In this document: positions 1-64,000 of the stretch, piece after piece
Layout of the letters: each line of letters opens with the position of its first letter
How positions within the stretch are numbered: the first letter of the stretch is position 1
Origin: an uncultured Gammaproteobacteria bacterium
GTDB lineage: Bacteria > Pseudomonadota > Gammaproteobacteria > UBA9214
NCBI GenBank assembly: GCA_963773065.1
Contig: CAVYZN010000028.1
Span: 1-64,000 of the forward strand
Direction of reading: 5' to 3'
Length of the DNA stretch: 64,000 bases
Translations under genes and position numbers: made by a program
The notes under the pieces: generated by a model
The model's database searches: none
What the model saw: only the letters and a program-made list of their open reading frames with translations
Told to the model about the DNA's origin: nothing

Positions 1-2108
<2,108 letters not shown>

Positions 2109-2157
2109 CGATCAGGGCCCGGCTGTCAAACCAGTGGTAATAATAACGGAAATCCGG

Positions 2158-5100
2158 CTACATCGCCGCCATCTTGACCGCGTCATCGAGATCCACGGCC
2201 ACCAGACGGGAGACCCCGGGCTCATGCATGGTGACGCCGGTGAACTGCCTCGCCATCTCCATGGTGACCTTGTTGTGGGTGATGAAGATGAACTGCACGC
2301 GGTTCGACATTTCCCGCACCATGTCGCAATAGCGGCCGACATTGGCGTCATCGAGCGGGGCATCCACCTCATCGAGCATGCAGAACGGCGAGGGGTTGAG
2401 TTCGAAGATGGAAAACACCAGGGCGATCGCGGTCAGCGCCTTCTCCCCGCCGGAAAGCAGGTGTATGGTGCTGTTGCGCTTGCCGGGCGGGCGCGCCATC
2501 ACGGTGACGCCGGTGTCCAGCAGGTCCTCGCCGGTCAGTTCCAGGTAGGCCTGCCCGCCGCCGAACAGGCGCGGGAAACGCGCCCGGAAACCGGCATCGA
2601 CCTTGTCATAGGTATCCTTGAAACGCGCGCGCGTCTCCTTGTCGATCTTGGCGATGGCGCTCTCCAGCGTCTGCAGCGCCTCGGTCAGGTCCGCATGCTG
2701 GGCGTCGAGGTAAACCTTGCGCCTCGACTCCTCTTCATACTCCTCGATCGCCGCCAGGTTGATCGGTCCCAGCCGCTGGATGCGCTGGTCCAGTTGTTCC
2801 GCCCGCTCCGCCCAGACCTCGACGCTGGCTTGCGGGTCGATCGCATCGTGCAGCCTAGGGTAATCGAAGCCGGTCGCGGTGATCTGCTCGAGCAGAGTGT
2901 CGCTGCGCACCTTGATCTCCTGCCAGGCGAGGCGATCCTGCGCCAGCGTCATCGCGCCGGCTGCCGACGGCGCGCTCCTTGCGGAGGCGCTCCTGGTCCA
3001 GTTCCCGCACCCGGTGCTCGATATCCTCGACCTGCTGGCGCGCCGCGGCGAGCGCGGTTTCCGCTTCCCGGCGCCGTGACAGCATCACCTCGAGTTCCGC
3101 CTCGAGTGCCACGATGGGGTCATCACCCTGCGCGAGCGCGCCGGTGAGTTCATCGCGCCGGCCGGCGAGCTGCCCGGACTGCGCGCGCATGCGCGTGAGC
3201 CCTTCCTCGATCGCCGCCCTGCCCGTGCGCACGGACTCGGCCTGCAGCGCGAACTCGTGCACGGCCTGCTGGGCGCCGCGCGCCTGCTCCCGCGCCGCCT
3301 CCAGCGCACGGCCCAGGGCCTGCTGGCGATCGAGCCGCTCCCCGCGTTCCGCCGTCAGTGTTTCCAGGGCCGCCATGGCCTCCCGCAGGCGGCCCTGGGC
3401 CGCCGCGTATTCTTCCTGCCCGCCGGTTTTCTGCGTATGCAGTTCCCCGGTCTCCTTCCTGACATCGTGGCTGCGGGTCTGGTGATGCTCGATGCGCGAC
3501 CTTACGGCGGCCAGGCTGGCCTGCAGTTCGCCGGCGCGCCGATGGGCCTGGTTGTACGCCTCCTGCAGCTCATCGCGTTCGCGCTCCGCCGCCACCAGCG
3601 CGGCCCGCGCCTCGCCCATGGCGTTGCGCAGCGATTCGATGCGGCCGATCTGCTCGCGGCTTTCTTCCCGGAGCTGCCCGATCTCCCGCTCCCGCTGCAG
3701 CACGCCGGCCTTCTCGTCGGCATCGCGCGCGACGCGCAACCAGCTCCGCCCGAGCCAGATGCCGTCGCGGGTCACGATGGACTCGTGGTCGGTGAGGGCG
3801 TCCTTGTGCGCGAGCGCCTCGGCCAGTGATTCCGCGGCAAACACACCGTCGAGCAGGGAAGCCATCGACCAGGGAGAACGGACCTTGCCGGAGAGCGGCG
3901 CCAGCGTGCCGCCGGCCTGCGCCGCAGCACCCGTCGCGCGGGTATCGAAGAGGGCGATGGCGCCTTGCCGAAGACCGGCCAGCAGGGCCTCGGCATCTTC
4001 CAGACCGTCGACGCACACCGCCTCGAGATAAAAACCCAGGGCCGTTTCGACGGCATGCTCCCAGCCCTTTTCGACGTCGATTTCCTGGGCGAGGCGCGGC
4101 GCGTCCTTCAGCCCCCGGGATTCCAGCCACCCGGACACCAGTTCGGAGCGTTGCCCCAGGGCGGCCTGCTGCAGCGTTTCCAGGGAGGACAGTTTCCCGC
4201 GCAGGTCATGGTGGGCGCTCTGCAGCGCCGCGACTTCCTGCTCGTGGCGCTCGCTGCCGGCGCGGATATCCGCGATGCGCCGGGTCGCCGCCAGCAGCAG
4301 CGACTGTTTCCCGGTGGCCAGCTCCTCCTGCTCCCGCGCCGCACCGGTCAACTGTTCGACTTCCTCCTCGAGCGTGGCGCCGTCCAGGTTCTGCTGTTCC
4401 TGGTGCAGGCGCTCAAGACGTCCATCGAGCTGCTGCAGGTGGCGTTCGAGATGGTCGATGCGCGTGCGCTCGACCTGGACGGACTGCGAACGCTCCGCGG
4501 TGTGCCGGTTGAACTCGTCCCATTCCGCCTGCCAGGCACGCATCGCCTGTTCGGCCTCCTGCAGGCGGCCGGCGGTCTCCTCGCCGTGCCGGCGCGCCCC
4601 GGCCAGCCCCGGTTCGATCCGGGCGATTTCCCGGGCCAGATCCTCGAGCCGTTTGACGTCGCGCTCGATATGTTCCCCGATTTCACCCAGGGTCTGCTCG
4701 GCGCGGGCCAGTTCCTGTTGCTGCTGCTGGCGGGATTCCCTGCCGTGCTTGATGGCCTGCTCGAGGCGGGCCACGTCGGCGCCCAGCTTGTAATAGCGGC
4801 CCTGCACGGTGTTGAAGGTCTCGTTCGCCCCGGCCAGGCCGGCGCGGGACTGCTCCAGTTCCGCCTCGATGGCGCGCTGGGCGGCGAGCTCCGCCTGCAT
4901 TTCCAGTTCGCGTTCCTGTATCTGGCGTTCCCGGCTCGCGCACTTCTCGTGCAGATCGCCGTAGCGCAGGGCGAGCAGTTCCGCCTTGACCTGGCGCTCC
5001 TCCTCCTTGAGTTCCTTGAAGCGCTCGGCGGCGCGCGACTGGCGTTTCAGCTTTTCGAGCTGCTTCTCGATCTCCTCGAGCAAATCGTTCAGCCGGTCCA

Positions 5101-5671
5101 GGTTCTCCCGCGTATGGCGTATGCGGGTCTCGGTCTCGCGCCGGCGCTCCTTGTACTTGGAGATGCCGGCCGCCTCCTCGAGGAAGGCGCGCAAGTCTTC
5201 GGGCTTGGCCTCGATGAGACGGGAGATCATTCCCTGCTCGATGATCGAGTAACTGCGCGGCCCCAGGCCGGTGCCGAGGAAGATGTCGGTGATGTCGCGG
5301 CGGCGGCAGCGCACGCCGTTCAGGAAATAGGCGGAGGTTCCGTCGCGGGATACCTGGCGGCGCAGGGCGATTTCGCTATAGCCGGCGTACTGGCCGCCCA
5401 CCGCGCCGTCGCTGTTGTCGAACACCAGCTCGATGCTGGCATGCCCCACCGGCTTGCGCGCCGTGGAACCGTTGAAGATGACATCCGCCATGGAATCGCC
5501 GCGCAGGTGCTTGGCCGAGGTCTCCCCCATGACCCAGCGCACGGCATCGATGATGTTGGATTTGCCGCAGCCGTTCGGGCCGACGATGCCGACCAGGTTG
5601 CTGGGGAAGTAGATCGTCGTCGGGTCGACAAAGGACTTGAAACCGGCGAGCTTGACCTTGGACAACTGCAT
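2158..5671 (-). CDS. smc: Chromosome segregation protein SMC (frameshift near 2950)
   Basis: GFKSF, Walker A GPNGCGKS, long coiled coil, LSGGEK signature and LDEVDAPLD in the second ORF. Confidence 0.97.
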
Positions 5672-5773
5672 GGGCCCGAAAGATACAAGATTTGGGACCG
5701 CGGATACAACATTTTTGTCGGGCCGTCGGGTCCGAACCCAGCATCTTGTATTTTCCGTCGCCGCAATCGCAAG

Positions 5774-5801
5774 TTGACGGGTCCGCCGCCGTGCTTATAT
5801 T
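5774..5801 (+). promoter_or_regulatory. Putative sigma70 promoter of queF
   Basis: TTGACG-N16-TATATT ending 9 nt before the ATG at 5811. Confidence 0.45.
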
Positions 5802-5810
5802 GTGCACCCC

Positions 5811-6200
5811 ATGCCCACGACGCCAAGCAAAGCGCTGGAGACTTTCTCCAATCCCCATCCGGACCGCGACTACACCGTCCGCATCCGCATCCCGGAATTC
5901 ACCTGCCTGTGCCCGAAAACCGGGCAGCCGGATTTCGCGACCCTGACGCTCGAATATGTCCCTGACCTGCTGTGCGTGGAACTCAAGTCCCTCAAGCTTT
6001 ACATCTGGTCCTTCCGCGACGAAGGCGCCTTCCACGAAGATGTCACCAACCGCATCCTCAACGACCTGGTGGCGGCCTGCGCACCGCGGTTCATGCGCCT
6101 GCGCGCAAAATTCAATGTCCGCGGCGGAATTTATACCGACGTGGTCGTGGAACACCGCCAGCCCGGCTGGAAGCCGCAGCGCCGGGTTGAACTCGACTAG
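5811..6200 (+). CDS. queF: PreQ0 reductase QueF (short type I)
   Basis: [31 protein letters not shown] motifs. Confidence 0.96.
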
Positions 6201-6256
6201 GCAGCGATCAGTTCGCGGCCAGGACCGCTAATCAGTGTTCGTCCATAAACACCCTT

Positions 6257-6595
6257 TTCACCGCAAAGGCGCAAAGAACGCAAAGGAATTTAATTGTTTA
6301 TCCTGATTACGCCTGAATCTCTGCCTCGACGGAGAAGGGCGGCATCCGGTCAGCGACGCAAGACCGTCTGCCGCAGGGATGCGGCAGTCAAAACACGATA
6401 ACTGGCTGAGGTCATTTCCCTCATCCTGGCGTTGTCCCGGTGTGTGCAGGAATCCCGTCAAACCGCACTACGTGGTATTCATGTCCTGCGGGTATGCAAC
6501 CTCTCAAATTCATTTAATTCTGAGTTTCAGGCGTAATCGGGAATGTTTTGGGTGTGACATAGATTTGCTTTGCAAACTTTGCGCCTTTGCGGTGA
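6257..6595. repeat. REP-like inverted pair, CACCGCAAAG family
   Basis: ttcaccgcaaaggcgcaaagaacgcaaag (6257-6285) is inverted to ctttgcaaactttgcgcctttgcggtga (6568-6595). Confidence 0.85.
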
Positions 6596-6607
6596 GTTAA
6601 TTTCGTT

Positions 6608-7907
6608 ATGGACGGACGCTACCTCGGCATCGATGTCGGCACCTCGGGTTGCCGCGCCTGCGTCATCGACGCGGCGGCGCGCATCCAGGCCGAGGCTGCC
6701 GCACCCCTGCCTGCCCCGCGGCAAATCCACGGCGGGTTCGAACAGGATGCGGAGATCTGGTGGGCGGCGCTCGGCGCGGTCCTCGACCGGCTCGCCGCGA
6801 GGATAGCACTGGCCGGCGTTGACGCCATTGCCGTCGACGGCACCTCGGGCACCCTGCTGTGTTGCGACGCCGGGGGCACGCCGCTCGGGCCGGCCCTGAT
6901 GTACCACGATGCGCGCGCCATCGAGGAGGCGCGGCAGATCGCCGCCCTTGCCCCGCCGAAGAGAGCGCCGCCCACGGCCCGACCTCGAGCCTCGCCAAGC
7001 TGCTTTACCTGCACGCCCGCGGGGCAGACACGCGGGGCCCGCCATGCCCTGCACCAGGCCGACTGGCTGGCGGGACGGCTGGCCGGCCGCCAGGGCATCA
7101 GCGACGAGAACAACGCCGCGAAACTGGGCTATGATGCGGTCAGGCGCGTCTGGCCGGCGTGGCTGGAGCGCCTGGGTATCCCGCGCGCCCTGTTGCCCGA
7201 GGTGGTCCCGTCTGGCCAGCCGATCGGGACGATCGACCCCGCCTTGCGCGGGCGCTGGGGTTTCTCCGCCGCGACCCGCATCGTCAGCGGGACCACCGAC
7301 AGCACGGCCGGATTCATCGCGACGGGCGCCGGGCCCGGCGAGGCCGTCACCTCGCTCGGCAGCACGCTGGTGCTGAAGGTGTGCACCGCCCATCCGGTGT
7401 TCGCCCCGCGCTACGGCGTCTACAGCCACCGGCTGGGAGATCACTGGCTGGCGGGCGGGGCGTCGAACAGCGGCGGCGCGGTGCTGCGCCGCTACTTCTC
7501 GCCAGCGGAGATCGAACGGCTCTCGGCAGGCGTGCGGCCGGACAAACCCACCGGCCTGGACTACTATCCGTTGCCCGCGCCCGGTGAACGCTTTCCCGAG
7601 TACAATCCCCAACTGCCGCCGCGACTCGAGCCGCGCCCGGAAGATGATGCCGTGTTCTTTCAAGGCATCCTGGAAGGAATCGCGGCCATCGAACGGCGCG
7701 GCTACCGCCTGCTGGAGGAACTCGGCGCACCCTACCCGCGTGCGGGTCCACAGCGTTGGCGGCGGCGCGGCCAATAGCGCCTGGCGCTCGATCCGGGAGA
7801 CGCTGCTCGGGGTTCCGGTCATCGCCGCCGAACACCAGAGCGCCGCCTACGGCGCGGCCCTGCTCGCCCGTCGCGGCGCGCAAGAACGAAATAGTGTTCA
7901 TCCATAA
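6608..7907 (+). CDS. FGGY-family carbohydrate kinase (frameshifts)
   Basis: LGIDVGTSG, VDGTSGT, GTTDSTA, TSLGSTL, and VGGGA in the shifted frame. Confidence 0.9.
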
Positions 7908-7915
7908 ACACCGTT

Positions 7916-8086
7916 TTCACCGCAAAGACGCACGACTGCAGGGAGAAGGTGGACCGGGAACGGTAGAGGCTGGCCGGGCCATGCAGGAGGTAGAGCAATG
8001 CAGGGAGCAATTGCCGAAAGTTCGCGAAGAAACTTATTAACAAGAGACAATTGAACCTCTTTGCGTTCTTCGCGTCTTTGCGGTGA
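7916..8086. repeat. REP-like inverted pair (CACCGCAAAG family) with a second repeat nested in its left arm
   Basis: Arms at 7916-8029 (interrupted at 7932-8016) and 8059-8086. Confidence 0.8.
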
Positions 8087-8120
8087 GTTTAATTCTTTAT
8101 GAACGGACGCGAGGTAGCTT

Positions 8121-8867
8121 ATGAATGATGCGATCAAGGGCATCGGCTATGTGAGGGAGGGCCTGCGTCTGATGCGCCAGCCGGGCTTGCGCCGCTATGT
8201 GGCCATGCCGTTGCTCATCAGCGTGGTGATCTTCACCACGGCCATCCTGGCCGGCGTCCACTGGCTGGAGGTGCTGCTCTCCTGGCTGCTGGGCTGGCTG
8301 CCGGGCTGGCTCGACTGGCTGCGATACCTGCTGTGGCCGCTGTTCGCGCTCACCGGAGTGCTGCTGATCTTTTATACCTTCAGCCTGCTCACCAACCTGA
8401 TCGCCGCGCCGTTCAACGGCCTGCTGGCCGAGGCCGTGGAGCGCCACCTGGACGGAGCGTCCATGGCGGACGCCGGCGGCTGGCGGGCGCTGCTCAAGGA
8501 CATCCTGCCCAGCCTGTACTCGGAGTTGCGCAAGCTCCTCTACTTCGCCCTGCGCGCCCTGCCGCTCGCTCTGCTGTTCCTGATTCCGCCGGTGAACCTC
8601 GCCGCCCCCTTCCTGTGGGCGTTGTTCAGCGCCTGGATGCTGGCCATCGAGTATGTGGATTACCCGATGGCCAACCACCGGCTGCATTTCGCGGAACAGC
8701 GCAAACGGCTGCGGCGGCGCAGACTGCTGGCCTGGGGATTCGGCGGCGCGTCATTGCTGATGACCCTGATCCCGGTGGTGAACTTCCTCGCCATGCCGGC
8801 CTCCGTCGCCGGCGCCACGGCGATGTGGGTCCGGGAATTCAAGCAAAGCGGTCAGGGTAAACCTTAA
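8121..8867 (+). CDS. cysZ: Sulfate transporter CysZ (EI24 family), copy 1, full length
   Basis: PGLRRYVAMPLLI, NLIAAPFNGLLAE, WMLAIEYVDYP, MPASVAGAT. Confidence 0.92.
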   Translation: MNDAIKGIGYVREGLRLMRQPGLRRYVAMPLLISVVIFTTAILAGVHWLEVLLSWLLGWLPGWLDWLRYLLWPLFALTGVLLIFYTFSLLTNLIAAPFNGLLAEAVERHLDGASMADAGGWRALLKDILPSLYSELRKLLYFALRALPLALLFLIPPVNLAAPFLWALFSAWMLAIEYVDYPMANHRLHFAEQRKRLRRRRLLAWGFGGASLLMTLIPVVNFLAMPASVAGATAMWVREFKQSGQGKP

Positions 8868-8874
8868 TTACATC

Positions 8875-9039
8875 TCACCGCAGAGACGCAGAGAACGCAA
8901 AGAAATCCTAGTGTTAAAAACAATTCGTGAAGAATTCACTTCGATATCGCTTACCATCTAGCATGTGAATGAACGTGATCTTCACTGTCATGGTTCTTGA
9001 ATTAACTGTTACTTTGCGTTCTCTGCGTCTCTGCGGTGA
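8875..9039. repeat. REP-like perfect 28-bp inverted pair (CACCGCAGAG variant)
   Basis: tcaccgcagagacgcagagaacgcaaag 8875-8902 and its exact reverse complement 9012-9039. Confidence 0.9.
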
Positions 9040-9040
9040 A

Positions 9041-10229
9041 TCATTTTTTATCGATGCGGCGCGCTGGGCTATGTCCCAGGTATTCCTTCAGGCGGCGCAC
9101 GCCTTCCTCGAGATTCTCCAGGGAGGTGGTGTAGGCGAAGCGCACGTGCTGTTCGGGCCGGTGGTTGCCGAAATCGATCCCCGGGGTTATCGCCACGCCG
9201 GCCTCCTCCAGCAACCGCGCCGAGAATCCGTAGCTGTCGTCGGTGTAGCGGCTGCAGTCGGCATAGAGGTAAAAGGCGCCTTCCGGCGTGCCGGCGATTT
9301 CAAAACCGAGGGCGCGCAAGGCCGGCAGCAGGTAGTCGCGGCGCGCGCGGAATTCCAGCCGGCGCGCCTCGAGGATGGCGATGTTTTCCGGATCGAACGC
9401 CGTCAGCGCGGCGTACTGGGCCAGCGTCGGGGCCGCGAGATACAGGTTCTGCGCCAGCTTGTCGATCTCGGGCAGATACTCCCGCGGGGCCACCAGCCAG
9501 CCCAAGCGCCAGCCCGTCATGCCGAAGTACTTGGAGAAACTGTTGATGACGAAGATATCATCGGATATGGCAAGCGCGGTACTCGCCGCATCACCGTAGG
9601 TGAGGCCATGATAGATCTCGTCGACCACCAGGCGGCCGCCGTGTGACTGCGTCACCGCAAAAAGCGCGCGGATATCCCGCTCGGACAAGCAACGTGCCGG
9701 TCGGGTTGGAGGGCGAGGCCACCAGCAGCGCGGCCACGGACCCGGTCCAGGCGGCGTTGACCAAGGCGGCATGGGGCTGATAGTTGGTCGCGGCATCGAC
9801 CGGCAAGCCGACCGGTACGCCGTTCAGCAGATGGACGAAATTGCGGTTGCACGGGTAGCCCGGGTCGGCCATCAATACCCGGTCACCCGGATCGACCAGA
9901 ACCGCGAGCACCAGTTGCAGGGCGGCCGAGGCGCCGGGCGTTATCACGATACGCTCCGCTTCGACCTCGACGCCGTAACGCTCGCGGTAAAACCCGGAGA
10001 GTCGCCGGCGCAACGCCGTCAGGCCCACCGCCGGGGTGTAATGGGTCCGGCCCTCCCGCAACGCCCGGATGCCGGCGTCGATCACCGGTTGCGGCGTGAT
10101 GAAATCCGGCTCGCCGATCTCCATGTGGATGATCGAACGTCCGCCGGCTTCCAGCTCCCGCGCGCGCGCCAGCAAGGCCATCACGTGGAAGGGCTGTATG
10201 CTCGCCATGCGGGTGGCCAGTCGTGACAT
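9041..10229 (-). CDS. PLP-dependent class I/II aminotransferase, copy 1 (frameshift near 9690)
   Basis: IGEPDF, SPSNPTG, VDEIY, NSFSKYFGMTGWRLGW. Confidence 0.92.
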
Positions 10230-11059
10230 TGAATCGCGCCCCTCCGCCCCGCCCGCCGCACGGCGTGCCGGCCTGGCGTGGGCGTGCACGCGGCGCAGGA
10301 AGGCGATATCGACCATCCCCCCGGGGTCCAGGCTCGCCGGCGAGCCGGTGACAGGGACTGTCTGGTCTCGCCCAGCCCGTCGAGCACGGCGGCGGCGCCG
10401 GCTGAAATCCTGGTCCCGGGTATAGCCGTTGACGGTGATGAGAACATCCACGCCCGCGCCTCGCGCCGAGAGCAGGCCGTTGGCCGAATCCTCGATGGCA
10501 AGACAACGTTCCGCCGGCAGGCCCAGCCGCTCCAGCGCATAGTGGTAAATATCCGGGGCGGGTTTCTTGGCGGGAACGGCATCACCCGCCGCGATGAGGG
10601 CAAACCAGCCCGCGACATCGCCGCTGAAACTGTGTTCGAGGAGACTGTCCACATTTTCCGGCGAGGTGGTGGTCACGATCGCCAGGCGCAGCCCCTGCGC
10701 CCGCGCTTCCCGGATCAGTCGCTCGACACCCGGGCGCAGCGGTACATCACCCAGCGAGAGCATCTGCACATAAAAGCGTGTCTTGTCGCGATGCAGGCCG
10801 GCGATAAACGCATCGAGATCACCCGCGGGCCGGAAGGATGGCGCATGGCGTTCAAGAAAATAACGAATGCGCTCCCGGCCACCCGTAATCCGCAGCAAAT
10901 CCTGATAGAGCGCCTGGTCCCAGTACCAGTTAAGACCGGCGCCGGTGAAAGCCGCATTGAAAGCCAGGCGGTGCATTTCCTCGGTATCCGCGAGAGTACC
11001 GTCGACATCAAACAGCAGGGCCTCCAGCGCCGGCGTACTGCCAATGCATCGTGACACAT
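10230..11059 (-). CDS. HAD-IA hydrolase, CbbY-like, copy 1 (indels; 3' end uncertain)
   Basis: FDVDGTLADTE, HRLAFN, GGRERI, KKPAPDIY, IEDS. Confidence 0.88.
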
Positions 11060-11138
11060 GGTGAGTGGGTATTTATACCGGCCGGTTTAGCAGCCCGGGG
11101 CGAGCCCGCCAGACCGTTTCAGCGTCCAGTCCCCGTTC

Positions 11139-11166
11139 TTGACTAATGGCGAAAGAGGCGTATAAA
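11139..11166 (+). promoter_or_regulatory. Putative sigma70 promoter of dksA (repeated at 16033-16060)
   Basis: TTGACT-N16-TATAAA, identical in both duplicated copies. Confidence 0.45.
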
Positions 11167-11282
11167 TAACGCCCCTGTAAAGTAATGCCTGCCGCTAGCC
11201 AGCATTTTTACAATGGCTTGAACCATCAATTACTTGAATGCGAAACAGTTAATCAAAGCTGCTGTTTCCGGAGATAGTTTAC

Positions 11283-11963
11283 ATGGCTGTCAAGAAGAAA
11301 GCAGCGATATCCAAGGCTACGGCAAAGAAGAAGACCGCGCCCAAGAAGCCGGTGGTCAAAAAGACAGTCAGCCGCCAGGCTCCGGGCAAGAAAGCCGCAC
11401 CGAGTAAACCCGTGAAAAAGACCGCAGCCGTGAAAAAGACCACACCCGTGAAAAAAGCTGCGCCCGTGAAAAAGGCCGCGACCGGGAACAAGGTCGCCGC
11501 CAAAAAGAAACCCGCCCCGGCCAGAATCGACAAGGCCACATCGGGCAAGGTCGGACCCGTGCCGGGCATCGCCGCCTATACCGAAACCAAGGGCGAGGAG
11601 TACATGAACGAGGCACAGGTCGCCCACTTCAGGAACATCCTGCTGACCTGGAAAAAAGAACTGATGGAAGAGGTGGACCGCACGGTACACCACATGCAGG
11701 ATGATGCCGCGAATTTCCCCGATCCGAATGACCGGGCGACGCAGGAATCGGAATTCAGCATGGAACTGCGCGCCCGCGACCGCGAACGCAAGCTGATCAA
11801 GAAAATCGATGAGGCGCTGGAAAACCTCGACAATAACGAATACGGTTATTGCGAGGCGTGCGGCGTTGAAATCGGGGTGAAGCGTCTCGAGGCGCGCCCG
11901 ACCGCCAACCTGTGCATCGACTGCAAGATACTCGACGAGATCAGGGAAAAACAGATGGGATAG
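11283..11963 (+). CDS. dksA: RNA polymerase-binding protein DksA with K/A/P-rich N-terminal extension, copy 1
   Basis: DPNDRA coiled-coil tip, CEAC...CIDC zinc finger, RLEARP. Confidence 0.96.
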
Positions 11964-12070
11964 CCTTCCCGCCCGGATGTTTCATACGATAGCCGGCTCA
12001 TGCCGGCTTCGTGTTCACGGTCTAACAGCAGCGATTTCGCCTGAGGAGCGCGGCTATCACAGGTTCGCGT

Positions 12071-12133
12071 GTAGGAGCGGGCTTGCCCGCAGCGGTTGTT
12101 GCATGGGCCTGGTTCGCGGCAAGCCCGTCCTAC
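12071..12133. repeat. GTAG-type REP doublet
   Basis: gtaggagcgggcttgcccgc ... gcggcaagcccgtcctac. Confidence 0.75.
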
Positions 12134-12171
12134 GAATAGCTTTGGCTCGAACGCTTACACTCCGACAGACG

Positions 12172-13096
12172 ATGCCCGTCCGGAACACACACAAACCCTA
12201 TCGGGGCCGCTTCGCGCCCTCGCCGACGGGCCCGCTGCATTTCGGCTCCCTGGTGGCGGCGGTCGGGAGCTACCTCGATGCGCGCCATCATCACGGCGAG
12301 TGGCGGCTGCGTATCGAGGATATCGACCCGCCGCGCGAGATGCCTGGCGCCGCCGACGAAATCCTGAGAACACTGGAACGCTTCGGCCTGGAATGGGATG
12401 GCCCGGTGTCATACCAAAGCAGGCGCAGAGACTGGTATGAGGCGGCACTCGAGCGGCTGCAACAGCGCGGATTTGTGTATGGCTGCGCCTGTACGCGCAA
12501 GGAAATCTCGGACAGCGACATGCCGGGCGATCGCGGCGGCGTGTATCCGGGCACCTGCCGCGGAGGATTGCCGGCGGGGCGTTAGGCGCGTGCACTGCGG
12601 GTACGCGTCGAGGACGGCGATATCGGCGTGAGGGATCGCCTGCAGGGTCACACCCGCCAGAGGCTGCGTGAAGAAGTGGGTGATTTCATCGTGCGCCGGG
12701 CGGACGGTTTCATCGCCTACCAGCTCGCCGTCGTGGTCGACGATGCCGGGCAGGGGATAACCCATATCGTGCGGGGCGTTGACCTGCTCGGTTCGACGCC
12801 GCGGCAGATCTACCTGCAGCGGCTGCTCGAATTACCAACCCCCGACTACCTGCACCTGCCGGTGGCCGTGAATGGCGCCGGTGAAAAACTCAGCAAACAG
12901 ACGCATGCGCACGATGTCAACCCCGAGGATAACGGCAGCAGTCTGCGGGACGTGCTGCGCTTCCTGGACCAGGGGCTGCCGAATCGGCAGAGGATGCCAG
13001 CGCCGAGGAACTCGGCGGTGGGCAATTGAACACTGGGATGTCCGGTCCATACCCGCCGACCGCACGCTGCCGTCACCCGCGCAATACACCGGTTAA
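12172..13096 (+). pseudogene. gluQ: Glutamyl-Q tRNA(Asp) synthetase, copy 1, interrupted (real lesion or read error)
   Basis: [19 protein letters not shown]; TAG at 12583-12585 where copy 2 has TCG; indels near the 3' end. Confidence 0.7.
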
Positions 13097-13217
13097 TGGA
13101 CTAATCTTCCGATGTTCCCGTTTTCAACGGACTCTGGCGCGCGCGCTATCCGCGGCTATAATGACGGACCTTCGCGTTCACCTTGCGTGAGCAGAATAAT
13201 CGATTGGAGAGAGCTGC

Positions 13218-13281
13218 ATGACTGACACTAAGAACTACGATATCTCGTAGTCCTTTGCTAAGAGCGCGCATCTGGATGAGG
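13218..13281 (+). pseudogene. acs: Truncated 5' fragment of acs at the duplication junction
   Basis: Matches 18164-18227 with substitutions, including an in-frame TAG. Confidence 0.85.
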
Positions 13282-13958
13282 TGCCGGGCTTGCGCCGCTA
13301 TGTGGCCATGCCGTTGCTGATCAGCGTGGTGATCTTCACCACGGCCATCCTGGCCGGCGTCCACTGGCTGGAGGTGCTGCTCTCCTGGCTGCTGGGCTGG
13401 CTACCGGACTGGCTCGACTGGCTGCGCTACCTGCTGTGGCCGCTGTTCGCGCTCACCGGGGTGCTGCTGATCTTCTATACCTTCAGCCTGCTCACCAACC
13501 TGATCGCCGCACCGTTCAACGGCCTGCTGGCCGAGGCCGTGGAACGCCACTTGGACGGAGCATCCATGGCTGACGCCGGCGGCTGGCGGGCGCTGCTCAT
13601 GGACATACTGCCCAGCCTGTACTCGGAGTTGCGCAAGCTGCTCTACCTCGTCCTGCGCGCCCTGCCGCTCGGCCTGCTCTTCCTGATCCCGCCGGTGAAT
13701 CTCGCCGCGCCCTTCCTGTGGGCGTTGTTCAGCGCCTGGATGCTGGCCATCGAGTATATGGATTACCCGATGGCCAACCACCGGCTGCATTTCGCGGAAC
13801 AGCGCAAACGGCTGCGGCAGCGCAAATTGCTGGCCTGGGGATTTGGCGGTGCGTCATTGCTGATGACTCTGATCCCGGTAGTGAACTTCCTCGCCATGCC
13901 GGCCTCCGTCGCCGGCGCCACGGCGATGTGGGTCAGGGAATTCAAGCAACCCGCATAG
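13281..13958 (+). CDS. cysZ: CysZ copy 2, lacking the first ~20 codons
   Basis: Near-identical to 8180-8867; possible GTG start formed at the junction. Confidence 0.8.
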   Translation: MPGLRRYVAMPLLISVVIFTTAILAGVHWLEVLLSWLLGWLPDWLDWLRYLLWPLFALTGVLLIFYTFSLLTNLIAAPFNGLLAEAVERHLDGASMADAGGWRALLMDILPSLYSELRKLLYLVLRALPLGLLFLIPPVNLAAPFLWALFSAWMLAIEYMDYPMANHRLHFAEQRKRLRQRKLLAWGFGGASLLMTLIPVVNFLAMPASVAGATAMWVREFKQPA

Positions 13959-13967
13959 CACTGCGGC

Positions 13968-15128
13968 CTATGTCCCCAGATATTCTTTCAGGCGTCGCAC
14001 GCCTTCCTCAAGATTCTCCAGTGAAGTGGTGTAGGCAAAGCGCACGTGCCGTTCGGGCCGGTGGATGCCGAAATCGATCCCCGGAGTTATCGCCACGCCG
14101 GCCTCCTCCAGCAACCGCGCCGAGAATTCGTAGCTGTCGTCGGTGTAGCGGCTGCAGTCGGCATAGAGGTAAAAGGCGCCTGCCGGCGTGCCGGCGATTT
14201 CAAAGCCGAGGGCGCGCAACGCCGGCAGCAGGTAGTCGCGGCGCGCGCGAAATTCCAGGCGACGTCCCTCGAGGATGGCGATGTTTTCCGGATCGAACGC
14301 CGTCAGCGCGGCGTACTGGGCCAGCGTCGGGGCCGCGAGATACAGGTTCTGCGCCAGCTTATCGATCTCGGGCAGGTACTCCCGCGGGGCCACCAGCCAG
14401 CCCAAGCGCCAGCCCGTCATGCCGAAGTACTTGGAGAAACTGTTGATGACGAAGATATCATCGGATATGGCAAGCGCGGTACTCGCCGCATCACCGTAGG
14501 TGAGGCCATGGTAGATCTCGTCGACCACCAGGCGGCCACCGTGTGACTGCGTCACCGTAAAAAGCGCGCGGATATCCCGCTCGGATAAGAGCGTGCCGGT
14601 CGGGTTGGAGGGCGAGGCCACCAGCAGCGCGGCCACGGACCCGGTCCAGGCGGCGTTGACCAAGGCGGCATGGGGTTGATAGTTCGTCGCGGCGTCGACC
14701 GGCAATCCGACCGGTACGCCATTCAGCAGATGGACGAAATTGCGGTTGCACGGGTAGCCCGGGTCGGCCATCAATACCCGGTCACCCGGATCGACCAGAA
14801 CCGAGAGCACCAGTTGCAGGGCGGCCGAGGCGCCGGGCGTTATCACAATACGCTCCGCTTCGACCTCGACGCCGTAACGCTCGCGGTAAAACCCGGAGAG
14901 TCGCCGGCGCAACGCCGTCAGGCCCGCCGCCGGGGTGTAATGGGTCTGGCCCTCGCGCAACGCCCGGATGCCGGCGTCGATCACCGGTTGTGGCGTGATG
15001 AAGTCCGGCTCGCCGATCTCCATGTGGACAATCGAACGTCCGCCGGCTTCCAGCTCCCGCGCGCGCGCCAGCAAGGCCATCACGTGGAAGGGCTGTATGC
15101 TCGCCATGCGGGCGGCCAGTCGTGACAT
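13968..15128 (-). CDS. PLP-dependent class I/II aminotransferase, copy 2
   Basis: Intact 386-aa ORF with SFSKYFGMTGWRLG. Confidence 0.95.
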   Translation of the reverse strand: MSRLAARMASIQPFHVMALLARARELEAGGRSIVHMEIGEPDFITPQPVIDAGIRALREGQTHYTPAAGLTALRRRLSGFYRERYGVEVEAERIVITPGASAALQLVLSVLVDPGDRVLMADPGYPCNRNFVHLLNGVPVGLPVDAATNYQPHAALVNAAWTGSVAALLVASPSNPTGTLLSERDIRALFTVTQSHGGRLVVDEIYHGLTYGDAASTALAISDDIFVINSFSKYFGMTGWRLGWLVAPREYLPEIDKLAQNLYLAAPTLAQYAALTAFDPENIAILEGRRLEFRARRDYLLPALRALGFEIAGTPAGAFYLYADCSRYTDDSYEFSARLLEEAGVAITPGIDFGIHRPERHVRFAYTTSLENLEEGVRRLKEYLGT

Positions 15129-15140
15129 TGAACGCCCTCC

Positions 15141-15953
15141 TCAGGTTCCGCCCGTCATCCGGCGTGCCGACCTGGCGTGGGCGTGCGCGCGGCGCAGGAA
15201 CGCGATATCGACCATCCCCCCGGGGTCCAGGTCGCCGGCGAGCCGGTGACAGGGAATGTCTGGCTCGCCCAGCCCGTCGAGCACGGCGACGGCGCCGGTA
15301 AAATCCTGATCCCGGGTATAGCCGTTGACCGTGATGAGAACATCCACGCCCGCGCCTCGCGCCGAGAGCAGGCCGTTGGCCGAATCCTCGATGGCAAGAC
15401 AGCGTTCCGCCGGCAGCCCCAGCCGCTCCAGCGCATAGTGGTAAATATCCGGGGCGGGCTTCTTGGCGGGAACGGCATCACCCGCCGCGATGATGGCAAA
15501 CCAGCCCGCGACATCGCCGCTGAAACTGTGTTCGAGGAGACTGTCCACATTTTCCGGCGAGGTGGTGGTCACGATCGCCAGGCGCAGCCCCTGTGTCCGC
15601 GCTTCCCGGATCAGTCGCTCGACACCCGGGCACAGCGGTACATCACCCATCGAGAGCATCTGCACATAACAGCGTGTCTTGTCGCGATGCAGGCCGGCGA
15701 TAAATGCATCGAGATCACCCGTAGGTCGGAAGGACGGTGCATGGCGTTCAAGAAAATAACGCAGGCGCTCCCGGCCACCCGTAATCCGCAGCAAGTCCTT
15801 ATACAGCGCCTGGTCCCAGTACCAGTCGAGACCGGCGCCGGTGAAAGCCGCATTGAAAGCCAGGCGGTGCATCTCCTCGGTATCCGCCAGAGTACCGTCG
15901 ACATCAAACAGCAGGGCCTCCAGCGCCGGCGTTGCCAAAGCATCGTGACACAT
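15141..15953 (-). CDS. HAD-IA hydrolase, CbbY-like, copy 2
   Basis: Intact 270-aa ORF with HAD motifs DxDGT, KPAP, IEDS. Confidence 0.92.
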   Translation of the reverse strand: MCHDALATPALEALLFDVDGTLADTEEMHRLAFNAAFTGAGLDWYWDQALYKDLLRITGGRERLRYFLERHAPSFRPTGDLDAFIAGLHRDKTRCYVQMLSMGDVPLCPGVERLIREARTQGLRLAIVTTTSPENVDSLLEHSFSGDVAGWFAIIAAGDAVPAKKPAPDIYHYALERLGLPAERCLAIEDSANGLLSARGAGVDVLITVNGYTRDQDFTGAVAVLDGLGEPDIPCHRLAGDLDPGGMVDIAFLRRAHAHARSARRMTGGT

Positions 15954-16176
15954 AGTGAGTGTGTATTTATAGCAGCCGGTTTATCCGCCCGGGGCGAGCC
16001 CGCCAGACCGTTTCAGCGTCCAGTCCCCGTTCTTGACTAATGGCGAAAGAGGCGTATAAATAACGCCCCTGTAAAGTAATGCCTGCCGCTAGCCAGCATT
16101 TTTACAATGGCTTGAACCATCAATTACTTGAATGCGAAACAGTTAATCAAAGCTGCTGTTTCCGGAGATAGTTTAC

Positions 16177-16854
16177 ATGGCTGTCAAGAAGAAAGCAGCG
16201 ATATCCAAGGCTACGGCAAAGAAGAAGACCGCGCCCAAAAAGCCGGTGGTCAAAAAGACAGTCAGCCGCCAGGCTCCGGGCAAAAAAGCCGCCCCAAGTA
16301 AACCCGTGAAAAAGACCGCAGCCGTGAAAAAGGCCACACCCGTGAAAAAACTCCCCGTGAAAAAGGCCGCGACCGGGAACAAGGTCGCCGCCAAGAAGAA
16401 ACCCGCACCGGCCAGGATCGGCAAGGCCACATCGGGCAAGGTCGGACCCGTGCCGGGCATTGCCGCCTATACCGAAACCAAGGGCGAGGAGTACATGAAC
16501 GAGGCTCAGGTCGCCCACTTCAGGAACATCCTGCTGACCTGGAAAAAAGAACTGATGGAAGAGGTGGACCGCACGGTACACCACATGCAGGATGATGCCG
16601 CGAATTTCCCCGACCCGAATGACCGGGCGACACAGGAATCCGAATTCAGCATGGAACTGCGCGCCCGCGACCGCGAACGCAAGCTGATCAAGAAAATCGA
16701 TGAGGCGCTCGAAAACCTCGACAATAACGAATACGGTTATTGCGAGGCGTGCGGCGTTGAAATCGGGGTGAAGCGTCTCGAGGCGCGCCCGACCGCCAAC
16801 CTGTGCATCGACTGCAAGATACTCGACGAGATCAGGGAAAAACAGATGGGATAG
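16177..16854 (+). CDS. dksA: DksA, copy 2
   Basis: Same motifs as copy 1; 225 aa. Confidence 0.96.
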   Translation: MAVKKKAAISKATAKKKTAPKKPVVKKTVSRQAPGKKAAPSKPVKKTAAVKKATPVKKLPVKKAATGNKVAAKKKPAPARIGKATSGKVGPVPGIAAYTETKGEEYMNEAQVAHFRNILLTWKKELMEEVDRTVHHMQDDAANFPDPNDRATQESEFSMELRARDRERKLIKKIDEALENLDNNEYGYCEACGVEIGVKRLEARPTANLCIDCKILDEIREKQMG

Positions 16855-16942
16855 CCTTCCCTCCCGAAGATTTCATTTACGACAGCCGGCCCAAACCGGA
16901 ATGGCGTGGTCACGCGCCTTACGCTTGCTTCATCATCCCCCC

Positions 16943-17007
16943 GTAGGTGCGAATTTATTCGCACGGTGGCCTCGTCGTTCAGTACGTGCGAATAAATTCG
17001 CACCTAC
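16943..17007. repeat. GTAG-type REP doublet
   Basis: gtaggtgcgaatttattcgcac ... gtgcgaataaattcgcacctac (perfect inverted pair). Confidence 0.85.
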
Positions 17008-17110
17008 ACTGAATGTTTTCCGTGGGATTCCGTGGCTATGTACCAAGGTTGTAGGATGAAGTAAGCGCCATTCGGCTCATGCCGGCTTTATCGGTTACCT
17101 CTGACCGACG

Positions 17111-18040
17111 ATGTCCCGTACAGAAACAGCCATCAAACCCTATCGGGGCCGCTTCGCGCCCTCGCCGACGGGCCCGCTGCATTTCGGCTCCCTGGTGGCG
17201 GCGGTCGGGAGCTACCTCGATGCGCGCCATCACCACGGCGAGTGGCGGCTGCGTATCGAGGATATCGACCCGCCGCGCGAGATCCCCGGCGCAGCCGCCG
17301 AAATCCTGAGAACACTCGAACGCTTCGGCCTGGAATGGGATGGCCCGGTGTCATACCAGAGCCGGCGCAGAGACTGGCATGACGCAGCACTCGAGCGGCT
17401 GCAACAGCTCGGCTTTGTGTATGGCTGCGCCTGTACGCGCAAGGAAATTTCAGACAGCGACCCGCAGGGCGATAGCGGCGGCGTTTATCCGGGCACCTGC
17501 CGCGGAGGGTTGCCGGCGGGGCGTTCGGCGCGCGCCCTGCGGGTACGCGTCGAGAGCGGCGATATCGGCGTGATGGATCGGCTGCAGGGCCATGTCCGCC
17601 AGTGTCTGCGTGAAGAAGTGGGTGATTTCATCGTGCGCCGGGCGGACGGTTTCATTGCCTACCAGCTCGCCGTCGTGGTCGACGATGCCGGGCAGGGCAT
17701 GACCCATATCGTGCGTGGCGTTGACCTGCTCGGTTCCACGCCGCGGCAGATCTACCTGCAGCGGCTGCTTGGATTGCCAACCCCCGACTACCTGCACCTG
17801 CCGGTGGCCGTGAACGGCGCCGGTGAAAAACTCAGCAAACAGACGCATGCGCACGGTCTCAGCCCCGATCATGACGGCAGCAGTCTGCGGGACGTACTGC
17901 GCTTCCTGGGCCAGGGGCTGCCGGAGTCGGCTGAGGACGCCAGTCTCCAGGAACTCCGGCAGTGGGCGATTGAACACTGGTCAGTCCCGGCCATACCCGC
18001 CAGCCGCACGCTGCCATCACCCGCGCAATACGCCGGTTAA
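17111..18040 (+). CDS. gluQ: Glutamyl-Q tRNA(Asp) synthetase, copy 2
   Basis: Intact 309 aa, [19 protein letters not shown]; canonical dksA-gluQ order. Confidence 0.95.
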   Translation: MSRTETAIKPYRGRFAPSPTGPLHFGSLVAAVGSYLDARHHHGEWRLRIEDIDPPREIPGAAAEILRTLERFGLEWDGPVSYQSRRRDWHDAALERLQQLGFVYGCACTRKEISDSDPQGDSGGVYPGTCRGGLPAGRSARALRVRVESGDIGVMDRLQGHVRQCLREEVGDFIVRRADGFIAYQLAVVVDDAGQGMTHIVRGVDLLGSTPRQIYLQRLLGLPTPDYLHLPVAVNGAGEKLSKQTHAHGLSPDHDGSSLRDVLRFLGQGLPESAEDASLQELRQWAIEHWSVPAIPASRTLPSPAQYAG

Positions 18041-18163
18041 TCCGGACTAAACATCTGATGTTCCCGTTTTCAACGGACTCTGGCGCGCGCGCCATCCGCG
18101 GCTATAATGACGGACCTTCGCGTTCACCTTGCGTGAGCAGAATAATCAACCGGAGAGAGCCGC

Positions 18164-20098
<1,935 letters not shown>

Positions 20099-20126
20099 AA
20101 CCCGGCGCGACCGGCCGGGCCATGGG

Positions 20127-21087
20127 ATGATTGCAGCCAGCGCATTCCGCCCGGCCTGGTGGTTGCCGGGTCCGCATCTGCAGACCCTCTATCCGAGTCT
20201 GTTCCGGCGCCGCCGCCATCCCGCGCTGAAGCGGGAGCGGCTCGAGCTGCCGGACGGGGACTTCATCGACCTGGACTGGACGCGGAACGCCGGCAGGGCG
20301 CTGGTGCTGGTCCTGCACGGTCTGGAAGGCTCGCTCGAATCCCACTATACGGGCGGCATCCTCGAGGCCCTGGTGGCCCAGGGGTATCAGGCGGTGCTGA
20401 TGTATTTCCGTGGTTGCAGCGGCGAGCCCAATCGCCTGGCGCGCAGCTACCACTCGGGGGATACCGCGGACCTGAATTACGTCATCGCGCGCCTGGCAGA
20501 GCGCGACGCTTCGACAGCGCTTGCGGTCATCGGTTACTCGCTGGGCGGCAACGTCCTGCTGAAATCGCTGGGTGAACGGGCGGGAACAAGCCCCATCCGC
20601 ACGGCCGTCGCCGTATCCGTCCCGTTCGATCTGGATCGCGCCGCCCGGCGCCTCGAGCAGGGCTTTTCACGGATCTACCAGCGTTACCTGCTGGACAAAC
20701 TGCGCCGCTCCTACCGGGCGAAGCTGCCCACCCACGCCATGCCGGTCAGCCTCGAGCGTCTCGATGCACTGGATACCTTCCGCAAATTCGACAATGAAGT
20801 CACGGCGCCGCTGCACGGGTTCCGCGACGTGGATGACTACTACGGCCGTTCGAGCAGTCGCCAGTATCTGCGTACGATCACCACGCCCACGCTCATCCTG
20901 CACGCCATGGACGATCCCTTCATTCCCGAGGCCGCGATTCCGGCGGACGGCGAACTCGGTCCCGGCGTGACCCTGGAACTGTCACGCCGCGGCGGCCACG
21001 TCGGCTTCGTCGGCGGCGGCCTGCCCTTCCGGGCGCGCTACTGGCTGGAAGCAGCGCATCTGCGCCCACCTGCGCGAACACCTCTGA
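20127..21087 (+). CDS. YheT-like alpha/beta hydrolase
   Basis: HLQT, LHGLEGS, GYSLGG, DDPF, GGHVGF; likely frameshift near 21050 with true stop at 21085-21087. Confidence 0.9.
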
Positions 21088-21207
21088 CCCGCCACCCGCG
21101 CCAGCGGGCCAAGAACCACTTGGCTATGCCTTGCGCTCTTGCCGTTGGGCGTAGCTGCGCACAGTCCAACCGACACAGCATGTCGGGTTACGGCCACTTT
21201 CGGTAAT

Positions 21208-21281
21208 TCGTAACGCCTCAAATAACCGGCACAAATGGAGCGCCAGCGACATTTAGGTCCGAGTTGATTTGATTATTATGT
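21208..21281 (-). mobile_element. Integron attC-like site
   Basis: Minus strand ACATAAT (contains the stop codon) ... atcaactcggac ... gccggttatttgaggc GTTACGA; imperfect palindrome, ends deviate from RYYYAAC/GTTRRRY. Confidence 0.65.
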
Positions 21282-22395
21282 ATTTACCTCAAAATCCTCC
21301 AGCTCGCTAATAGTAATAAAAGGATTCTGCAGGGCCGCAAGCAAATTCCCAATATCTGTCATGTCTAAAATAGTCTCACCAAAGTCTAATTCCGCACGAC
21401 CAACAAACTGGAACTCATCGGTTGTTTCCACTTCTACATAATGGTCATTAAGCGGCTTAATATAAAACTTGTCACGATCCAAATCGAACGATTCTGTATA
21501 GTAGACTGGATATTCATATGTCAAATTCTGCTTTTGCGCTGAAATAGACAACAAACAGTCCCACGCCAAAGTATTCAATGTCTCCCAGCTCAACCGAATG
21601 AGGAGTGCTTATCATCGAAACGTAGATCTCGCCATTTTCACCCGGCACCTTGTCTCCAGATATCATTCGATAATCATCAGATAGCAGGAGTTCTTCTACA
21701 CCGGCTGTAATCTTATCTGTCTCTAACTTGGCTAAATTGTAAACATGCTCCAATATCTGCGGTTTGTTGTCGTCGAACAATTTACGTTTCAGACATTCTT
21801 GGGCATCATCTGACGCCAAGAACGACGAAAGTGATGCGAAAGACTTGATATCTTTTTCAACACATGCCTCCCTTAGGGCACCGTCTTCGACTATGACTTG
21901 CAAATGTTCGCGGTATTCTTCCTGTAGATCCAATATCGACTGGTAGATGAACGAATCAGGTATATCTTTGCGTACCTTCGGCTCTTTTAAAGGTGGATGA
22001 CCATTGAAATAAGCCTCAAGCGCTTTGGCCGCTTGCTCTATAGTTAACAGATGTCTTTCGGAATGATTACTCTCAATCCAATCCAGAAATGATTTCGATC
22101 TTTCAGATACAATATTTTCAGTGTCTTCGTGAAGTTTCTCCAGAAGCTCTAAAAGAGCTGCCGTCTTCCTCCCTTTACCTTCAAAATTCACGGCACTATG
22201 GATCGATTTAGTGGCGCTGACGATTCTCTTTCGTTGCTCCTGTTCCAAGAACGTTGAAAACTCTCTTTCGACCACATATGGAACATGCAATCGAATACAA
22301 CCATTTTTTGCCATATAGGACACCGACTTGAATTCGGGAGAATCAAGCCGAGGTGTCTTTCTGTAGATGTTTGTGTCCATGACTACGTGAATCAT
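21276..22395 (-). CDS. PIN-domain protein (DUF4935/PIN_8-like), low-GC cassette gene; frameshift near 21520
   Basis: VVMDTNI, VPYVVEREF, PP...KDIPDSFIY, VEDG acidic PIN pattern; second frame continues to the stop at 21276. Confidence 0.75.
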
Positions 22396-22401
22396 TTCGA
22401 T

Positions 22402-22473
22402 GCATAACGTTGAAGTTGAGTGACCTCGCGTGACTTTACGCGCGAGGTCACTCGAACGACGGACGGGTTGGGC
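22402..22473 (-). mobile_element. Integron attC-like site
   Basis: Minus strand GCCCAAC directly after the TAG stop, stem gagtgacctcgcg/cgcgaggtcactc, GTTATGC 6 nt before the next ATG; 72 bp. Confidence 0.8.
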
Positions 22474-23511
22474 CTAGTGAATGCGACGGTAAGTCTTCCC
22501 ACTCAACACCCTCGTAACTTGAAGTTCATTTAGAGCACCTACTTCGTTGGCTATCTTTGCGTCATCCCATCCGAGACCAGCAAGGGTGCGAATTTTTCTT
22601 ACTTGATCCGCGGACAATGTCTTTTCCCGTGAAGAGATAACACGCAAATAGAAATCGTCATCTCTCCACAGTTCGGCGATGAATGGATTCGGTATCCCCT
22701 TTCTCGGGTTGCGACGAACGTACTCGGCAATTGCGTGCTCTCGTTCATCGAGAGATATATTCACTCTGTCGGTGACGCGATGCTCATACAGGAACTGCAG
22801 CCCCTTCAATCCACCTGGAATCATGTTCAGTCCCTTGGGGGTGAGTGTGAACTCATCAACAAACCATTCCTCCCAACTCATTGCGATATCATAGTTCGCG
22901 TTGATGTCGATTAGCTCTGACCCGTACATGATATTCTGAAGAGAAAGGCTGTCACGCCACGCTTGATGAAATAGCCTGCGACTGCCTGTTCGCATTTCGT
23001 AAAGGTGCTCGTCGAGCCTTTCAAGCCAACTTCTCTTAGTAATGCCCGCGTATGACAACTCGATATCGGAGTTCGTAATCGTATGTATGTAGCACTTGTA
23101 ACCGTCATTGGCATCACCCCAGTTTTTCAGCAGACACTGAAGGGGCATCTTGTAACCCCACATAGTGCTGTTCTCGTATCTATGCCAGAACTGACCAACT
23201 ACTCGTTGATCTTTTTCTGGCCGAGCAAGTTCCGGGTACTTGTAGTAGGGCTTCACCTTGTAATTGATCTTCCTGTTCCCAGGATCAATGGTGAATCCGA
23301 TGTCCGCGTCGTACCTGTATAGTCGCTCCCATGCCCGCTTTCCTTGCGATTTTCGATTGCGCTCAACTAGCCGATCAATTAGCCCGAACTCTTCGGCATC
23401 TTCATTTACCTGACTTAGAAAACCATCGAACTGGTGAACCACGTGAATCAAGTTGTCGAGTCTTGGCATCAATGCCGTGCAGTTGTGAATGTCGAGATAC
23501 TTAAGCTTCAT
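22474..23511 (-). CDS. Hypothetical protein with GIY-YIG-like nuclease domain and C-terminal HTH-like domain
   Basis: YKCYIH...SYAGITKRSWLERLDEH...EE...GLNMIPGG; C-terminus LSADQVRKIR...IANEVG...VLSGKTY. Confidence 0.65.
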   Translation of the reverse strand: MKLKYLDIHNCTALMPRLDNLIHVVHQFDGFLSQVNEDAEEFGLIDRLVERNRKSQGKRAWERLYRYDADIGFTIDPGNRKINYKVKPYYKYPELARPEKDQRVVGQFWHRYENSTMWGYKMPLQCLLKNWGDANDGYKCYIHTITNSDIELSYAGITKRSWLERLDEHLYEMRTGSRRLFHQAWRDSLSLQNIMYGSELIDINANYDIAMSWEEWFVDEFTLTPKGLNMIPGGLKGLQFLYEHRVTDRVNISLDEREHAIAEYVRRNPRKGIPNPFIAELWRDDDFYLRVISSREKTLSADQVRKIRTLAGLGWDDAKIANEVGALNELQVTRVLSGKTYRRIH

Positions 23512-23752
23512 TAGTAGTGTCTTGCGTGGAAGGAAAGGCCCTCCAGTGTATTAAGCGGATTACACAGTATTGGGTGATTGGCCGCTTCCGCCTATTGCAG
23601 TCACAGGTGCAGATTACTAGAAAATCGGACCCTGAGCCATCCTATGGCGAACGGCTCATGCGAGTCGAATGCAGACTCACGGATTTGGTAGGTAGAAATA
23701 CGTATTCAAGGCAGGCTTGACTGGCACACATGAAGGTCCGGATCGACACAAA

Positions 23753-23815
23753 AATCAAGGGGTCAATGTACTTGATCCCGTCAACAGATTTTCAAGTACA
23801 CTGACCCCTCTTGAT
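23753..23815. repeat. REP-like hairpin (GGGGTCA type)
   Basis: atcaaggggtcaatgtacttga ... tcaagtacactgacccctcttgat. Confidence 0.8.
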
Positions 23816-23820
23816 CTGGT

Positions 23821-23880
23821 GTAATCTCTGCCAGAGATATGCATCGCAAGGAGCGTGTCATTTATGAAAAAGCGACTTAA
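23821..23880 (+). pseudogene. 3' remnant of a BrnT-family toxin gene
   Basis: Translates VISARDMHRKERVIYEKAT*, the typical BrnT C-terminus, overlapping the antitoxin start. Confidence 0.7.
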
Positions 23881-24129
23881 GTCATTACCGAAATTCGCCA
23901 ATGAGGACGAAGAGCGGCGCTTCTGGGAACAGCACGACTCTCGGAATATCTCGACTGGAGCCAGGCCCAACCGGTCGTTATGCCCAAGTTGAAGCCGACG
24001 ACAAAGACGATCTCCCTTCGTCTGCCTCAGCATCTGCTGGATTCGATAAAGGCTGCGGCTAACGCCCGCGACGTACCCTATCAGTCGCTGATCAAGGTGT
24101 GGCTGCAAGAGAAATTACATAACCGTTAA
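23864..24129 (+). CDS. BrnA/CopG-family antitoxin (1-nt frameshift near 23940)
   Basis: MKKRLKSLPKFANEDEERRFWEQHDS / EYLDWS...KPTTKTISLRLP...ARDVPYQSLIKVWL. Confidence 0.8.
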
Positions 24130-24134
24130 CCAGA

Positions 24135-24178
24135 AAAGGGGCCGGATACGATTACTCTAAATCGTATCCGGCCCCTTT
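24135..24178. repeat. REP-like hairpin or bidirectional terminator
   Basis: aaaggggccggatacgatt ... aatcgtatccggccccttt. Confidence 0.7.
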
Positions 24179-24274
24179 ATTGTGATTCTGGATTGTTAGA
24201 CCCAAACATTTCCTACAGACATCCCGCCTTCTAGCCGATGTGGTAATACGTACATTTGAGCGACTGAGGCTATC

Positions 24275-24580
24275 ATGTATAAATTAGAGCTTGACCCCGT
24301 CATCACTGAAGAAGAGATCTCAGAGATCGAGCGTATTAGTCAAGAGAATGCTAGGCAGATTTCTATGAACAGACGCATTGCCCTGACCATCTTGGCATAT
24401 GATAAAGAACGGCTTTATAAGAGCGTTGCGGGCGATCCGGTGACCTACTCTTACTTAATAAAATCATTGGGAGATTGCATGGATAATCTCAAAGCCCAGA
24501 TAAAGATATTGGAGACTGCAGAGACACGGTTGATGGTGCCTTTGGGTGAACACATGATCTTTAAAGGTAAGATGCACTAA
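24275..24580 (+). CDS. Hypothetical protein (101 aa, low GC)
   Basis: ORF with GAGG upstream of ATG; no motif recognised. Confidence 0.55.
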   Translation: MYKLELDPVITEEEISEIERISQENARQISMNRRIALTILAYDKERLYKSVAGDPVTYSYLIKSLGDCMDNLKAQIKILETAETRLMVPLGEHMIFKGKMH

Positions 24581-24721
24581 CGATAGCTGTAAACGATGAA
24601 GGGCTCATTCGGGTCGATGTTTGCCCATTGGCGCCATCCCGAACAATCACAAGTGGCTGATGGTCGATTACCGTCGCTGACGCGACTAAGCCAACCTCCC
24701 CTTTGCTCCCGGTTTGCCGGA

Positions 24722-25105
24722 TCAGGGTTTGCGGTTCAACAGATCCTTGAGCCCGGAGAAGGGGCTGTGTTTCGCCGCCGGTTCTTTTTTTCCGTCCGCC
24801 GTTCCGCCTCCGGGCACGGGAGCATCCAGATAGCGGGCGTGCTCGTTGTCGTGGCAATAAAGACACAGCAATTCCCAGTTGCTGCCGTCCGGGGGGTTGT
24901 TGTCGTGATTATGATCGCGGTGATGGACCGTGAGTTCGTGAAGATTCGCGCGGGTGAATTCGCGGCTGCAGCGCCCGCAGATCCAGGGATAGAGCTTGAG
25001 CGCCTGTTCCCGGTAGCCCAGTTCGCGCTGCTCCCGCTCGCGCCGGGCCGCGGCGACGATCCCGTCCAGCTTGTCCGAATCGGGTGATGTCTTCTTCGCG
25101 GACAT
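24722..25105 (-). CDS. yajD: YajD-family HNH nuclease
   Basis: GYREQALKLYPWICGRC, LTVHHRDHNHDNNP, NWELLCLYCHDNEH. Confidence 0.92.
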   Translation of the reverse strand: MSAKKTSPDSDKLDGIVAAARREREQRELGYREQALKLYPWICGRCSREFTRANLHELTVHHRDHNHDNNPPDGSNWELLCLYCHDNEHARYLDAPVPGGGTADGKKEPAAKHSPFSGLKDLLNRKP

Positions 25106-25208
25106 GCGCCAACCTACCGCGTACCGCCCGGCGCGAAGCCGGCCATCGCTATCAATGGTAACGACATGCCCGGCCGGCTACATGAGGCAGTCAACCGACA
25201 GGGCAATG

Positions 25209-25487
25209 CTAGGCTCTCAGCAGTGTCCATAGCCCGATCCCGATAAATCCGATGCCGGCAGTGTAATGTAATTGGCGTTCGCTGACATAGTCGGATATGA
25301 CTCCGCCGGCCAGGACCCCGATCGCGGAGGTGAATACAAGCGCCAGCGATGCACCCAGAAAGACCGTGAGCTTGCTGACCTCCTTATCCGCCGCGAACAG
25401 CAGGGTCGCCAACTGGGTTTTGTCGCCCAACTCGGCGATGAACACCGCGGTAAAAACCATCAGCAATGTTTTCATATCCATGGACAC
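25209..25487 (-). CDS. TMEM165/GDT1 (UPF0016) single-domain Mn/Ca transporter
   Basis: FIAELGDKTQL motif, three hydrophobic segments. Confidence 0.92.
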   Translation of the reverse strand: MSMDMKTLLMVFTAVFIAELGDKTQLATLLFAADKEVSKLTVFLGASLALVFTSAIGVLAGGVISDYVSERQLHYTAGIGFIGIGLWTLLRA

Positions 25488-25663
25488 TCTCCGATTCAGA
25501 AGCTTGCCACGACGCCGTCAACACGGCCCGCCAACCGCAGCGGGAGCAGTCGTTGAGATCTAGGGTAACGGGCGTGCCATAACAATCGGGACTTGCTACC
25601 CGCGCACCACGAAAATGAAAACGGTGATCCGTTTGTGTGCCGCCGCCCGGGTAGGAACACTGG

Positions 25664-27109
25664 CTAGGCGCCGGTTCCACCCACCGTCAGTTCATCGATC
25701 AGCAGGGTCGGCTGCCCGACGCCCACCGGTATGCTCTGACCGTCCTTGCCGCAGGTGCCGACGCCGGTATCGAGCTGCAGATCCCTGCCGACCATGGAGA
25801 CGCGTTTCAGCACATCCGGTCCGTTGCCGATGAGGGTGGCGCCCTTGACCGGGCGTGTCACCCTGCCCTTCTCGATCAGATAGGCCTCGCTCGCGGTGAA
25901 CACGAACTTGCCGGAAGTGATGTCGACCTGCCCGCCGCCGAAATTCACGGCATACAGGCCCTTGTCAACGGACTTGATGATGTCCTGCGGGTCATGCTCG
26001 CCGGCGAGCATGTAGGTATTGGTCATGCGCGGCAGCGGCAGATGCGCAAAGGATTCGCGGCGGCCGTTGCCGGTGGGCGCGACGCCCATCAGGCCCGCAT
26101 TCAGCCGGTCCTGCAGGTAACCCTTGAGTATGCCCTTGTCGATCAGCACGGTCCGCTGGGTCTTGATGCCTTCATCATCGACATTGAGCGAACCGCGGCG
26201 GCCCGGCAGGGTGCCGTCATCCACGACCGTGCACAGGGGTGAGGCCACCCGTTGGCCGACCCGGCCGGCGAAGGCCGAGGTGCCCTTGCGGTTGAAATCG
26301 CCTTCCAGTCCGTGACCGATCGCCTCATGCAGCAGGATACCCGGCCAGCCCGGGCCCAGTACGACCGGCATGGCGCCGGCCGGCGCGGCAACCGCATCGA
26401 GGTTTACCAGCGCCTGGCGAACGGCTTCGCGGGCGTATCCCAGGGCCCGCCCTTCCTCGATGAAATAGGCATATTCAGTCCGTCCGCCGCCGCCGGCGCT
26501 GCCCTGCTCGCGGCGACCGTCCTGTTCGACGATGACGTTGACGTTGAAGCGGATCAGCGGACGCACATCGGCGGAGAGCGTGCCGTCACTGACCGCAACC
26601 ATCATGACCTCGTGCACGCCGGCCAGACTGACGACCACTTCCCTGACCCGCGGGTCCTGGCGGCGCGCCTCGGCATCCACCTGCCTTAGCAGCGCCACCT
26701 TCTCATCCGCCGACATCCCATCGAGCGGATCGATCGCGGGATAGAGAATATTCCCATCGCCCCTGTGCCAGGCCTGCAGTCTGCCCGGACCGCCGTGGCC
26801 GGCAATGGCGCGCGCCGCCTGCGAGGCTTCGAGCAGGGCCGGCATCAGTATCTCGTCGGAATAAGCGAAGCCGGTCTTCTCACCGCTGATCGCCCTGACC
26901 CCGGCGCCCTGTTCGATACTGTACGTGCCTTCCTTGATAATGCCGTCCTCGAGCAGCCAGGACTCATAACGGGTCGACTGGAAATAGATGTCGCCCCCGT
27001 CAACCGCATGCCCCAGCAATTTGCCGAAGACCCGGTCGAGGTCCTGTTCGTCCAGCCCCGCGGGGGCCAGCAGGCGCTGGCGTGCAATATCAAGATTCGT
27101 CGCAGTCAT
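25664..27109 (-). CDS. tldD: Metalloprotease TldD
   Basis: [32 protein letters not shown]. Confidence 0.97.
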
Positions 27110-27128
27110 GAAATTGTTACCGGGATGC

Positions 27129-27947
27129 TTACCGACACCGCAGACGGCGGTGCTGGATACTGGGGAAATTCCGGCGGGCGCTTTCGAGGCGGACAAGGTC
27201 AATGTCGGCACAGACGACGCCCGGTCCGCGCGCCAGACTGTCGAGCACGATTCCCCAGGGATCGACAATCATGCTGTGGCCATGCGTTTCACGCCCGCTC
27301 AGATGGTAGCCGCCCTGGGCGGCCGCGGCGACATAGCAGAGGTTCTCGATGGCGCGCGCCCTGACCAGCACCTCCCAGTGCGCGCGACCGGTAATCGCCG
27401 TGAACGCGGCAGGCAGTGTCAGGAATTCCATCCCTTGATCGAGCTGCTGGCGGAAAAGCTCCGGGAAGCGCAGATCGTAACAGACCGCCAGTCCCATGCG
27501 GCCGAACGGAGTATCCACGACCACGACTTTGTCATCGGGTTCGATGGTTTCGGATTCGGTATATTGCTCATGACTGTCAACGAGCTTCACATCGAACAGA
27601 TGAATCTTGTCGTAGCGAGCGACCTGTTTGCCGCGCTCATCGAACACCAGGCAGGCGGCGCGCACCTTGTCGGCGCTGGTCGCGGCGAGCGGAATGGTTC
27701 CCCCGACGATCCAGATACCGTGCCGGGCGGCCTGCGCGGAAAGAAATGCCTGCATCGGCCCAGTTCCTTCCGGTTCGCGCACCGCCACCTTGTCGCGTTC
27801 CGAAATGCCCATGAGGGCAAAGTTTTCCGGCAATACCACCAGTTTCGCATTGCGGCTGACGGCCTGTTCTATCAGCCGTTCGGCCTCCAGCAGGTTGGCC
27901 CCGACGTTGGGCCCCGAGGCCATTTGGATACAGGCAAAAACAGTCAT
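27129..27947 (-). CDS. Carbon-nitrogen hydrolase (Nit1-like)
   Basis: [22 protein letters not shown] (E-K-C triad). Confidence 0.95.
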
Positions 27948-28102
27948 CGCTCGGTCTGCCCTGGGGGTTCATACGGCATGGATGCTTTCCTGAGACACCG
28001 TGTCAAGGCCGGTTGCGGTTACGCTGAACAGATGTCTATGGAAAAGCATACCATACCTGCGCGGCAGGCCATGCCGGCACACGGCTGGGAATACGGCAAC
28101 AT

Positions 28103-31100
28103 TCACTCAGCCTTCGCAGGGGTTTTATCCCCGGCTCCTTCAGGGGGGATTTCAATCTTGGTGTAGACAGGATCGGACCAGGGGCCGGTGACGGCGTAAT
28201 GCGTGTGCGTAAACCAGGTCGCATTCTCGAGTTCATCACCCAGCAAGCGTTGTGCCACGTACAGCGCGGCCCCGATGGCCGGCCCGCCGGCGATGGCGCC
28301 CGCCAATGGCAGGCTTGAACTCATACTGGGTATCACCGTCACCAGCTCGTCGTAATCCGTGTTCGCCAGTCCGATACGCCCGGATATCTCTATCCTCGCC
28401 GCCGGCCCCTCGATCAGGAGGTCATTGGTATAGGCGTCGCCGTTATCGAGCACGAAATTGCCTTCGATACGGTCAAACGCAAAGCCTTTCTTGAACAGGT
28501 CGCTGAAATCGAGCGACAGCCGGCGCGGCAGGGTATGCAGGCTTACCAGACCGAACACCCGACCGGCGCCCGGCTCGACATCCAGCAGTTGACCATCCTT
28601 GATGAGCAGGTGGAGCTTGCCATTGACGCGCGCGGGTTTGAATTCCCAGGGCGCGCCCTGCCAGCTTGCGTGCAGTGAGCCGGAAAGATCGCCGCCCGTC
28701 ATTTTTTCCCTGAAATTAAAAGCCTCAAGCAGTTTGGCCAGATTGCCCTCGGTGATATCGATGTCAAATTGCGACAGGTTCTGTCCGTTGACCGAATGCC
28801 AGTCACCCGCCGCCTGAAACGTGATCTTTTTCGAGGCGACAAGCAGTCTTTCGACATGAACCGTGTCGGCCTTTCGGTTCGCCTGCAACTGCACCTCGCC
28901 GAGGTTGACGCCGTCGTATTTGAACTTGCGTACCGTGATCTGCAATTCAGGAAACTCTTCGATCTTCGCGGACACATCCCCGTCGGCGCCGGATGAGGCG
29001 CGCGTCTCCAGGAACAGCCGGTCGAGGTTCATCATGACCTTCTCGATGCCGCTCCCGGTACGGGTAAGTTCGACCGTACCGGCGATGGCCGGTCCATCGA
29101 AGGTGTAAGTCTGCACCAGTCCCGCCTCTTGCGTGCGCACGGCGACATCGCGCGCGACATGCCGCATGGCCTCCAGCTCGTCGATCACCAGATCGAGCCT
29201 GACGGGGATAGCGGGACCGGCATGGAACCCTGCAAGCACCGGCTGCCAGCGGGTCAGTGAGAACGCCTGCATGTGACCGGAAACGAGCAGCGCCTTGACA
29301 TCCGGCAAGACCGCCGCGCCTTCCCCGATGCGGATATTTCCGCGGCTCCAGGCAATTCCCTGCCCGTGTGTCCCTGAGTTCGAACACACCCTTCACCAGA
29401 TCCGCGTAACTGAAGCGCAGTTCCTTGTCAGGCTTTGCAACCCGGCCAATCGCGATGTCAAGCCGCCGGCTTTCCTGTTTCGTTTTGCCAAGCGGCGCGG
29501 GCAGATCGATGGCGATACCCTCGAGGTTCGAGGAAAGACTGAGATCCACCCTGGGCAATTCATCCCGGCTTCTGAGACGGCCAATGGCAAGCAGCACGTT
29601 CCAGTCAGTCTTGCCCGACGCCAGCGCCGCCAGCCCCTGCTGTTCCTTGGCGGCAAGACCAACCAGATCCAGCGGCCCGTTCATGCTGATGCTGGTCACG
29701 CCCGCCGTGACGTCAGTCCCCACATCGACGCTGACCGGTGCGTCGAGCAAGTTCGCCTTCAATCCCTTGCCGCTGATTCCGTTCGAGGTAAAAGCCAGTT
29801 GACCCTCGATGTTTTCAAGGCCGGGCCCGTCAGGCATGACCTTGAGCGTATTGTCCTTCAGGATGATGTTGCCCTTGACGTCTATGTGCCGGTCATCGCC
29901 ATGCAGCGGCACAACGATGGTCAGGTCCAGTCCGGCGCCGCCGCCGCTCATGACCCGATCAACGAACCCGCCATAGATATGGCCCAGGGGACTGCCGCCC
30001 AGCTCGGCCAGCATCACCGGCAATTCACCCTGCACCGTTCCCTCCAGCACAAGGTCCGGCTTGGCCAGATCCTTGATCCGCGCCTGCACCGCAACGAGAG
30101 AGGCCGTCCGGATTTTCCCCCGATGACTCTGTATCTCCATGCCGCGACCGGTGAAATCGACCTGGGCGTCGAGTTTCTCGATGGGCGTCCAGCCCGGACT
30201 GTACGCGAGGACCGCGTTGGTGACCGGCAGCCGGGCGAGCAACTGCCCTTGCCCGTTGTCAAAGGGTAGTTGATCGAGCCGTCCCCGCACGACCACGCTG
30301 CCCGCGGCGACGGCGCCGCTCACCAGACTGCGTTCCAGCCAGTTGACCCCCGTCTTGGACATGACGCGCGCCGGCAGGTAATGCCGGATACCGGCAAGCT
30401 CACAGCGGTTCACGGCGATCGTGAGATCGATGACCGGGGCCGGTTCGTCCGGGGAACGCGCGAGAGCCAGGCGCGCCGTGAGCGCGAGGTCGCCGTTTTC
30501 GATGTCGATATCCTTGCTGCTGAGATTGAAGCGACCATCCTCGAAGCGCCAGTCGGCCTCGCCCGTGACGGCATCGAAATGCAGGGGCTCGCGAAACAGC
30601 CTGTCGTCCTGATAGATAAGATCCTGGCTGTCGATCCAGAGCGTGCCGCCTTCCTGTGTGCCGGTGACGATGCCGGTCAAACCGCTGAACCCCGGGACGG
30701 CTTCGACCTGCCGGATACCAATATCCCTCAAGCTGGCATCGAACCAGAGTACCCGTGGCGGCGCATCCCCGGGGTCCTCGATGTTGATGGAGAGCTTTTC
30801 GATCACCCCTTCGGGGCGCAGCCGGGCGAACTGTTTGCGGTACCGGTCCTCGATGCCGGGCAGCAGTTCCACCAGCGGCTGCAAATCCGGCAGAGAAAGC
30901 CGGGTGACGTTGCCTGAAACATGGCCGGCACCCGCCTGGTTGCTGCGGGCGAGCGATACCTGCGTCGCCGGACGCCGGATGCCATCCTGGGTAATGACGA
31001 TGTCCCGGGCCGCGAACTGCCAGCCCGATTCACGCCGCCGCCACCCGAGCAGCCCGCTGGCCTGATCCGCGACATAATCCGCCGCCCGGTCGGACCCCTG

Positions 31101-31943
31101 GTGGCGCAGGCGAAAGTTGCGCAGTTCAAGTTCAGCCGAGAGCGCCTGTAGGTGGGCGGCGCCAAAGTCCACCCAGCATCTGACATCCGCCACGCCCATG
31201 GCATCGATGCCGGGAGCGACGTCCTTCAGGACATCGGGCATGATCGACAAGGAGCGGCCGGTGGCGTACAGCCGGCCCTGCCATTCATCGATGCGTTCAA
31301 GCGGGCCGCTGAACTCGGCCTGAACGTCGATTCTGTGGCCCAGTTGTTCAGGCAGCGTGACGTCGCCGCGCAGGGTATGCGCGCCGCTGGAATTCTTCAG
31401 GGTGAGCGAAACGTCCGAAAAACGCAGCGCCGGCCGCCCGGTCTTGAGGTCGTGGAAGGTAATGTCTGATTTATGGATGGAGAGGCGTCCTATTTCCAGC
31501 AGGCCGGGGGCGACGGCGGCATCGCCGGAATCGCCTTGCAGCCGGTCGATGTAGACCTTTCCGTCCCTGTCCCTGATCACGCTGACAGCGGCGCCGATGA
31601 CATCGATGCTGGCCAGCCGGATTTGCCCGTCATAGAGATAACGCCTGAGGTCGAGGCCGACCCATACCTGCTCCACGACGAGTCGATTGTCCCGGATTGC
31701 GGAACCGGAGACGGACACGCCCTTGAACTTGAGCACCGGGTTCAGACCGCGCCAGGTTGCCTCCATGCGCTCGATGCTGACCGGCCGGTGCAGCGCCTCG
31801 CTGGCCAGCCGCTCCGCTTCCAGGCGGTATTCACCCAGCGCGGGTACCCACAGGCGCGCCGCGGTGAGCGTGGCGGCGGTGAGACCCAGCAGGGCAACCA
31901 GCAGCAGCCACAGGGCATGGAACAGACGACCCGGCATAGTCAA
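28103..31943 (-). CDS. yhdP: YhdP (AsmA-like lipid transport protein); frameshift near 29370
   Basis: N-terminal TM, about 1280 codons, C-terminal LPRRLSLDFSDLF and YAVTGPWSDP; rng-yhdP-nit-tldD order. Confidence 0.92.
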
Positions 31944-31997
31944 GGCTATCGGTACGCTGGCAGGTTAGGAGTATCCATTGCGCCGGTCCGGCAGGCC

Positions 31998-33464
31998 CTA
32001 CCTGGGAACAACGTCATATTGTTCCTGCGTATAGAGGGCCTCTACCTGGAACTTGATCGGTTTGCCGATGAAGGCCTCGAGTTCGGCCAGGCTGTCGGAT
32101 TCCTCGTCGAGCAGCAGATCGACGACTTCCTGGGAGGCGAGCACCAGCAACTGCTGCGCGTCATACTGGCGTGATTCGCGCAGGATCTCCCGGAAGATCT
32201 CGTAGCAGACCGTCTCCGGGGTCTTCAGGGACGCCCTGCCGCCGCAGGTCGGACACTCCTCGCAGAGGATGTGCTCCAGGCTTTCGCGGGTACGCTTGCG
32301 CGTCATCTCGACCAGCCCCAGCGTGGACACCTCGCTGATGTGCGTCTTGGCATGGTCCTTTTCGAGGTATTTCTCGAAGGCGCGCAACACCTGGCGCTTG
32401 TGATCCTCCTGGGTCATGTCGATGAAATCGACGATGATGATGCCGCCGAGATTGCGCAGCCGCAACTGACGGGCGATGGCCTGCGCCGCTTCCAGGTTGG
32501 TCTTGAAAATCGTCTCCTCGAGATTGCGGTGCCCGACGTAGCCGCCGGTATTGACGTCGATGGTCGTCATCGATTCGGTCTGGTCGAAGATCAGGTAGCC
32601 GCCCGACTTGAGCTGTACTTTGCGATCCAGCGCCTTATGGATCTCGTCCTCCACGCCGTAGAGATCGAAGATCGGCCGTTCGCCCGGATAGTATTCGATC
32701 TCCACCGCGAGACCCGGCATGAACATCTCGGTGAAGCGCAGCACCCGCTGATAACTTTCGCGCGAATCGATGCGCACCTTCTCTACATGGGCATCCAGCA
32801 CGTCACGCATGATGCGCACGTTGAGCGGCAGGTCCTCGTAGACGACGGATCCGGGCGCGGCGGTGCGTTCACGCTCGCAGATGGAAGCCCACAGCTTCCT
32901 CAGAAAGATCATGTCGGCGCGCAGGGCCTCAGCGCTTGCGCCTTCCGCTGCCGTGCGCACGATATAACCCCCCTCATCTTGTTCCGCCATGAACAACTGG
33001 ATGATATCCCGCAGACGGATCCGCTCCGCCTCGTCCTCGATCTTCTGGGAGATGCCGACATTGGCCACTGTCGGGATGAACACCAGGTAACGCGACGGTA
33101 AGGTGCTCTGCGTGGTCAGGCGGGCGCCCTTGGTGCCGAGCGGGTCCTTGATCACCTGCACGGTAAGTTCCTGTCCCTCCTTCAGCAACTCGCTGATATC
33201 GATCTCGCCGCCGGCGACGGCCCCGCCTTCCGGATTCCGCGGCAGGATATCCGATGCGTGCAGGAAGGCGGCGCGGTCGAGCCCGATGTCCACGAAGGCG
33301 GCCTGCATCCCCGGCAGCACCCGGCACACCCGGCCCTTGTAGATGTTGCCGACCAGGCCGCGGCGGCGGGTGCGCTCGATCAGGACTTCCTGCAGGACGC
33401 CGTTCTCGATAAGCGCCACGCGCGTCTCGCGCGGTGTCACATTGATCAGGATTTCTTCGCTCAT
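31998..33464 (-). CDS. rng: Ribonuclease G
   Basis: GNIYKGRV, PGMQAAFVDIG, IDVNTG, LGGIIIVDFIDM. Confidence 0.97.
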   Translation of the reverse strand: MSEEILINVTPRETRVALIENGVLQEVLIERTRRRGLVGNIYKGRVCRVLPGMQAAFVDIGLDRAAFLHASDILPRNPEGGAVAGGEIDISELLKEGQELTVQVIKDPLGTKGARLTTQSTLPSRYLVFIPTVANVGISQKIEDEAERIRLRDIIQLFMAEQDEGGYIVRTAAEGASAEALRADMIFLRKLWASICERERTAAPGSVVYEDLPLNVRIMRDVLDAHVEKVRIDSRESYQRVLRFTEMFMPGLAVEIEYYPGERPIFDLYGVEDEIHKALDRKVQLKSGGYLIFDQTESMTTIDVNTGGYVGHRNLEETIFKTNLEAAQAIARQLRLRNLGGIIIVDFIDMTQEDHKRQVLRAFEKYLEKDHAKTHISEVSTLGLVEMTRKRTRESLEHILCEECPTCGGRASLKTPETVCYEIFREILRESRQYDAQQLLVLASQEVVDLLLDEESDSLAELEAFIGKPIKFQVEALYTQEQYDVVPR

Positions 33465-33523
33465 ACACACTCCCTGCAACGGGTTGTCTGCGCCTTATGC
33501 ATCGCGGGCCGTCCTTGCCGGGC

Positions 33524-34108
33524 TTATAGGACTCCGATGCCGAATTCCCGCAGCAATTCCGCGGTCTCGTACACGGGCAGCCCCATCACGCCCGAGTAGC
33601 TTCCCTCCAGCCGGGACACGAACACGGCCGCCCGGCCCTGGATCGCGTAGCCCCCCGCCTTGTCGATGGGCTCGCCGGTGTCCCAGTAGGCCACACATTG
33701 CGAGCGCGTCAGCGTGCGAAATGTCACGGAACTCGCATTCACCCGCACGGCCTCCCGCCCGGCCACCAGCGCCACGGCGCTCAGCACCTGATGACTCCTG
33801 CCGGAAAGCGCCTGCAGCATATCGATGCCGTCGTCGCGGTCACGCGGTTTACCCAGGATTCTGCCGTCGGCAACGACCGCCGTATCGGCGCCGAGCACCG
33901 GGAAGCCGGCCTGCCCGGCCAGCAGCGCCCAGCCGGCCCGCGCCTTCTCCAGCGCCAGGCGCCGGACATAGTCCTCGGCCGGCTCGCCCGGGCGCCGCGC
34001 CTCGTCGACCTCGGCGTGCAACAGGGTGTAGCCGATGCCGATCTGCGTCAACAACTCCTGCCGGCGCGGCGAGGCGGAGGCCAGGAAGATATGCGGTGAT
34101 GCGCCCAT
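33524..34108 (-). CDS. maf: Maf family nucleoside triphosphate pyrophosphatase
   Basis: [27 protein letters not shown]. Confidence 0.95.
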
Positions 34109-34243
34109 AATGCCCTGATGAATGAAGTCCTGCCGCGAATGACTCACCGGGTAGCCGCGCCGCGATTCCAGTGCCCGGACCGCATGCGCGGCCGCTACCC
34201 TCCGACAGGCAAAACGCCGGGGCCGTGCACACCTTTAGCCCGA

Positions 34244-34714
34244 TCATGGGCGATGATAGGGATGACCGCCGATGATTGTCCATGCCCGGTAGAGCTGCTC
34301 CGCGAGCACGACCCGCACCAGCGCATGCGGCAGGGTGAGCGCGGAGAGCGACCAGCGCAGATCGGCCCGTTGCCGGCAGTCCCCGGACAAGCCATCCGGC
34401 CCGCCGACCAGCAGTACGATATCACGCCCGGATAGCATCCACTCCTGCAACCGGGAAGCCAGTGTTTGCGTATCCCAGGACCGGCCCGTGACCTCCATGG
34501 CGACCACGAGGCAACGCTCCGGTATGGCGGCGAGCATCCGCCGGCCCTCCTCTTCAACCGCCTGTGCGGCCGGGTGCGTCTTGCTTCTTCTGCCGGGCGG
34601 GATTTCCACCAGCCGCAGGATGCATTCACGGGGCAGGCGCCGCGCATAGTCCTCATAGCCCGCCGTGACCCACGAGGGCATGCGCGTACCGACGGCGATC
34701 AGGTGTATCTGCAT
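34244..34714 (-). CDS. rlmH: 23S rRNA pseudouridine-1915 methyltransferase
   Basis: VGGPDGL, SLSALTLPH, EQLYRA, HPYHR. Confidence 0.97.
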   Translation of the reverse strand: MQIHLIAVGTRMPSWVTAGYEDYARRLPRECILRLVEIPPGRRSKTHPAAQAVEEEGRRMLAAIPERCLVVAMEVTGRSWDTQTLASRLQEWMLSGRDIVLLVGGPDGLSGDCRQRADLRWSLSALTLPHALVRVVLAEQLYRAWTIIGGHPYHRP

Positions 34715-34821
34715 GCGGTCCGGTGAGCGGCTTTACCAAGGAACGAACTTTGCCTCATCTGATTATCTCCAGAGGCCTCATGCCGGCGTGAAGGGTTGTG
34801 ACACTCGCAAAACATCGACCC

Positions 34822-34879
34822 GTAGGGCGGCCGTGCGCATCGGGATCTGCAGCACGCGCGTGCGCATGGCGCACCCTAC
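34822..34879. repeat. GTAG-type REP doublet
   Basis: gtagggcggccgtgcgca ... tgcgcatggcgcaccctac. Confidence 0.7.
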
Positions 34880-34986
34880 AGGGATGTATCCGCAGCGGTC
34901 ACGAAAGGACTTACCCGAGCATGAGTTGCAACTTAGCACCGGCATAGCATAACACCGGTCATAATCCGATACCGGTTCCGGCCGGG

Positions 34987-35388
34987 TCAGGGCAGGCCGG
35001 CGGCCTCGGCGCTGCCGACCGACCAGAGTTTTTCCAGCGCGTAGAATGCCCTGACCGGGGGCAGCATCACGTGGACGACCACATCCCCCAGGTCGATCAG
35101 CACCCACTCGGCCGCCTGTTCACCCTCGACCCCCAAGGGCGGATTACCGGCCTGCTTTGCCTTGAAGGCCACGTGATCGGCCAGCGCCTTCACATGGCGT
35201 GTCGAGGTGCCGCTGACGACCACCATCCGGTCGGTAATCGAAGTCAGTCCGGTGACATCCAGCACCTTGAGGTCAACGCCCTTGAGATCATCGAGCGCGT
35301 CGATGACGAGCGCAAGCAGCCGGTCCACCGGCATGGCGGGCGCCATGACCGGCCGTTGGTGTTTTTCCGTTCTCACTATATGCCTCAT
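34987..35388 (-). CDS. rsfS: Ribosome silencing factor
   Basis: ALDDLKG, WVLIDLGDVVVHVM, FYALEKLW; start uncertain. Confidence 0.95.
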   Translation of the reverse strand: MRHIVRTEKHQRPVMAPAMPVDRLLALVIDALDDLKGVDLKVLDVTGLTSITDRMVVVSGTSTRHVKALADHVAFKAKQAGNPPLGVEGEQAAEWVLIDLGDVVVHVMLPPVRAFYALEKLWSVGSAEAAGLP

Positions 35389-36017
35389 CTGCCTCGATAC
35401 AGACCCTCACGGTTGATAATCTCGATGACCGCCTCCGGCATCAGGAAAGCCGGACTGCGGCCCGCGGCCAGCAGCTTGCGGACCTGCGATGCGGAAATCG
35501 CCAGCGGCGTCACCGGCTGGAACAGCAGCAGACCGGCCGGTTGGCGCCGCAGCCTGGCGGGTTCAGGCACCCGATGTTGCCCGATAAAATCGGCCAGTTC
35601 CCCGCGAGCCGGGACAGCGGCGCCCGGGCGGGTCATGACCACCAGATGGCACAGCCCGGTCAGCTCGCGCCAGCGATGCCATGTCGTCAGCTCCCCGAAG
35701 GCATCCATGCCCACCAGCAAACACAGGCCAACGCCGACCAGCTCCTCACGCAACGAGGCCAGGGTATCGAAGGTGTAGGACGGTCCGTCCCGCTCCAGCT
35801 CCCGCCGATCGACCCTGAAGGCGGGATAACTGCGCACGGCCGCCTCCAGCATGGTGAGACGCTGGTCGGCGGATGCTTGCGGCGGCGAGCGGTGCGGGGG
35901 AAGGCGGCAGGGAACCAGCCGGATCTCATCAAGCGCCAGCGTCTCGTGAATTTCCAGCGCCGGGCGCAGATGGCCGAAATGGACCGGATCGAAGGTTCCG
36001 CCCAGGATGCCGATCAT
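35385..36017 (-). CDS. nadD: Nicotinate-nucleotide adenylyltransferase
   Basis: GGTFDPVHFGH, PPHR, SYT, ISAS. Confidence 0.96.
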   Translation of the reverse strand: MIGILGGTFDPVHFGHLRPALEIHETLALDEIRLVPCRLPPHRSPPQASADQRLTMLEAAVRSYPAFRVDRRELERDGPSYTFDTLASLREELVGVGLCLLVGMDAFGELTTWHRWRELTGLCHLVVMTRPGAAVPARGELADFIGQHRVPEPARLRRQPAGLLLFQPVTPLAISASQVRKLLAAGRSPAFLMPEAVIEIINREGLYRGR

Positions 36018-36083
36018 GGGTGCCGGTGCGAACGGGGACAGCCGGTGGGCATACCGTATGACAAGCGTGTTCCCCGGCGGCCC

Positions 36084-37367
36084 TCAGGTGCGGATGTGTC
36101 CGTCGCCGATGACGATGAACTTCAGCGTGGTGAGCCCTTCCAGGCCGACCGGTCCGCGCGCATGCAGCTTGTCGGTGCTGATGCCGATCTCGGCGCCGAG
36201 CCCGTATTCAAAGCCGTCCGCGAAGCGGGTGGAGGCGTTGACCATGACCGAACTGGAGTCGACCTCGCGCAGGAAGCGCTGCGCCCGCGGCAGGGATTCC
36301 GTGACGATGGCGTCCGTGTGGCCGGACCCGTAGCGGGCGATGTGATCGATCGCGGCATCCAGGTCGGCGACGACGCGGATGGCGAGGATCGGCGCCAGGT
36401 ATTCGGTTTCCCAGTCCGTTTCGCTGGCCGCATGGATCGCCGGCAGGATGGCGCGCGTCGCTTCGCAGCCGCGCAGCTCCACCCCGGCCTGCTGGTATTT
36501 TTCCGCCAGCACCGGCAGCACGCGCGCGGCGATCTCCTGCGCGACCAGCAGGGTTTCCATGGTATTGCAGGTGCCGTAACGCTGGGTCTTGGCATTGACG
36601 GCGACCCGCACCGCCTTGTCCATGTCCGCCATGCCGTCGATGTAGGTATGACAGATGCCGTGCAGGTGCTTGATGACCGGCACCCGCGCTTCCCGGCTGA
36701 TCCGTTCGATCAGCCCCTTGCCGCCGCGCGGCACGATCACGTCCACGTATTTCTCCAGGCGCACCAGCTCGCCGACGGCGGCACGGTCGGTGGTCTCGAT
36801 CACCTGCACCACGTCAGCCGGCAAGCCCGCGCTGTCCAGGCCCGCGTGGATGCAGGCGGCGATGGCCTGGTTGGAATGGATGGCTTCCGAACCGCCGCGC
36901 AGGATGGCGGCATTTCCCGATTTCAGGCACAGCCCGGCGGCATCCGCGGTCACGTTGGGACGGGATTCGTAAATGATGCCGATCACGCCCAGCGGCACCC
37001 GCATGCGCCCGACCTGGATCCCCGAAGGGCGGTAGTTCATGTCCGAGATGCCGCCGACCGGGTCCGGCAGGGCCGCTATCTCACGCAGGCCCTGCGCCAT
37101 GGCGGCGATGCGCGCAGCGTTCAGTTCCAGACGGTCGAGCAGGGCGTCATCCAGTCCCTGCCGGCGGCCGGCGGCGAGATCCTTCCCGTTTTCCGATTCG
37201 AGGCGTTCCCTCGCCGCCTCGATGGCCGCGGCGATGGCCAGCAGTGCGGCATTCTTCTGCCGCGTTTCGGCCCGTCCGATCACCCGGGCCGCGGCACGGG
37301 CGCGCCGGCCCATGGCCTGCATGTAGGCGGGTATATCGATCGTCATGGCTTCGGCTTTCGTACTCAT
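36084..37367 (-). CDS. proA: Gamma-glutamyl phosphate reductase
   Basis: [32 protein letters not shown]. Confidence 0.97.
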
Positions 37368-37393
37368 CGGTATCAGCGGTTCGTCATTGCGGC

Positions 37394-38426
37394 TCAGGTG
37401 GCAGCGCCGGTGGGGATGGCGTTCACACCCGCGAGCCACAGGGTCAATTGTAACAGTTCATCCCAGGCGTTGCCCGCCGCCTGGCCCTTGATCACCCGGT
37501 CGATCAGGGCGCAGCGGCGCAGCAGCCGGTTGCAGGCGGCGCCGGACAGGCGCTGCAGCGCCCGGCTGAAGGCCGTGTCGCGGGACTGCCAGACCTTGAA
37601 GCGGGCCAGCACCTGAGGGAGCGCCTGTCCCCCGGCCAGCACTCGCGCCATGAGCCGCGAGCTGGCGCAGGTCCCGCGCCAGCGCCCACAGCACCACCGC
37701 GGGCGCCACGCCCTCGCCCTGCAGCCCGTTCAGGATGCGCACGCCGCGCGCGCCGTCCCCCGCCAGGGCCGTGTCGACGAGGTCATAGACATCGAAGCGG
37801 GCGCTGTCGGCAACCGCGTTGGCGATATCCCGGGCATCGACCCGCCCAGCGCCCTGCAGCAGGTACAGCTTGTCGATTTCCTGCACACAGGCGAGCAGGT
37901 TGCCTTCCACCCGTTCCGCCAGCAGGGCGGCGGCCTCCGGCGTGGCCTCCAGTCCGCGCCGCTTAAGGCGCGTGCGCACCCAGGCGGGCAATTGCCGGCG
38001 ATCCAGCGGCCAGACGAACACCACCACGCCGGCCTGATCGAGCGCCTGCACCCAGCGGCTCTTGCGCGCCGCGGGCTCGAGCTTGCCGGAAGTGATCAGC
38101 AGCAGCGTATCCTCGGGCGGCGCCTCGGCATAGGCGCGCAACGCCTTCGCCCCCGCCTCGCCGGGCTTGCCGCCCGGCAGGCGCAGGTCGAGCACGCGCC
38201 GCGGCGAAAAGAGCGACAGGCTGCCGGCCGCCGCCGCCAGGCTGTTCCAGTCGAAACCGGCGTTGACCGACAGCACCTCCCGCTCCTCGAAGCCCGCGGC
38301 GCGCGCCCGCGAGCGCACCGCGTCCGCCGCTTCCATCACGCGCAACGGTTCATCACCGCTGATGAAATAGACGGGCGCGAGCGCGCCGCGCAAGCGGGAC
38401 TCCAACTGCTCGGGCTGGATCTGCAC
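37394..38426 (-). CDS. holA: DNA polymerase III delta subunit (frameshift near 37650)
   Basis: [26 protein letters not shown]; leuS-lptE-holA order. Confidence 0.93.
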
Positions 38427-38427
38427 G

Positions 38428-38956
38428 TTATCGTTTGCCTGCCGCCACGATGCGCAGCATCGCCAGGTTGACGATATCGCGCTGCAGTTCCCTGCGGATC
38501 ATCTCCGATTCGCGTTCCTTGCCCAGCAAGGTCTTACTGTTGAACTTGATTACCCGGCTCGCCGTGACGGACTGCCGGTCGACCAGCATATGGCCGTCCG
38601 CGGCAGCGACCTCGAAGTGAATGTTCTGGCGGATCCGGTACTCCAGGACCTTGCCGCCGAGATCCACCGTCAGCACGTCCTTGTCGGTGTTGTTCTCCAG
38701 GATGGTGAGGATCGCGGTGGCCTCGCCGCGGTCCTCCGTCACGCGGGCGCCGTGACTCTCCAGCGCCGTACGGAAGGCATCGTTCAGCGAGTCGAATTCG
38801 CTTGCGCCCTGGATATAGGTAACCGACATTTCCGCCGGCAGCGGCGCCGTCGCCGCGCAAATGAAAGCCGCAGGCGCCGAGCAGCAGCGCGGCGACCACC
38901 GCGCCCAAGCGCAGGATCCTCCCGAGGGCTGCGGATAAAGACGCACGGGTCCTCAT
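38428..38956 (-). CDS. lptE: LPS assembly lipoprotein LptE (frameshift near 38850)
   Basis: Lipobox LGAC followed by GFHLRG; position between leuS and holA. Confidence 0.9.
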
Positions 38957-38957
38957 C

Positions 38958-41435
<2,478 letters not shown>

Positions 41436-41582
41436 TCAAGGGCGCGGGTGAAGGCGGAAGAATACCGTAGGCGGGACGGCGCCCACAACCGGCAAGGGCC
41501 GAGGCACCCCACCCTTACCTGGCCGCTAGGCATCACCTGCTAAAGCCACCAGTAGCGAGCTCATCGTATGTAACGGGCCAAG

Positions 41583-41683
41583 AGCCGGAGGGGCCGGGCG
41601 AGACGTCGGCCGTAGGGATGCAGGCCGGCGAGCGCTCGCACGGCCTCAACCCTGCGGCCGACGGTCCCGCCCGGCCCCTCCGG
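41583..41683. repeat. Long GC-rich intergenic hairpin (REP-like)
   Basis: gccggaggggccgggcg...gtcggccgtaggg ... ccctgcggccgac...cgcccggcccctccggc. Confidence 0.65.
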
Positions 41684-41784
41684 CTCTACGCCACATGACT
41701 CATGTTTTACTTGACCTGGCAAGCTACACACCGGCGCCGCTTTGGTCCACACTTGTCACTCTGGCAGAACACGAGGCAGGCCCG

Positions 41785-42312
41785 ATGACCGACGAGAAGT
41801 CCACCCGTGAGAAATGGCTGCGGGCCTACGATGACATGATGGTGCGGGTCAAAACGGCGATCGAGGAAGCGGAGGAACACACGTTCCCCGCCATCAAGCG
41901 CCATATCGCCAAGGCCCGCGACACGGCCGTCGAGCTGGAGGAACTGACCAGGGACGAGGCCGAGAAGATTGCCTACTTTCTTGAGCGGGACCTGGAGGAT
42001 GCCGGCAAGCACATGGCCGAGAGCGGCCATGAACTGAGCGACTGGCTGCGTTTCGATATCGGTCTGATCGAGGACCGCCTGCTGGAGGTCCTGTTGAAGG
42101 TCGCCGACCATACCCGCCTCGACATGCTGCAGTTTGAACGCGACCTCAAGGAAGGGCCGCTCTACAACGCCGGCGAGGTCACCGGTCCCGGCACGCTGGT
42201 CTGCAACGCCTGCGGCGAGGTCATCCGCTTCCACTCAACCGGTTATATCCCGGAATGCCCCGCCTGCGGGCACACCGTCTACCATCGCAAGTCCGTCACG
42301 GACGAAATCTGA
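41785..42312 (+). CDS. YbeL/DUF1451 zinc-ribbon protein
   Basis: ADHT, YNAGEVTGPGTLVCNAC, CPAC; divergent from leuS. Confidence 0.9.
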   Translation: MTDEKSTREKWLRAYDDMMVRVKTAIEEAEEHTFPAIKRHIAKARDTAVELEELTRDEAEKIAYFLERDLEDAGKHMAESGHELSDWLRFDIGLIEDRLLEVLLKVADHTRLDMLQFERDLKEGPLYNAGEVTGPGTLVCNACGEVIRFHSTGYIPECPACGHTVYHRKSVTDEI

Positions 42313-42479
42313 ACCGGCGGTGACCGCACCACTGAAGAATGGATGGGGTCACCCCTTAGCCAGCCGGTGTTAACAGCGTAAGTAAAGCTCTGTTGAACAT
42401 GTCAACATCATAAAACAACAATGCCATTGATACGGTCCTTTCGCACCCGCTTTTTCACTGAGCGTGATGTCGCGGCATA

Positions 42480-42742
42480 ACCCTGCGCATCAGTCACCCC
42501 TCTGGATCAAGATCGAATCGATGGTCTGATTCAATCCCTGGTACCGTGGGTACCCCACAAAATACTCGGTACCGTCCAGCGTCCAAAAATGAGCATCACA
42601 GAATGTATGGCTGGCCCGAAGGCCTCCAACCCTTGGGTGGCTCGCTGGACGGGCGAAGGGCGTATTCAATGGCCGGCCGGGACCTCCAATCAGAATCTCA
42701 TGGTTGTACCAACCCCATTGCCTGGCTGATCCCGGCCGCCAA
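42480..42742 (-). ncRNA. Putative bridge/seek RNA of the IS110 element (ends approximate)
   Basis: Two stem-loops whose internal loop strands match the target flanks (ATGGGGT, GATTCTGA) and the donor junction (GGATT, AGGGGTGA). Confidence 0.65.
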
Positions 42743-42744
42743 TC

Positions 42745-43752
42745 TTAACCGAACAGACGCGCGGCATCGTAATGGGTCTGATCGCGTAACATGCAGTAAC
42801 TGGCGCGGGCCAATTTGTGCGCCACCGCCCGGATCGCGACGATACCGCTGGTCTGCGCGCGCTTGCGCTCAAAGAAGCGCTTGGCCCGCGCATCAAAGCG
42901 CACGGCGAAGTGGGCCGCTTCGGAGAACGCCCAGGACAGGTACTTGTTGCCGGCCTTGCGGTTGCCTTCGCCCTTCTTCTTGCCGTTGCTGAGGCGCTCG
43001 CTGTTGACGCAGCGGCAGTACGAGGCGTAATTGCCTGGGCTCTTGAAGCGGGTAATCTCGCCCGTCTCAAGCCAAATGGTCATGCCCAGAATCGGCCCCA
43101 CGCCGGTGATGGTCTGCAAAATCTTAAAGGCCGGCGCCACCCGCGCCGCCGCCAACGCGGCCTGTTCCAGCTCGTCAATCTCCCGCTGGAGCGCCCGCTG
43201 CACGCTCAGCAGGCTCTGCGCCGCCAGCTGGTCGTGCCCGGGCGGTAACGGCACGGCAAACTCCGGCTTGCGTATCAGGCTTGCGCTGATCCGCTCTCCG
43301 GTAGAACGCCAGAGCTGGCTCTGAATGCTGATCAGGCGTCCCGCCGCGATCCGCACCAGTTGCATGCGCCGGCGCAGCAGATCGCGCACCGCGCGTTGCT
43401 CCTTGGGATAAATATACCCCGTCGGCAGTATCCCCAGGCGCATCAGGTGCGCCAGCCAGAACGCATCGTGAAGGTCATCGCTGTACTTCAGGCCCTCATA
43501 CTGGCGCACCGCCGCGGTGTTGACCAACCGCAGCGGGTAGCCGGCATCCTGCAATCCATCCACCAGCCAGTACCAATTGAAGGTCGATTCCACGGCAACC
43601 CCCAGCAGCTCCGCCTTGAACGGCTGCAAGGCCTTCAGCGTCACCGCCAGATCATTGGGCAGCCGCCGTTCAAAAACCCGTTTGTCATCCTCATCAATCA
43701 CCACAACGACGTGGTTGTTGGAATGCAGATCAATCCCGCAGTAAAGTGTCAT
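42745..43752 (-). CDS. IS110-family transposase/recombinase (335 aa)
   Basis: GIDLH, AVES, KYSDDLHDA (DEDD domain), TITGVG, LSNG, AVAHKLAR; GGAGG RBS. Confidence 0.95.
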   Translation of the reverse strand: MTLYCGIDLHSNNHVVVVIDEDDKRVFERRLPNDLAVTLKALQPFKAELLGVAVESTFNWYWLVDGLQDAGYPLRLVNTAAVRQYEGLKYSDDLHDAFWLAHLMRLGILPTGYIYPKEQRAVRDLLRRRMQLVRIAAGRLISIQSQLWRSTGERISASLIRKPEFAVPLPPGHDQLAAQSLLSVQRALQREIDELEQAALAAARVAPAFKILQTITGVGPILGMTIWLETGEITRFKSPGNYASYCRCVNSERLSNGKKKGEGNRKAGNKYLSWAFSEAAHFAVRFDARAKRFFERKRAQTSGIVAIRAVAHKLARASYCMLRDQTHYDAARLFG

Positions 43753-43922
43753 AACAGCCTCCTGGGTTGTGTTGAGTGACCAACACCAGTGTATACACCG
43801 GTGCCAACCACTCAGGAGGCTGGCTAGAGGATTATCAGACTCGATTGATCGGATGCACGAAAAACCGTGGTCTGTCCCGATTTTCCCGAAGGGGACGCCA
43901 CAAATCGCCAAGGAGATGAGAG

Positions 43923-45330
43923 ATGACAGAACGATCCAAAACACTCGCGAAGCTGCCCGAAGGGTTCATCGGGGCGCTCCGCGCCGGGCTCCGGGGCCAG
44001 GTCCTGACCCAGGAAGATGCCGGATACGACGAGGCTCGCGCCGTGTACAACGCGATGATCCAGCGCAGGCCGGGTGCGATCGCGCGGGTCGCGGACGTGG
44101 CGGACGTCATCGCGTGCGTCAACGCCGCGCGCGAGGCGGGCGTGCTGGTCGCGGTGCGCGGGGGTGGCCACAACGCGGGCGGTCTCGGTGTCGTCGACGG
44201 CGGTCTCGTCGTCGACCTCTGCGGTCTACGCGGCATTCGCGTTGACCCGCGGGCCCGCACCGTCCGCGTGGAAGGCGGCGCCACGTGGGGCGAACGTCGA
44301 CCACGCCACACATCCCTTCGGCCTGGCCACACCGTGCGGCTTCATCTCGACCACCGGCGTGGGCGGGCTGACACTCGGTGGCGGCACCGGCAATCTCACG
44401 CGAAGTTGCGGGCTGACGATCGACAATCTGATTTCCGCCGACGTGGTGCTTGCGGATGGGCGCATGGTTACGACAAGCGCCGACGAGCACCCCGACCTTT
44501 TTTGGGCGCTTCGCGGTGGCGGGGGCAACTTCGGCATCGTCACATCGTTCCTGTTCCGCGCCCATCCCGTGAGCATGGTCATCGGCGGCCCCACGTTCTG
44601 GGCGCTCGAGCAGGCCGAGGACGCCCTGCGCGGGTTTCAGAATCTGATCGAAAACGCACCGGAGGAGCTCGGCGGGTTCTTCGCGTTCCTCACCGTGCCG
44701 CCCGTACCGCCGTTCCCGGAGGACCTCCACGGCCGCAAGGTCGCTGGCGTCGTGTGGTGTTTCAACGGGCGCCAGGAGGCCTTCGACCGAACCGTCAACC
44801 CGCTCATCTCGGCCGTGCCGCCGTTACTCCACGCGCCTCACGAGCTCCCTTACCCGGCGCTCCAGTCGTTCTTCGACCCGCTCTATCCGGCTGGGCTCCA
44901 GTGGTACTGGCGCGCGGACTTCATGGGCAGGCTCTCGGACGACGCCATCCGCGAGCACGTGCGGCACGGGGCCACGCTGCCGACGGGGCACTCGACGGTA
45001 CACCTCTACCCATTGAATGGCGCGGCCGCGCGCGTGGGCGCGGGCGACACGGCGTACCGCCACCGCGACGCGTTCTGGTCGCAGGTCATCGTGGGCGTCG
45101 ACCCCGACCCAGGCAACGCCGACACCCTTCGCGACTGGACGGTCGGCTACTACGAGGCGCTCCACCCGTTCTCGACGGGCGCGGCCTACGTGAATTTCAT
45201 GATGGACGAGGGCGCGGATCGCATCCGCGCGACCTATGGGGCGAACTACGATCGCCTCGCGAAGATCAAGCGGCAGTATGACCCCGACAACTTCTTCCGC
45301 GTGAACCAGAACGTGCCGCCGGCCGCGTAG
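43923..45330 (+). CDS. FAD-binding oxidoreductase, berberine-bridge type (frameshift near 44290)
   Basis: VRGGGHN, TGVGGLTLGGG, LFWALRGGGGNFGIVT, YVNF, YDPDNFF. Confidence 0.93.
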
Positions 45331-45348
45331 CGTCCACCCAAGGAGATA

Positions 45349-46182
45349 ATGGACATGCCACTCTATCTGGATCGTCACTACATTGAAAATATAACCCGCG
45401 AGGTCATTGCCGATGCTCATGAAAAAGATCTGGAGATCCAGGGGAAATATGGGGTTAATTTCCTGACGTATTGGATTGATGAGCCGCGATGTACCACTTT
45501 CTGCCTGGTGGACGCACCCAATAGGGAAGCAATCCGGAAAGCTCATGCGGAAGCGCACGGGGCCGTGCCCAGTGAAATCATCGAAGTCGAATCCAGTGAG
45601 GTCGAGGCCTTCCTGGGTAGAATCAAAGACCCGGTGCTGATAGAAGCGGGGGTAACGTGGGGCAGCGTACCCAGAGACTCGGCCTTTCGTGCGATCATGT
45701 TCACCGACTTGAAGGACTCAACCGCGATGACTACCCAGCTGGGTGACAAGAAGTCGCTGCACTTGCTCCACATTCACAATGCGGTCACCCGCAATGCACT
45801 CCGCGACTACGCGGGTCGAGAGGTGAAGCATCTAGGGGATGGCATCATGGCTTCCTTCGCGTCCATGACGCAGTCTGTCGAATGTGCCATAGCGATTCAG
45901 AGCGCGTTTGCAACGTATAACAGCGAGCACCCGGAGGCCCAATTGCATCTGCGGATTGGCCTGAGCGCCGGTGAACCGGTGGAAGAGGACCACGATTTGT
46001 TTGGGGCAACGGTCCAGTTGGCGGCCCGCCTCTGCGCTCATGCCGAGCCCGATCAGATTCTGGTGGCGCAAAATGTTGTGGAGAACTATTCGGGCGAGAA
46101 ATCGCTGTTCTCTGAGGCAGGCCAGATCACGCTCAAAGGTTTTGATCAACCTGTGCACGTGTATGTTGTCAAATGGCGGTGA
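45349..46182 (+). CDS. DUF4242 (SCO4226-like) domain fused to a class III nucleotide cyclase
   Basis: MPLYLDRH...AHEKDL...FCLVDAP...HAEAHG; then MFTDLKDST, VKHLGDG, LRIGL, DLFG..V.LAAR, LKGF. Confidence 0.85.
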   Translation: MDMPLYLDRHYIENITREVIADAHEKDLEIQGKYGVNFLTYWIDEPRCTTFCLVDAPNREAIRKAHAEAHGAVPSEIIEVESSEVEAFLGRIKDPVLIEAGVTWGSVPRDSAFRAIMFTDLKDSTAMTTQLGDKKSLHLLHIHNAVTRNALRDYAGREVKHLGDGIMASFASMTQSVECAIAIQSAFATYNSEHPEAQLHLRIGLSAGEPVEEDHDLFGATVQLAARLCAHAEPDQILVAQNVVENYSGEKSLFSEAGQITLKGFDQPVHVYVVKWR

Positions 46183-46206
46183 ACGGAAAGGAAACGGATG
46201 GGAAAC

Positions 46207-46334
46207 GGATGGGGTCAGACTCGATTGATCGGATGTGAATTTCCCTATTGGGAATGGATGGTGGATGGGAATCAATCGAAGGAAATGGGGGACAGACCAC
46301 GTTTTGACTAAAAACGTGGTCTGTCCCCCATTTC
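46207..46334. repeat. REP cluster next to the RAYT gene
   Basis: ggatggggtcagactcgattgatcggatg (46207-35); inverted pair gaaatgggggacagaccacgtttt/aaaacgtggtctgtcccccatttc (46282-46334); related copies at 43861-86 and 47128-49. Confidence 0.88.
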
Positions 46335-47025
46335 GCCCCGGCTTTGCCGGTCTTCCCGCATTTCCGGGCATGACGCGTCGTTGCAGCATGCAGGAGACTT
46401 CTACCTTGAAGCGGTCGTTACCCAGGGCGTAATTGCCATTGGTGGCGGTACGAATTTCAGCGATCAGGTTAAGGTCAATGCCGGTGTCAAACAGACGCCG
46501 GTAATTGGCAAGACGCGATGCCTCCGTCTCGACGAGCGCCAGGTATTCGGCATGCGGCGTCAGCCCGTCTCGGCGCGAGCCCTGACCGTTGGCAGGGTAG
46601 CTTGACCAGCGGTATTCCGCCGGGTGTGTCGCCATGCCGGCGCGCACCGGGTTCATTTCGATATACCGGTAACAGGCGAGTACATAGGTGCTTTCCTGAA
46701 CCAGGCAGGAACGGAAGCGGCCTTCCCAGAGAGTGCCGCTGCGCCGGTAGCTGCGGTTGATGTATTGGATATAACGCTGACCGAGGTGTTTCATCAATAG
46801 CGCGGCGCTATTATGTCGTTCCGGGGTGAGGAGCAGGTGTACATGATTTGTCATCTGGCAATAGGCATGTATCCTGCAGCCATAGTTAACAGCCTGCTGA
46901 GCCAGGGTATCGAGATAATAGTAGTGGTAATCGCTGTGGTCGTAGAAGCAGGCGGTGCGATTATTGCCACGCTGGATGATATGCCAAGGTATGCACGGTA
47001 CGACCAGACGGGCACGACGCGGCAT
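46308..47025 (-). CDS. REP-associated tyrosine (HUH/Y1) transposase, RAYT
   Basis: MPRRAR, HIIQRGNNR, MTNHVHLL, LWEGRF, YIEMNPVRA, YRWSS; the ORF as read runs to 45832, but removing one G from a G5 run gives a stop at 46308. Confidence 0.92.
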
Positions 47026-47090
47026 ATGAGGTACCTGTATCAGGACAGATCGAGTGTCGTGATGGTGGACGCATGGACAAGGAGGGTCTG

Positions 47091-48611
47091 TCAGTCACGC
47101 GAGTACCGTCGCGTCAGGAAACCATGGAAACGTGGTCTGTCCCCCATTTGCCACACCAGCAGCAGGCACATCACGGTCAGGATCACGACGGGCGTATTGC
47201 CCAACAGCACATAAGGCGTCGCGCCCTGGCGGGGCGTGACGGTTCCCGTGACCACCGCCTCCTCGAACTGGCGGCTGCGGGCGATGACCCGGCCGTTCTC
47301 ATCGATGATCGCGGATATGCCCGTATTGGTGGCTCGCAGCATGGGCCGGCCGGTTTCCTTGGACCGCAGCCGCGCCATTTCCAGGTGCTGGTGCGGCGCG
47401 AGCGAATCGCCAAACCAGCCATCGTTGCTCACGTTGACCAGCAAGGCGGCCTGCGGCAGTGCCCGACGGATCTCCTCGCCGAATACCACCTCGAAACAGA
47501 TCGAGGTGGCCACGGGATAGCCGGCGGCCTCCAGCAGGGGTTGCGTCGCCTCCCCGCCGGAGAAATCCGCATTCGGCACCGCCAGGGCGTCCAGGCTGTC
47601 GCCCAGCACCCGGCGCAGCGGCAGGTACTCGCCGAACGGCACCAGGTGCTGCTTGTAGTAGAAGCGCCGTTCCCCGCCGATGGACACCACGCTGTTGTAG
47701 TAGCGCCAGGTGGCCTGGTCCAGCACCGGAATTCCGGTCAGCAGCACGGCGCCCGACTGGCGCAGCCCGGTTTCGATTTGCGGGATGAGGCTGTCCTGCA
47801 CCTGGTCATAAAACGCGGGTATGGCGGTTTCGGGCCAGACCACCACATCCGTCGCCGGCAATTTGAAGGTGAGTTCCGTATAGCGCGTCAGGGTATGGGT
47901 CAGGTTTCCCGGCGCCCATTTGGTTTCCTGGGCGATGTTCCCCTGAACCAGCGCCACCTTGAGAGGCGCGCCGCGCGCTTCGGTCCATGCAACACGGTCG
48001 AGCAGGTAGCCGCCCGCCCAGATCACGCAGAGGACGATCAGACTCGGCAGGCGCGCCCGGTTTCGCACCAGCGCCACCAGCAAGGCGGCCGTCAGCGCCA
48101 CGGCCAGCCCGACGCCATAGACTCCCGAGAGCGGCGCGTAGCCGGCCAGCGGGCCGTCAATCTGGCTGCTCCCGACAGTCAGCCAGGGAAAACCGGTGAA
48201 CAGCCAGCCGCGCAGCCATTCACTCAGCACCCAGCCGGCCGGAAACGCGACCAGGAGCCGCCAGTCCGCAGCCGGCAGGCAGCGCTTGAGACAATAACCC
48301 AGCAAGGCGGGATACAGGCTCAGAAAGACCACCAGCGCCACCGTCACCAGCACGGCAGCCGGCGCGGGTACATGCCCGTAGGTATGCACGCTGACGTACA
48401 CCCAGGAAACACCCGCGCCGAAGTACCCCAGTCCGAACAGGACACCGTGGCGCAAAGCCTGGCGCGGGCTATCCCGCAGCCACTGGTTGAACAGCACGGC
48501 GAGCGACAGAAACGCGAGCGGGTACCAGCCCAGGGGGGCGAAGGCGGTCACGCCCAGCGCGCCGGCAATCAGCACGAAGATCCCGCCGAAGCGGACAGTC
48601 AGGTTGGTCAC
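47091..48611 (-). CDS. lnt: Apolipoprotein N-acyltransferase
   Basis: FTGFPW, VQGNI, WPETA, KQHLVPFGEY, ICFE, SNDGWF. Confidence 0.96.
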   Translation of the reverse strand: MTNLTVRFGGIFVLIAGALGVTAFAPLGWYPLAFLSLAVLFNQWLRDSPRQALRHGVLFGLGYFGAGVSWVYVSVHTYGHVPAPAAVLVTVALVVFLSLYPALLGYCLKRCLPAADWRLLVAFPAGWVLSEWLRGWLFTGFPWLTVGSSQIDGPLAGYAPLSGVYGVGLAVALTAALLVALVRNRARLPSLIVLCVIWAGGYLLDRVAWTEARGAPLKVALVQGNIAQETKWAPGNLTHTLTRYTELTFKLPATDVVVWPETAIPAFYDQVQDSLIPQIETGLRQSGAVLLTGIPVLDQATWRYYNSVVSIGGERRFYYKQHLVPFGEYLPLRRVLGDSLDALAVPNADFSGGEATQPLLEAAGYPVATSICFEVVFGEEIRRALPQAALLVNVSNDGWFGDSLAPHQHLEMARLRSKETGRPMLRATNTGISAIIDENGRVIARSRQFEEAVVTGTVTPRQGATPYVLLGNTPVVILTVMCLLLVWQMGDRPRFHGFLTRRYSRD

Positions 48612-49498
48612 AAGGCGACGGTTTCCCCGGTGTCTTTGTCCTCGTCCCCGGCCGTTTTGGGCAACAGGGTGAGCTGCAGCATATGCACGCGACGATTGTC
48701 GGCGCGCAGGATTCTGAAGAGGTGGTTATCGATGACGATACGCTCGCCGCGCCGCGGGAGATGGCCGAAACGGTGCACCACGAAGCCGCCGATGGTATCG
48801 AACTCTTCATCCGAATAATTCGTACCGAAATAGTCGTTGAAATCCTCGATCGGCGTCAGGGCCTTGACGGTGTAATGCACCGTGCTGTGTTTGCGGATGG
48901 TTGCTTCCTCCTCCACGTCATGCTCGTCCTCGATCTCGCCGACGATCTGCTCCAGCACGTCCTCGATGGTGACGATGCCGGCGACGCCGCCGTACTCATC
49001 CACGACGATGGCCATGTGATTGCGGTTGGAACGGAAGTCCTTCAACAACACATTGAGCCGCTTGCTTTCCGGGACAAACACGGCGGGACGCAGCAGTTCA
49101 CGCACATTGAAGCGCTGGTCGGTGCGCTCGATGAAATGCAGCAGCAGATCCTTCGCCAGCAATATGCCCACCACCTCATCCCGGCTGTCGCCGATAACCG
49201 GGTAGCGCGAATGTCCGGTCTCGACGATGCTGCGCAGCAGTTGCTGCGGATTGGCGTCCCGCTCCAGCATGTCTACCTGGGAGCGGGGTATCATGATGTC
49301 ACGCACCCGCATGTCATCGACCTGCAGCACGCCCTCGATCATGGCCAGCACATCGGGATCGAACAGGTTTCTGCGCTGCGCGGTGCGCAGCAGCTCGACC
49401 AGTTGCTCGCTGTCATCGGGAACCCATAGCAGGGAGCGCTTCAGCCGGGAAACCAGGGTGTGCGTCGGATGGGTGCTTAACGGACGTACCTTGTTCAT
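48608..49498 (-). CDS. corC: Mg/Co transport protein CorC (CBS domains)
   Basis: [38 protein letters not shown]. Confidence 0.94.
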
Positions 49499-49643
49499 TT
49501 ATAATCAGTCAGTTGTGTAACCATTGTAACAATATTCTTACAACCTGGCGGAAGGCGGGAATGCCGTCTGCCCTTTAATTCTGGGACAGGCAAGGCCGAT
49601 TTCCAAGGCGCGGCGGGAGCGTGTCATCGCCTTGCGATCCGCC

Positions 49644-50102
49644 TCACGCATAGGGGTCCGCAAATCCCAGGCCGGCCAGCAGCCGCGCTTCGAGCGTTTC
49701 CATGCGCCGTGCTTCGCTGTCGTCGTGATGATCATAGCCCTGCAGATGCAATACGCCATGCATCACCAGGTGCGCCCAGTGCGCTTCCAAAGACTTGCGC
49801 TGCCTTACGGCTTCCGCCGCCACCACCGGCGCGCAGATGACCACATCCCCGAGCAGGCCGGAAGTCACACCGGGCAGTGTTTCGTAGGGAAACGACAGCA
49901 CATTGGTCACACCCGACTTGCCGCGATAGCGGTGATTGAGCGCGGTCATCTCCGCCACATCCACGATGCGCACCACCAGTTCCGCCGCCTCCGCTCCGCC
50001 CCGCAGGGCATGCGCCGCCCAGCGCCGTATGGCCTCGGCCGAGGGCAGCGAATCACCGGCGAGGGCAAACTGGACTTCGATAGCAGGCGCCCCCTCGGTC
50101 AT
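49644..50102 (-). CDS. ybeY: rRNA maturation RNase YbeY
   Basis: [17 protein letters not shown]. Confidence 0.96.
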
Positions 50103-50109
50103 GGCCGCT

Positions 50110-51093
50110 TCATGGTTTGACGGTGTTTGCCCTGTCATAGGCCTCGTACGCCGATATGATCCGCTGCACCAGCGGATGCCGCACCACGTCATGCGATGCA
50201 AAAAAGGTGAAGCTGATGCCAGTCTGCTGTCGGAGCACATCGGTGACCTGGCGCAGGCCAGACTGGGTTTGCTTGGGCAGATCGACCTGGGTAATGTCGC
50301 CCGTCACCACGGCCGTGGAACCGAAACCGATGCGGGTCAGGAACATCTTCATCTGTTCCACCGTGGTGTTCTGCGCCTCATCGAGAATGATGAACGAATC
50401 ATTCAGGCTGCGCCCGCGCATAAAGGCCAGCGGCGCCACTTCGATGACGTTGCGCTCGATGAGTTTGGCGACACGGTCCAACCCGAACATTTCATAAAGC
50501 GCGTCATACAGCGGCCGCAGATAGGGATCCACCTTCTGCACCATGTCGCCAGGCAGGAATCCCAGCCGTTCACCCGCCTCCACGGCCGGGCGCACCAGCA
50601 CCAGCCGGCTGATCTTTTCCTGTTCCAGCGCCTGCACGGCGCAGGCCACGGCCAAATAAGTCTTGCCGGTGCCCGCGGGCCCGATGCCGAAATTCAGATC
50701 GTGTCTCAGGATATTCTGCAGATAATGGCGCTGGTTTATGCCGCGCGGGGTGATAACGGAATGCGGGGTGCGGATCACGATGCCGCGATCATCCTTTGCC
50801 TCGCCGGCATTTTCCGCAGCGGCCTCCTCCTCCTTCAGGTAGAGGTGAATCTTCTCGGGTGTGAGCGATCCCTTCTTGGTTTCCGCGTACAGGCCTTCCA
50901 GTATCCTGGCCGCGCGCGCTACCGAGCCGGTATCGCCGATGATGCGGAACTGGGCGCCACGATTGTTGACCTCCACTCCGAGTCGCTGTTCGAGCTGATG
51001 CAGGTGCTGGTCAAATTGCCCGCACAACTCGGCCAGACGGTCATTGTCCACGGGATCGAGCGCCAAATCGACGGAGTGTATGGGGGAATCCAA
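50110..51093 (-). CDS. ybeZ: PhoH-like ATPase YbeZ
   Basis: [26 protein letters not shown]; start uncertain. Confidence 0.95.
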
Positions 51094-51100
51094 TAGCGTC

Positions 51101-52471
51101 TCAGGCGCCGACGGCGGCCATGCCGGTCTTGTTTGCCACGGCTTCCGTTGCAACAACGTCACCGCGCAGTGAATTCGGCAGGGCTTCGGTAATGCGCACC
51201 TCGACGAAGCGCCCGATCAGCGCGGGGTCGGCATCAAAGTTGACGACGCGATTGTTCTCGGTCCGGCCGCAGAGCTGGTCGGCGCGTTTGCGCGAGGCCC
51301 GTTCGACCAGGACACGTTCGATACGGCCCACCATGTTCCGGCTGATCTCGGCAGCCATGGCGTTAATGCGCGCCTGCAGGCGCGCCAGCCGCCGCTTCTT
51401 GACGGCCAGCGGCACATCATCCGGCAATTCGGCGGCCGGAGTACCGGGGCGCCGGCTGTAGACGAAGCTGAAGGAATGATCAAACCCGACCGCCTCGATC
51501 AGCGCCATGGTCTGTTCGAAGTCCGCCTCGGTTTCGCCCGGAAATCCGACGATGAAATCCGACGACAGGCTGATCCCGGGACGCGCCTCCCGCAGGCGAC
51601 GGATGATCGAGCGGTATTCCAGCGCGGTGTGATTGCGCTTCATCAGCGCCAGCACGCGATCAGAGCCGCTCTGCACCGGAAGATGCAGGTGCCCGGCCAG
51701 TTCCGGCAACTCGGCATAGGCCTGGATCAGGCCGTCGCTCATCTCCAGCGGGTGCGAGGTCGTGTAGCGGATGCGGTCGATGCCATCGACGGCCGCAAGA
51801 TAGGTAATCAGCAGCGCCAAGTCGGCGCTATCACCGTCATGCAGCGCCCCGCGGTAGGCGTTGACGTTCTGTCCCAGCAGGGTGATCTCGCGCACGCCCT
51901 GTTCGGCCAGCGCCACGCACTCGGCGATGATGTCGTCGAAGGGACGGCTGATTTCCTCACCGCGCGTGTAAGGTACCACGCAGAAACTGCAGTACTTGCT
52001 GCAGCCCTCCATGATGGAAACGAACGCCGTCGGACCCACGGCGCGCGGCGCCGGCAGGCAGTCGAACTTCTCGACCTCGGGAAAACTCACATCGATGACC
52101 GGTCGGTGCGCACGCCGCGCCTCGTCCAGCATCTGCGGCAGACGATGCAGCGTCTGCGGCCCGAATACCAGATCGACATAGGGCGCCCGGTCGCGAATGG
52201 CTTCCCCTTCCTGGCTGGCTACGCAGCCCCCGACACCGATCACCAGGGCCGGCTTGCGATCCTTCAGTTCCTTCCAGCGGCCCAGCTCGGAGAAGACCTT
52301 TTCCTGCGCCTTTTCGCGGATGGAGCAGGTATTGAGCAGTAATACATCCGCCAAGGCGGGATCATGCACCACCTCGAACTGGTGCGAGACCGCGAGCACG
52401 TCCGCCATCCGTGAGGAATCGTACTCGTTCATCTGGCAACCGTGGGTTTTGATATAGAGTTTGCGTGTCAT
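51101..52471 (-). CDS. miaB: tRNA methylthiotransferase MiaB
   Basis: [17 protein letters not shown] radical-SAM motif, C-terminal TRAM domain. Confidence 0.97.
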
Positions 52472-52644
52472 TCAACTTAAGAAAGGTTTCGGAACTGCCT
52501 CAATATACTTTGTTCACTGGCCTATTTCCATGCGGGATATTCCCGCCGGCGAAACCGGATTGGCCATATAAACACACGGAAAAAATACGAACCCGACGCA
52601 ATGAAGACATTATTATTCCGTGTGCTTCCGTAGCTGAATCAGTA

Positions 52645-53056
52645 GGGAGCCGGCCGGTAAGCCGGGTTCTGTCGTGGACAGCCATTCATCTGGGATGCAC
52701 GTCACCGCGCACCTCAAGCAACCTACCCGGGAACCATGCGGGCCGCATGATCGTTCCCCTATTTGGTCTTGCTCCGGGTGGGGTTTTCCCTGCCACGTCT
52801 GTTGCCAGACGCGCGGTGCGCTCTTACCGCACCATTTCACCCTTACCGACACCAACGCGCCGGCGGTATATTTTCTGTGGCACTTTCCGTAGGCTCGCGC
52901 CTCCCAGGCGTTACCTGGCACCCTGCCCTGTGGAGCCCGGACTTTCCTCCAGGAAAATGGGGGCAGAGTCAATCTTGTTGGTGATAATCAATGCCGAAAA
53001 CTGGCAAAATAATTGACTCTGACCCCATTTTCCCAGCGACTGTCTGGCCGACTCCC
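52645..53056 (-). ncRNA. rnpB: RNase P RNA, class A
   Basis: GAGGAAAGTCCGGGCTC, AGTGCCACAGAAA, GGTAAGGGTGAAA, ACAGAACCCGGCTTA; complementary ends GGGAGTCGGCC/GGCCGGCTCCC. Confidence 0.98.
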
Positions 53057-53186
53057 GGTGATGATTATAGATGAATGCACCGGATCCGACAGTGACGGCG
53101 ACGGCTAAACATCATGTTTTAATCAAGAAAAGTGTCCTATCTATCTGTTCTCACTCATGTATGGATCAATCGGATGGGATGCGGCG

Positions 53187-53696
53187 TTACCGCTCCTCGT
53201 CCCGCCAGGGCTTGCGGCTGCCGCGGAACAGTTTACCGATAATCCGGTTGATGAAATTCTCGCGCCTGATCCCCGGGATCAGTACCTGTTTCTCACGCAG
53301 CCCGAATTCGCTCTTGAGATGCAGCAGCCCATTGTGGCTGGCATCGATGCTTAGCCCCCTGCGCAAAGCCGTGTAGGCGCTTTCCCGAAATCCCAGTCTG
53401 TGCTCGGCCACGGCAAGGTTGTAATACACCTCGACATCATAGCGCTCACCGACGGCGGCCTTGCGGCACAGCTTTACACCGTTCTTGTCTCCCAGACAGA
53501 CGCGTGTCAGACCATGGAACGAGGTATAGCGGTTCTGGTAGATGTCATCCATCTCGGCCTGTTCGTCGGCGGTACGGAAAAAATTCAGCGCCCCTTCCCA
53601 GTCCTCATTCCTGAAGCACCTCAGGCCGCTGATGAAATCCTCACGCAAGCGTACCCGGCTGCCTGATTCCCAGGGATCGATTTGCGTCATCAGCAT
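53187..53696 (-). CDS. Hypothetical TPR-like protein
   Basis: 169 aa; helical pattern YYNLAVAE...A...LRRGLSID. Confidence 0.6.
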   Translation of the reverse strand: MLMTQIDPWESGSRVRLREDFISGLRCFRNEDWEGALNFFRTADEQAEMDDIYQNRYTSFHGLTRVCLGDKNGVKLCRKAAVGERYDVEVYYNLAVAEHRLGFRESAYTALRRGLSIDASHNGLLHLKSEFGLREKQVLIPGIRRENFINRIIGKLFRGSRKPWRDEER

Positions 53697-53950
53697 CTCC
53701 CGATTAATTCGTTTTCTGATAAAACGACACGCGTGCTAAAAACCCGGAACCGGCACACCGGCGCCCCGGCCGCAGGAGATTAAGGTCAGAGATTGAGTCT
53801 GTGCGCCATCCCCGCACCCCGGCGGTAATGATTAATAAAATCATGTAAAAACGCAACCGCGGGGTTGCTTGACGCCATCCCGGGCATGCTTCACCCTTGC
53901 GCCTTCCTCTTCAACCCGATTTCCCGGATGCCGACGTTAAGGTTACCGAG

Positions 53951-55447
53951 ATGAAAATTCTGTTTGCCAGCAGTGAAGCCCACCCGCTGATCAAAACCGG
54001 CGGACTCGCCGACGTTTCCGGCAGCTTGCCCCGCGCCATTCTCAACCAGCGCCAGGACATCCGGCTCATCATCCCAGCCTATCGACAGGTACTTCAACAG
54101 GCCAGTCGTCTGGAGCTTGTCGCCCATCTCGAACTGCCGGATGTCGATGAACCGGTGCGCATCCTCTGCGGGCATTTACCCGGCAGCAAGGTCACACTCT
54201 ACCTGGTCGACTCACCCGCTCATTTCGACCGTGAAGGCAATCCTTATACCATGGATGATGGCGATCCCTGGCCGGACAACGCCGAGCGTTTCAGCATATT
54301 CTGCCGCGCCATTTACGCCGTCGCCGTGGACGCGGCCGGGCTTGGCTGGCGGGCGGATATCGTGCATTGCAACGACTGGCAAACCGGGCTGGTTCCGCCC
54401 ATGCTGGCCGAAACACCCGCTGCACCGGCATCCATTTTCACCATACACAACCTCGCCTACCAGGGCCAGTTCGACTGGGACACATTCGAATCCCTCAGGC
54501 TACCGCCACACTGGTGGTCGATGGAGGCAATGGAGTTTCATGACCACTTCTCGTTTATCAAGGGCGGTCTGGTGTTCGCCGACTGGCTCACGACCGTCAG
54601 CCCGACCTACGCGCAGGAGATCCGCACCCGGGCGTTCGGTTGTGGACTGGAGGGCCTGCTCAACCACCGCAAGGAAAATCTGACCGGTATCCTGAACGGC
54701 GTGGATTACACCATCTGGAATCCCGGCGGCGATCCGCAAATTCCGGTTCCGTACAACCGCCGTTCGCTGTTCCACAAAGCCGAAAACAAGCGCGCCCTGC
54801 AGGAGCGCTTTGGGTTGCCCGTGAATGACTCGGCCCCGTTGTTTGCCATCATCAGCCGTCTGGTCAACCAGAAAGGGATTGACCTGGTCCTGGATATCCT
54901 GCCGGATCTGATCCTGCAGGGGGCGCAACTGGTGGTGCTTGGCAGCGGCGACAAGCTGCTTGAAGCCGCCTTGCGCAAAGCAGGCAAACAAAACCCGGAA
55001 AACATCGGCCTTCATATCGGTTATGACGAACCCCTGGCGCACCATATCGAGGCCGGCGCGGATATTTTCCTGATGCCCTCGCGCTTTGAACCCTGCGGTC
55101 TGAACCAGATCTACAGTCTGCGCTATGGAACCGTACCGATCGTCCGCCAAACCGGTGGTCTGGCGGACACGGTCATCGATACCGCGGCGGAAACCCTGGC
55201 CAACAAGACCGCCACGGGCTTCTGTTTTGACATACCCTCGGCCGACGCCCTGTGGGGGGCCGTGGAACGTGCGCTCCACCACTACCGTGAACCCGAAGTC
55301 TGGCGGCAACTGGTCGAAACCGGCATGCGCCAGGATTTCAGTTGGAGGCGCAGCGCGGAACGCTATATCGAATTGTATGAGCGGGTGCTCACGCGTCGCC
55401 AGTACGGCAGCCCGCTGACATCAACTACAACTACAATGTCTTACTAA
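53951..55447 (+). CDS. glgA: Glycogen synthase
   Basis: KTGGLADV, HCNDWQ, TIHNLAYQG, PSRFEPCGL. Confidence 0.97.
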   Translation: MKILFASSEAHPLIKTGGLADVSGSLPRAILNQRQDIRLIIPAYRQVLQQASRLELVAHLELPDVDEPVRILCGHLPGSKVTLYLVDSPAHFDREGNPYTMDDGDPWPDNAERFSIFCRAIYAVAVDAAGLGWRADIVHCNDWQTGLVPPMLAETPAAPASIFTIHNLAYQGQFDWDTFESLRLPPHWWSMEAMEFHDHFSFIKGGLVFADWLTTVSPTYAQEIRTRAFGCGLEGLLNHRKENLTGILNGVDYTIWNPGGDPQIPVPYNRRSLFHKAENKRALQERFGLPVNDSAPLFAIISRLVNQKGIDLVLDILPDLILQGAQLVVLGSGDKLLEAALRKAGKQNPENIGLHIGYDEPLAHHIEAGADIFLMPSRFEPCGLNQIYSLRYGTVPIVRQTGGLADTVIDTAAETLANKTATGFCFDIPSADALWGAVERALHHYREPEVWRQLVETGMRQDFSWRRSAERYIELYERVLTRRQYGSPLTSTTTTMSY

Positions 55448-55610
55448 GACCCTCACAAACAATGCCACGAGGTCCGGGAGGGCCTTGTCGGAACACGCCG
55501 TGAATACGTCCCTGTAGGCTCGCGTACCGCCGTCCTGGACGGTACACGGTTTCCGGCAAGCCCCTCCCGGACCGCGCCCTTGTAAAGTGGCTCTTCTAAC
55601 GAAGGTCTTA
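55445..55610. repeat. MITE/REPIN-like palindromic element
   Basis: Ends taagacc/ggtctta; inner IR gtccgggaggg.cttg.cggaa / ttccggcaagcccctcccggac. Confidence 0.65.
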
Positions 55611-55727
55611 ATGGAAAAACTATCTCCAGAGATTTACATATGCTGCATTTAACCGGGAAGCGACGATGCTGCGTATAATCCGCTACCCGGAAACCTTGAA
55701 CAGTCCTCGCTCCGTCGTGCCCTGTTT

Positions 55728-58565
55728 GTGTCCATGACCCGACAGACCATTCCCGTATTCGACCAGCCCCGCGACCGGGAACTGCGCAGCCGGGTGCGTC
55801 TGTTTGACGACCTCCTCGGTGAAGTCCTGCAGGAGCAGACCGGCGCGCGGGTGCTGTCCGCCGTCGAGACTCTGCGCAAGGGTTATACCCGATTGCGCAA
55901 GCAGGAGAGTCACGCCTTGCGCACCCGCCTGAGCCGGCTTATCGAAGGCTTGCAGCCTGATGAACTGACTTATGTCATACGCGCCTTCAATATTTACTTC
56001 AGTCTGGTCAACATCGCCGAAGAGGCCTTTCAGCATCGGCAGCGCCGGCGGCTGGCGCGCCAGCAAGGCCCGCTGTGGTTCGGTTCCTTCACCCAGACCC
56101 TGCAGGAATTCCACGATGAAGGCGTGGAACCCTACCAACTGCAGATCCTGCTGAACCAGGCGCGCTACCTGCCCGTCTTTACCGCGCACCCGACCGAGGC
56201 CATACGCCGCACCGTCATGCTGGCATTGCGCCGCCTTTTTCTGACCAGCGAGAAGCTCGATGACAGGCGGCTGACCCGTGAGGAACGCGCCGACATCGTC
56301 CAGGAGCTGAAGCAACAGATACAGGTCCTGTGGAAGACCGATGAGGTGCGCCTGCACAAACCTACCGTCGAGGATGAAATCCGCAACGGCCTTTATTACT
56401 TCCGCGAAAGTCTGTTCGATGCCGTGCCGCAGACCTACCGCTACCTGGAAAAGGCGATTCGGCGCGTCTACTCATCGGACGACGGCAGGCCGGTCGTCAC
56501 CGTCCCCGGCGGACTGCTGCGTTTCGGGTCGTGGATAGGCGGCGACCGCGACGGCAATCCCTACGTCACGCCGGCCACGACGGTGACCGCCCTGCGCATG
56601 CATAGGCGCGAGGTGCTGATCGCCTATCTGCGCCGGGTGGAGGAACTGGGCAAGCGCCTGACACATTCCGATCGGCTGTGCACCTTATCACCCTCGCTCA
56701 TCGAGAGCATCAAGGCGGATGAGGCGAATTTCACCGCGGCCTACGCCGCTGCTCCCCGGCGCTACCTGCACGAGCCCTACCGGCGCAAACTCGGCTACAT
56801 GCGCCATCGCCTGAAACTGAATCTGGCGGCCATCATCCGGCGGATGGACGATCCGGCCGCTGATCCGGCGGAATGGCGCACCGGCTATGCCGGCGAGCAG
56901 GAATTCCTGCAGGACCTGCAACTGATCCGTGATTCGCTCAATGCCAACAACGACGCCAGTCTCGCCGAAGGCCGGCTGAAAGACCTGATCCGCCAGGTGG
57001 AGACCTTCGGCTTTTTCCTCATGCACCTCGATATCCGCCAGGAGTCCACGCGCCATACCGCGGCCGTTATCGATATCTGCCGCCGCCTACCCGGTCAGCC
57101 TGATTATGCCGCGCTCGATGAACCTGCCCGCCAGGAATTCCTCACCCGGGCGCTGGAGTCGCCGCCGCCGGCGCTCAGCCGCGACAAACTCACCGCCGGG
57201 ACACGGGAGACCCTGGAGGTGTTCGACGTCATGCGGCGCATGCAGAAGGAGGTCGGCGAAAACGCCTTCGGCAACTACGTCATCTCCATGACCCACACCG
57301 CCAGCCATATCCTCGAAGTCATGTACCTCGCCTGGCTGACCGGACTGGCTGGCCGGGAGGCGGATGCCTGGTTCTGCAAAATCCGCCTCAGCCCGCTGTT
57401 CGAGACCATCGGCGACCTCAAGCACATCGAAGATGTCCTGACGCAGTTGCTGGGCAACGCCACCTATCGGATATTGCTGAATTGCGCCTGCAAATGTCAG
57501 GAAATCATGCTGGGCTATTCCGACTCCTGCAAGGACGGCGGCATTCTCGCCTCCACCTGGAGCCTGTACGAGGCGCAGAAAAAGATCATCGCCATCGCCG
57601 ACCGCTACCAGATCCAGGTGCGGCTGTTTCACGGGCGCGGCGGCACCATCAGCCGCGGCGGCGGACCCACCCATGAGTCGATCCTGGCCCAACCGCCGGG
57701 CACCGTGCGTGGCCAGATCAAGTTCACCGAACAGGGCGAGGTGCTGCGTTACAAGTACAGCAACGCCGAGACCGCGGTCTACGAACTGGCCATGGGACTC
57801 ACCGGGCTGCTGAAGGCGAGCCTTATCGTGATCAAGCCGCACCGGGAGGACCGCCGCGACTACATGGGCATCATGGACGAACTGACCCGCCTCGGAGAAG
57901 CCGGCTATCGCGACCTGGTCGATCACACCGCGGGACTGTTCGACTACTTCTACGAAGCCACGCCGGTGACCGAGATCGGTCTGCTGAATATCGGCTCGCG
58001 TCCCTCGCACCGCCAGCAGCAGGACCGGTCCAAATCCTCCATCCGCGCCATACCATGGGTGTTCGGCTGGGCGCAATCGCGCCATACCCTGCCGGCATGG
58101 TATGGGCTCGGCACGGCGCTGGAGCAATGGCGCCAGGGCGACCCCGCCCGCCTGGCCACGCTGCAAACCATGTACCGGGGCTGGCCTTTTTTCGGTGCCC
58201 TGCTGAGCAATATCCAGATGGCGTTGTTCAAGGGCGAGATGAACATCGCACGGGAATACACCCGGCTCGCCGGCGACCAGGAGAGCGCGGAACGCATCTA
58301 TGACAAGATACGCGAGGAGTACCGGCGCACCGTTACCCAGGTACTGAATGTCTGCGGCATACAGCTCCTGCTGGAGGAAAGCCAGTCGCTCGGGCTGTCG
58401 CTGTATCGGCGCAATCCCTACCTCGATCCGCTGAACAACATCCAGGTGACGCTGCTCTCGCGCTATCGCGATACCAGCCGCGGCGAGGTGGAGCGGGAGC
58501 GCTGGCTGCATCCCCTGCTGCGCTCCATCAACGCCATCGCCAGTGGCATGCGCAACACCGGCTGA
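55728..58565 (+). CDS. ppc: Phosphoenolpyruvate carboxylase
   Basis: VFTAHPTE, GGDRDGNP, MLGYSDSCKDGG, FHGRGG, RAIPWVF, terminal MRNTG. Confidence 0.98.
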   Translation: MSMTRQTIPVFDQPRDRELRSRVRLFDDLLGEVLQEQTGARVLSAVETLRKGYTRLRKQESHALRTRLSRLIEGLQPDELTYVIRAFNIYFSLVNIAEEAFQHRQRRRLARQQGPLWFGSFTQTLQEFHDEGVEPYQLQILLNQARYLPVFTAHPTEAIRRTVMLALRRLFLTSEKLDDRRLTREERADIVQELKQQIQVLWKTDEVRLHKPTVEDEIRNGLYYFRESLFDAVPQTYRYLEKAIRRVYSSDDGRPVVTVPGGLLRFGSWIGGDRDGNPYVTPATTVTALRMHRREVLIAYLRRVEELGKRLTHSDRLCTLSPSLIESIKADEANFTAAYAAAPRRYLHEPYRRKLGYMRHRLKLNLAAIIRRMDDPAADPAEWRTGYAGEQEFLQDLQLIRDSLNANNDASLAEGRLKDLIRQVETFGFFLMHLDIRQESTRHTAAVIDICRRLPGQPDYAALDEPARQEFLTRALESPPPALSRDKLTAGTRETLEVFDVMRRMQKEVGENAFGNYVISMTHTASHILEVMYLAWLTGLAGREADAWFCKIRLSPLFETIGDLKHIEDVLTQLLGNATYRILLNCACKCQEIMLGYSDSCKDGGILASTWSLYEAQKKIIAIADRYQIQVRLFHGRGGTISRGGGPTHESILAQPPGTVRGQIKFTEQGEVLRYKYSNAETAVYELAMGLTGLLKASLIVIKPHREDRRDYMGIMDELTRLGEAGYRDLVDHTAGLFDYFYEATPVTEIGLLNIGSRPSHRQQQDRSKSSIRAIPWVFGWAQSRHTLPAWYGLGTALEQWRQGDPARLATLQTMYRGWPFFGALLSNIQMALFKGEMNIAREYTRLAGDQESAERIYDKIREEYRRTVTQVLNVCGIQLLLEESQSLGLSLYRRNPYLDPLNNIQVTLLSRYRDTSRGEVERERWLHPLLRSINAIASGMRNTG

Positions 58566-58657
58566 CGGCCCCGCCGGGGATGCTCTCAAGCGTTCGCGGA
58601 AGGTGCCGTCTATAGGTTATAGTATCCGCACCGCCACCGACCGGAGTCCCCTTGTCC

Positions 58658-60031
58658 ATGGCAACCCGACTCGCACTCGTAGTCGATGATTCCAAAACCG
58701 CACGCGTGACCCTGCAACGCATGCTGGAAAAGCAGGGTCTGGACGTCGACGCGCTGGAGTCCGCGCAGGCTGCTTTGCATTACCTTATCAACAAGGTCCC
58801 GGATGTGATTTTCATGGATCACATGATGCCCGGCATGGACGGTTTCCAGGCGGTTGAAGCCATCAAGAACAATCCGGACACCGCCACCATCCCCATCATG
58901 ATGTTCACCTCCAAAGGCGGCGACCTGTATGTCAGCCAGGCGCGCGCCCTCGGCGCAATCGGCATCCTGCCCAAGGAGGTCCAGCCGGCCGAGTTGTATC
59001 AGGTGCTCACCAATCTCGGTCTGGTGAAAGACCGGCGCACCAAGACGGTACCGGGCAAGAGCGCCTTCGTGCTGCTCGACACCCCTCCCGAGATTGCCGT
59101 CTCAGGGACCACCGAAGACATCCAGGAGATCGCCCGAAAGGCCGCCGAATCCGTATCAAGTAACAATGAATTACATGAACATATTGGTGTGCTGCTTGAG
59201 GATCATTACGGTGCTATCAGGCAGGAGATCCGGAATCTCCGGCACCGCATCGAGCAGGACGTTGTAGCCGAATCCGCCGACAACACGGCTAATGCCGCGC
59301 GACTGGCGATAGCGCGTACGGCCGGCCTGCTGATCGCCCTCGTGCTGGTCGGGATGATGCTGGTACCCTCGGTCTGGCTGTACCGTCATAACGACGAGAC
59401 CCGTCTGGCGCTGAACGATGCACGACTCGAAATCGACCGCCTGCGCACTCTTCAGCAGGAGGAAAAAACCGCCATCGAGGAGCGTGCCTCGCTGCGCGCC
59501 CGGCTGGACAAACAAAGAAGCAATCGCGCCGCCACGAACCCCGAGTTGCTGTACAACAGCATCGTATGGGCCATCAACCAAAGCAGCCCCTACGACTTCC
59601 ACGAAGAAGCCTTCAGCGACCGGCGGTTGGCGATGGTCTACGAACTGGTTTCACGCCTGCAGGCCGTCGGTTTCAAGGGTGTGGTACAACTCCACTCCTA
59701 TCTGGGCGAGTTCTGTCTCGCCGGCAACGAGGTGGATGGTTACACGCTCGCCTCCCCTGATCTGCCGGTGCGTGAATGCGCCACCTTCGGACATCCCTTG
59801 CAGGGTCTCCCAGCGCTCGGGGAAAGGCAGTCGATCGCCTTTGCCAACTTCCTCGCCACCTCACCGCTGGTGAATGGCGGCGGCATCAGGATCCAGATCA
59901 TTTCCCACCAGTTCAGCAAGCCGCAACTGGACTACCCATCCCGTGACTCCGACGTCACGGCCAATGAATGGAATCGAATCGCCGCGGCCAACAACCGGGT
60001 TGAAGTGGCGCTGGTGCCCGCGAAACCGTAA
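58658..60031 (+). CDS. Response regulator receiver protein with TM segment and uncharacterised C-terminal domain
   Basis: VVDDS, FMDHMMPGMDG, LPK receiver motifs; hydrophobic stretch AGLLIALVLVGMMLVPSVWL. Confidence 0.85.
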   Translation: MATRLALVVDDSKTARVTLQRMLEKQGLDVDALESAQAALHYLINKVPDVIFMDHMMPGMDGFQAVEAIKNNPDTATIPIMMFTSKGGDLYVSQARALGAIGILPKEVQPAELYQVLTNLGLVKDRRTKTVPGKSAFVLLDTPPEIAVSGTTEDIQEIARKAAESVSSNNELHEHIGVLLEDHYGAIRQEIRNLRHRIEQDVVAESADNTANAARLAIARTAGLLIALVLVGMMLVPSVWLYRHNDETRLALNDARLEIDRLRTLQQEEKTAIEERASLRARLDKQRSNRAATNPELLYNSIVWAINQSSPYDFHEEAFSDRRLAMVYELVSRLQAVGFKGVVQLHSYLGEFCLAGNEVDGYTLASPDLPVRECATFGHPLQGLPALGERQSIAFANFLATSPLVNGGGIRIQIISHQFSKPQLDYPSRDSDVTANEWNRIAAANNRVEVALVPAKP

Positions 60032-60138
60032 AGACCGGGAATCGATAGGCGGCCGCGCCGCCCCACGCAAGCAGCAGGGCGAGGCTTACCAGAATCAGCG
60101 CACCGGCGCGTCGAGGAACGGCGCAAGGAGCGCGGAAC

Positions 60139-61372
60139 CTAATCCGTGATGTGGAACAGGCGGCCGTCGTAGCTCACGACATAGATCTCGCCGTTGTTCG
60201 CCTCACCGAAGGACGACATGTTCAGGCCGGTATCGAGACCGGTGGTCACTTCCAGCGTCGGCGCGGTGGTATTCGGAATGTTCCAGATTCTGCCGGTGCC
60301 GAAGTCGCCGAAGATGTAGCGGCCCCCCAGGGCCGGGTACGCGGAGCCGCGATACACGTAGCCACCCGTGACCGTGGTGCCGACCGTGCGCCCGTAGTCT
60401 ACGATCGGCGCCTGCAGATTCGAGGGTGAGCCGCAGGCGAGTCCCGTATTGCGCGTGCCCTCGAAGCAGCGCCAGCCGTAATTGCCGCCGAGCGCGACGC
60501 GATCGACTTCCTCGCGCGCGCTTTGCCCCACGTCGCCGACCCAGAGCTCGCCCGTCTGCCGGTCGAAACTCCAGCGCCAGGGATTGCGGAATCCCCAGGC
60601 AAAGATTTCCGGGCAGTTCATGGTCCCGGAACCGTTGGCGCCGCAGGGCGGATTGGCGGCGAAGGGGTTGCCCGACGGGATCCGGTAGTTGAAGCCGCCC
60701 GCGCCCGCGGCGATGTCGATGCGCAGCATCTTGCCGAGCAGGGTGGTAAGCAACTGGGCGTTGCCAATGGCACCGTGCTGATCGTTGCCGCCGCCGCCAT
60801 CGCCGATGCCAAGGTACAGGAATCCATCATCCGGCCCGAAGGCGATCCCGCCGCCGTTGTGATTGTCTTCCGGCTTGTCGATCGTGAGCAGAATCCGCTC
60901 CGAGGCTGGGTCGAGCGTGCCACCGCCATCGGGCGTCGTGAATTCCGCGAGCCGCGACACCAGGCCCGCTGACGCGTCGGAGTAGGAATAGAAGAGATAC
61001 GCACGCGGATCGGTCGGGAAATTGGGATGGAAGGCCATGCCCAGCAGTCCCGTTTCGCCGGCGGAGGTCACCCGTGCCGAGATATCGATGAACGTAGAGG
61101 AGGTCGTGACCATTGAGTTGTTGTCGAACACGCGCACGCGCCCCGCCTGTTCGACGACGAACCAGCGCGTGCTATCGCCGGGCGCCTGCAACATGGCCAC
61201 CGGGCTGCTGAATGAAAGGCCTGCGAATATCGGTTCGATCCCGACCGTCACGGTGGGTCGGCGGTGGCGACGATGTGCCGCCGCCCCCACCGGAGCTTCC
61301 GCCGCCGCAGCCACACAGGATGAGTGCGCCGCCCAGAACCACGATCCAGCGCCAGCGCAGCAGGTTGGTCAT
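60139..61372 (-). CDS. PQQ-dependent glucose/sorbosone dehydrogenase family lipoprotein (frameshift near 61260)
   Basis: Lipobox LCGC; GLLGMAFHP, NHNGG, GFRNPWR, NYGW. Confidence 0.9.
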
Positions 61373-61574
61373 CAGGCGATCCTCGTGTAATGGAGTATAA
61401 GAACAATAAACGCCCTCTTCCCCCACGTCCACGGGTAGTTCGCGGGTAACGGGACACCGTTTTTCCTGCCATCGCCACGAATTCTTGACTCCATCCCGCT
61501 TCCCCGGCCGAAAAATCCTCCCGCATTACCTACACTTTGACGCCGATCCCGGCCGTCAGACCAACCGCTTCCCT

Positions 61575-61693
61575 CGGCAACTGCTCCATGCGTCGCCTAA
61601 GGCGCCTACTTTTGGTGCCCTACCTCCGCGGCAACTGCTCCCTACGTTACCCTACCTCCTACATCCCTGTAGTCGTGCATCCATGCAGTCGTG
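61575..61693 (+). repeat. Nested copies of a GGCAACTGCTCC...CATCC(C/A)TG..GTCGT repeat
   Basis: Two ggcaactgctcc heads and two catcc-tg-agtcgt tails; reverse complement of the insert at 7932-8016. Confidence 0.75.
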
Positions 61694-61870
61694 CCCTTGC
61701 ATCAGGTTCGCAGCCATGCGAGTTGAGGAGTAGGTTTCCCGCGTGTCAGTCGAAGAGGCTCGCTCGCGGAGGGGCCCCGCAGAAATTTGAACATCGCTGG
61801 CCTGAACTTCGGTCGGAAGTATGCGTTCAGGTCGCTGGACCACCCAGGACGGGCTCGAATGGCAAAGTCT

Positions 61871-61957
61871 GTTAAGGGTTGTAAGATGCCTGCCCCCAGC
61901 CGCAGGCCTGTGAGGCTACACATGAACTCAACGGGCAGGCGTCTGACAACCCTTAAC
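61871..61957. repeat. 25-bp imperfect inverted repeat, MITE-like
   Basis: gttaagggttgtaagatgcctgccc / gggcaggcgtctgacaacccttaac. Confidence 0.7.
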
Positions 61958-62205
61958 AATCTCTGACGTTGTCATACCCTGGTACGGTGCGGATCGCATC
62001 GCTACCTTAATAAACCGACTCCACAGCCATCCCCACCGAGCCTCACAGAACTGATTCCCACCATCTTCTCCTCTCCATCCCACGCAATAGGCGCGGGCAT
62101 CGGCGGTAACAGCAGCCAGCCATTTAACCCGGCCGCTTTGGCCATGTCGTCCGTTTCGCTCAGCACACTATCCTCTCCGACAAGACGATCAGCCCGCCGG
62201 CCGGC

Positions 62206-64000
62206 CTATTCCGCCGGAGGAACCTTTTTATCCCCGCCCTTCCCGCCCGCCGCCGCGACCGGTTGGGCGCGCAGCAACTCCCGCCAGTTGACCAGGATGG
62301 AGGGCATGGCCTCGGGCGCATCGGCCAGTTGCGCCGCGGCCCAGGCGGCGGTCCGCCGCGCCGCTTGCGTATAGCGTTCATCCCCCGTCACCCGGCCGAG
62401 AGCGAGCAGCGCCTGGATGGCCACGCCATTGACCGACAGGCTCGCCCCGTCGTTCACCTCCTTTTCGCGCAGCCACAAGCCGCTGTCCGCCGTGGTTCGA
62501 TAGAAGCCGCCGTGATCGACATCCTGGTAGCGTTCCAGCATGCCATCCGCCAGTCGGCGCGCCGTCGCCAGCCAGCGCGGCTCGCCGCTTGTCTCGTACA
62601 GCCCCAGCAATCCCGCGACGAGGGCCGCGTAATCCTCGCAGAAACCCGGCACACCGCGCACACCCTGGCGCCAATCGCGGTACAGCATACCCGTCCCATT
62701 ATCGTATAGGTTCTCCAGGATGAAGCCGGCCGCGGCGCCGGCCGCGGCGGTGTAACGCGGCTCATCGAGCAGCCGCCCCGAGAGCGCCAGCGTGTCGATC
62801 AGGTAACCGTTCCAGACCGTGACGATCTTGTCATCGACCGGTACGGCGGGACGAAGTTGCCGGGCATTCAACAGTCGTCGCTCGACCTCGGCGGTGCGCT
62901 GCTTGGCCGTCTCGATATCCACCCCGAATTGCCGCGCGAGCGCCTCGGTGTCCATCGCCAGGTAGGGCACGTTCCTGCCCGCGAGTTCACCCAGCGGATC
63001 ATCCTGCGCATTACCCGACTCGGTGAGGCCGTAACGCGCCGCCGCCCATTGGCGCAGTTCCCCTTCGCCGAGCGCCCCGGTGAGCTGTCGCCAGTTCCAG
63101 GTGTAATACGCCCCCTCCTGCGGTCGACCGGCTGGGTCCGACTCGGCCGGACTGTCGGCGCTCAAGGCGGACCAGAAGCCGCCGCCGGGGGCACGCAGAT
63201 GCGCCAGCGTGGAATCGAGGGTCTTGCGCGCCACCTCGGCATACTTTTGTTCCCCGCTCCGGCGCCAGGCAATGAGGTAAGCGCGCGCGATCAATGCCTG
63301 GTCGTAGAGCATCTTCTCGAAATGCGGCACGCGCCATTCAAAATCCGTGGCATAGCGGTGGAAGCCGCCCCCCAGTTGATCATGGATACCGCCGGCGGCC
63401 ATGTGATCCAGCGTGTGCAGGGCCATGGCCGCACTGGCCGGATCGTCGTCCTGCAGCAGGAAAAACAACCGCGCCGGCTGCGGAAACTTGGGCGCCGGGC
63501 CGAAGCCACCCTGCACCTCATCGTAGTCTGCCGCCATCTGCCGGCGCGCCTCGACCGGCAGCGCCTCGCTCAGCTTCACTGACGGAGCGGCCGAGGACTC
63601 CTGCTGGCGCAGCACGGCCACCGCCCGCTCCCCGGTCTCGCGCAGGCTCTTCGCCTCCGTGGCCCAGAGCCCGGCCAGCCGGGTCAGTAACTGTTTCATG
63701 CCAATACGGCCCATGGCGTCGTCCGGGGGAATATAGGTGCCGCCGAGAAACGGGTAGCCCTCCGGCGTCGCCCATACGGACAGCGGCCAGCCGCCCTGGC
63801 CGCGCGTGGCGATGACATAGGCCATGTAGGCGGCGTCCACGTCCGGGCGCTGCTCGCGGTCCACCTTGACGGCGACGAAATGCGCATTCAGCAGGGCGGC
63901 GATTTCCGGATTGCTAAATGATTCACGCGCCATGACATGGCACCAGTGACAGGTGAAATAGCCGATGGAGATGAACAGCGGCTTGTTTTCCCGGCGCGCC
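62206..64000 (-). CDS. YyaL/SSP411-like thioredoxin-domain protein (5' end outside window)
   Basis: SIGYFTCHWCHVMARESF, KVDREQRPD, GGWP, APKFP, PHFEKMLYDQA. Confidence 0.94.
   Translation of the reverse strand, partial: ARRENKPLFISIGYFTCHWCHVMARESFSNPEIAALLNAHFVAVKVDREQRPDVDAAYMAYVIATRGQGGWPLSVWATPEGYPFLGGTYIPPDDAMGRIGMKQLLTRLAGLWATEAKSLRETGERAVAVLRQQESSAAPSVKLSEALPVEARRQMAADYDEVQGGFGPAPKFPQPARLFFLLQDDDPASAAMALHTLDHMAAGGIHDQLGGGFHRYATDFEWRVPHFEKMLYDQALIARAYLIAWRRSGEQKYAEVARKTLDSTLAHLRAPGGGFWSALSADSPAESDPAGRPQEGAYYTWNWRQLTGALGEGELRQWAAARYGLTESGNAQDDPLGELAGRNVPYLAMDTEALARQFGVDIETAKQRTAEVERRLLNARQLRPAVPVDDKIVTVWNGYLIDTLALSGRLLDEPRYTAAAGAAAGFILENLYDNGTGMLYRDWRQGVRGVPGFCEDYAALVAGLLGLYETSGEPRWLATARRLADGMLERYQDVDHGGFYRTTADSGLWLREKEVNDGASLSVNGVAIQALLALGRVTGDERYTQAARRTAAWAAAQLADAPEAMPSILVNWRELLRAQPVAAAGGKGGDKKVPPAE

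Follow-up and report, generated by a model that had tools for sequence, protein, structure and literature searches.

By its sequence, the segment at 42352-43834 of the window (the whole stretch of 64,000 nucleotides that was analyzed) is one structurally intact, previously uncatalogued insertion sequence (IS) of the IS1111 group, which belongs to the IS110 family of RNA-guided DEDD recombinases. The explanation of the whole that we favor, and consider very probable, is that this intact element encodes a guide RNA in its right end (RE) and has as its target the REP of a RAYT (REP-associated tyrosine transposase) paralogous to the one nearby. The features are listed in Table 1. The IS is oriented with its RE at the low coordinate and its left end (LE) at the high coordinate.

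Table 1. Positions in the window of the insertion sequence, its predicted RNA features, and the surrounding repeats
Feature	Positions	Strand	Basis
Left half of interrupted target REP, first TCA copy (42349-42351) at its end	42341..42351	+	Exact rejoining with 43835-43855
IS1111-group insertion sequence, 1,483 bp without either TCA	42352..43834	-	Ends common to relatives, Logan contigs
Sub-terminal inverted repeat, RE side, TAGCCAGCC on + strand, 5 nt after TCA	42357..42365		Same 9-mer in many relatives
-35 hexamer TTAACA in RE, predicted usable only with ends joined	42368..42373	-	
Predicted donor guide AGGGGUGA, exact internal copy of last 5 nt of RE + core	42494..42501	-	
Predicted donor guide GAGUAUUUU, complementary to LE	42559..42567	-	7/9 vs reverse complement of LE start
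Middle module shaped like target-binding loop: T2 arm, hairpin, conserved B2 arm ...CUGUGA	42596..42638	-	
Predicted seekRNA/bridge-RNA target-binding loop: outer stem around T guide, small hairpin, B guide	42674..42738	-	Covariation, fold
Predicted B guide GAGAUUCUGA	42690..42699	-	Last 8 nt = left target flank + core GAGTCTGA, except position -6
Predicted T guide AAUGGGGU	42712..42719	-	Last 7 nt complementary to top strand of right target flank ACCCCAT (transposase orientation)
Transposase gene, 335 aa + stop, DEDD/RuvC-like N-terminal domain + PF02371 C-terminal domain	42745..43752	-	Open frame, profiles
Sub-terminal inverted repeat, LE side, GGCTGGCTA on + strand, 8 nt before TCA	43818..43826		
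-10 hexamer GATAAT, across LE start and core	43831..43836	-	
Right half of interrupted target REP, second TCA copy at its start	43835..43855	+	Exact rejoining
Diverged copy (82%) of RAYT-type REP, 7 nt from occupied target REP	43863..43884	-	
Empty target REP copy, 2.4 kb from IS	46207..46235	+	Predicted 14-nt recognition sequence ATGGGGTCAGACTC at 46209-46222
Perfect 24-bp hairpin, two copies of the RAYT's own REP GGGGGACAGACCACGTTTT	46282..46334		
RAYT (Y1_Tnp), cognate to different REP	46342..47025	-	PF01797, 46.2 bits vs cutoff 23
RAYT's own REP on other side of RAYT gene, inverted vs 46283-46304	47128..47149	-	
Another perfect copy of predicted 14-nt target, ATGGGGTCAGAGTC, within a further REPIN-like repeat pair (inverted REPs)	53015..53028	-	

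The flanks, read directly from the sequence, are ggatggggTCA (42341-42351) and TCAgactcgattgatcggatg (43835-43855). When the left piece was joined by script to the right piece minus its TCA, exactly the 29-mer at 46207-46235 was obtained, which bears out the earlier note's claim of a filled and an empty site in one window. This 29-mer is present once in the window at ≤3 mismatches, and none of 100 dinucleotide shuffles matched it. The 9-bp sub-terminal repeats were also found where the note had placed them, 5 and 8 nt from the core; the pair is perfect over 9 bp and does not extend past them. Both ends of the IS are fixed to within 3 nt of TCA because of an internal copy of the RE and a promoter that arises only when the ends join, as described below. 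Logan contigs 94-97% identical to the IS, which were found in runs of three studies, break off or diverge at the predicted ends: one begins at 42349 and others diverge after 43838.

As the note had also said, there is no true target duplication, and here only the short TCA core is present twice. On the length of the core, the relatives (160 related loci with 50-71% amino acid identity) suggest 2 nt and not 3. Among 80 distinct related elements whose flanks could be read on both sides, the left junction in transposase orientation is TGA in 77, whereas the right junction in the same elements is TGA (46), TGT (19), TGG (5), CGA (3), CGT (3), TGC (2), or CGG (2). Because the third base varies on the right and the left is mostly TGA, TG, or CA on the + strand, is probably the core that is exchanged, and the third base of TCA is probably shared here through a chance agreement of target and element end. 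The relatives share an architecture of left flank, TGA, TAATCCTC, sub-terminal repeat, interior, sub-terminal repeat, ATGGG, [TC]G[AT], and right flank, and 67 of the 94 readable right flanks of the clade begin with [TC]G[AT]CCC. Three relatives with 66-68% amino acid identity (L028, L112, and L115) lie in the same REP sequence, with a left flank ending in AATCGAGTC directly before TGA.

The assignment to the IS110 family was upheld by three profiles and can be made more exact as the IS1111 group. PF01548, the DEDD/RuvC-like N-terminal domain, matched residues 5-141 (E 6.8e-18, 65.4 bits, cutoff 29), PF02371, the C-terminal domain, scored 59.2 bits (cutoff 21.3), and the NCBIfam equivalog NF033542 scored 184.1 bits (cutoff 140). 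The non-coding ends measure 82 nt upstream (LE) and 393 nt downstream (RE) of the transposase gene, in keeping with the longer downstream end of the IS1111 group, and the 9-bp sub-terminal repeats fall within the 7-17 bp of that group. Wherever at least 98% of 158 relatives in the clade share a residue, the transposase has it too, including S255-N256. The C-terminal motif of the clade is S-N, whereas IS1111 transposases have S/T-G. The transposase structures of ISCro4 and IS621 matched weakly with HMMER, and in the alignment to ISCro4 it is N256, not S255, that falls opposite the catalytic serine, an offset of one residue. No second copy of the IS was found in the assembly, and searches of GTDB species representatives and JGI metagenome contigs gave none above 71% amino acid identity. 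No sequencing run of this organism turned up.

The RE contains a predicted target-binding loop in which the T guide, a hairpin, and the B guide follow one another and both guides extend into the core. Across 99 distinct sequences, compensatory changes were seen in 13 of the 15 predicted pairs of its stem, and 92.2% of cells were paired compared to 62.5% in shuffles. The covariation score was 0.788 compared to 0.205 in shuffles (0.788 was reached in 0 of 500), and it fell to 0.06-0.09 with the partners slid. The minimum free-energy fold agrees with the loop (z -2.5). In about 100 relatives, the stem and the guides change together with the flanks: B guides matched left flanks at a mean of 7.22 of 10 positions (78 pairs) compared to 5.41 in shuffles, and T guides matched right flanks at 7.14 of 10 (71 pairs) compared to 5.51, with a maximum of 5.82 in 200 shuffles each. 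The guides also track targets that are not REPs, as in L038, L044, and L077, and the fit is poor in some relatives, such as the left flanks of L015, L016, and L017. In this IS, 7 of 8 positions match on each side, with a B-guide mismatch at -6. RNA support comes from one 174-nt contig of one metatranscriptome (42497-42669), which lies outside the target loop and may be DNA carry-over.

Predicted donor guides were found downstream of the target loop. An exact internal copy of an element's own RE-terminal 5 nt plus TG was present in 88 of 90 loci compared to a mean of 2.2 in shuffles. Six of the seven loci with a variant RE end, this IS among them, hold the variant internal copy and not the consensus. 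This joint change of RE end and guide copy implies that the donor interaction was under selection once the element had diverged from the consensus. The LE-complementary guide has a position conserved at about +180 in relatives, and its match is weaker than those of the other guides. When the ends were joined by script, TTAACA-17-GATAAT was formed at the RE-LE joint. A promoter across this joint was seen in 68 of 90 loci, compared to 5 of 90 in the integrated state, and no promoter-like site was found in the integrated IS.

The claim that the IS lies in a REP held up well. The two sites are members of one interspersed repeat family, so their agreement is not one between two random sequences. 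The core of this family, GGGTCAGACTCGATTGATC (also given as GGGTCAGACTCGATTGAT), gave 15 matches at ≤3 mismatches in the 3.84-Mb assembly, including the half-site at 43832. The 14 further copies include four inverted pairs. The repeat is an imperfect 25-nt palindrome, (c)aATGGGGTCAGACTCGATTGAT, with arms ATCAAT...ATTGAT and the insertion target at its tip, and it occurs mostly in inverted pairs 35-55 nt apart. Of 24 other genomes from the host's family, 19 contain the repeat, while a reversed-pattern control gave 0 everywhere, and the repeat brackets a RAYT gene in two genomes of a sister genus, G014 and G017. On this sequence evidence, we regard the target as a true REP whose repeat family is conserved across the taxonomic family of the host. 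The predicted 14-nt target has four perfect unoccupied sites in the assembly, compared to 0.11 expected. Both RNA guides match the empty site at 46207 exactly as well as they matched the occupied one, and because of this equal fit, it and three other sites in the assembly are predicted to be usable landing sites.

The earlier note had named the REPs of the neighboring RAYT as the landing sites, so that the IS would live off the repeat population of that RAYT. The RAYT gene ends 107 bp from the empty site, a RAYT-type REP copy stands beside both the filled site (43863-84) and the empty one (46282-334), and both REP families share the head ATGGGG.CAGAC. However, the repeats that stand inverted on the two sides of the RAYT itself (47025-46342) are those of another REP, GGGGGACAGACCACGTTT / GGGGGACAGACCACG, and its 75%-identical orthologues in G017 are flanked by this other REP too. 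The target REP instead brackets, on both sides, a paralogous RAYT that is 48% identical. In G014, it stands at 230567 and 231385 of contig C5 around a RAYT at 230624-231286, and the same arrangement is found on contig C3 of G017. Also, the RAYT's own REP fails the 14-nt guide match because it has ACA in place of the TCA core and an extra G. The hairpin made of two copies of this REP gave only spurious miRNA-model matches. The window's own assembly (91% complete) has five RAYT loci, and the target REP was found on the two sides of none of them. These RAYT-REP pairings largely refute the neighboring RAYT as the source of the landing sites, which we now consider very improbable, and indicate that the target REP has as its cognate RAYT a paralogue of the neighboring one and not the neighboring RAYT itself.

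Another possible explanation is that the IS is a stranded, single-copy relic that looks intact, is immobile, and could use 46207 only on paper. There is one genomic copy despite four perfect free targets, the integrated state lacks a detectable promoter-like site, the B guide has a mismatch, and the clade motif is S-N instead of S/T-G. We find this unlikely, since the transposase frame is open over its full length, the residues conserved among the relatives, including S255-N256, are kept, both sub-terminal repeats are perfect, and the variant RE end and its guide copy changed in step. Low copy number is also usual for the IS110 family, and the 94-97% identical contigs come from three studies. 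A separate question is whether the 29-nt identity arose when a composite block of target REP and RAYT-type REP was duplicated locally, in which case the two sites would not be independent and the reading of the IS would be unaffected. The agreement between the two window copies goes about 7 positions beyond that of the family consensus, they share ggatg on both sides where the consensus is caatg and variable, each is followed by a RAYT-type REP in the same orientation, and the stretch 42330-47150 is absent from G003, a genome of the same genus. In contrast, the identity ends exactly at 29 nt, the sequences to the left and those from 43856 and 46236 onward are unrelated, and the spacing to the second REP is 7 nt at one site and 76 nt at the other. 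A duplication is given only a minor share of our belief.

For the intact element, we infer a mechanism from ISEc11, ISPa11, and IS621. The IS would excise as a double-stranded circle with RE and LE joined through one copy of the core, and the joint would make a sigma-70 promoter that drives expression of the transposase. The 393-nt RE would encode a seekRNA/bridge RNA, in which the T guide AUGGGGU would pair with one strand of the right target flank and the B guide GA-U-UCUGA with the other strand of the left flank and core. About 14 nt would be read by the two guides together (ATGGGG-TCA-GA-N-TC on the + strand). The donor would be recognized by downstream loops with copies of the element's own ends (AGGGGUGA for RE and core), and recombination at the core, probably at CA within TCA, would give insertion without real duplication.

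It is also conceivable, and we put it forward tentatively as something we doubt more than we believe, that the relatives form a large, mostly uncatalogued IS1111-type clade specialized on the GGGG[T/A]C head of RAYT-type REPs, a REP/RAYT hyperparasite that retargets by T-guide changes and whose RNA has a third loop reading the target. Moves between REP families would come about through changes of one or two bases in the T guide, and the example given is this copy compared to the ~96% identical variants in sediment runs. One Logan contig of such a variant runs past the LE (43838) into a flank that is not the target REP and fits this B guide at 5 of 8 positions; it could be a retargeted variant or a chimeric contig. 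The third loop would be the conserved middle module, in which ~4 nt of the right target flank are read next to an arm that stays constant. In T2, the last 4 nt follow the right flank with 5.0 matches, compared to 4.21 in shuffles (maximum 4.64). Such a loop, if true, may serve recognition of the integrated right junction during excision or a handshake step, beyond the two loops of IS621.

The closest known systems are those of the IS1111 group for which a seekRNA was shown experimentally, ISPa11, ISEc11, ISKpn4, and ISPst6 (Siddiquee et al. 2024; PMC11187229). Like these, the IS has sub-terminal repeats, a long non-coding region downstream of the transposase gene, a transposase of 330-350 aa, and a short RNA, predicted here, with its top-strand match 5' of its bottom-strand match and an overlap at the crossover. 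It differs from them in the S-N motif of its clade and in its target sequence, and the comparison was one of features. ISPa11 also inserts in REPs, in 6/6 copies according to a table of PMC1525189, and REPs are known IS110-family targets (PMC1525189 and PMC12288879). IS1111 bridge RNAs are described in the RE, often as multi-loop structures (PMC11208160). The closest named relatives in the plasmid collection are ISGsu4-family transposases (an NCBI annotation name), with about 50% amino acid identity over 99% of the length.

According to PMC11208160, IS621 of the IS110 group has a short core, forms a circular intermediate, and targets a REP in E. coli, and its RNA loops read target and donor on both strands. 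Both elements have a DEDD recombinase with PF02371, and the bridge RNA of IS621, for which there are cryo-EM structures (8WT6 and others), has a predicted counterpart here. The sequence match is remote (E 4.6e-6 over residues 208-332), and the IS621 RNA lies in the LE, upstream of the gene, whereas it lies in the RE here. The core is CT in IS621 and TG(A) here, the guides are 9+4 nt compared to about 8+8 nt, and the donor-binding part is multi-loop in this IS. ISPpu9 and ISPpu10 of Pseudomonas putida, also in the IS110 group, insert at one REP position, often in inverted REP pairs, and form circles, and a dinucleotide common to element and target leaves their ends ambiguous by the core, as it does here (PMC12288879). 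Unlike this IS, they have no sub-terminal repeats, a core of AG, the regulatory sRNAs Asr9/Ssr9, and a different host REP family. As in REP/RAYT systems, the target is an imperfect, interspersed 25-nt palindrome that brackets a RAYT gene in G014 and G017. What departs from a typical REP/RAYT system is that the target REP stands on both sides of no RAYT of the window's own genome and that the adjoining RAYT serves another REP family.

The target site of the element was found in the window in both filled and empty form. Rejoining its flanks by script, ggatggggTCA (42341-42351) followed by TCAgactcgattgatcggatg (43835-43855) with TCA counted once, gives exactly the 29-mer at 46207-46235, as the earlier note had claimed. 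This 29-mer occurs once in the window at up to three mismatches, and none of 100 shuffles matched it. The length between the two TCA copies is 1,483 bp, and the 9-bp inverted repeats described earlier were confirmed at 42357-42365 and 43818-43826, between the TCA copies and at distances of 5 and 8 nt from them. The coordinates of the main features are collected in the table.

Features of the element and its surroundings
Feature	Position	Strand	Remarks
DUF1451 gene	41695-42312		
RE-type donor guide	42501-42494	minus	AGGGGUGA, exact copy of the element's last five bases and core
LE-type donor guide	42567-42559	minus	weaker, 7/9 match
Target loop module	42738 to 42674	minus	conserved; opens the downstream non-coding end
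Transposase frame	43752 to 42748, stop 42747-42745	minus	335 aa, open frame
RAYT	47025-46342	minus	PF01797
lnt	47091-48611		
Perfect unoccupied target matches	46209 and 53015 (window); inverted pair on contig 8		based on the 14-nt predicted target

The claim that only TCA occurs twice is true in the window, but relatives of the element suggest that the exchanged core is probably TG. In transposase orientation, these relatives share one common layout: left flank, TGA, TAATCCTC, TAGCCAGCC ... GGCTGGCTA, ATGGG, a triplet and the right flank. The left-junction triplet is TGA in 77 of the 80 distinct loci with both flanks readable, whereas at the right junction of the same loci TGA accounts for 46, TGT for 19 and other triplets for 15. 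Since the left triplet is nearly constant and the right one is variable, the base after TG at the left junction behaves as the element's own. Three bases would thus appear twice in the window because the target happens to have an A there as well. Both predicted ends agree with public contigs of 94-97% identity to the element, which either begin at 42349 or depart from it after 43838. For annotation, the exact ends of this new IS are now defined to within 3 nt.

The element itself is the sole copy in its assembly (33 contigs, 3.84 Mb, 91% complete), which also holds two remote paralogues at 31% and 28% amino acid identity. No second copy of the same IS was found in its own genome, the GTDB species representatives or the JGI metagenome contigs and, therefore, aligning the flanks of all copies was possible on relatives only. 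Each scan returned 80 loci, with the best relatives at 71% amino acid identity (GTDB species representatives) and 70% (JGI metagenome contigs), so that the element counts as new under the criteria in common use for ISs. Among relatives with a name, ISGsu4-family transposases come closest, at about 50% identity. On one metagenome contig (L099, 1-300), two elements that are 94% alike over the stretch compared follow each other head to tail, and only one TGA separates the RE of the first from the LE of the second. This could be a tandem insertion into a right junction or an assembly artefact.

Next to the transposase stop, the target loop is built of an outer stem, AAUGGGGU, the hairpin UGG-UACAA-CCA, GAGAUUCUGA, UUGG and a closing stem. 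An Rfam search of the non-coding end returned no curated family. RNAalifold was applied to 99 distinct sequences (the window's and 98 loci), leaving out loci that lacked the downstream DNA, did not fit the search expression or were duplicates. It predicted 15 pairs, and 13 of these show compensatory changes. For the 15 pairs, 92.2% of the cells are paired compared to 62.5% in shuffles, and the covariation score is 0.788 compared to 0.205 in shuffles (0/500 reach 0.788) and 0.06-0.09 with slid partners. The window's copy forms each of the 15 pairs, in agreement with its own minimum-energy fold. As for transcription of the RNA strand, one 174-nt metatranscriptome contig was found, covering 42497-42669, outside the target loop.

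The two target-reading segments of the loop follow the flanks. The T guide (5' segment) is the reverse complement of the right flank, and the B guide (3' segment) repeats the left flank and core. Among pairs drawn from 158 parsed loci, guides and flanks agree on average at 7.14 of 10 positions (71 distinct pairs) and 7.22 of 10 (78 distinct pairs), compared to 5.51 and 5.41 for shuffled pairings, which reached 5.82 at most in 200 shuffles. The high agreement extends over about eight positions per side, and unusual flanks go with matching guides (L038, L044, L077 and L023). The window's element has 7/8 matches per side, and its B guide departs from the target at position -6, which shares with -8 the lowest family-wide agreement among the first eight positions (0.64). 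Taken with the relatives, the filled and empty pair makes the guide code of an IS1111-type seekRNA readable without experiment, including the 8+8 nt that are read, the position of the crossover and the element's own bases.

Several further observations concern the guides. Contigs about 96% identical to the element, from the public sequencing runs X1 and X2, have a deletion paired with an insertion within the T guide, at 42717 and 42720. From the tabulated variants, we infer that the guide would then read AAGGGG instead of ATGGGG. The host genome has REPs with the head AAGGGGTCAGAGTC on contigs 1 and 20. In one contig of a variant about 96% identical to the element, LE runs into a flank other than the target REP. 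At locus L054, the 19 nt adjoining the element on its left match a stretch of its own seekRNA region in reverse complement.

The predicted guide target is ATGGGG-TCA-GA-N-TC on the plus strand, and the assembly holds four perfect unoccupied matches to it compared to 0.11 expected. These four predicted landing sites, together with the non-coding RNA, can be added to the annotation. The insertion point lies at the tip of an imperfect palindrome, the wider repeat (c)aATGGGGTCAGACTCGATTGAT. Another 14 copies of this repeat were counted in the assembly, including four inverted pairs about 35 nt apart. Of 24 other genomes in the host's taxonomic family, 19 carry the repeat, with as many as 37 copies; a reversed control pattern gave 0 in every genome. 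Three relatives with 66-68% protein identity to the element (L028, L112 and L115) occupy the same position of the same repeat. In two sister-genus genomes, G014 and G017, a RAYT gene is bracketed by inverted copies of the target repeat, which makes this repeat a true REP. One region of G014 (L186; contig 5, 230.5-239.7 kb) is unusually dense, with 17 target-REP copies within 9 kb beside its RAYT. The window also holds a REPIN-like inverted pair of a further REP type (…AGAGTCAAT…) at 52957-52970 (plus) and 53015-53028 (minus); its second head, ATGGGGTCAGAGTC, fits the predicted 14-nt target perfectly.

Sequencing runs were also searched for contigs bridging an empty site at 42341 or a filled one at 46207. 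None was found, with contig joints having 21-32 nt sides at 90% likeness left out of the analysis. No run contained more than 27% of the sampled words, and X1 and X2 have no cover in the bin over the left junction (42222-42382). The runs thus give no evidence either way on polymorphism.

The earlier note had taken the landing sites to be the REPs of the neighbouring RAYT. The pairings of RAYTs with repeats show that this was right on the class of the target, which is a REP, but wrong on its owner. The window's RAYT is bracketed by another repeat, GGGGGACAGACCACGTTT, which forms a perfect 24-bp hairpin at 46282-46334 and recurs as one inverted copy at 47128-47149. In G017, the GGGGGACAGACCACGTTT repeat also brackets two orthologues of the window's RAYT with 75% identity, whereas the RAYT bracketed by the IS target repeat is only 48% identical to the window's. 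Five RAYT loci were found in the window's assembly, each with its own repeat, and the IS target was at none of them. Also, the repeat of the window's RAYT has ACA where the target has its TCA core, and the guides do not fit it. A REP that adjoins a RAYT, therefore, need not be that RAYT's REP, which corrects a tempting inference. Several REP families whose heads are similar coexist in the host genome, and each goes with a RAYT lineage of its own. Rfam matches on the hairpin at 46282-46334 were sub-threshold miRNA models and were dismissed as spurious. The RAYT frame itself (45832-47025, minus) is open for 397 aa compared to 229-262 aa in the RAYTs of relatives, and it crosses its own REP hairpin, the empty target REP and then the opposite strand of a cyclase gene. 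The normal stop seems to be missing.

Copies of the element's own ends within the RNA would provide donor recognition. An internal copy of the element's last five bases and core is found in 88 of the 90 relatives with both ends readable, compared to a mean of 2.2 in shuffled non-coding ends. Among seven loci with non-consensus ends, six carry their own variant rather than the consensus, and the window's element is one of these. Through this compensatory change of end and internal copy, the right end is fixed without recourse to the empty site. Two other candidates in this region were rejected. An earlier donor-guide candidate, GGGATTGAATCA, near 42520-42535 was dropped since relatives put the LE-type guide at about +180, and a likeness of 42505-42535 to the target REP (TCAGAC..TCGATT..TTGATC) was put down to chance because it is not conserved in relatives at the same REP.

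When RE and LE were joined by script through one core, a sigma-70-like site appeared (TTAACA, 17 nt, GATAAT). A similar site spans the joint in 68/90 loci, compared to 5/90 across left flank and LE in the integrated state, and no promoter-like site was found in the integrated element. Circles of the IS110 family are known to form a promoter at the joint, and the predicted site fits this. Its 17-nt spacing requires exactly one copy of the core.

A middle module of the non-coding end (42596-42638, minus) resembles the target loop in its build. Over 33 pairs, the final 4 nt of the module's 5' arm follow the right target flank with 5.0 matches, compared to 4.21 and a maximum of 4.64 in shuffles, and its 3' arm (...CUGUGA) is constant. 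A possible though rather doubtful explanation is that the clade is a REP-head specialist and that 42596-42638 is a third loop reading the target flank.

In the same-genus genome G003, the DUF1451 gene directly abuts lnt. The block at 42330-47150, with the IS, a FAD_binding_4 gene, a SCO4226-like/cyclase gene, REPs and the RAYT, is absent there, and these 4.8 kb are thus an insertion-rich island in the host genome. Upstream of the DUF1451 gene, 41576-41692 is another interspersed palindromic repeat with 29-30-nt arms (77-90% complementary), and copies of it were seen on contigs 6, 8, 20, 22 and 31 of the same genome and in G004. The gene beside the window's IS has a FAD_binding_4 paralogue (42-45% aa) on contig 32 of the host genome (L189, about 198.7-201.9 kb), where the remote IS110-family paralogue with 31% amino acid identity is found at a distance of about 1 kb. 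A FAD_binding_4 neighbour was seen in 1 of the 160 other loci (L124). With this one locus and the contig 32 pair, a link between IS110-family genes and FAD_binding_4 genes was set aside as probably a coincidence.

The transposase matches PF01548 and PF02371 and scores 184.1 bits (cutoff 140) against the NCBIfam model for IS110-family RNA-guided transposases; its PDB matches are the ISCro4 and IS621 transposases only, both remote. From the element end to the start codon there are 82 nt, and 393 nt follow the stop. The element has three traits that passages of PMC11187229 and PMC11208160 give as marks of the IS1111 group: its sub-terminal repeats are short, its long non-coding end lies downstream, and its transposase falls within 330-350 aa. 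According to passages in the literature, targeting of REPs by the IS110 family has been known since IS621 and a 2006 survey (PMC1525189; PMC12288879), and RNA guidance since 2024 (PMC11187229; PMC11208160). For IS1111 elements, donor-binding RNAs with several loops already appear in PMC11208160. The clade or its multi-loop RNA may already figure in the ISfinder-wide target logos or seekRNA figures of PMC11187229, and also in Supplementary Table 5 and Extended Data Fig. 10 of PMC11208160. The element is, thus, a newly found IS of a well-known type with unusually clean documentation. For bridge-recombinase engineering, it offers one further natural orthologue with a compact, well-supported target loop, and no new principle. 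Its predicted guide layout is that of the IS1111 seekRNAs in the part of PMC11187229 that describes them, with the top-strand match 5' of the bottom-strand match and an overlap at the crossover. It differs in the C-terminal catalytic-serine motif, which is S-N in the whole clade (residues 255-256 of transposase P0001, invariant in at least 98% of 158 relatives) in contrast to the S/T-G described for IS1111 transposases in that paper.

What the first reader, a model, noticed from the sequence alone, without database searches (positions are those of the whole stretch)
42480..42742. Readable bridge RNA programming an IS110 recombinase against a REP repeat
Seen: on the transposase strand, the first stem-loop after the stop (outer stem ggccggga/tcccggcc, + coordinates 42675-82 and 42730-37) has ATGGGGT on one loop strand (42712-18), identical to the left target flank ggATGGGGTca. 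The other loop strand has GATTCTGA (42690-97), the reverse complement of the core plus right flank TCAGAcTC with one mismatch. A second stem-loop has GGATT (42533-37), matching the element end at 43829-33, and AGGGGTGA (42494-501), an 8/8 match to the other end at 42349-56. Known: IS110-family bridge RNAs (IS621) have a target-binding and a donor-binding loop, each with left and right guides, and IS1111-type elements encode the RNA downstream of the gene. Inference: this is an RNA-guided recombinase with an apparent 3-nt TCA core whose four guides can be read directly and which targets the ATGGGGTCAGA REP family. The guides are short, so the case rests on all four sitting in the expected loop positions. 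I cannot tell whether this element has been described.
Basis: partly seen in the sequence, partly recalled or inferred. Interest (0 to 1): 0.9.

Follow-up and report, generated by a model that had tools for sequence, protein, structure and literature searches.

The report
IS1111-type insertion sequence with bridge RNA
A 1.5-kb jumping gene of a known RNA-guided family carries, behind its recombinase gene, a folded RNA whose loops spell out the genomic repeat it inserted into; it is a clean new example of a known mechanism, not a new kind.

Summary
The element (minus strand, 42349-43837, 1486 bp counting one TGA) is an IS110-family, IS1111-group insertion sequence. It has a 335-aa DEDD recombinase, 9-bp subterminal inverted repeats and a 393-nt downstream non-coding region. 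An intact copy of its target lies 2.4 kb away (46207-46222).

Three of the four proposed guides hold. In about 60 homologous elements from other genomes, the two strands of the first internal loop co-vary with the right and left flanks (54 and 47 guide/flank pairs; 0 of 5000 permutations each). The octamer AGGGGTGA (42494-42501) co-varies with the right element end.

The fourth guide, GGATT (42533-42537), is rejected. It lies in the paired 5' arm of a variable hairpin, and 0 of 17 relatives with the same left end have it. A better but weakly supported candidate is GAGTATTTTG (42558-42567).

The donor-binding part is a multiloop, not a second stem-loop. It contains a further loop that weakly tracks the target.

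The target is a repeat of about 19 copies, often in inverted pairs.

Verdict: a new member of a known kind (bridge RNA / seekRNA of IS1111 elements, described in 2024). Expression and activity of this single copy are not shown.

The parts
42349..43837 (-). Whole insertion sequence including both copies of the TGA trinucleotide (1486 bp counting one)
   Evidence: Flanks joined give GAGTC-TGA-CCCCATCC, which occurs uninterrupted at 46207-46222. Ends are homologous to those of about 60 relatives.
43835..43837 (-). TGA at the left junction
   Evidence: TGA in 54 of 58 homologous left junctions.
43818..43826 (-). Left subterminal inverted repeat TAGCCAGCC, 8 nt inside the end
42745..43752 (-). Recombinase gene, 335 aa plus stop
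   Evidence: Pfam DEDD_Tnp_IS110 65.4 bits and Transposase_20 59.2 bits. NCBIfam NF033542 'IS110 family RNA-guided transposase' 184.1 bits, cut-off 140. Aligns to ISCro4 and IS621 chains.
42673..42739 (-). Target-binding module: stem P1 (42728-39 with 42673-84) enclosing an internal loop and a small inner hairpin (42709-11 / 42701-03)
   Evidence: RNAalifold and pair counts on 29 sequences. Helix 1 has 14 of 15 pairs with changes on both sides.
42712..42720 (-). Right-target guide CAAUGGGGU (complement of the transposase-strand right flank A+CCCCAT..)
   Evidence: 7/9 to this copy's flank, 9/9 to the commonest repeat form. Family covariation 7.30/9 against 4.94 permuted, 0/5000.
42690..42697 (-). 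Left-target guide GAUUCUGA (same sense as left flank GAGTC+TGA, one mismatch)
   Evidence: Family covariation 7.00/9 against 5.22 permuted, 0/5000
42481..42660 (-). Donor-binding multiloop domain closed by 42653-60 / 42481-88
   Evidence: Helix 3: 5 of 8 pairs with changes on both sides, 90.9% of cells paired. Coordinates.
42572..42652 (-). Module 2: second loop of the same shape inside the multiloop (5' strand 42629-38, 3' strand 42585-607)
   Evidence: Helix 4: 10 of 12 pairs with changes on both sides. Its strands weakly track the target near the crossover.
42558..42567 (-). Candidate right-donor guide GAGUAUUUUG (7 of 10 pairs with left end GATAATCCTC)
   Evidence: Best column of an unbiased family scan, 7.19/10 against a mean of 3.07, sd 0.77. 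Covariation is weak, 159/5000. The same column also scores best in the other sense (6.16).
42533..42537 (-).
   Evidence: Absent in 0 of 17 relatives with the same left end.
42494..42501 (-). Left-donor guide AGGGGUGA (same sense as right end AGGGG+TGA)
   Evidence: The pentamer equals the right-end pentamer in 62 of 63 elements. That includes 5 of the 6 elements whose end is not ATGGG.
42368..42373 (-). -35-like TTAACA (TTGACN in most relatives). After circularisation it would lie 17 nt from GATAAT formed across the joined ends.
   Evidence: Promoter function is inferred, not tested.
42357..42365 (-). Right subterminal inverted repeat GGCTGGCTA
42349..42351 (-). TGA at the right junction
46207..46230 (+). 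Uninterrupted copy of the target repeat (GG)ATGGGGTCAGACTCGATTGATC

Best explanation
This is an IS1111-group member of the IS110 family. Its DEDD recombinase is directed by an RNA encoded in the roughly 260 nt after the stop codon (about 42481-42739, minus strand).

Shown by comparison:
- The RNA folds into a stem whose internal loop carries two target guides. The 5' strand is complementary to the transposase-strand right flank. The 3' strand is identical to the left flank plus TGA.
- A second, multiloop domain follows. Its 3' strand repeats the right element end plus TGA.

Inferred from the IS621 and ISEc11 work:
- The element excises as a circle.
- The joined ends create a promoter (TTAACA, 17 nt, GATAAT).
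- The recombinase-RNA complex pairs the target loop with both strands of the repeat GAGTC-TGA-CCCCAT, and the donor domain with the joined ends.
- Strands are exchanged at or beside the TGA.

The occupied site is a near-cognate member of a repeat family of about 19 copies. It has one mismatch in the left guide and two distal mismatches in the right guide.
For: Protein family.

Ends and empty site.

Consensus structure: 56 pairs on 29 sequences, 88.3% of cells paired against 36-41% when partners are slid. 44 pairs have changes on both sides. 0 of 500 shuffles reach the observed values.

Guide covariation:
- Right-target guide, 54 guide/flank pairs: 7.30 of 9 matches against 4.94 +/- 0.15 permuted, 0/5000. 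28 of 54 have an exact run of 7 or more.
- Left-target guide, 47 pairs: 7.00 against 5.22 +/- 0.16, 0/5000. 25 of 47 have a run of 7 or more.
- Opposite-sense controls are null.
- Relatives with quite different targets carry 9/9 matching guides: L040 GACCCTTGT, L029 TAACAAGCA, L068 GATAAACAC, L054 GCGTAGTGT, L027 GTTTGAGAC.

Donor guide: it matches the right end in 62 of 63 elements. Matched variants are AGGGG (this copy), ATGAG (L040, L054) and ATGGC (L032, L036).

Guide order: the top-strand complement lies 5' of the bottom-strand complement, as reported for IS1111 seekRNAs (PMC11187229, section 9 read).

Multiloop donor site: as noted for IS1111 orthologues in PMC11208160 (passage read).

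Expression hint: a 174-nt contig from a metatranscriptome run equals 42497-42669. This is weak, because an RNA library can hold DNA.
Against: - There is no direct evidence that this RNA is made or bound by the recombinase. One search gives contigs only.
- There is a single copy in a 33-contig draft genome, so movement in this genome is not shown.
- The left guide has a U-C mismatch to its own site.
- The -35 is TTAACA where most relatives have TTGACN.
- The right-donor guide is not settled. Covariation reaches only 159/5000, and the best column scores nearly as well in the opposite sense (7.19 against 6.16).
- The serine motif reads SNG, and in the pairwise alignment the N, not the S, aligns with the ISCro4 SG serine.
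- Permutation tests ignore relatedness of the elements.
- Three loci with misaligned loops (L062, L065, L082) and L074 were dropped before the counts.
Confidence: 0.85

Rival explanations
1. Seek-RNA only. The RNA guides target choice through the first module alone. The element ends are recognised by the protein through the subterminal inverted repeats. The internal octamer that copies the right end has another role, for example a DNA-level secondary end as in the A'/B' boxes of ISPpu9.
For: For ISEc11 an 82-nt RNA holding only the target matches sufficed for movement (PMC11187229, section 10 read). The right-donor guide here is weak. ISPpu9 uses internal copies of its end boxes (PMC12288879, passages read).
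Against: The octamer lies in an unpaired strand of a multiloop closed by stems that co-vary. It is not preceded by a copy of the subterminal repeat. It changes together with the right end in three independent variants. No relative among the 63 ends at the internal site.
Confidence: 0.1
2. Correct architecture but a dead or dormant copy. The element arrived once, sits in a near-cognate site and no longer moves.
For: Single copy. One mismatch in the left guide. Weaker -35. No better-matching free site: 0 exact hits to the guide-predicted 16-mer in the genome.
Against: The reading frame is intact and of full length. All stems are kept. Guide and right end carry the same private T-to-G change, which argues for selection on pairing after divergence. 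Repeat copies with one mismatch to the predicted site exist.
Confidence: 0.3
3. The matches are chance, and the region is only a 3' untranslated region or terminator.
For: The guides are short. The single-sequence fold is not exceptional (z = -1.62). No Rfam family matches.
Against: Covariation of loop strands with flanks: 0/5000. Covariation of stems: 0/500.
Confidence: 0.01

Closest known systems
seekRNA elements of the IS1111 family: ISEc11, ISPa11, ISKpn4, ISPst6 (Siddiquee et al. 2024, PMC11187229; outline and sections 6, 9, 10, 13, 14 read)
   Same: - Recombinase of 330-350 aa.
- Subterminal inverted repeats.
- Long non-coding region downstream.
- RNA with a top-strand complement 5' of a bottom-strand complement, overlapping at the insertion point.
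- Natural retargeting among relatives.
- P1 module (67 nt) in the size range of the short seekRNA; P1 plus module 2 (about 169 nt) in that of the long seekRNA.
   Different: That paper describes no donor matches. Here one donor match is clear.
IS621 bridge RNA (Durrant et al. 2024, PMC11208160; Hiraizumi et al. 2024, PMC11208158; passages read)
   Same: - DEDD plus Tnp-domain recombinase (aligned, E = 4.6e-06).
- Target loop and donor loop, each with a left and a right guide, overlapping a short core.
- Promoter formed across the joined ends.
   Different: - The RNA lies downstream, not upstream.
- Guide order is reversed.
- The donor site is a multiloop with an added loop.
- The shared trinucleotide is TGA rather than a CT dinucleotide.
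- The nucleotides that match the non-cognate partner lie at the ends of the L guides rather than beside the R guides (inference).
ISPpu9 / ISPpu10 of Pseudomonas putida and ISPa11: IS110-family elements that insert into REP/BIME repeats (PMC12288879, passages read; ISPa11 target in PMC11187229 section 13)
   Same: Site- and orientation-specific insertion into a short extragenic repeat that occurs in inverted pairs and clusters.
   Different: Different repeat and different host. No Asr9/Ssr9-type RNAs or duplicated end boxes were seen here.
ISGsu4-family annotation in plasmid records
   Same: The only named IS among the 15 listed plasmid hits, about 50% amino-acid identity over 99% of the protein.
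   Different: Too distant to be the same IS. The best relatives (71-62% identity) are unnamed copies in gammaproteobacterial genomes and MAGs. ISfinder could not be searched.

Membership tests
IS110 family, IS1111 group | DEDD (RuvC-like) N-terminal domain plus PF02371 C-terminal domain | tested here: met
   PF01548 65.4 bits and PF02371 59.2 bits. NF033542 184.1 bits against cut-off 140.
IS110 family, IS1111 group | Catalytic D, E, D, D and the serine of the S/T-G motif | tested here: inconclusive
   E55, D93 and D96 align with the acidic residues of ISCro4. D8 is read by eye in GIDLH. The serine region reads LSNGKKKG, and in the alignment the N, not the S, faces the SG serine. The motif NGKKKGEG is shared by the clade.
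IS110 family, IS1111 group | Subterminal inverted repeats of 7-17 bp | tested here: met
   TAGCCAGCC / GGCTGGCTA, 9 bp, 8 nt and 5 nt inside the ends
IS110 family, IS1111 group | Longer non-coding region downstream of the recombinase gene; recombinase of 330-350 aa | tested here: met
   393 nt downstream against 82 nt upstream; 335 aa
IS110 family, IS1111 group | Specific target and orientation, shown by an uninterrupted target | tested here: met
   Exact 16-nt empty site at 46207-22. L019 has the same left flank, and L020's guides spell the same target.
Bridge RNA / seekRNA | Internal loop with two guides that pair with opposite strands of the target and co-vary with it | tested here: met
   (0/5000 for both guides). 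Sense controls are null. The guides are unpaired in the consensus structure.
Bridge RNA / seekRNA | Guide matching the right element end (left-donor guide) | tested here: met
   62 of 63 elements. 5 of 6 non-consensus ends are matched. The miss, L084, would be a G-T wobble.
Bridge RNA / seekRNA | Guide complementary to the left element end (right-donor guide) | tested here: inconclusive
The candidate 42558-67 is the best family-wide column, but covariation is 159/5000 and the sense is ambiguous.
Bridge RNA / seekRNA | RNA is expressed, binds the recombinase and is needed for movement | not testable with these tools
   Only a 174-nt contig of a metatranscriptome run within the domain
Bridge RNA / seekRNA | Curated RNA family model | tested here: not met
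   No Rfam 15 family at E up to 1 apart from a chance snoRNA hit of 20.8 bits. Rfam may simply hold no model of this RNA.
REP / BIME repeats (as target) | Short repeat in many copies, often in inverted pairs | tested here: met
   19 hits at up to 5 mismatches, with four inverted pairs 60-80 bp apart. Whether the copies are extragenic was not checked.
REP / BIME repeats (as target) | Association with a RAYT (Y1 transposase) flanked by the repeat | tested here: inconclusive
   A Y1_Tnp gene at 46654-47025 lies about 430 bp from the intact copy. It is flanked by a different repeat, GGGGACAGACCACG, which also lies beside the occupied site.

The most novel reading that the evidence does not exclude
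The RNA of this IS1111 clade has three guide-bearing loops, not two.

The middle loop (42572-42652) lies inside the donor-binding multiloop and reads the 8-9 bp around the crossover of the target. Its 5' strand follows the complement of the core and the first right-flank bases. Its 3' strand follows the last left-flank bases plus TG.

Together with this, the last nucleotide of each L guide matches the product junction rather than the substrate. This looks like a handshake on the opposite strand from IS621.

The middle loop could hold the exchanged junctions or serve excision. That would give a function to the 'long seekRNA', whose role is open in the literature.
Probability: 0.25. Interest if true: 0.6.

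Novelty: new member of a known kind. Interest (0 to 1): 0.35.

Why it matters
As a single element it is ordinary. RNA-guided IS110/IS1111 recombinases have been known since 2024, and bridge RNAs were predicted in 93% of catalogued IS1111 elements (PMC11208160).

Its value is as a worked example. About 60 natural relatives with many different targets let the two target guides and one donor guide be read without experiment. They also give a covariation-supported structure of an IS1111-type RNA, including a multiloop donor site.

Two side observations could help in designing IS1111-type editors if they hold up:
- a third loop that tracks the target;
- the rule that the left junction keeps the donor trinucleotide and the right junction the target's.

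Tried and rejected
Rfam scan of 42000-44200 at E up to 1: only a chance snoRNA hit.

Single-sequence fold of the 421-nt region: z = -1.62, not informative by itself.

Search for further copies in the window's own genome with 1601 nt: only the element itself. Four other IS110-family genes are unrelated at the DNA level.

DNA search with the non-coding region in 60 relatives' genomes: 2 weak hits only.

My candidate has weak covariation.

Module 2 against donor ends, both senses: no signal. The one exception is its 5' strand against the right end (36/1000), which I attribute to the likeness of the right end to the complement of the right flank.

Empty-site search for L006-type targets: 3 hits, no repeat family, uninformative. 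The first pattern, run on five genomes, was too short to be useful.

Sequencing runs: 20 rows hold part of the stretch and none holds half of its words. The two RNA runs have small shares. Parts of the stretch without contig cover in the RNA runs say nothing.

ISfinder could not be searched. [quoted passage not shown] The claim that a third target-tracking loop is not described rests only on searches and the passages read.

Not used: structure prediction, complex prediction, protein-atlas and large protein searches. They were not needed for the question.

Full report
THE OBSERVATION. On the minus strand the window holds, 5' to 3':
- left flank ...GATCAATCGAGTC, then TGA (43837-43835);
- TAATCCTC, then the repeat TAGCCAGCC (43826-43818);
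- an ATG at 43752 opening a 335-codon frame that stops at 42745-42747;
- 393 nt of non-coding sequence;
- GGCTGGCTA (42365-42357), AGGGG, TGA (42351-42349);
- right flank CCCCATCC.

Joining the flanks with one TGA gives a 16-mer that occurs uninterrupted at 46207-46222 on the other strand. The boundaries, and the TGA shared by both junctions at this copy, are therefore established.

THE PROTEIN. It matches Pfam DEDD_Tnp_IS110 and Transposase_20. It also matches NCBIfam NF033542, 'IS110 family RNA-guided transposase', at 184 bits against a cut-off of 140. It aligns with the solved ISCro4 and IS621 recombinases (E = 1.3e-07 and 4.6e-06). E55, D93 and D96 face their acidic residues. The serine motif reads SNG and does not align cleanly.

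Three features are those that define the IS1111 group in the papers read (PMC11187229 section 6; PMC11208160 passages):
- nine-bp subterminal inverted repeats;
- a short left non-coding end and a long right one;
- a protein length of 335 aa.

RELATIVES. A scan of one genome per species found 446 stretches encoding relatives. The best 80 (50-71% identity) were fetched. Using the conserved ends (TGA-TAATCNTN-TAGCC... and ...GGCTA-ATGGG-TGA), I assigned both ends, or the right end only, in 63 elements including this one. L074 was dropped for an unclear end. L062, L065 and L082 were left out of the target-loop counts because insertions spoil their alignment there.

STRUCTURE. RNAalifold on 29 non-redundant non-coding regions, with a few pairs added by me, gives 56 pairs in 7 helices:
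- 88.3% of cells are paired, against 36-41% when partners are slid by 1-3 columns;
- 44 pairs show changes on both sides;
- none of 500 shuffles reaches the observed values.

The first domain has stem P1 (42728-39 / 42673-84) continued by CCA/TGG. This encloses an internal loop whose far side is a small TGG...CCA hairpin.

The second domain is closed by 42653-60 / 42481-88. Inside it, in order, are:
- a branch I call module 2 (stem 42643-52 / 42572-81), built like the first domain;
- a single strand (42558-67);
- hairpin P;
- hairpin Q (42533-38 / 42509-14);
- the single strand GAUCCAG-AGGGGUGA (42508-42494).

This is the multiloop arrangement that Durrant et al. mention for many IS1111 orthologues (PMC11208160, passage read).

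TARGET GUIDES. I took the 10 nt before the inner hairpin and the 10 nt before the closing TTGG in every element and compared them with the flanks.
- The 5' strand matches the reverse complement of the right junction trinucleotide plus flank at 7.30 of 9 positions. Permuted value 4.94 +/- 0.15; 0 of 5000 permutations; 54 distinct guide/flank pairs; 28 with an exact run of 7 or more.
- The 3' strand matches the left flank plus trinucleotide at 7.00 of 9. Permuted value 5.22 +/- 0.16; 0 of 5000; 47 pairs; 25 with a run of 7 or more.
- Opposite-sense controls give nothing.

Elements with unrelated targets carry perfectly matching nonamers, for example L040, L029, L068, L054 and L027. For this copy the values are 7 of 9 (run of 7) and 7 of 9 (run of 5). 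The right guide CAAUGGGGU is 9/9 to the commonest form of the repeat, ACCCCATTG. The left guide has U where the site has G. L020 carries CGAGUCUGA, the exact left flank of the site occupied here. The guide order is the one reported for IS1111 seekRNAs, with the top-strand complement first (PMC11187229, section 9).

DONOR GUIDES. The octamer before CUGG equals the last five bases of the element plus trinucleotide. The pentamer agrees in 62 of 63 elements. Of the six elements whose end is not ATGGG, five have the same change in the RNA:
- this copy, AGGGG;
- L040 and L054, ATGAG;
- L032 and L036, ATGGC.

L084 (ATGGA against AUGGG) would be a G-T wobble.

It forms the 5' arm of hairpin Q. That hairpin varies freely, and none of 17 aligned relatives with the identical left end has GGATT there.

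An unbiased scan for complementarity to the left end picks 42558-42567 (GAGUAUUUUG). It scores 7.19 of 10 family-wide, against 3.07 +/- 0.77 over all columns. This is the strand between CC and UGG that corresponds in position to the right-target guide. However, the left end hardly varies. It overlaps the presumed -10, and covariation is weak (159 of 5000). The same column is also the best in the other sense (6.16). I call it a candidate only.

PROMOTER AND LIFE CYCLE (INFERRED). Joining right and left ends would place TTAACA (42373-42368; TTGACN in most relatives) 17 nt from GATAAT. A motif of this form is found in 41 of 58 joined ends with my pattern. Junction promoters of this kind are described for this family (PMC12288879 and PMC13626964, passages read).

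THE TARGET. The repeat (TCA)ATGGGGTCAGACTCGATTGATC has 19 hits at up to 5 mismatches in the 3.84-Mb draft, with four inverted pairs 60-80 bp apart.

A second repeat, GGGGACAGACCACG (15 copies at up to 1 mismatch), flanks a Y1-transposase gene at 46654-47025. It also lies next to both the intact and the occupied copy of the target repeat.

'REP/BIME-like' is therefore a fair name, but the link to a RAYT is indirect.

WHAT REMAINS OPEN.

Expression rests on one 174-nt contig of a metatranscriptome run that equals 42497-42669. The copy is single.

Module 2 tracks the target near the crossover in 28 non-redundant elements:
- last 5 nt of its 5' strand: 4.14/5 against 3.24 +/- 0.14;
- trinucleotide before TG in its 3' strand: 2.04/3 against 1.40 +/- 0.12;
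- 0 of 5000 permutations for both.

Its role is unknown. These tests do not correct for relatedness.

Left and right junction trinucleotides differ in 23 of 57 elements. The left is TGA in 54 of 58. In the genome of L075, uninterrupted look-alikes of the target mostly carry the right-junction form: T in 22 of the 47 rows I could read, A in 6, with 48 hits against 2 in the control. So the right junction seems to keep the target's trinucleotide and the left junction the donor's. This would fit the top-strand insertion proposed in a preprint of which I read only the abstract (10.1101/2025.10.25.684509).

COMPARISON AND VERDICT. The element works like, and by the tested features belongs to, the IS1111 group of RNA-guided IS110 recombinases. 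It is a new member, with at most 71% identity to any fetched relative and about 50% to the only named family seen (ISGsu4).

The fourth guide and the 'second stem-loop' are wrong.

Noticed in passing
window 42572-42652 (minus strand): A second loop of the same build as the target-binding loop sits inside the donor-binding multiloop. Its two strands weakly follow the target bases next to the crossover (0/5000 permutations, 28 elements).
   Followed up: partly
L005-L084 junctions; G061: The left junction trinucleotide is TGA in 54 of 58 elements. The right junction varies: TGA 36, TGT 12, CGA 6, TGG 5, others 3. The last base of the donor guide equals the right-junction third base in 14 of the 20 elements where that base is not A. 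Uninterrupted target look-alikes in the genome of L075 mostly carry the right-junction form.
   Followed up: partly
window 46654-47025 (minus), 46288-46330, 47131-47144, 43866-43879: A Y1-transposase (RAYT-like, PF01797 47.9 bits) gene is flanked by copies of the repeat GGGGACAGACCACG. The same repeat lies beside the IS left flank and 60 nt from the intact target copy.
   Followed up: partly
window 42696, 42706-42707, 42717-42720: Contigs of two metagenome DNA runs hold variants of the element, mostly 90-99% alike, whose differences include positions inside both target guides.
   Followed up: no
L042, about 558-594 nt after the stop codon: The right end (TTGACA box, subterminal repeat, TAATGGG-TGN) is present twice in tandem, 33 nt apart.
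   Followed up: no
G000 contigs C16:71578-72645, C32:198803-199783, C23:178424-179377, C3:21109-21693: Four further IS110-family recombinase genes in the same genome, one with an internal stop. They are not similar to this element at the DNA level.
   Followed up: no
window 42349-42356 with 42343-42348: The right junction AGGGG-TGA-CCCCAT is nearly palindromic: the element's right end resembles the complement of the right flank. The same holds in most relatives (ATGGG-TGA-CCCC).
   Followed up: no

What the first reader, a model, noticed from the sequence alone, without database searches (positions are those of the whole stretch)
52949..53036. RNase P RNA P3 helix is a REP-like element carrying the IS110 target motif
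Seen: between CAGTCGC and GAGGAAAGTCC, where P3 lies, the RNA reads GGAAAATGGGGTCAGAGTCAAT-(38 nt AT-rich)-ATTGACTCTGCCCCCATTTTCC, a 22-bp inverted pair with one mismatch. It resembles the REPs at 46207 (atggggtcagactc) and 46282 (gaaatggggg). Known: P3 varies in length and tolerates insertions. Inference: a REP doublet has been absorbed as a structural helix of an essential ribozyme. It contains ATGGGGTCAGAgTC, which fits the predicted guides as well as the used site does, so rnpB may be a potentially lethal target of the IS.
Basis: partly seen in the sequence, partly recalled or inferred. Interest (0 to 1): 0.7.

Follow-up and report, generated by a model that had tools for sequence, protein, structure and literature searches.

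The report
REP-like long P3 helix in rnpB
The RNase P RNA gene of this uncultured gammaproteobacterium carries an unusually long P3 helix that its whole genus shares and keeps base-paired, that probably began as a copy of a genomic REP repeat, and that still holds the sequence at which an insertion element in the same window has integrated elsewhere.

Summary
rnpB lies at 53055..52642 on the minus strand (Rfam RF00010, 342 bits). Its P3 (53036..52949) is a 25-bp helix with one U/C mismatch and a 38-nt AT-rich tip, about 70 nt longer than the model.

It is not a recent insertion. All same-genus genomes with this part of rnpB assembled, plus 15 metagenome contigs, carry it (18 distinct sequences). 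99.2% of pair cells are paired, and 5 pairs show compensatory changes. Other genera of the family have short P3 helices.

The 22-mer is unique in the genome. Even so, the 5' arm matches REP family A at 16 of 18 bases. It is the best non-family match to a REP-A weight matrix among 7.68 million genome positions. REP-A is a true REPIN family: inverted arms flank a RAYT gene in a relative, and it occurs in 34 of 41 family genomes. REP origin at the base of the genus is likely (about 0.6) but unproven.

The IS1111-type element in the window interrupted a REP-A arm at GAGTC-TG-ACCCCAT. The guides I predict in its 3' end co-vary with the target in a related IS. They fit the P3 arm at least as well as the used site. 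The hazard to rnpB is real in sequence only.

RNA data gave no cover of the extension.

The parts
52642..53055 (-). rnpB, bacterial class A RNase P RNA, 414 nt. It is the only copy found in the genome.
   Evidence: RF00010, 342 bits (gathering score 100), E 2e-111, model 1-367, not truncated; 1 match in G000; rnpA is present on C31.
52949..53036 (-). The whole P3: a 25-bp helix with one U/C mismatch and a 38-nt tip.
   Evidence: fold -43 to -46 kcal/mol, z about -5.5. (27 consensus pairs including 2 outside P3; 99.2% of cells paired across 18 sequences).
53011..53033 (-). 5' arm of the extension (RNA GGAAAAUGGGGUCAGAGUCAAU). Positions 53028..53011 match the REP-A 18-mer at 16 of 18.
   Evidence: 2 mismatches. 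(20.2 bits, rank 14 of 7,681,408 positions; the 13 above it are REP-A copies).
52952..52973 (-). 3' arm of the extension (RNA AUUGACUCUGCCCCCAUUUUCC). It carries C where the REP head would have A, which gives the U/C mismatch.
   Evidence: its reverse complement scores 4.7 bits, and 111 genome positions score as high or higher.
52974..53011 (-). 38-nt tip, 37% G+C, with only a 4-bp hairpin predicted. It is variable between lineages.
53015..53028 (+). GACTCTGACCCCAT on the + strand: the left flank, TG core and right flank of the IS target. It is one of 4 intact sites of the form GA.TCTGACCCCAT in the genome.
   Evidence: 4 sites: C8 twice, C28:46222, C28:53015. for the target and the guides.
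46209..46230 (+). Intact arm of REP family A (ATGGGGTCAGACTCGATTGATC).
   Evidence: 0 mismatches.
46282..46334 (.). Hairpin of REP family B (GGAAATGGGGGACAGACCACG...). A further B arm lies at 47128-47149, so the two bracket the RAYT gene.
46380..47025 (-). RAYT-like Y1 transposase gene.
   Evidence: Y1_Tnp, 47.9 bits. (E 5.1e-12).
42350..43837 (-). IS110-family element of the IS1111 type, about 1.49 kb, single copy. It sits inside a REP-A arm: GAGTC-TG-[IS]-TG-ACCCCAT. Transposase CDS 43752..42745. 9-bp subterminal inverted repeats TAGCCAGCC / GGCTGGCTA.
   Evidence: junctions. (43835-43855 is 100% identical to 46215-46235). (single copy). (DEDD_Tnp_IS110 and Transposase_20).
42670..42741 (-). 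Predicted target-binding loop of the IS's guide RNA: a stem, then an internal loop with CAAUGGGGU (42720..42712), a small hairpin, and GAUUCUGAU (42697..42689).
   Evidence: fold. (the related IS in L078 has the same architecture, with both segments changed to fit its own flanks). (published architecture).

Best explanation
The interval is a lineage-specific expansion of helix P3 of the catalytic RNA of RNase P.

Shown: it is inherited vertically in a genus-level clade of uncultured Gammaproteobacteria. It is kept as a long RNA helix by compensatory evolution on the rnpB sense strand.

Inferred from general knowledge of the bacterial enzyme: P3 points away from the catalytic core. The extension is therefore most likely carried in the RNA as a solvent-exposed rod. 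Selection keeps it paired so that about 70 extra nucleotides do not disturb folding.

Inferred origin, odds about 0.6: a REPIN (inverted REP doublet) of REP family A entered the P3 loop in the clade's ancestor. That family is moved by a RAYT transposase and is present throughout the bacterial family. The copy then stopped being a repeat and evolved as RNA. The lineage of this window is the most REP-like of the three lineages seen; whether that is the ancestral state is not settled.

Consequence, shown in sequence only: the 5' arm still carries GA.TC-TG-ACCCCAT. This is the site at which the window's IS1111-type element integrated into a REP-A arm. The element's predicted guide segments fit the P3 arm at least as well as the site it used. 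An insertion there would split the only rnpB found in an assembly that is about 91% complete.
For: Structure and age. All 5 loci of genus g1 that cover P3 (4 genomes) have the extension; the 33 other loci printed have a P3 of roughly 14-45 nt. The extension was also found on 15 metagenome contigs and 5 genome contigs, giving 18 distinct sequences. RNAalifold predicts 27 pairs, 5 of them with changes on both sides. 99.2% of cells are paired, against 35-62% when the partner is slid by 1-3 columns, and 0 of 500 shuffles reach the observed covariation score. From the per-pair table I count many G-U cells (30 in columns 16-32) and only 2 A-C cells, which points to selection on the sense RNA. All six variants folded give a long helix, z -5.2 to -8.8. 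The miaB tree puts the extended-P3 rows in one clade (97/98).

REP link. The arm matches at 16 of 18, and the window holds 2 hits where 0.04 are expected. A weight matrix built from the 12 REP-A arms ranks the P3 arm 14th of 7,681,408 positions; it is the best site that is not a REP-A copy. In 15 of the 16 distinct full-length rnpB sequences the sense-strand best match lies in the same register, with 14 to 793 genome positions scoring as high or higher; the exception, L056, has 7,693. The distance between the outer ends (ATGGGG...CCCCAT, 72 nt) resembles that of REP-A doublets (about 75-80 nt). REP-A occurs in all 5 g1 genomes and in 34 of 41 family genomes. In G014, inverted REP-A arms flank a Y1_Tnp gene.

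IS link. Guides and target co-vary in a 67%-identical IS. The P3 arm is 1 of 4 matching sites in the genome. LTG/RTG pairing rules come from passages of PMC11208160.
Against: The 22-mer is unique, and blastn-short with the whole P3 finds nothing but itself at E up to 1. So the element is not a current member of any repeat family.

The tip shows no likeness to REP-A spacers, which are themselves variable. The distal part of the arm (GAGTCAAT, nearly invariant in all 18 sequences) differs from REP-A (ACTCGATTGATC).

Most lineages are less REP-like. By my count they match at 12-14 of 18. Their matrix scores (58-793 genome positions score as high, except L056, where 7,693 and 2,148 positions do) are not significant on their own once the roughly 800 positions of rnpB are allowed for.

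The rnpB core tree is unresolved. The miaB grouping of the G000 and G001 types has only 81/84 support. Parsimony leaves 2 of the 5 variable arm positions ambiguous and makes U at position 2 derived in this lineage. The ancestral arm therefore matched REP-A at somewhere between 13 and 16 of 18.

The base of P3 (CUGGGAAA) also differs from the outgroups, so a simple insertion into an old loop is not visible.

Nothing shows that the IS is active (single copy; not found in 5 relatives). Its guides are predictions.
Confidence: 0.55

Rival explanations
1. The likeness to REP-A is chance or convergence. P3 grew by other means, such as slippage, duplication or capture of unrelated DNA. A G-rich stem with a CAGA turn merely happens to resemble the REP head, most strongly in this lineage.
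For: The 22-mer is unique and BLAST finds no hit. Only 2 of 18 distinct sequences have the strongly REP-like arm. The other types score weakly. U at arm position 2 is derived by parsimony on the tree. The distal arm and the tip are unlike REP-A. Several other hairpins in the genome share the head GGGGTCAGA, so the motif is not rare.
Against: The P3 arm is the single best non-family match to the REP-A matrix in 7.68 million positions. The window holds 2 hits against 0.04 expected. By my calculation with equal base frequencies, even the most pessimistic ancestral arm (13 of 18) has a chance probability of about 0.005 over the roughly 150 positions of the insert. Hairpin size matches the REP doublets. 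REP-A was already present in the family.
Confidence: 0.3
2. The extension is an intervening sequence. The long duplex is cut out of the precursor by RNase III, as in 23S rRNA, and leaves a two-piece RNase P RNA held together by P1-P3. Pairing would then be conserved for processing, not for a rod in the mature enzyme. This concerns the fate of the insert, not its origin, so it can hold together with REP descent.
For: The duplex is 25 bp and nearly perfect. Pairing is conserved while the sequence drifts. A conserved irregularity lies at one place: a U/C mismatch in G000, and a bulged A or U in most of the G002 group, by my reading. That 23S rRNA intervening sequences behave this way is recalled, not checked here.
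Against: There is no data either way. The four metatranscriptome runs laid gave no contig over the extension, which says nothing. No fragmented bacterial RNase P RNA turned up in the searches, none of which was aimed at that question.
Confidence: 0.15
3. It is a recent REP or REPIN insertion specific to this genome, which is the literal reading of 'has been absorbed'.
For: The arm in this genome is the most REP-like of all.
Against: The same extension, at the same place and with partly alignable tips, occurs in all same-genus genomes that cover it and on 15 metagenome contigs. The neighbouring miaB and glgA proteins there are only 80-93% identical to this genome's, apart from the near-identical L048, and the helix shows compensatory changes.
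Confidence: 0.02
4. The extension has gained a function of its own: a binding site for a protein, as eukaryal P3 binds Pop6/Pop7, or a tertiary contact.
For: It has persisted across a genus with conserved pairing. The G002 group keeps an inner hairpin. Eukaryal P3 is a protein-binding extended helix (passages of PMC2858038).
Against: The tip is the least conserved part and differs between the three types. No conserved loop motif is shared by all 18 sequences. In this genome the tip is mostly unpaired.
Confidence: 0.08

Closest known systems
Bacterial class A RNase P RNA (Rfam RF00010) with a variable P3
   Same: Full-length match with all core helices, the GAGGAAAGUCC of P4, its own -10 box (TATAAT) just upstream, and rnpA in the genome. 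P3 length varies among relatives, from about 14 to 45 nt.
   Different: P3 is 86-96 nt here. That is about 70 nt more than the model and the longest among the 38 loci compared.
STRR repeats inside rnpB of heterocyst-forming cyanobacteria (Vioque 1997, Nucleic Acids Res 25:3471)
   Same: [quoted passage not shown] I saw only the title, in a reference list.
   Different: Those are short tandem repeats. From memory they lie in P12, but the paper is not held and I could not check. Here the element is a palindromic REP-like doublet in P3, unique in its genome, and shows covariation.
REPINs and their RAYT transposases (Bertels and Rainey; PMC3116915, PMC3337134; abstracts seen)
   Same: Two inverted arms with a spacer. 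The head resembles a family (REP-A) whose inverted arms flank a RAYT gene. The family is old and widely shared among related genomes, in line with the abstracts' statement that REPINs persist for millions of years.
   Different: REPINs are extragenic and multi-copy. The P3 element lies inside an RNA gene, is single-copy and evolves under RNA pairing constraint.
IS110/IS1111 elements that integrate into REPs under RNA guidance (IS621, PMC11208160, passages; ISPpu9, PMC12288879, abstract)
   Same: DEDD and Transposase_20 domains. Long 3' non-coding end and 9-bp subterminal inverted repeats. Insertion into a REP. An internal loop with two segments that fit the two target flanks and that co-vary with the flanks in a relative.
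   Different: In the predicted loop, the segment complementary to the right flank comes first. The core appears to be TG, not CT. All of this is prediction; no RNA or activity data exist. I did not find a described potential target inside an essential RNA gene (search only).
Intervening sequences of 23S rRNA, and palindromic elements inside Rickettsia genes (both recalled, not checked here)
   Same: Extra hairpins tolerated at peripheral places of essential RNAs or genes.
   Different: No processing data exist for this element. It is a different RNA and a different repeat family.

Membership tests
RNaseP_bact_a (RF00010) | Covariance-model score above the gathering threshold over the whole model | tested here: met
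   342 bits against 100, model 1-367, not truncated.
RNaseP_bact_a (RF00010) | P3 hairpin between P2 and the P4 strand GAGGAAAGUCC | tested here: met
   One search aligns 9 P3 pairs on either side of a 68-nt insert. Searches confirm the pairing across 18 sequences.
RNaseP_bact_a (RF00010) | Protein partner RnpA encoded in the genome | tested here: met
   PF00825, 95.7 bits, on C31. No PIN_5 (HARP-type) match was found in an assembly that is 91% complete; the link between PIN_5 and HARP is recalled.
REP / REPIN | Many near-identical copies in the genome | tested here: not met
   with up to 4 mismatches only the two arms themselves are found; no other hit at E up to 1.
REP / REPIN | Two inverted arms with a short spacer that form a hairpin | tested here: met
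   22-nt arms, 1 mismatch, 38-nt spacer. The size resembles REP-A doublets.
REP / REPIN | Sequence membership in a family tied to a RAYT | tested here: inconclusive
   16 of 18 identities over the head. Rank 14 of 7.68 million positions, but 20.2 bits against 31.5-46.9 for the true copies. The distal arm differs. REP-A itself flanks a RAYT in G014.
REP / REPIN | Extragenic location | tested here: not met
   It lies inside rnpB.
Target site of the window's IS1111-type element | Match to core and flanks of the used site and to the predicted guides | tested here: met
   Used site GAGTC-TG-ACCCCATCC, P3 arm GACTC-TG-ACCCCATTT, guides CAAUGGGGU and GAUUCUGAU. By my count the P3 arm pairs with 8 of the 9 bases of the first guide and the used site with 7.
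Target site of the window's IS1111-type element | Actual integration at the site | not testable with these tools
   None of the 24 rnpB loci with a complete extended P3 holds an IS. A lethal insertion would not be seen in any case.
RNase III-excised intervening sequence | Absence of the insert from the mature RNA | tested here: inconclusive
   no contig of 4 metatranscriptome runs covers the extension.

The most novel reading that the evidence does not exclude
A REPIN was captured in the P3 loop of RNase P RNA at the origin of a genus and became a permanent expansion segment of the ribozyme. Because it kept the REP head, the essential gene remained a cognate target for RNA-guided IS1111 elements that home to that REP. 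The compensated drift of the arms away from the REP consensus in most lineages is then an escape from this hazard. That would be a case of a mobile-element target shaping the evolution of a catalytic RNA.
Probability: 0.12. Interest if true: 0.7.

Novelty: new variant of a known kind. Interest (0 to 1): 0.5.

Why it matters
Helices of RNase P RNA are known to vary, but the source of the extra RNA is rarely traceable. Here the likely donor, a REPIN family with its RAYT transposase, is still present in the same genomes. The product can be followed through 18 diverged sequences with compensatory changes. That makes this a usable example of how an expansion segment of a ribozyme may arise from selfish DNA.

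It also gives a natural test for off-target risk of RNA-guided IS110/IS1111 recombinases. An essential single-copy gene carries a site that fits the guides as well as a site that was actually used.

For annotation, the roughly 70-nt insert is a genus marker. It may also break assemblies: one relative's rnpB is cut at a contig end at a point consistent with a break at or near P3, though the cause was not examined.

Tried and rejected
RNA evidence. I looked for metatranscriptome runs (24 listed, 11 holding half or more of the sampled words). I laid four of them from four studies on 52600-53100. Hundreds to thousands of contigs of many organisms' rnpB covered the conserved core. No contig covered 52974-53024. 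The joints across P3 carried 14-15 other letters, which are short P3 helices of other bacteria. This says nothing about expression or processing of the extension.

rnpB core tree. Too few differences; it is a polytomy inside the clade. I replaced it with the neighbouring miaB gene.

Integron idea. REP-A hits cluster in arrays with one gene between hairpins in G014. I therefore asked whether they are attC sites, and whether the IS belongs to the attC-targeting IS1111 group (that group is recalled, not read). Pfam found no integrase among the 10 ORFs tested. It found a Y1_Tnp gene bracketed by inverted REP-A arms. The hairpin of the C8 copy is a perfect palindrome. I rejected the attC reading in favour of REPIN/RAYT.

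Other steps. Rfam at E up to 1 on the IS region gave only a chance snoRNA hit, so the guide loop rests on folding and comparison. A DNA search for the IS in 5 relatives found nothing. The rnpB length of 349 listed for G001 did not fit the sequence, which is 420 nt with the extension.

Full report
WHAT IS THERE. The interval lies inside rnpB. Rfam's RNaseP_bact_a model matches 53055..52642 on the minus strand at 342 bits (gathering score 100), over the whole model. 68 nt in the P3 loop have no counterpart in the model. The RNA reads CGC-UGGGAAAAUGGGGUCAGAGUCAAU-(38 nt)-AUUGACUCUGCCCCCAUUUUCCUG-GAGGAAAGUCC. The two 22-mers are inverse complements with one mismatch. The 38-nt tip has 14 G+C by my count. 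The region folds at -46.2 kcal/mol, z = -5.5, and 0 of 200 shuffles fold as well.

IT IS OLD AND KEPT AS RNA STRUCTURE. I searched rnpB in 41 genomes, the window's own plus 40 relatives; 39 had a match. I read the P3 region of 38 loci. The 5 loci of the window's genus (G000, G001, G002 and two contigs of G003) carry the extension. The other 33 have a P3 of about 14-45 nt. G004's rnpB is cut by a contig end and lacks this part.

A pattern for the start of the extension found 15 metagenome contigs and 5 genome contigs. 24 of the 25 loci then examined had a complete P3. After dropping identical rows there are 18 distinct sequences.

RNAalifold predicts 27 pairs, 5 of them with changes on both sides: C-G/U-A, G-C/A-U, A-U/G-C and others. 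On that structure 99.2% of 485 cells are paired, against 35-62% when partners are slid by 1-3 columns. 0 of 500 shuffles reach the observed covariation score or the number of doubly changed cells, and 7 of 500 reach the number of such pairs. These shuffles do not correct for relatedness.

In the per-pair table I count 30 G-U cells in columns 16-32 and only 2 A-C cells. This fits selection on the sense RNA and not on a DNA hairpin of either strand. Six variants each fold into the long helix, z -5.2 to -8.8. The tips differ. In this genome the tip is AT-rich and mostly open. In G001 the extension is almost a continuous rod. The G002 group has an inner hairpin.

WHO HAS IT. The rnpB core cannot resolve the clade. 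The neighbouring genes are syntenic (miaB, a small TPR-like gene, glgA). A miaB tree of 17 rows puts the 12 extended-P3 rows in one clade (97/98), with the root set on 5 short-P3 genomes. Inside it are a weakly supported pair (G000 type with G001 type, 81/84) and a well-supported G002-type clade (99/99). Rows without miaB on their contig (L046, L047, L051, L052, L056, L058, L061, G003b) are not in this tree. The simplest reading is one gain at the base of the genus.

THE REP LINK. The 22-mer is unique. blastn-short with the whole P3 finds nothing else at E up to 1.

The genome nevertheless has two repeat families with the same head. Family A is (g)TCAATGGGGTCAGACTCGATTGATC, mostly as inverted pairs with a variable spacer; it has 12 arms in this genome at up to 3 mismatches, and 0 for the reversed control pattern. 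Family B is GGAAATGGGGGACAGACCACG, whose copies bracket a RAYT-like gene at 46380-47025.

Family A is a true REPIN family. In G014, inverted A arms bracket a Y1_Tnp gene (E 4.4e-14), next to a row of A doublets with one gene between each. It occurs in all 5 genomes of the genus (8-33 arms in the other four). It occurs in 34 of 41 genomes of the family, including genera with a short P3. So the second half of the refutation test fails, and family A is more widely distributed than the extension.

The P3 5' arm matches the A head at 16 of 18 (ATGGGGTCAGAgTCaATT). In the window that gives 2 hits where 0.04 are expected. A weight matrix from the 12 A arms ranks the P3 arm 14th of 7,681,408 genome positions. 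The 13 above it are the 12 training arms and one more obvious copy. The score, 20.2 bits, is well below the true copies (31.5-46.9).

In 15 of the 16 distinct full-length rnpB sequences the sense-strand best match lies in the same register, but it is weaker (14-793 genome positions score as high). L056 is the exception, with 7,693 positions scoring as high. The reverse complement of the G001-type 3' arm has 58-66.

By parsimony on the three arm types, this genome's states at positions 6, 7, 9 and 11 are among the most parsimonious ancestral states under any of the three topologies. U at position 2 is derived or ambiguous. This is my reasoning. The ancestral arm thus matched family A at 13 to 16 of 18. 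With equal base frequencies, 13 of 18 or better has a probability of about 3.4e-5 per position, or about 0.005 over the roughly 150 positions of the insert (my calculation).

Against descent: the distal arm (GAGTCAAT, nearly invariant) is unlike family A. The tip is unlike any spacer. The base of P3 also differs from the outgroups. I put REPIN descent at about 0.6 and chance or convergence at about 0.3.

THE IS. A 1.49-kb element lies at about 43837..42350 on the minus strand. Its transposase (43752..42745) has DEDD_Tnp_IS110 and Transposase_20 domains. It has a short 5' end, a 3' non-coding end of about 390 nt, and 9-bp subterminal inverted repeats. These are the traits of the IS1111 group as described in PMC11208160 (passages). 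It is single-copy and was not found in 5 relatives.

Its flanks are the two halves of a family A arm: GAGTC-TG-[IS]-TG-ACCCCATCC. 43835-43855 is 100% identical to 46215-46235.

The 3' end folds into a stem enclosing an internal loop with CAAUGGGGU, a small hairpin, and GAUUCUGAU. The first segment is complementary to ACCCCATTG, the right flank in the family A consensus. The second has the sense of the left flank GAGTCTGA plus the first base of the IS. [quoted passage not shown]

A protein search of 54 family genomes found 3 relatives. The 67%-identical one (L078) sits in a different palindrome. Both of its segments are changed to fit its own flanks: CUGGGGAC for TCCCCGG, and UAUACUGAU for TATACTGA. 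This co-variation supports the assignment and a TG core.

Against these guides, by my count:
- the P3 arm on the + strand (GACTC-TG-ACCCCATTT, 53015-53031) pairs with 8 of the 9 bases of the first guide, and has a G-U wobble where family A has a mismatch in the second;
- the used site pairs with 7 of the 9.

GA.TCTGACCCCAT occurs 4 times in the genome: both arms of the C8 doublet, the arm at 46222, and P3. The other P3 arm has C next to the core and fits worse.

Whether the element is active, and how many mismatches it tolerates, is unknown; IS621 tolerates few. rnpB is single-copy. rnpA is present, and no PIN_5 (HARP-type) protein was found in a 91%-complete assembly. An insertion would very probably be lethal, which is inference.

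HOW IT MOST LIKELY WORKS. Shown: P3 is a conserved long helix within the rnpB gene. Inferred: it stays in the RNA as a peripheral rod that is kept paired so as not to disturb folding. That P3 is peripheral in the bacterial enzyme is established knowledge, not tested here; that eukaryal P3 is an extended protein-binding helix comes from passages of PMC2858038. Removal by RNase III, as for rRNA intervening sequences, cannot be excluded. The RNA runs laid gave no cover.

KNOWN AND NEW. P3 variation is ordinary. A repeat family inside rnpB has a precedent in cyanobacteria (Vioque 1997; only the title seen; paper not held). IS110-family insertion into REPs is known (abstracts, passages). My searches listed nothing on a REP-like doublet as P3 of RNase P RNA, nor on covariation in such an element. 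I judge it a new variant of a known kind, of moderate interest.

Noticed in passing
window 46209-47149: A RAYT-like Y1 transposase gene (46380-47025, minus strand) is bracketed by REP family B arms (46282-46334 and 47128-47149). A REP family A arm lies directly beside them at 46209. This looks like a REP/RAYT unit with two REP families side by side.
   Followed up: partly
window 42670-42741 (minus strand): Predicted guide RNA loop of the IS1111-type element. In it, the segment complementary to the right flank precedes the segment matching the left flank. The apparent core is TG. A possible donor loop further 3' (around GGGAUUGAAUCAGAC ... AGAGGGGUGAC) was not worked out.
   Followed up: partly
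L075 (G014:C5:226000-242000): A row of at least 7 REP-A doublets, all in one orientation, with single unrelated genes between some of them (glycine transporter, SOUL, HNH-repeat protein and others). It lies next to a RAYT gene and looks like an integron cassette array. No integrase was found among the 10 ORFs tested.
   Followed up: partly
G000 C8:170273, C11:293737, C11:350889, C16:77303, C32:85684, C1:62839, C20:45838: Further long hairpins share the head GGGGTCAGA[CG] but have other arm sequences. They may be additional REP classes. The genome has 10 Y1_Tnp matches.
   Followed up: no
G000 C6:236944-238900: GGGGTCAGAG recurs five times at exact 489-bp spacing, which suggests a tandem repeat of about 489 bp.
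   Followed up: no
G003 (C88 and C433); G004:C31:1-143: G003 holds two different extended-P3 rnpB copies on two contigs, so it is probably a mixed bin. G004's rnpB is cut by a contig end at model position 72, downstream of P3, which is consistent with an assembly break at or near the REP-like hairpin. The cause was not examined.
   Followed up: no
row G001:C80:8540-8888: The listed rnpB span (349 nt) is shorter than the gene seen in the sequence (420 nt with the extension). The coordinates of that table can under-report genes with large inserts.
   Followed up: yes
L078 (G043:C95): A 67%-identical IS1111-type element is inserted in a different palindrome (GGAATTCCGGGGAC ... GTCCCCGGAATTCC). 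Its guide segments are changed to match.
   Followed up: partly
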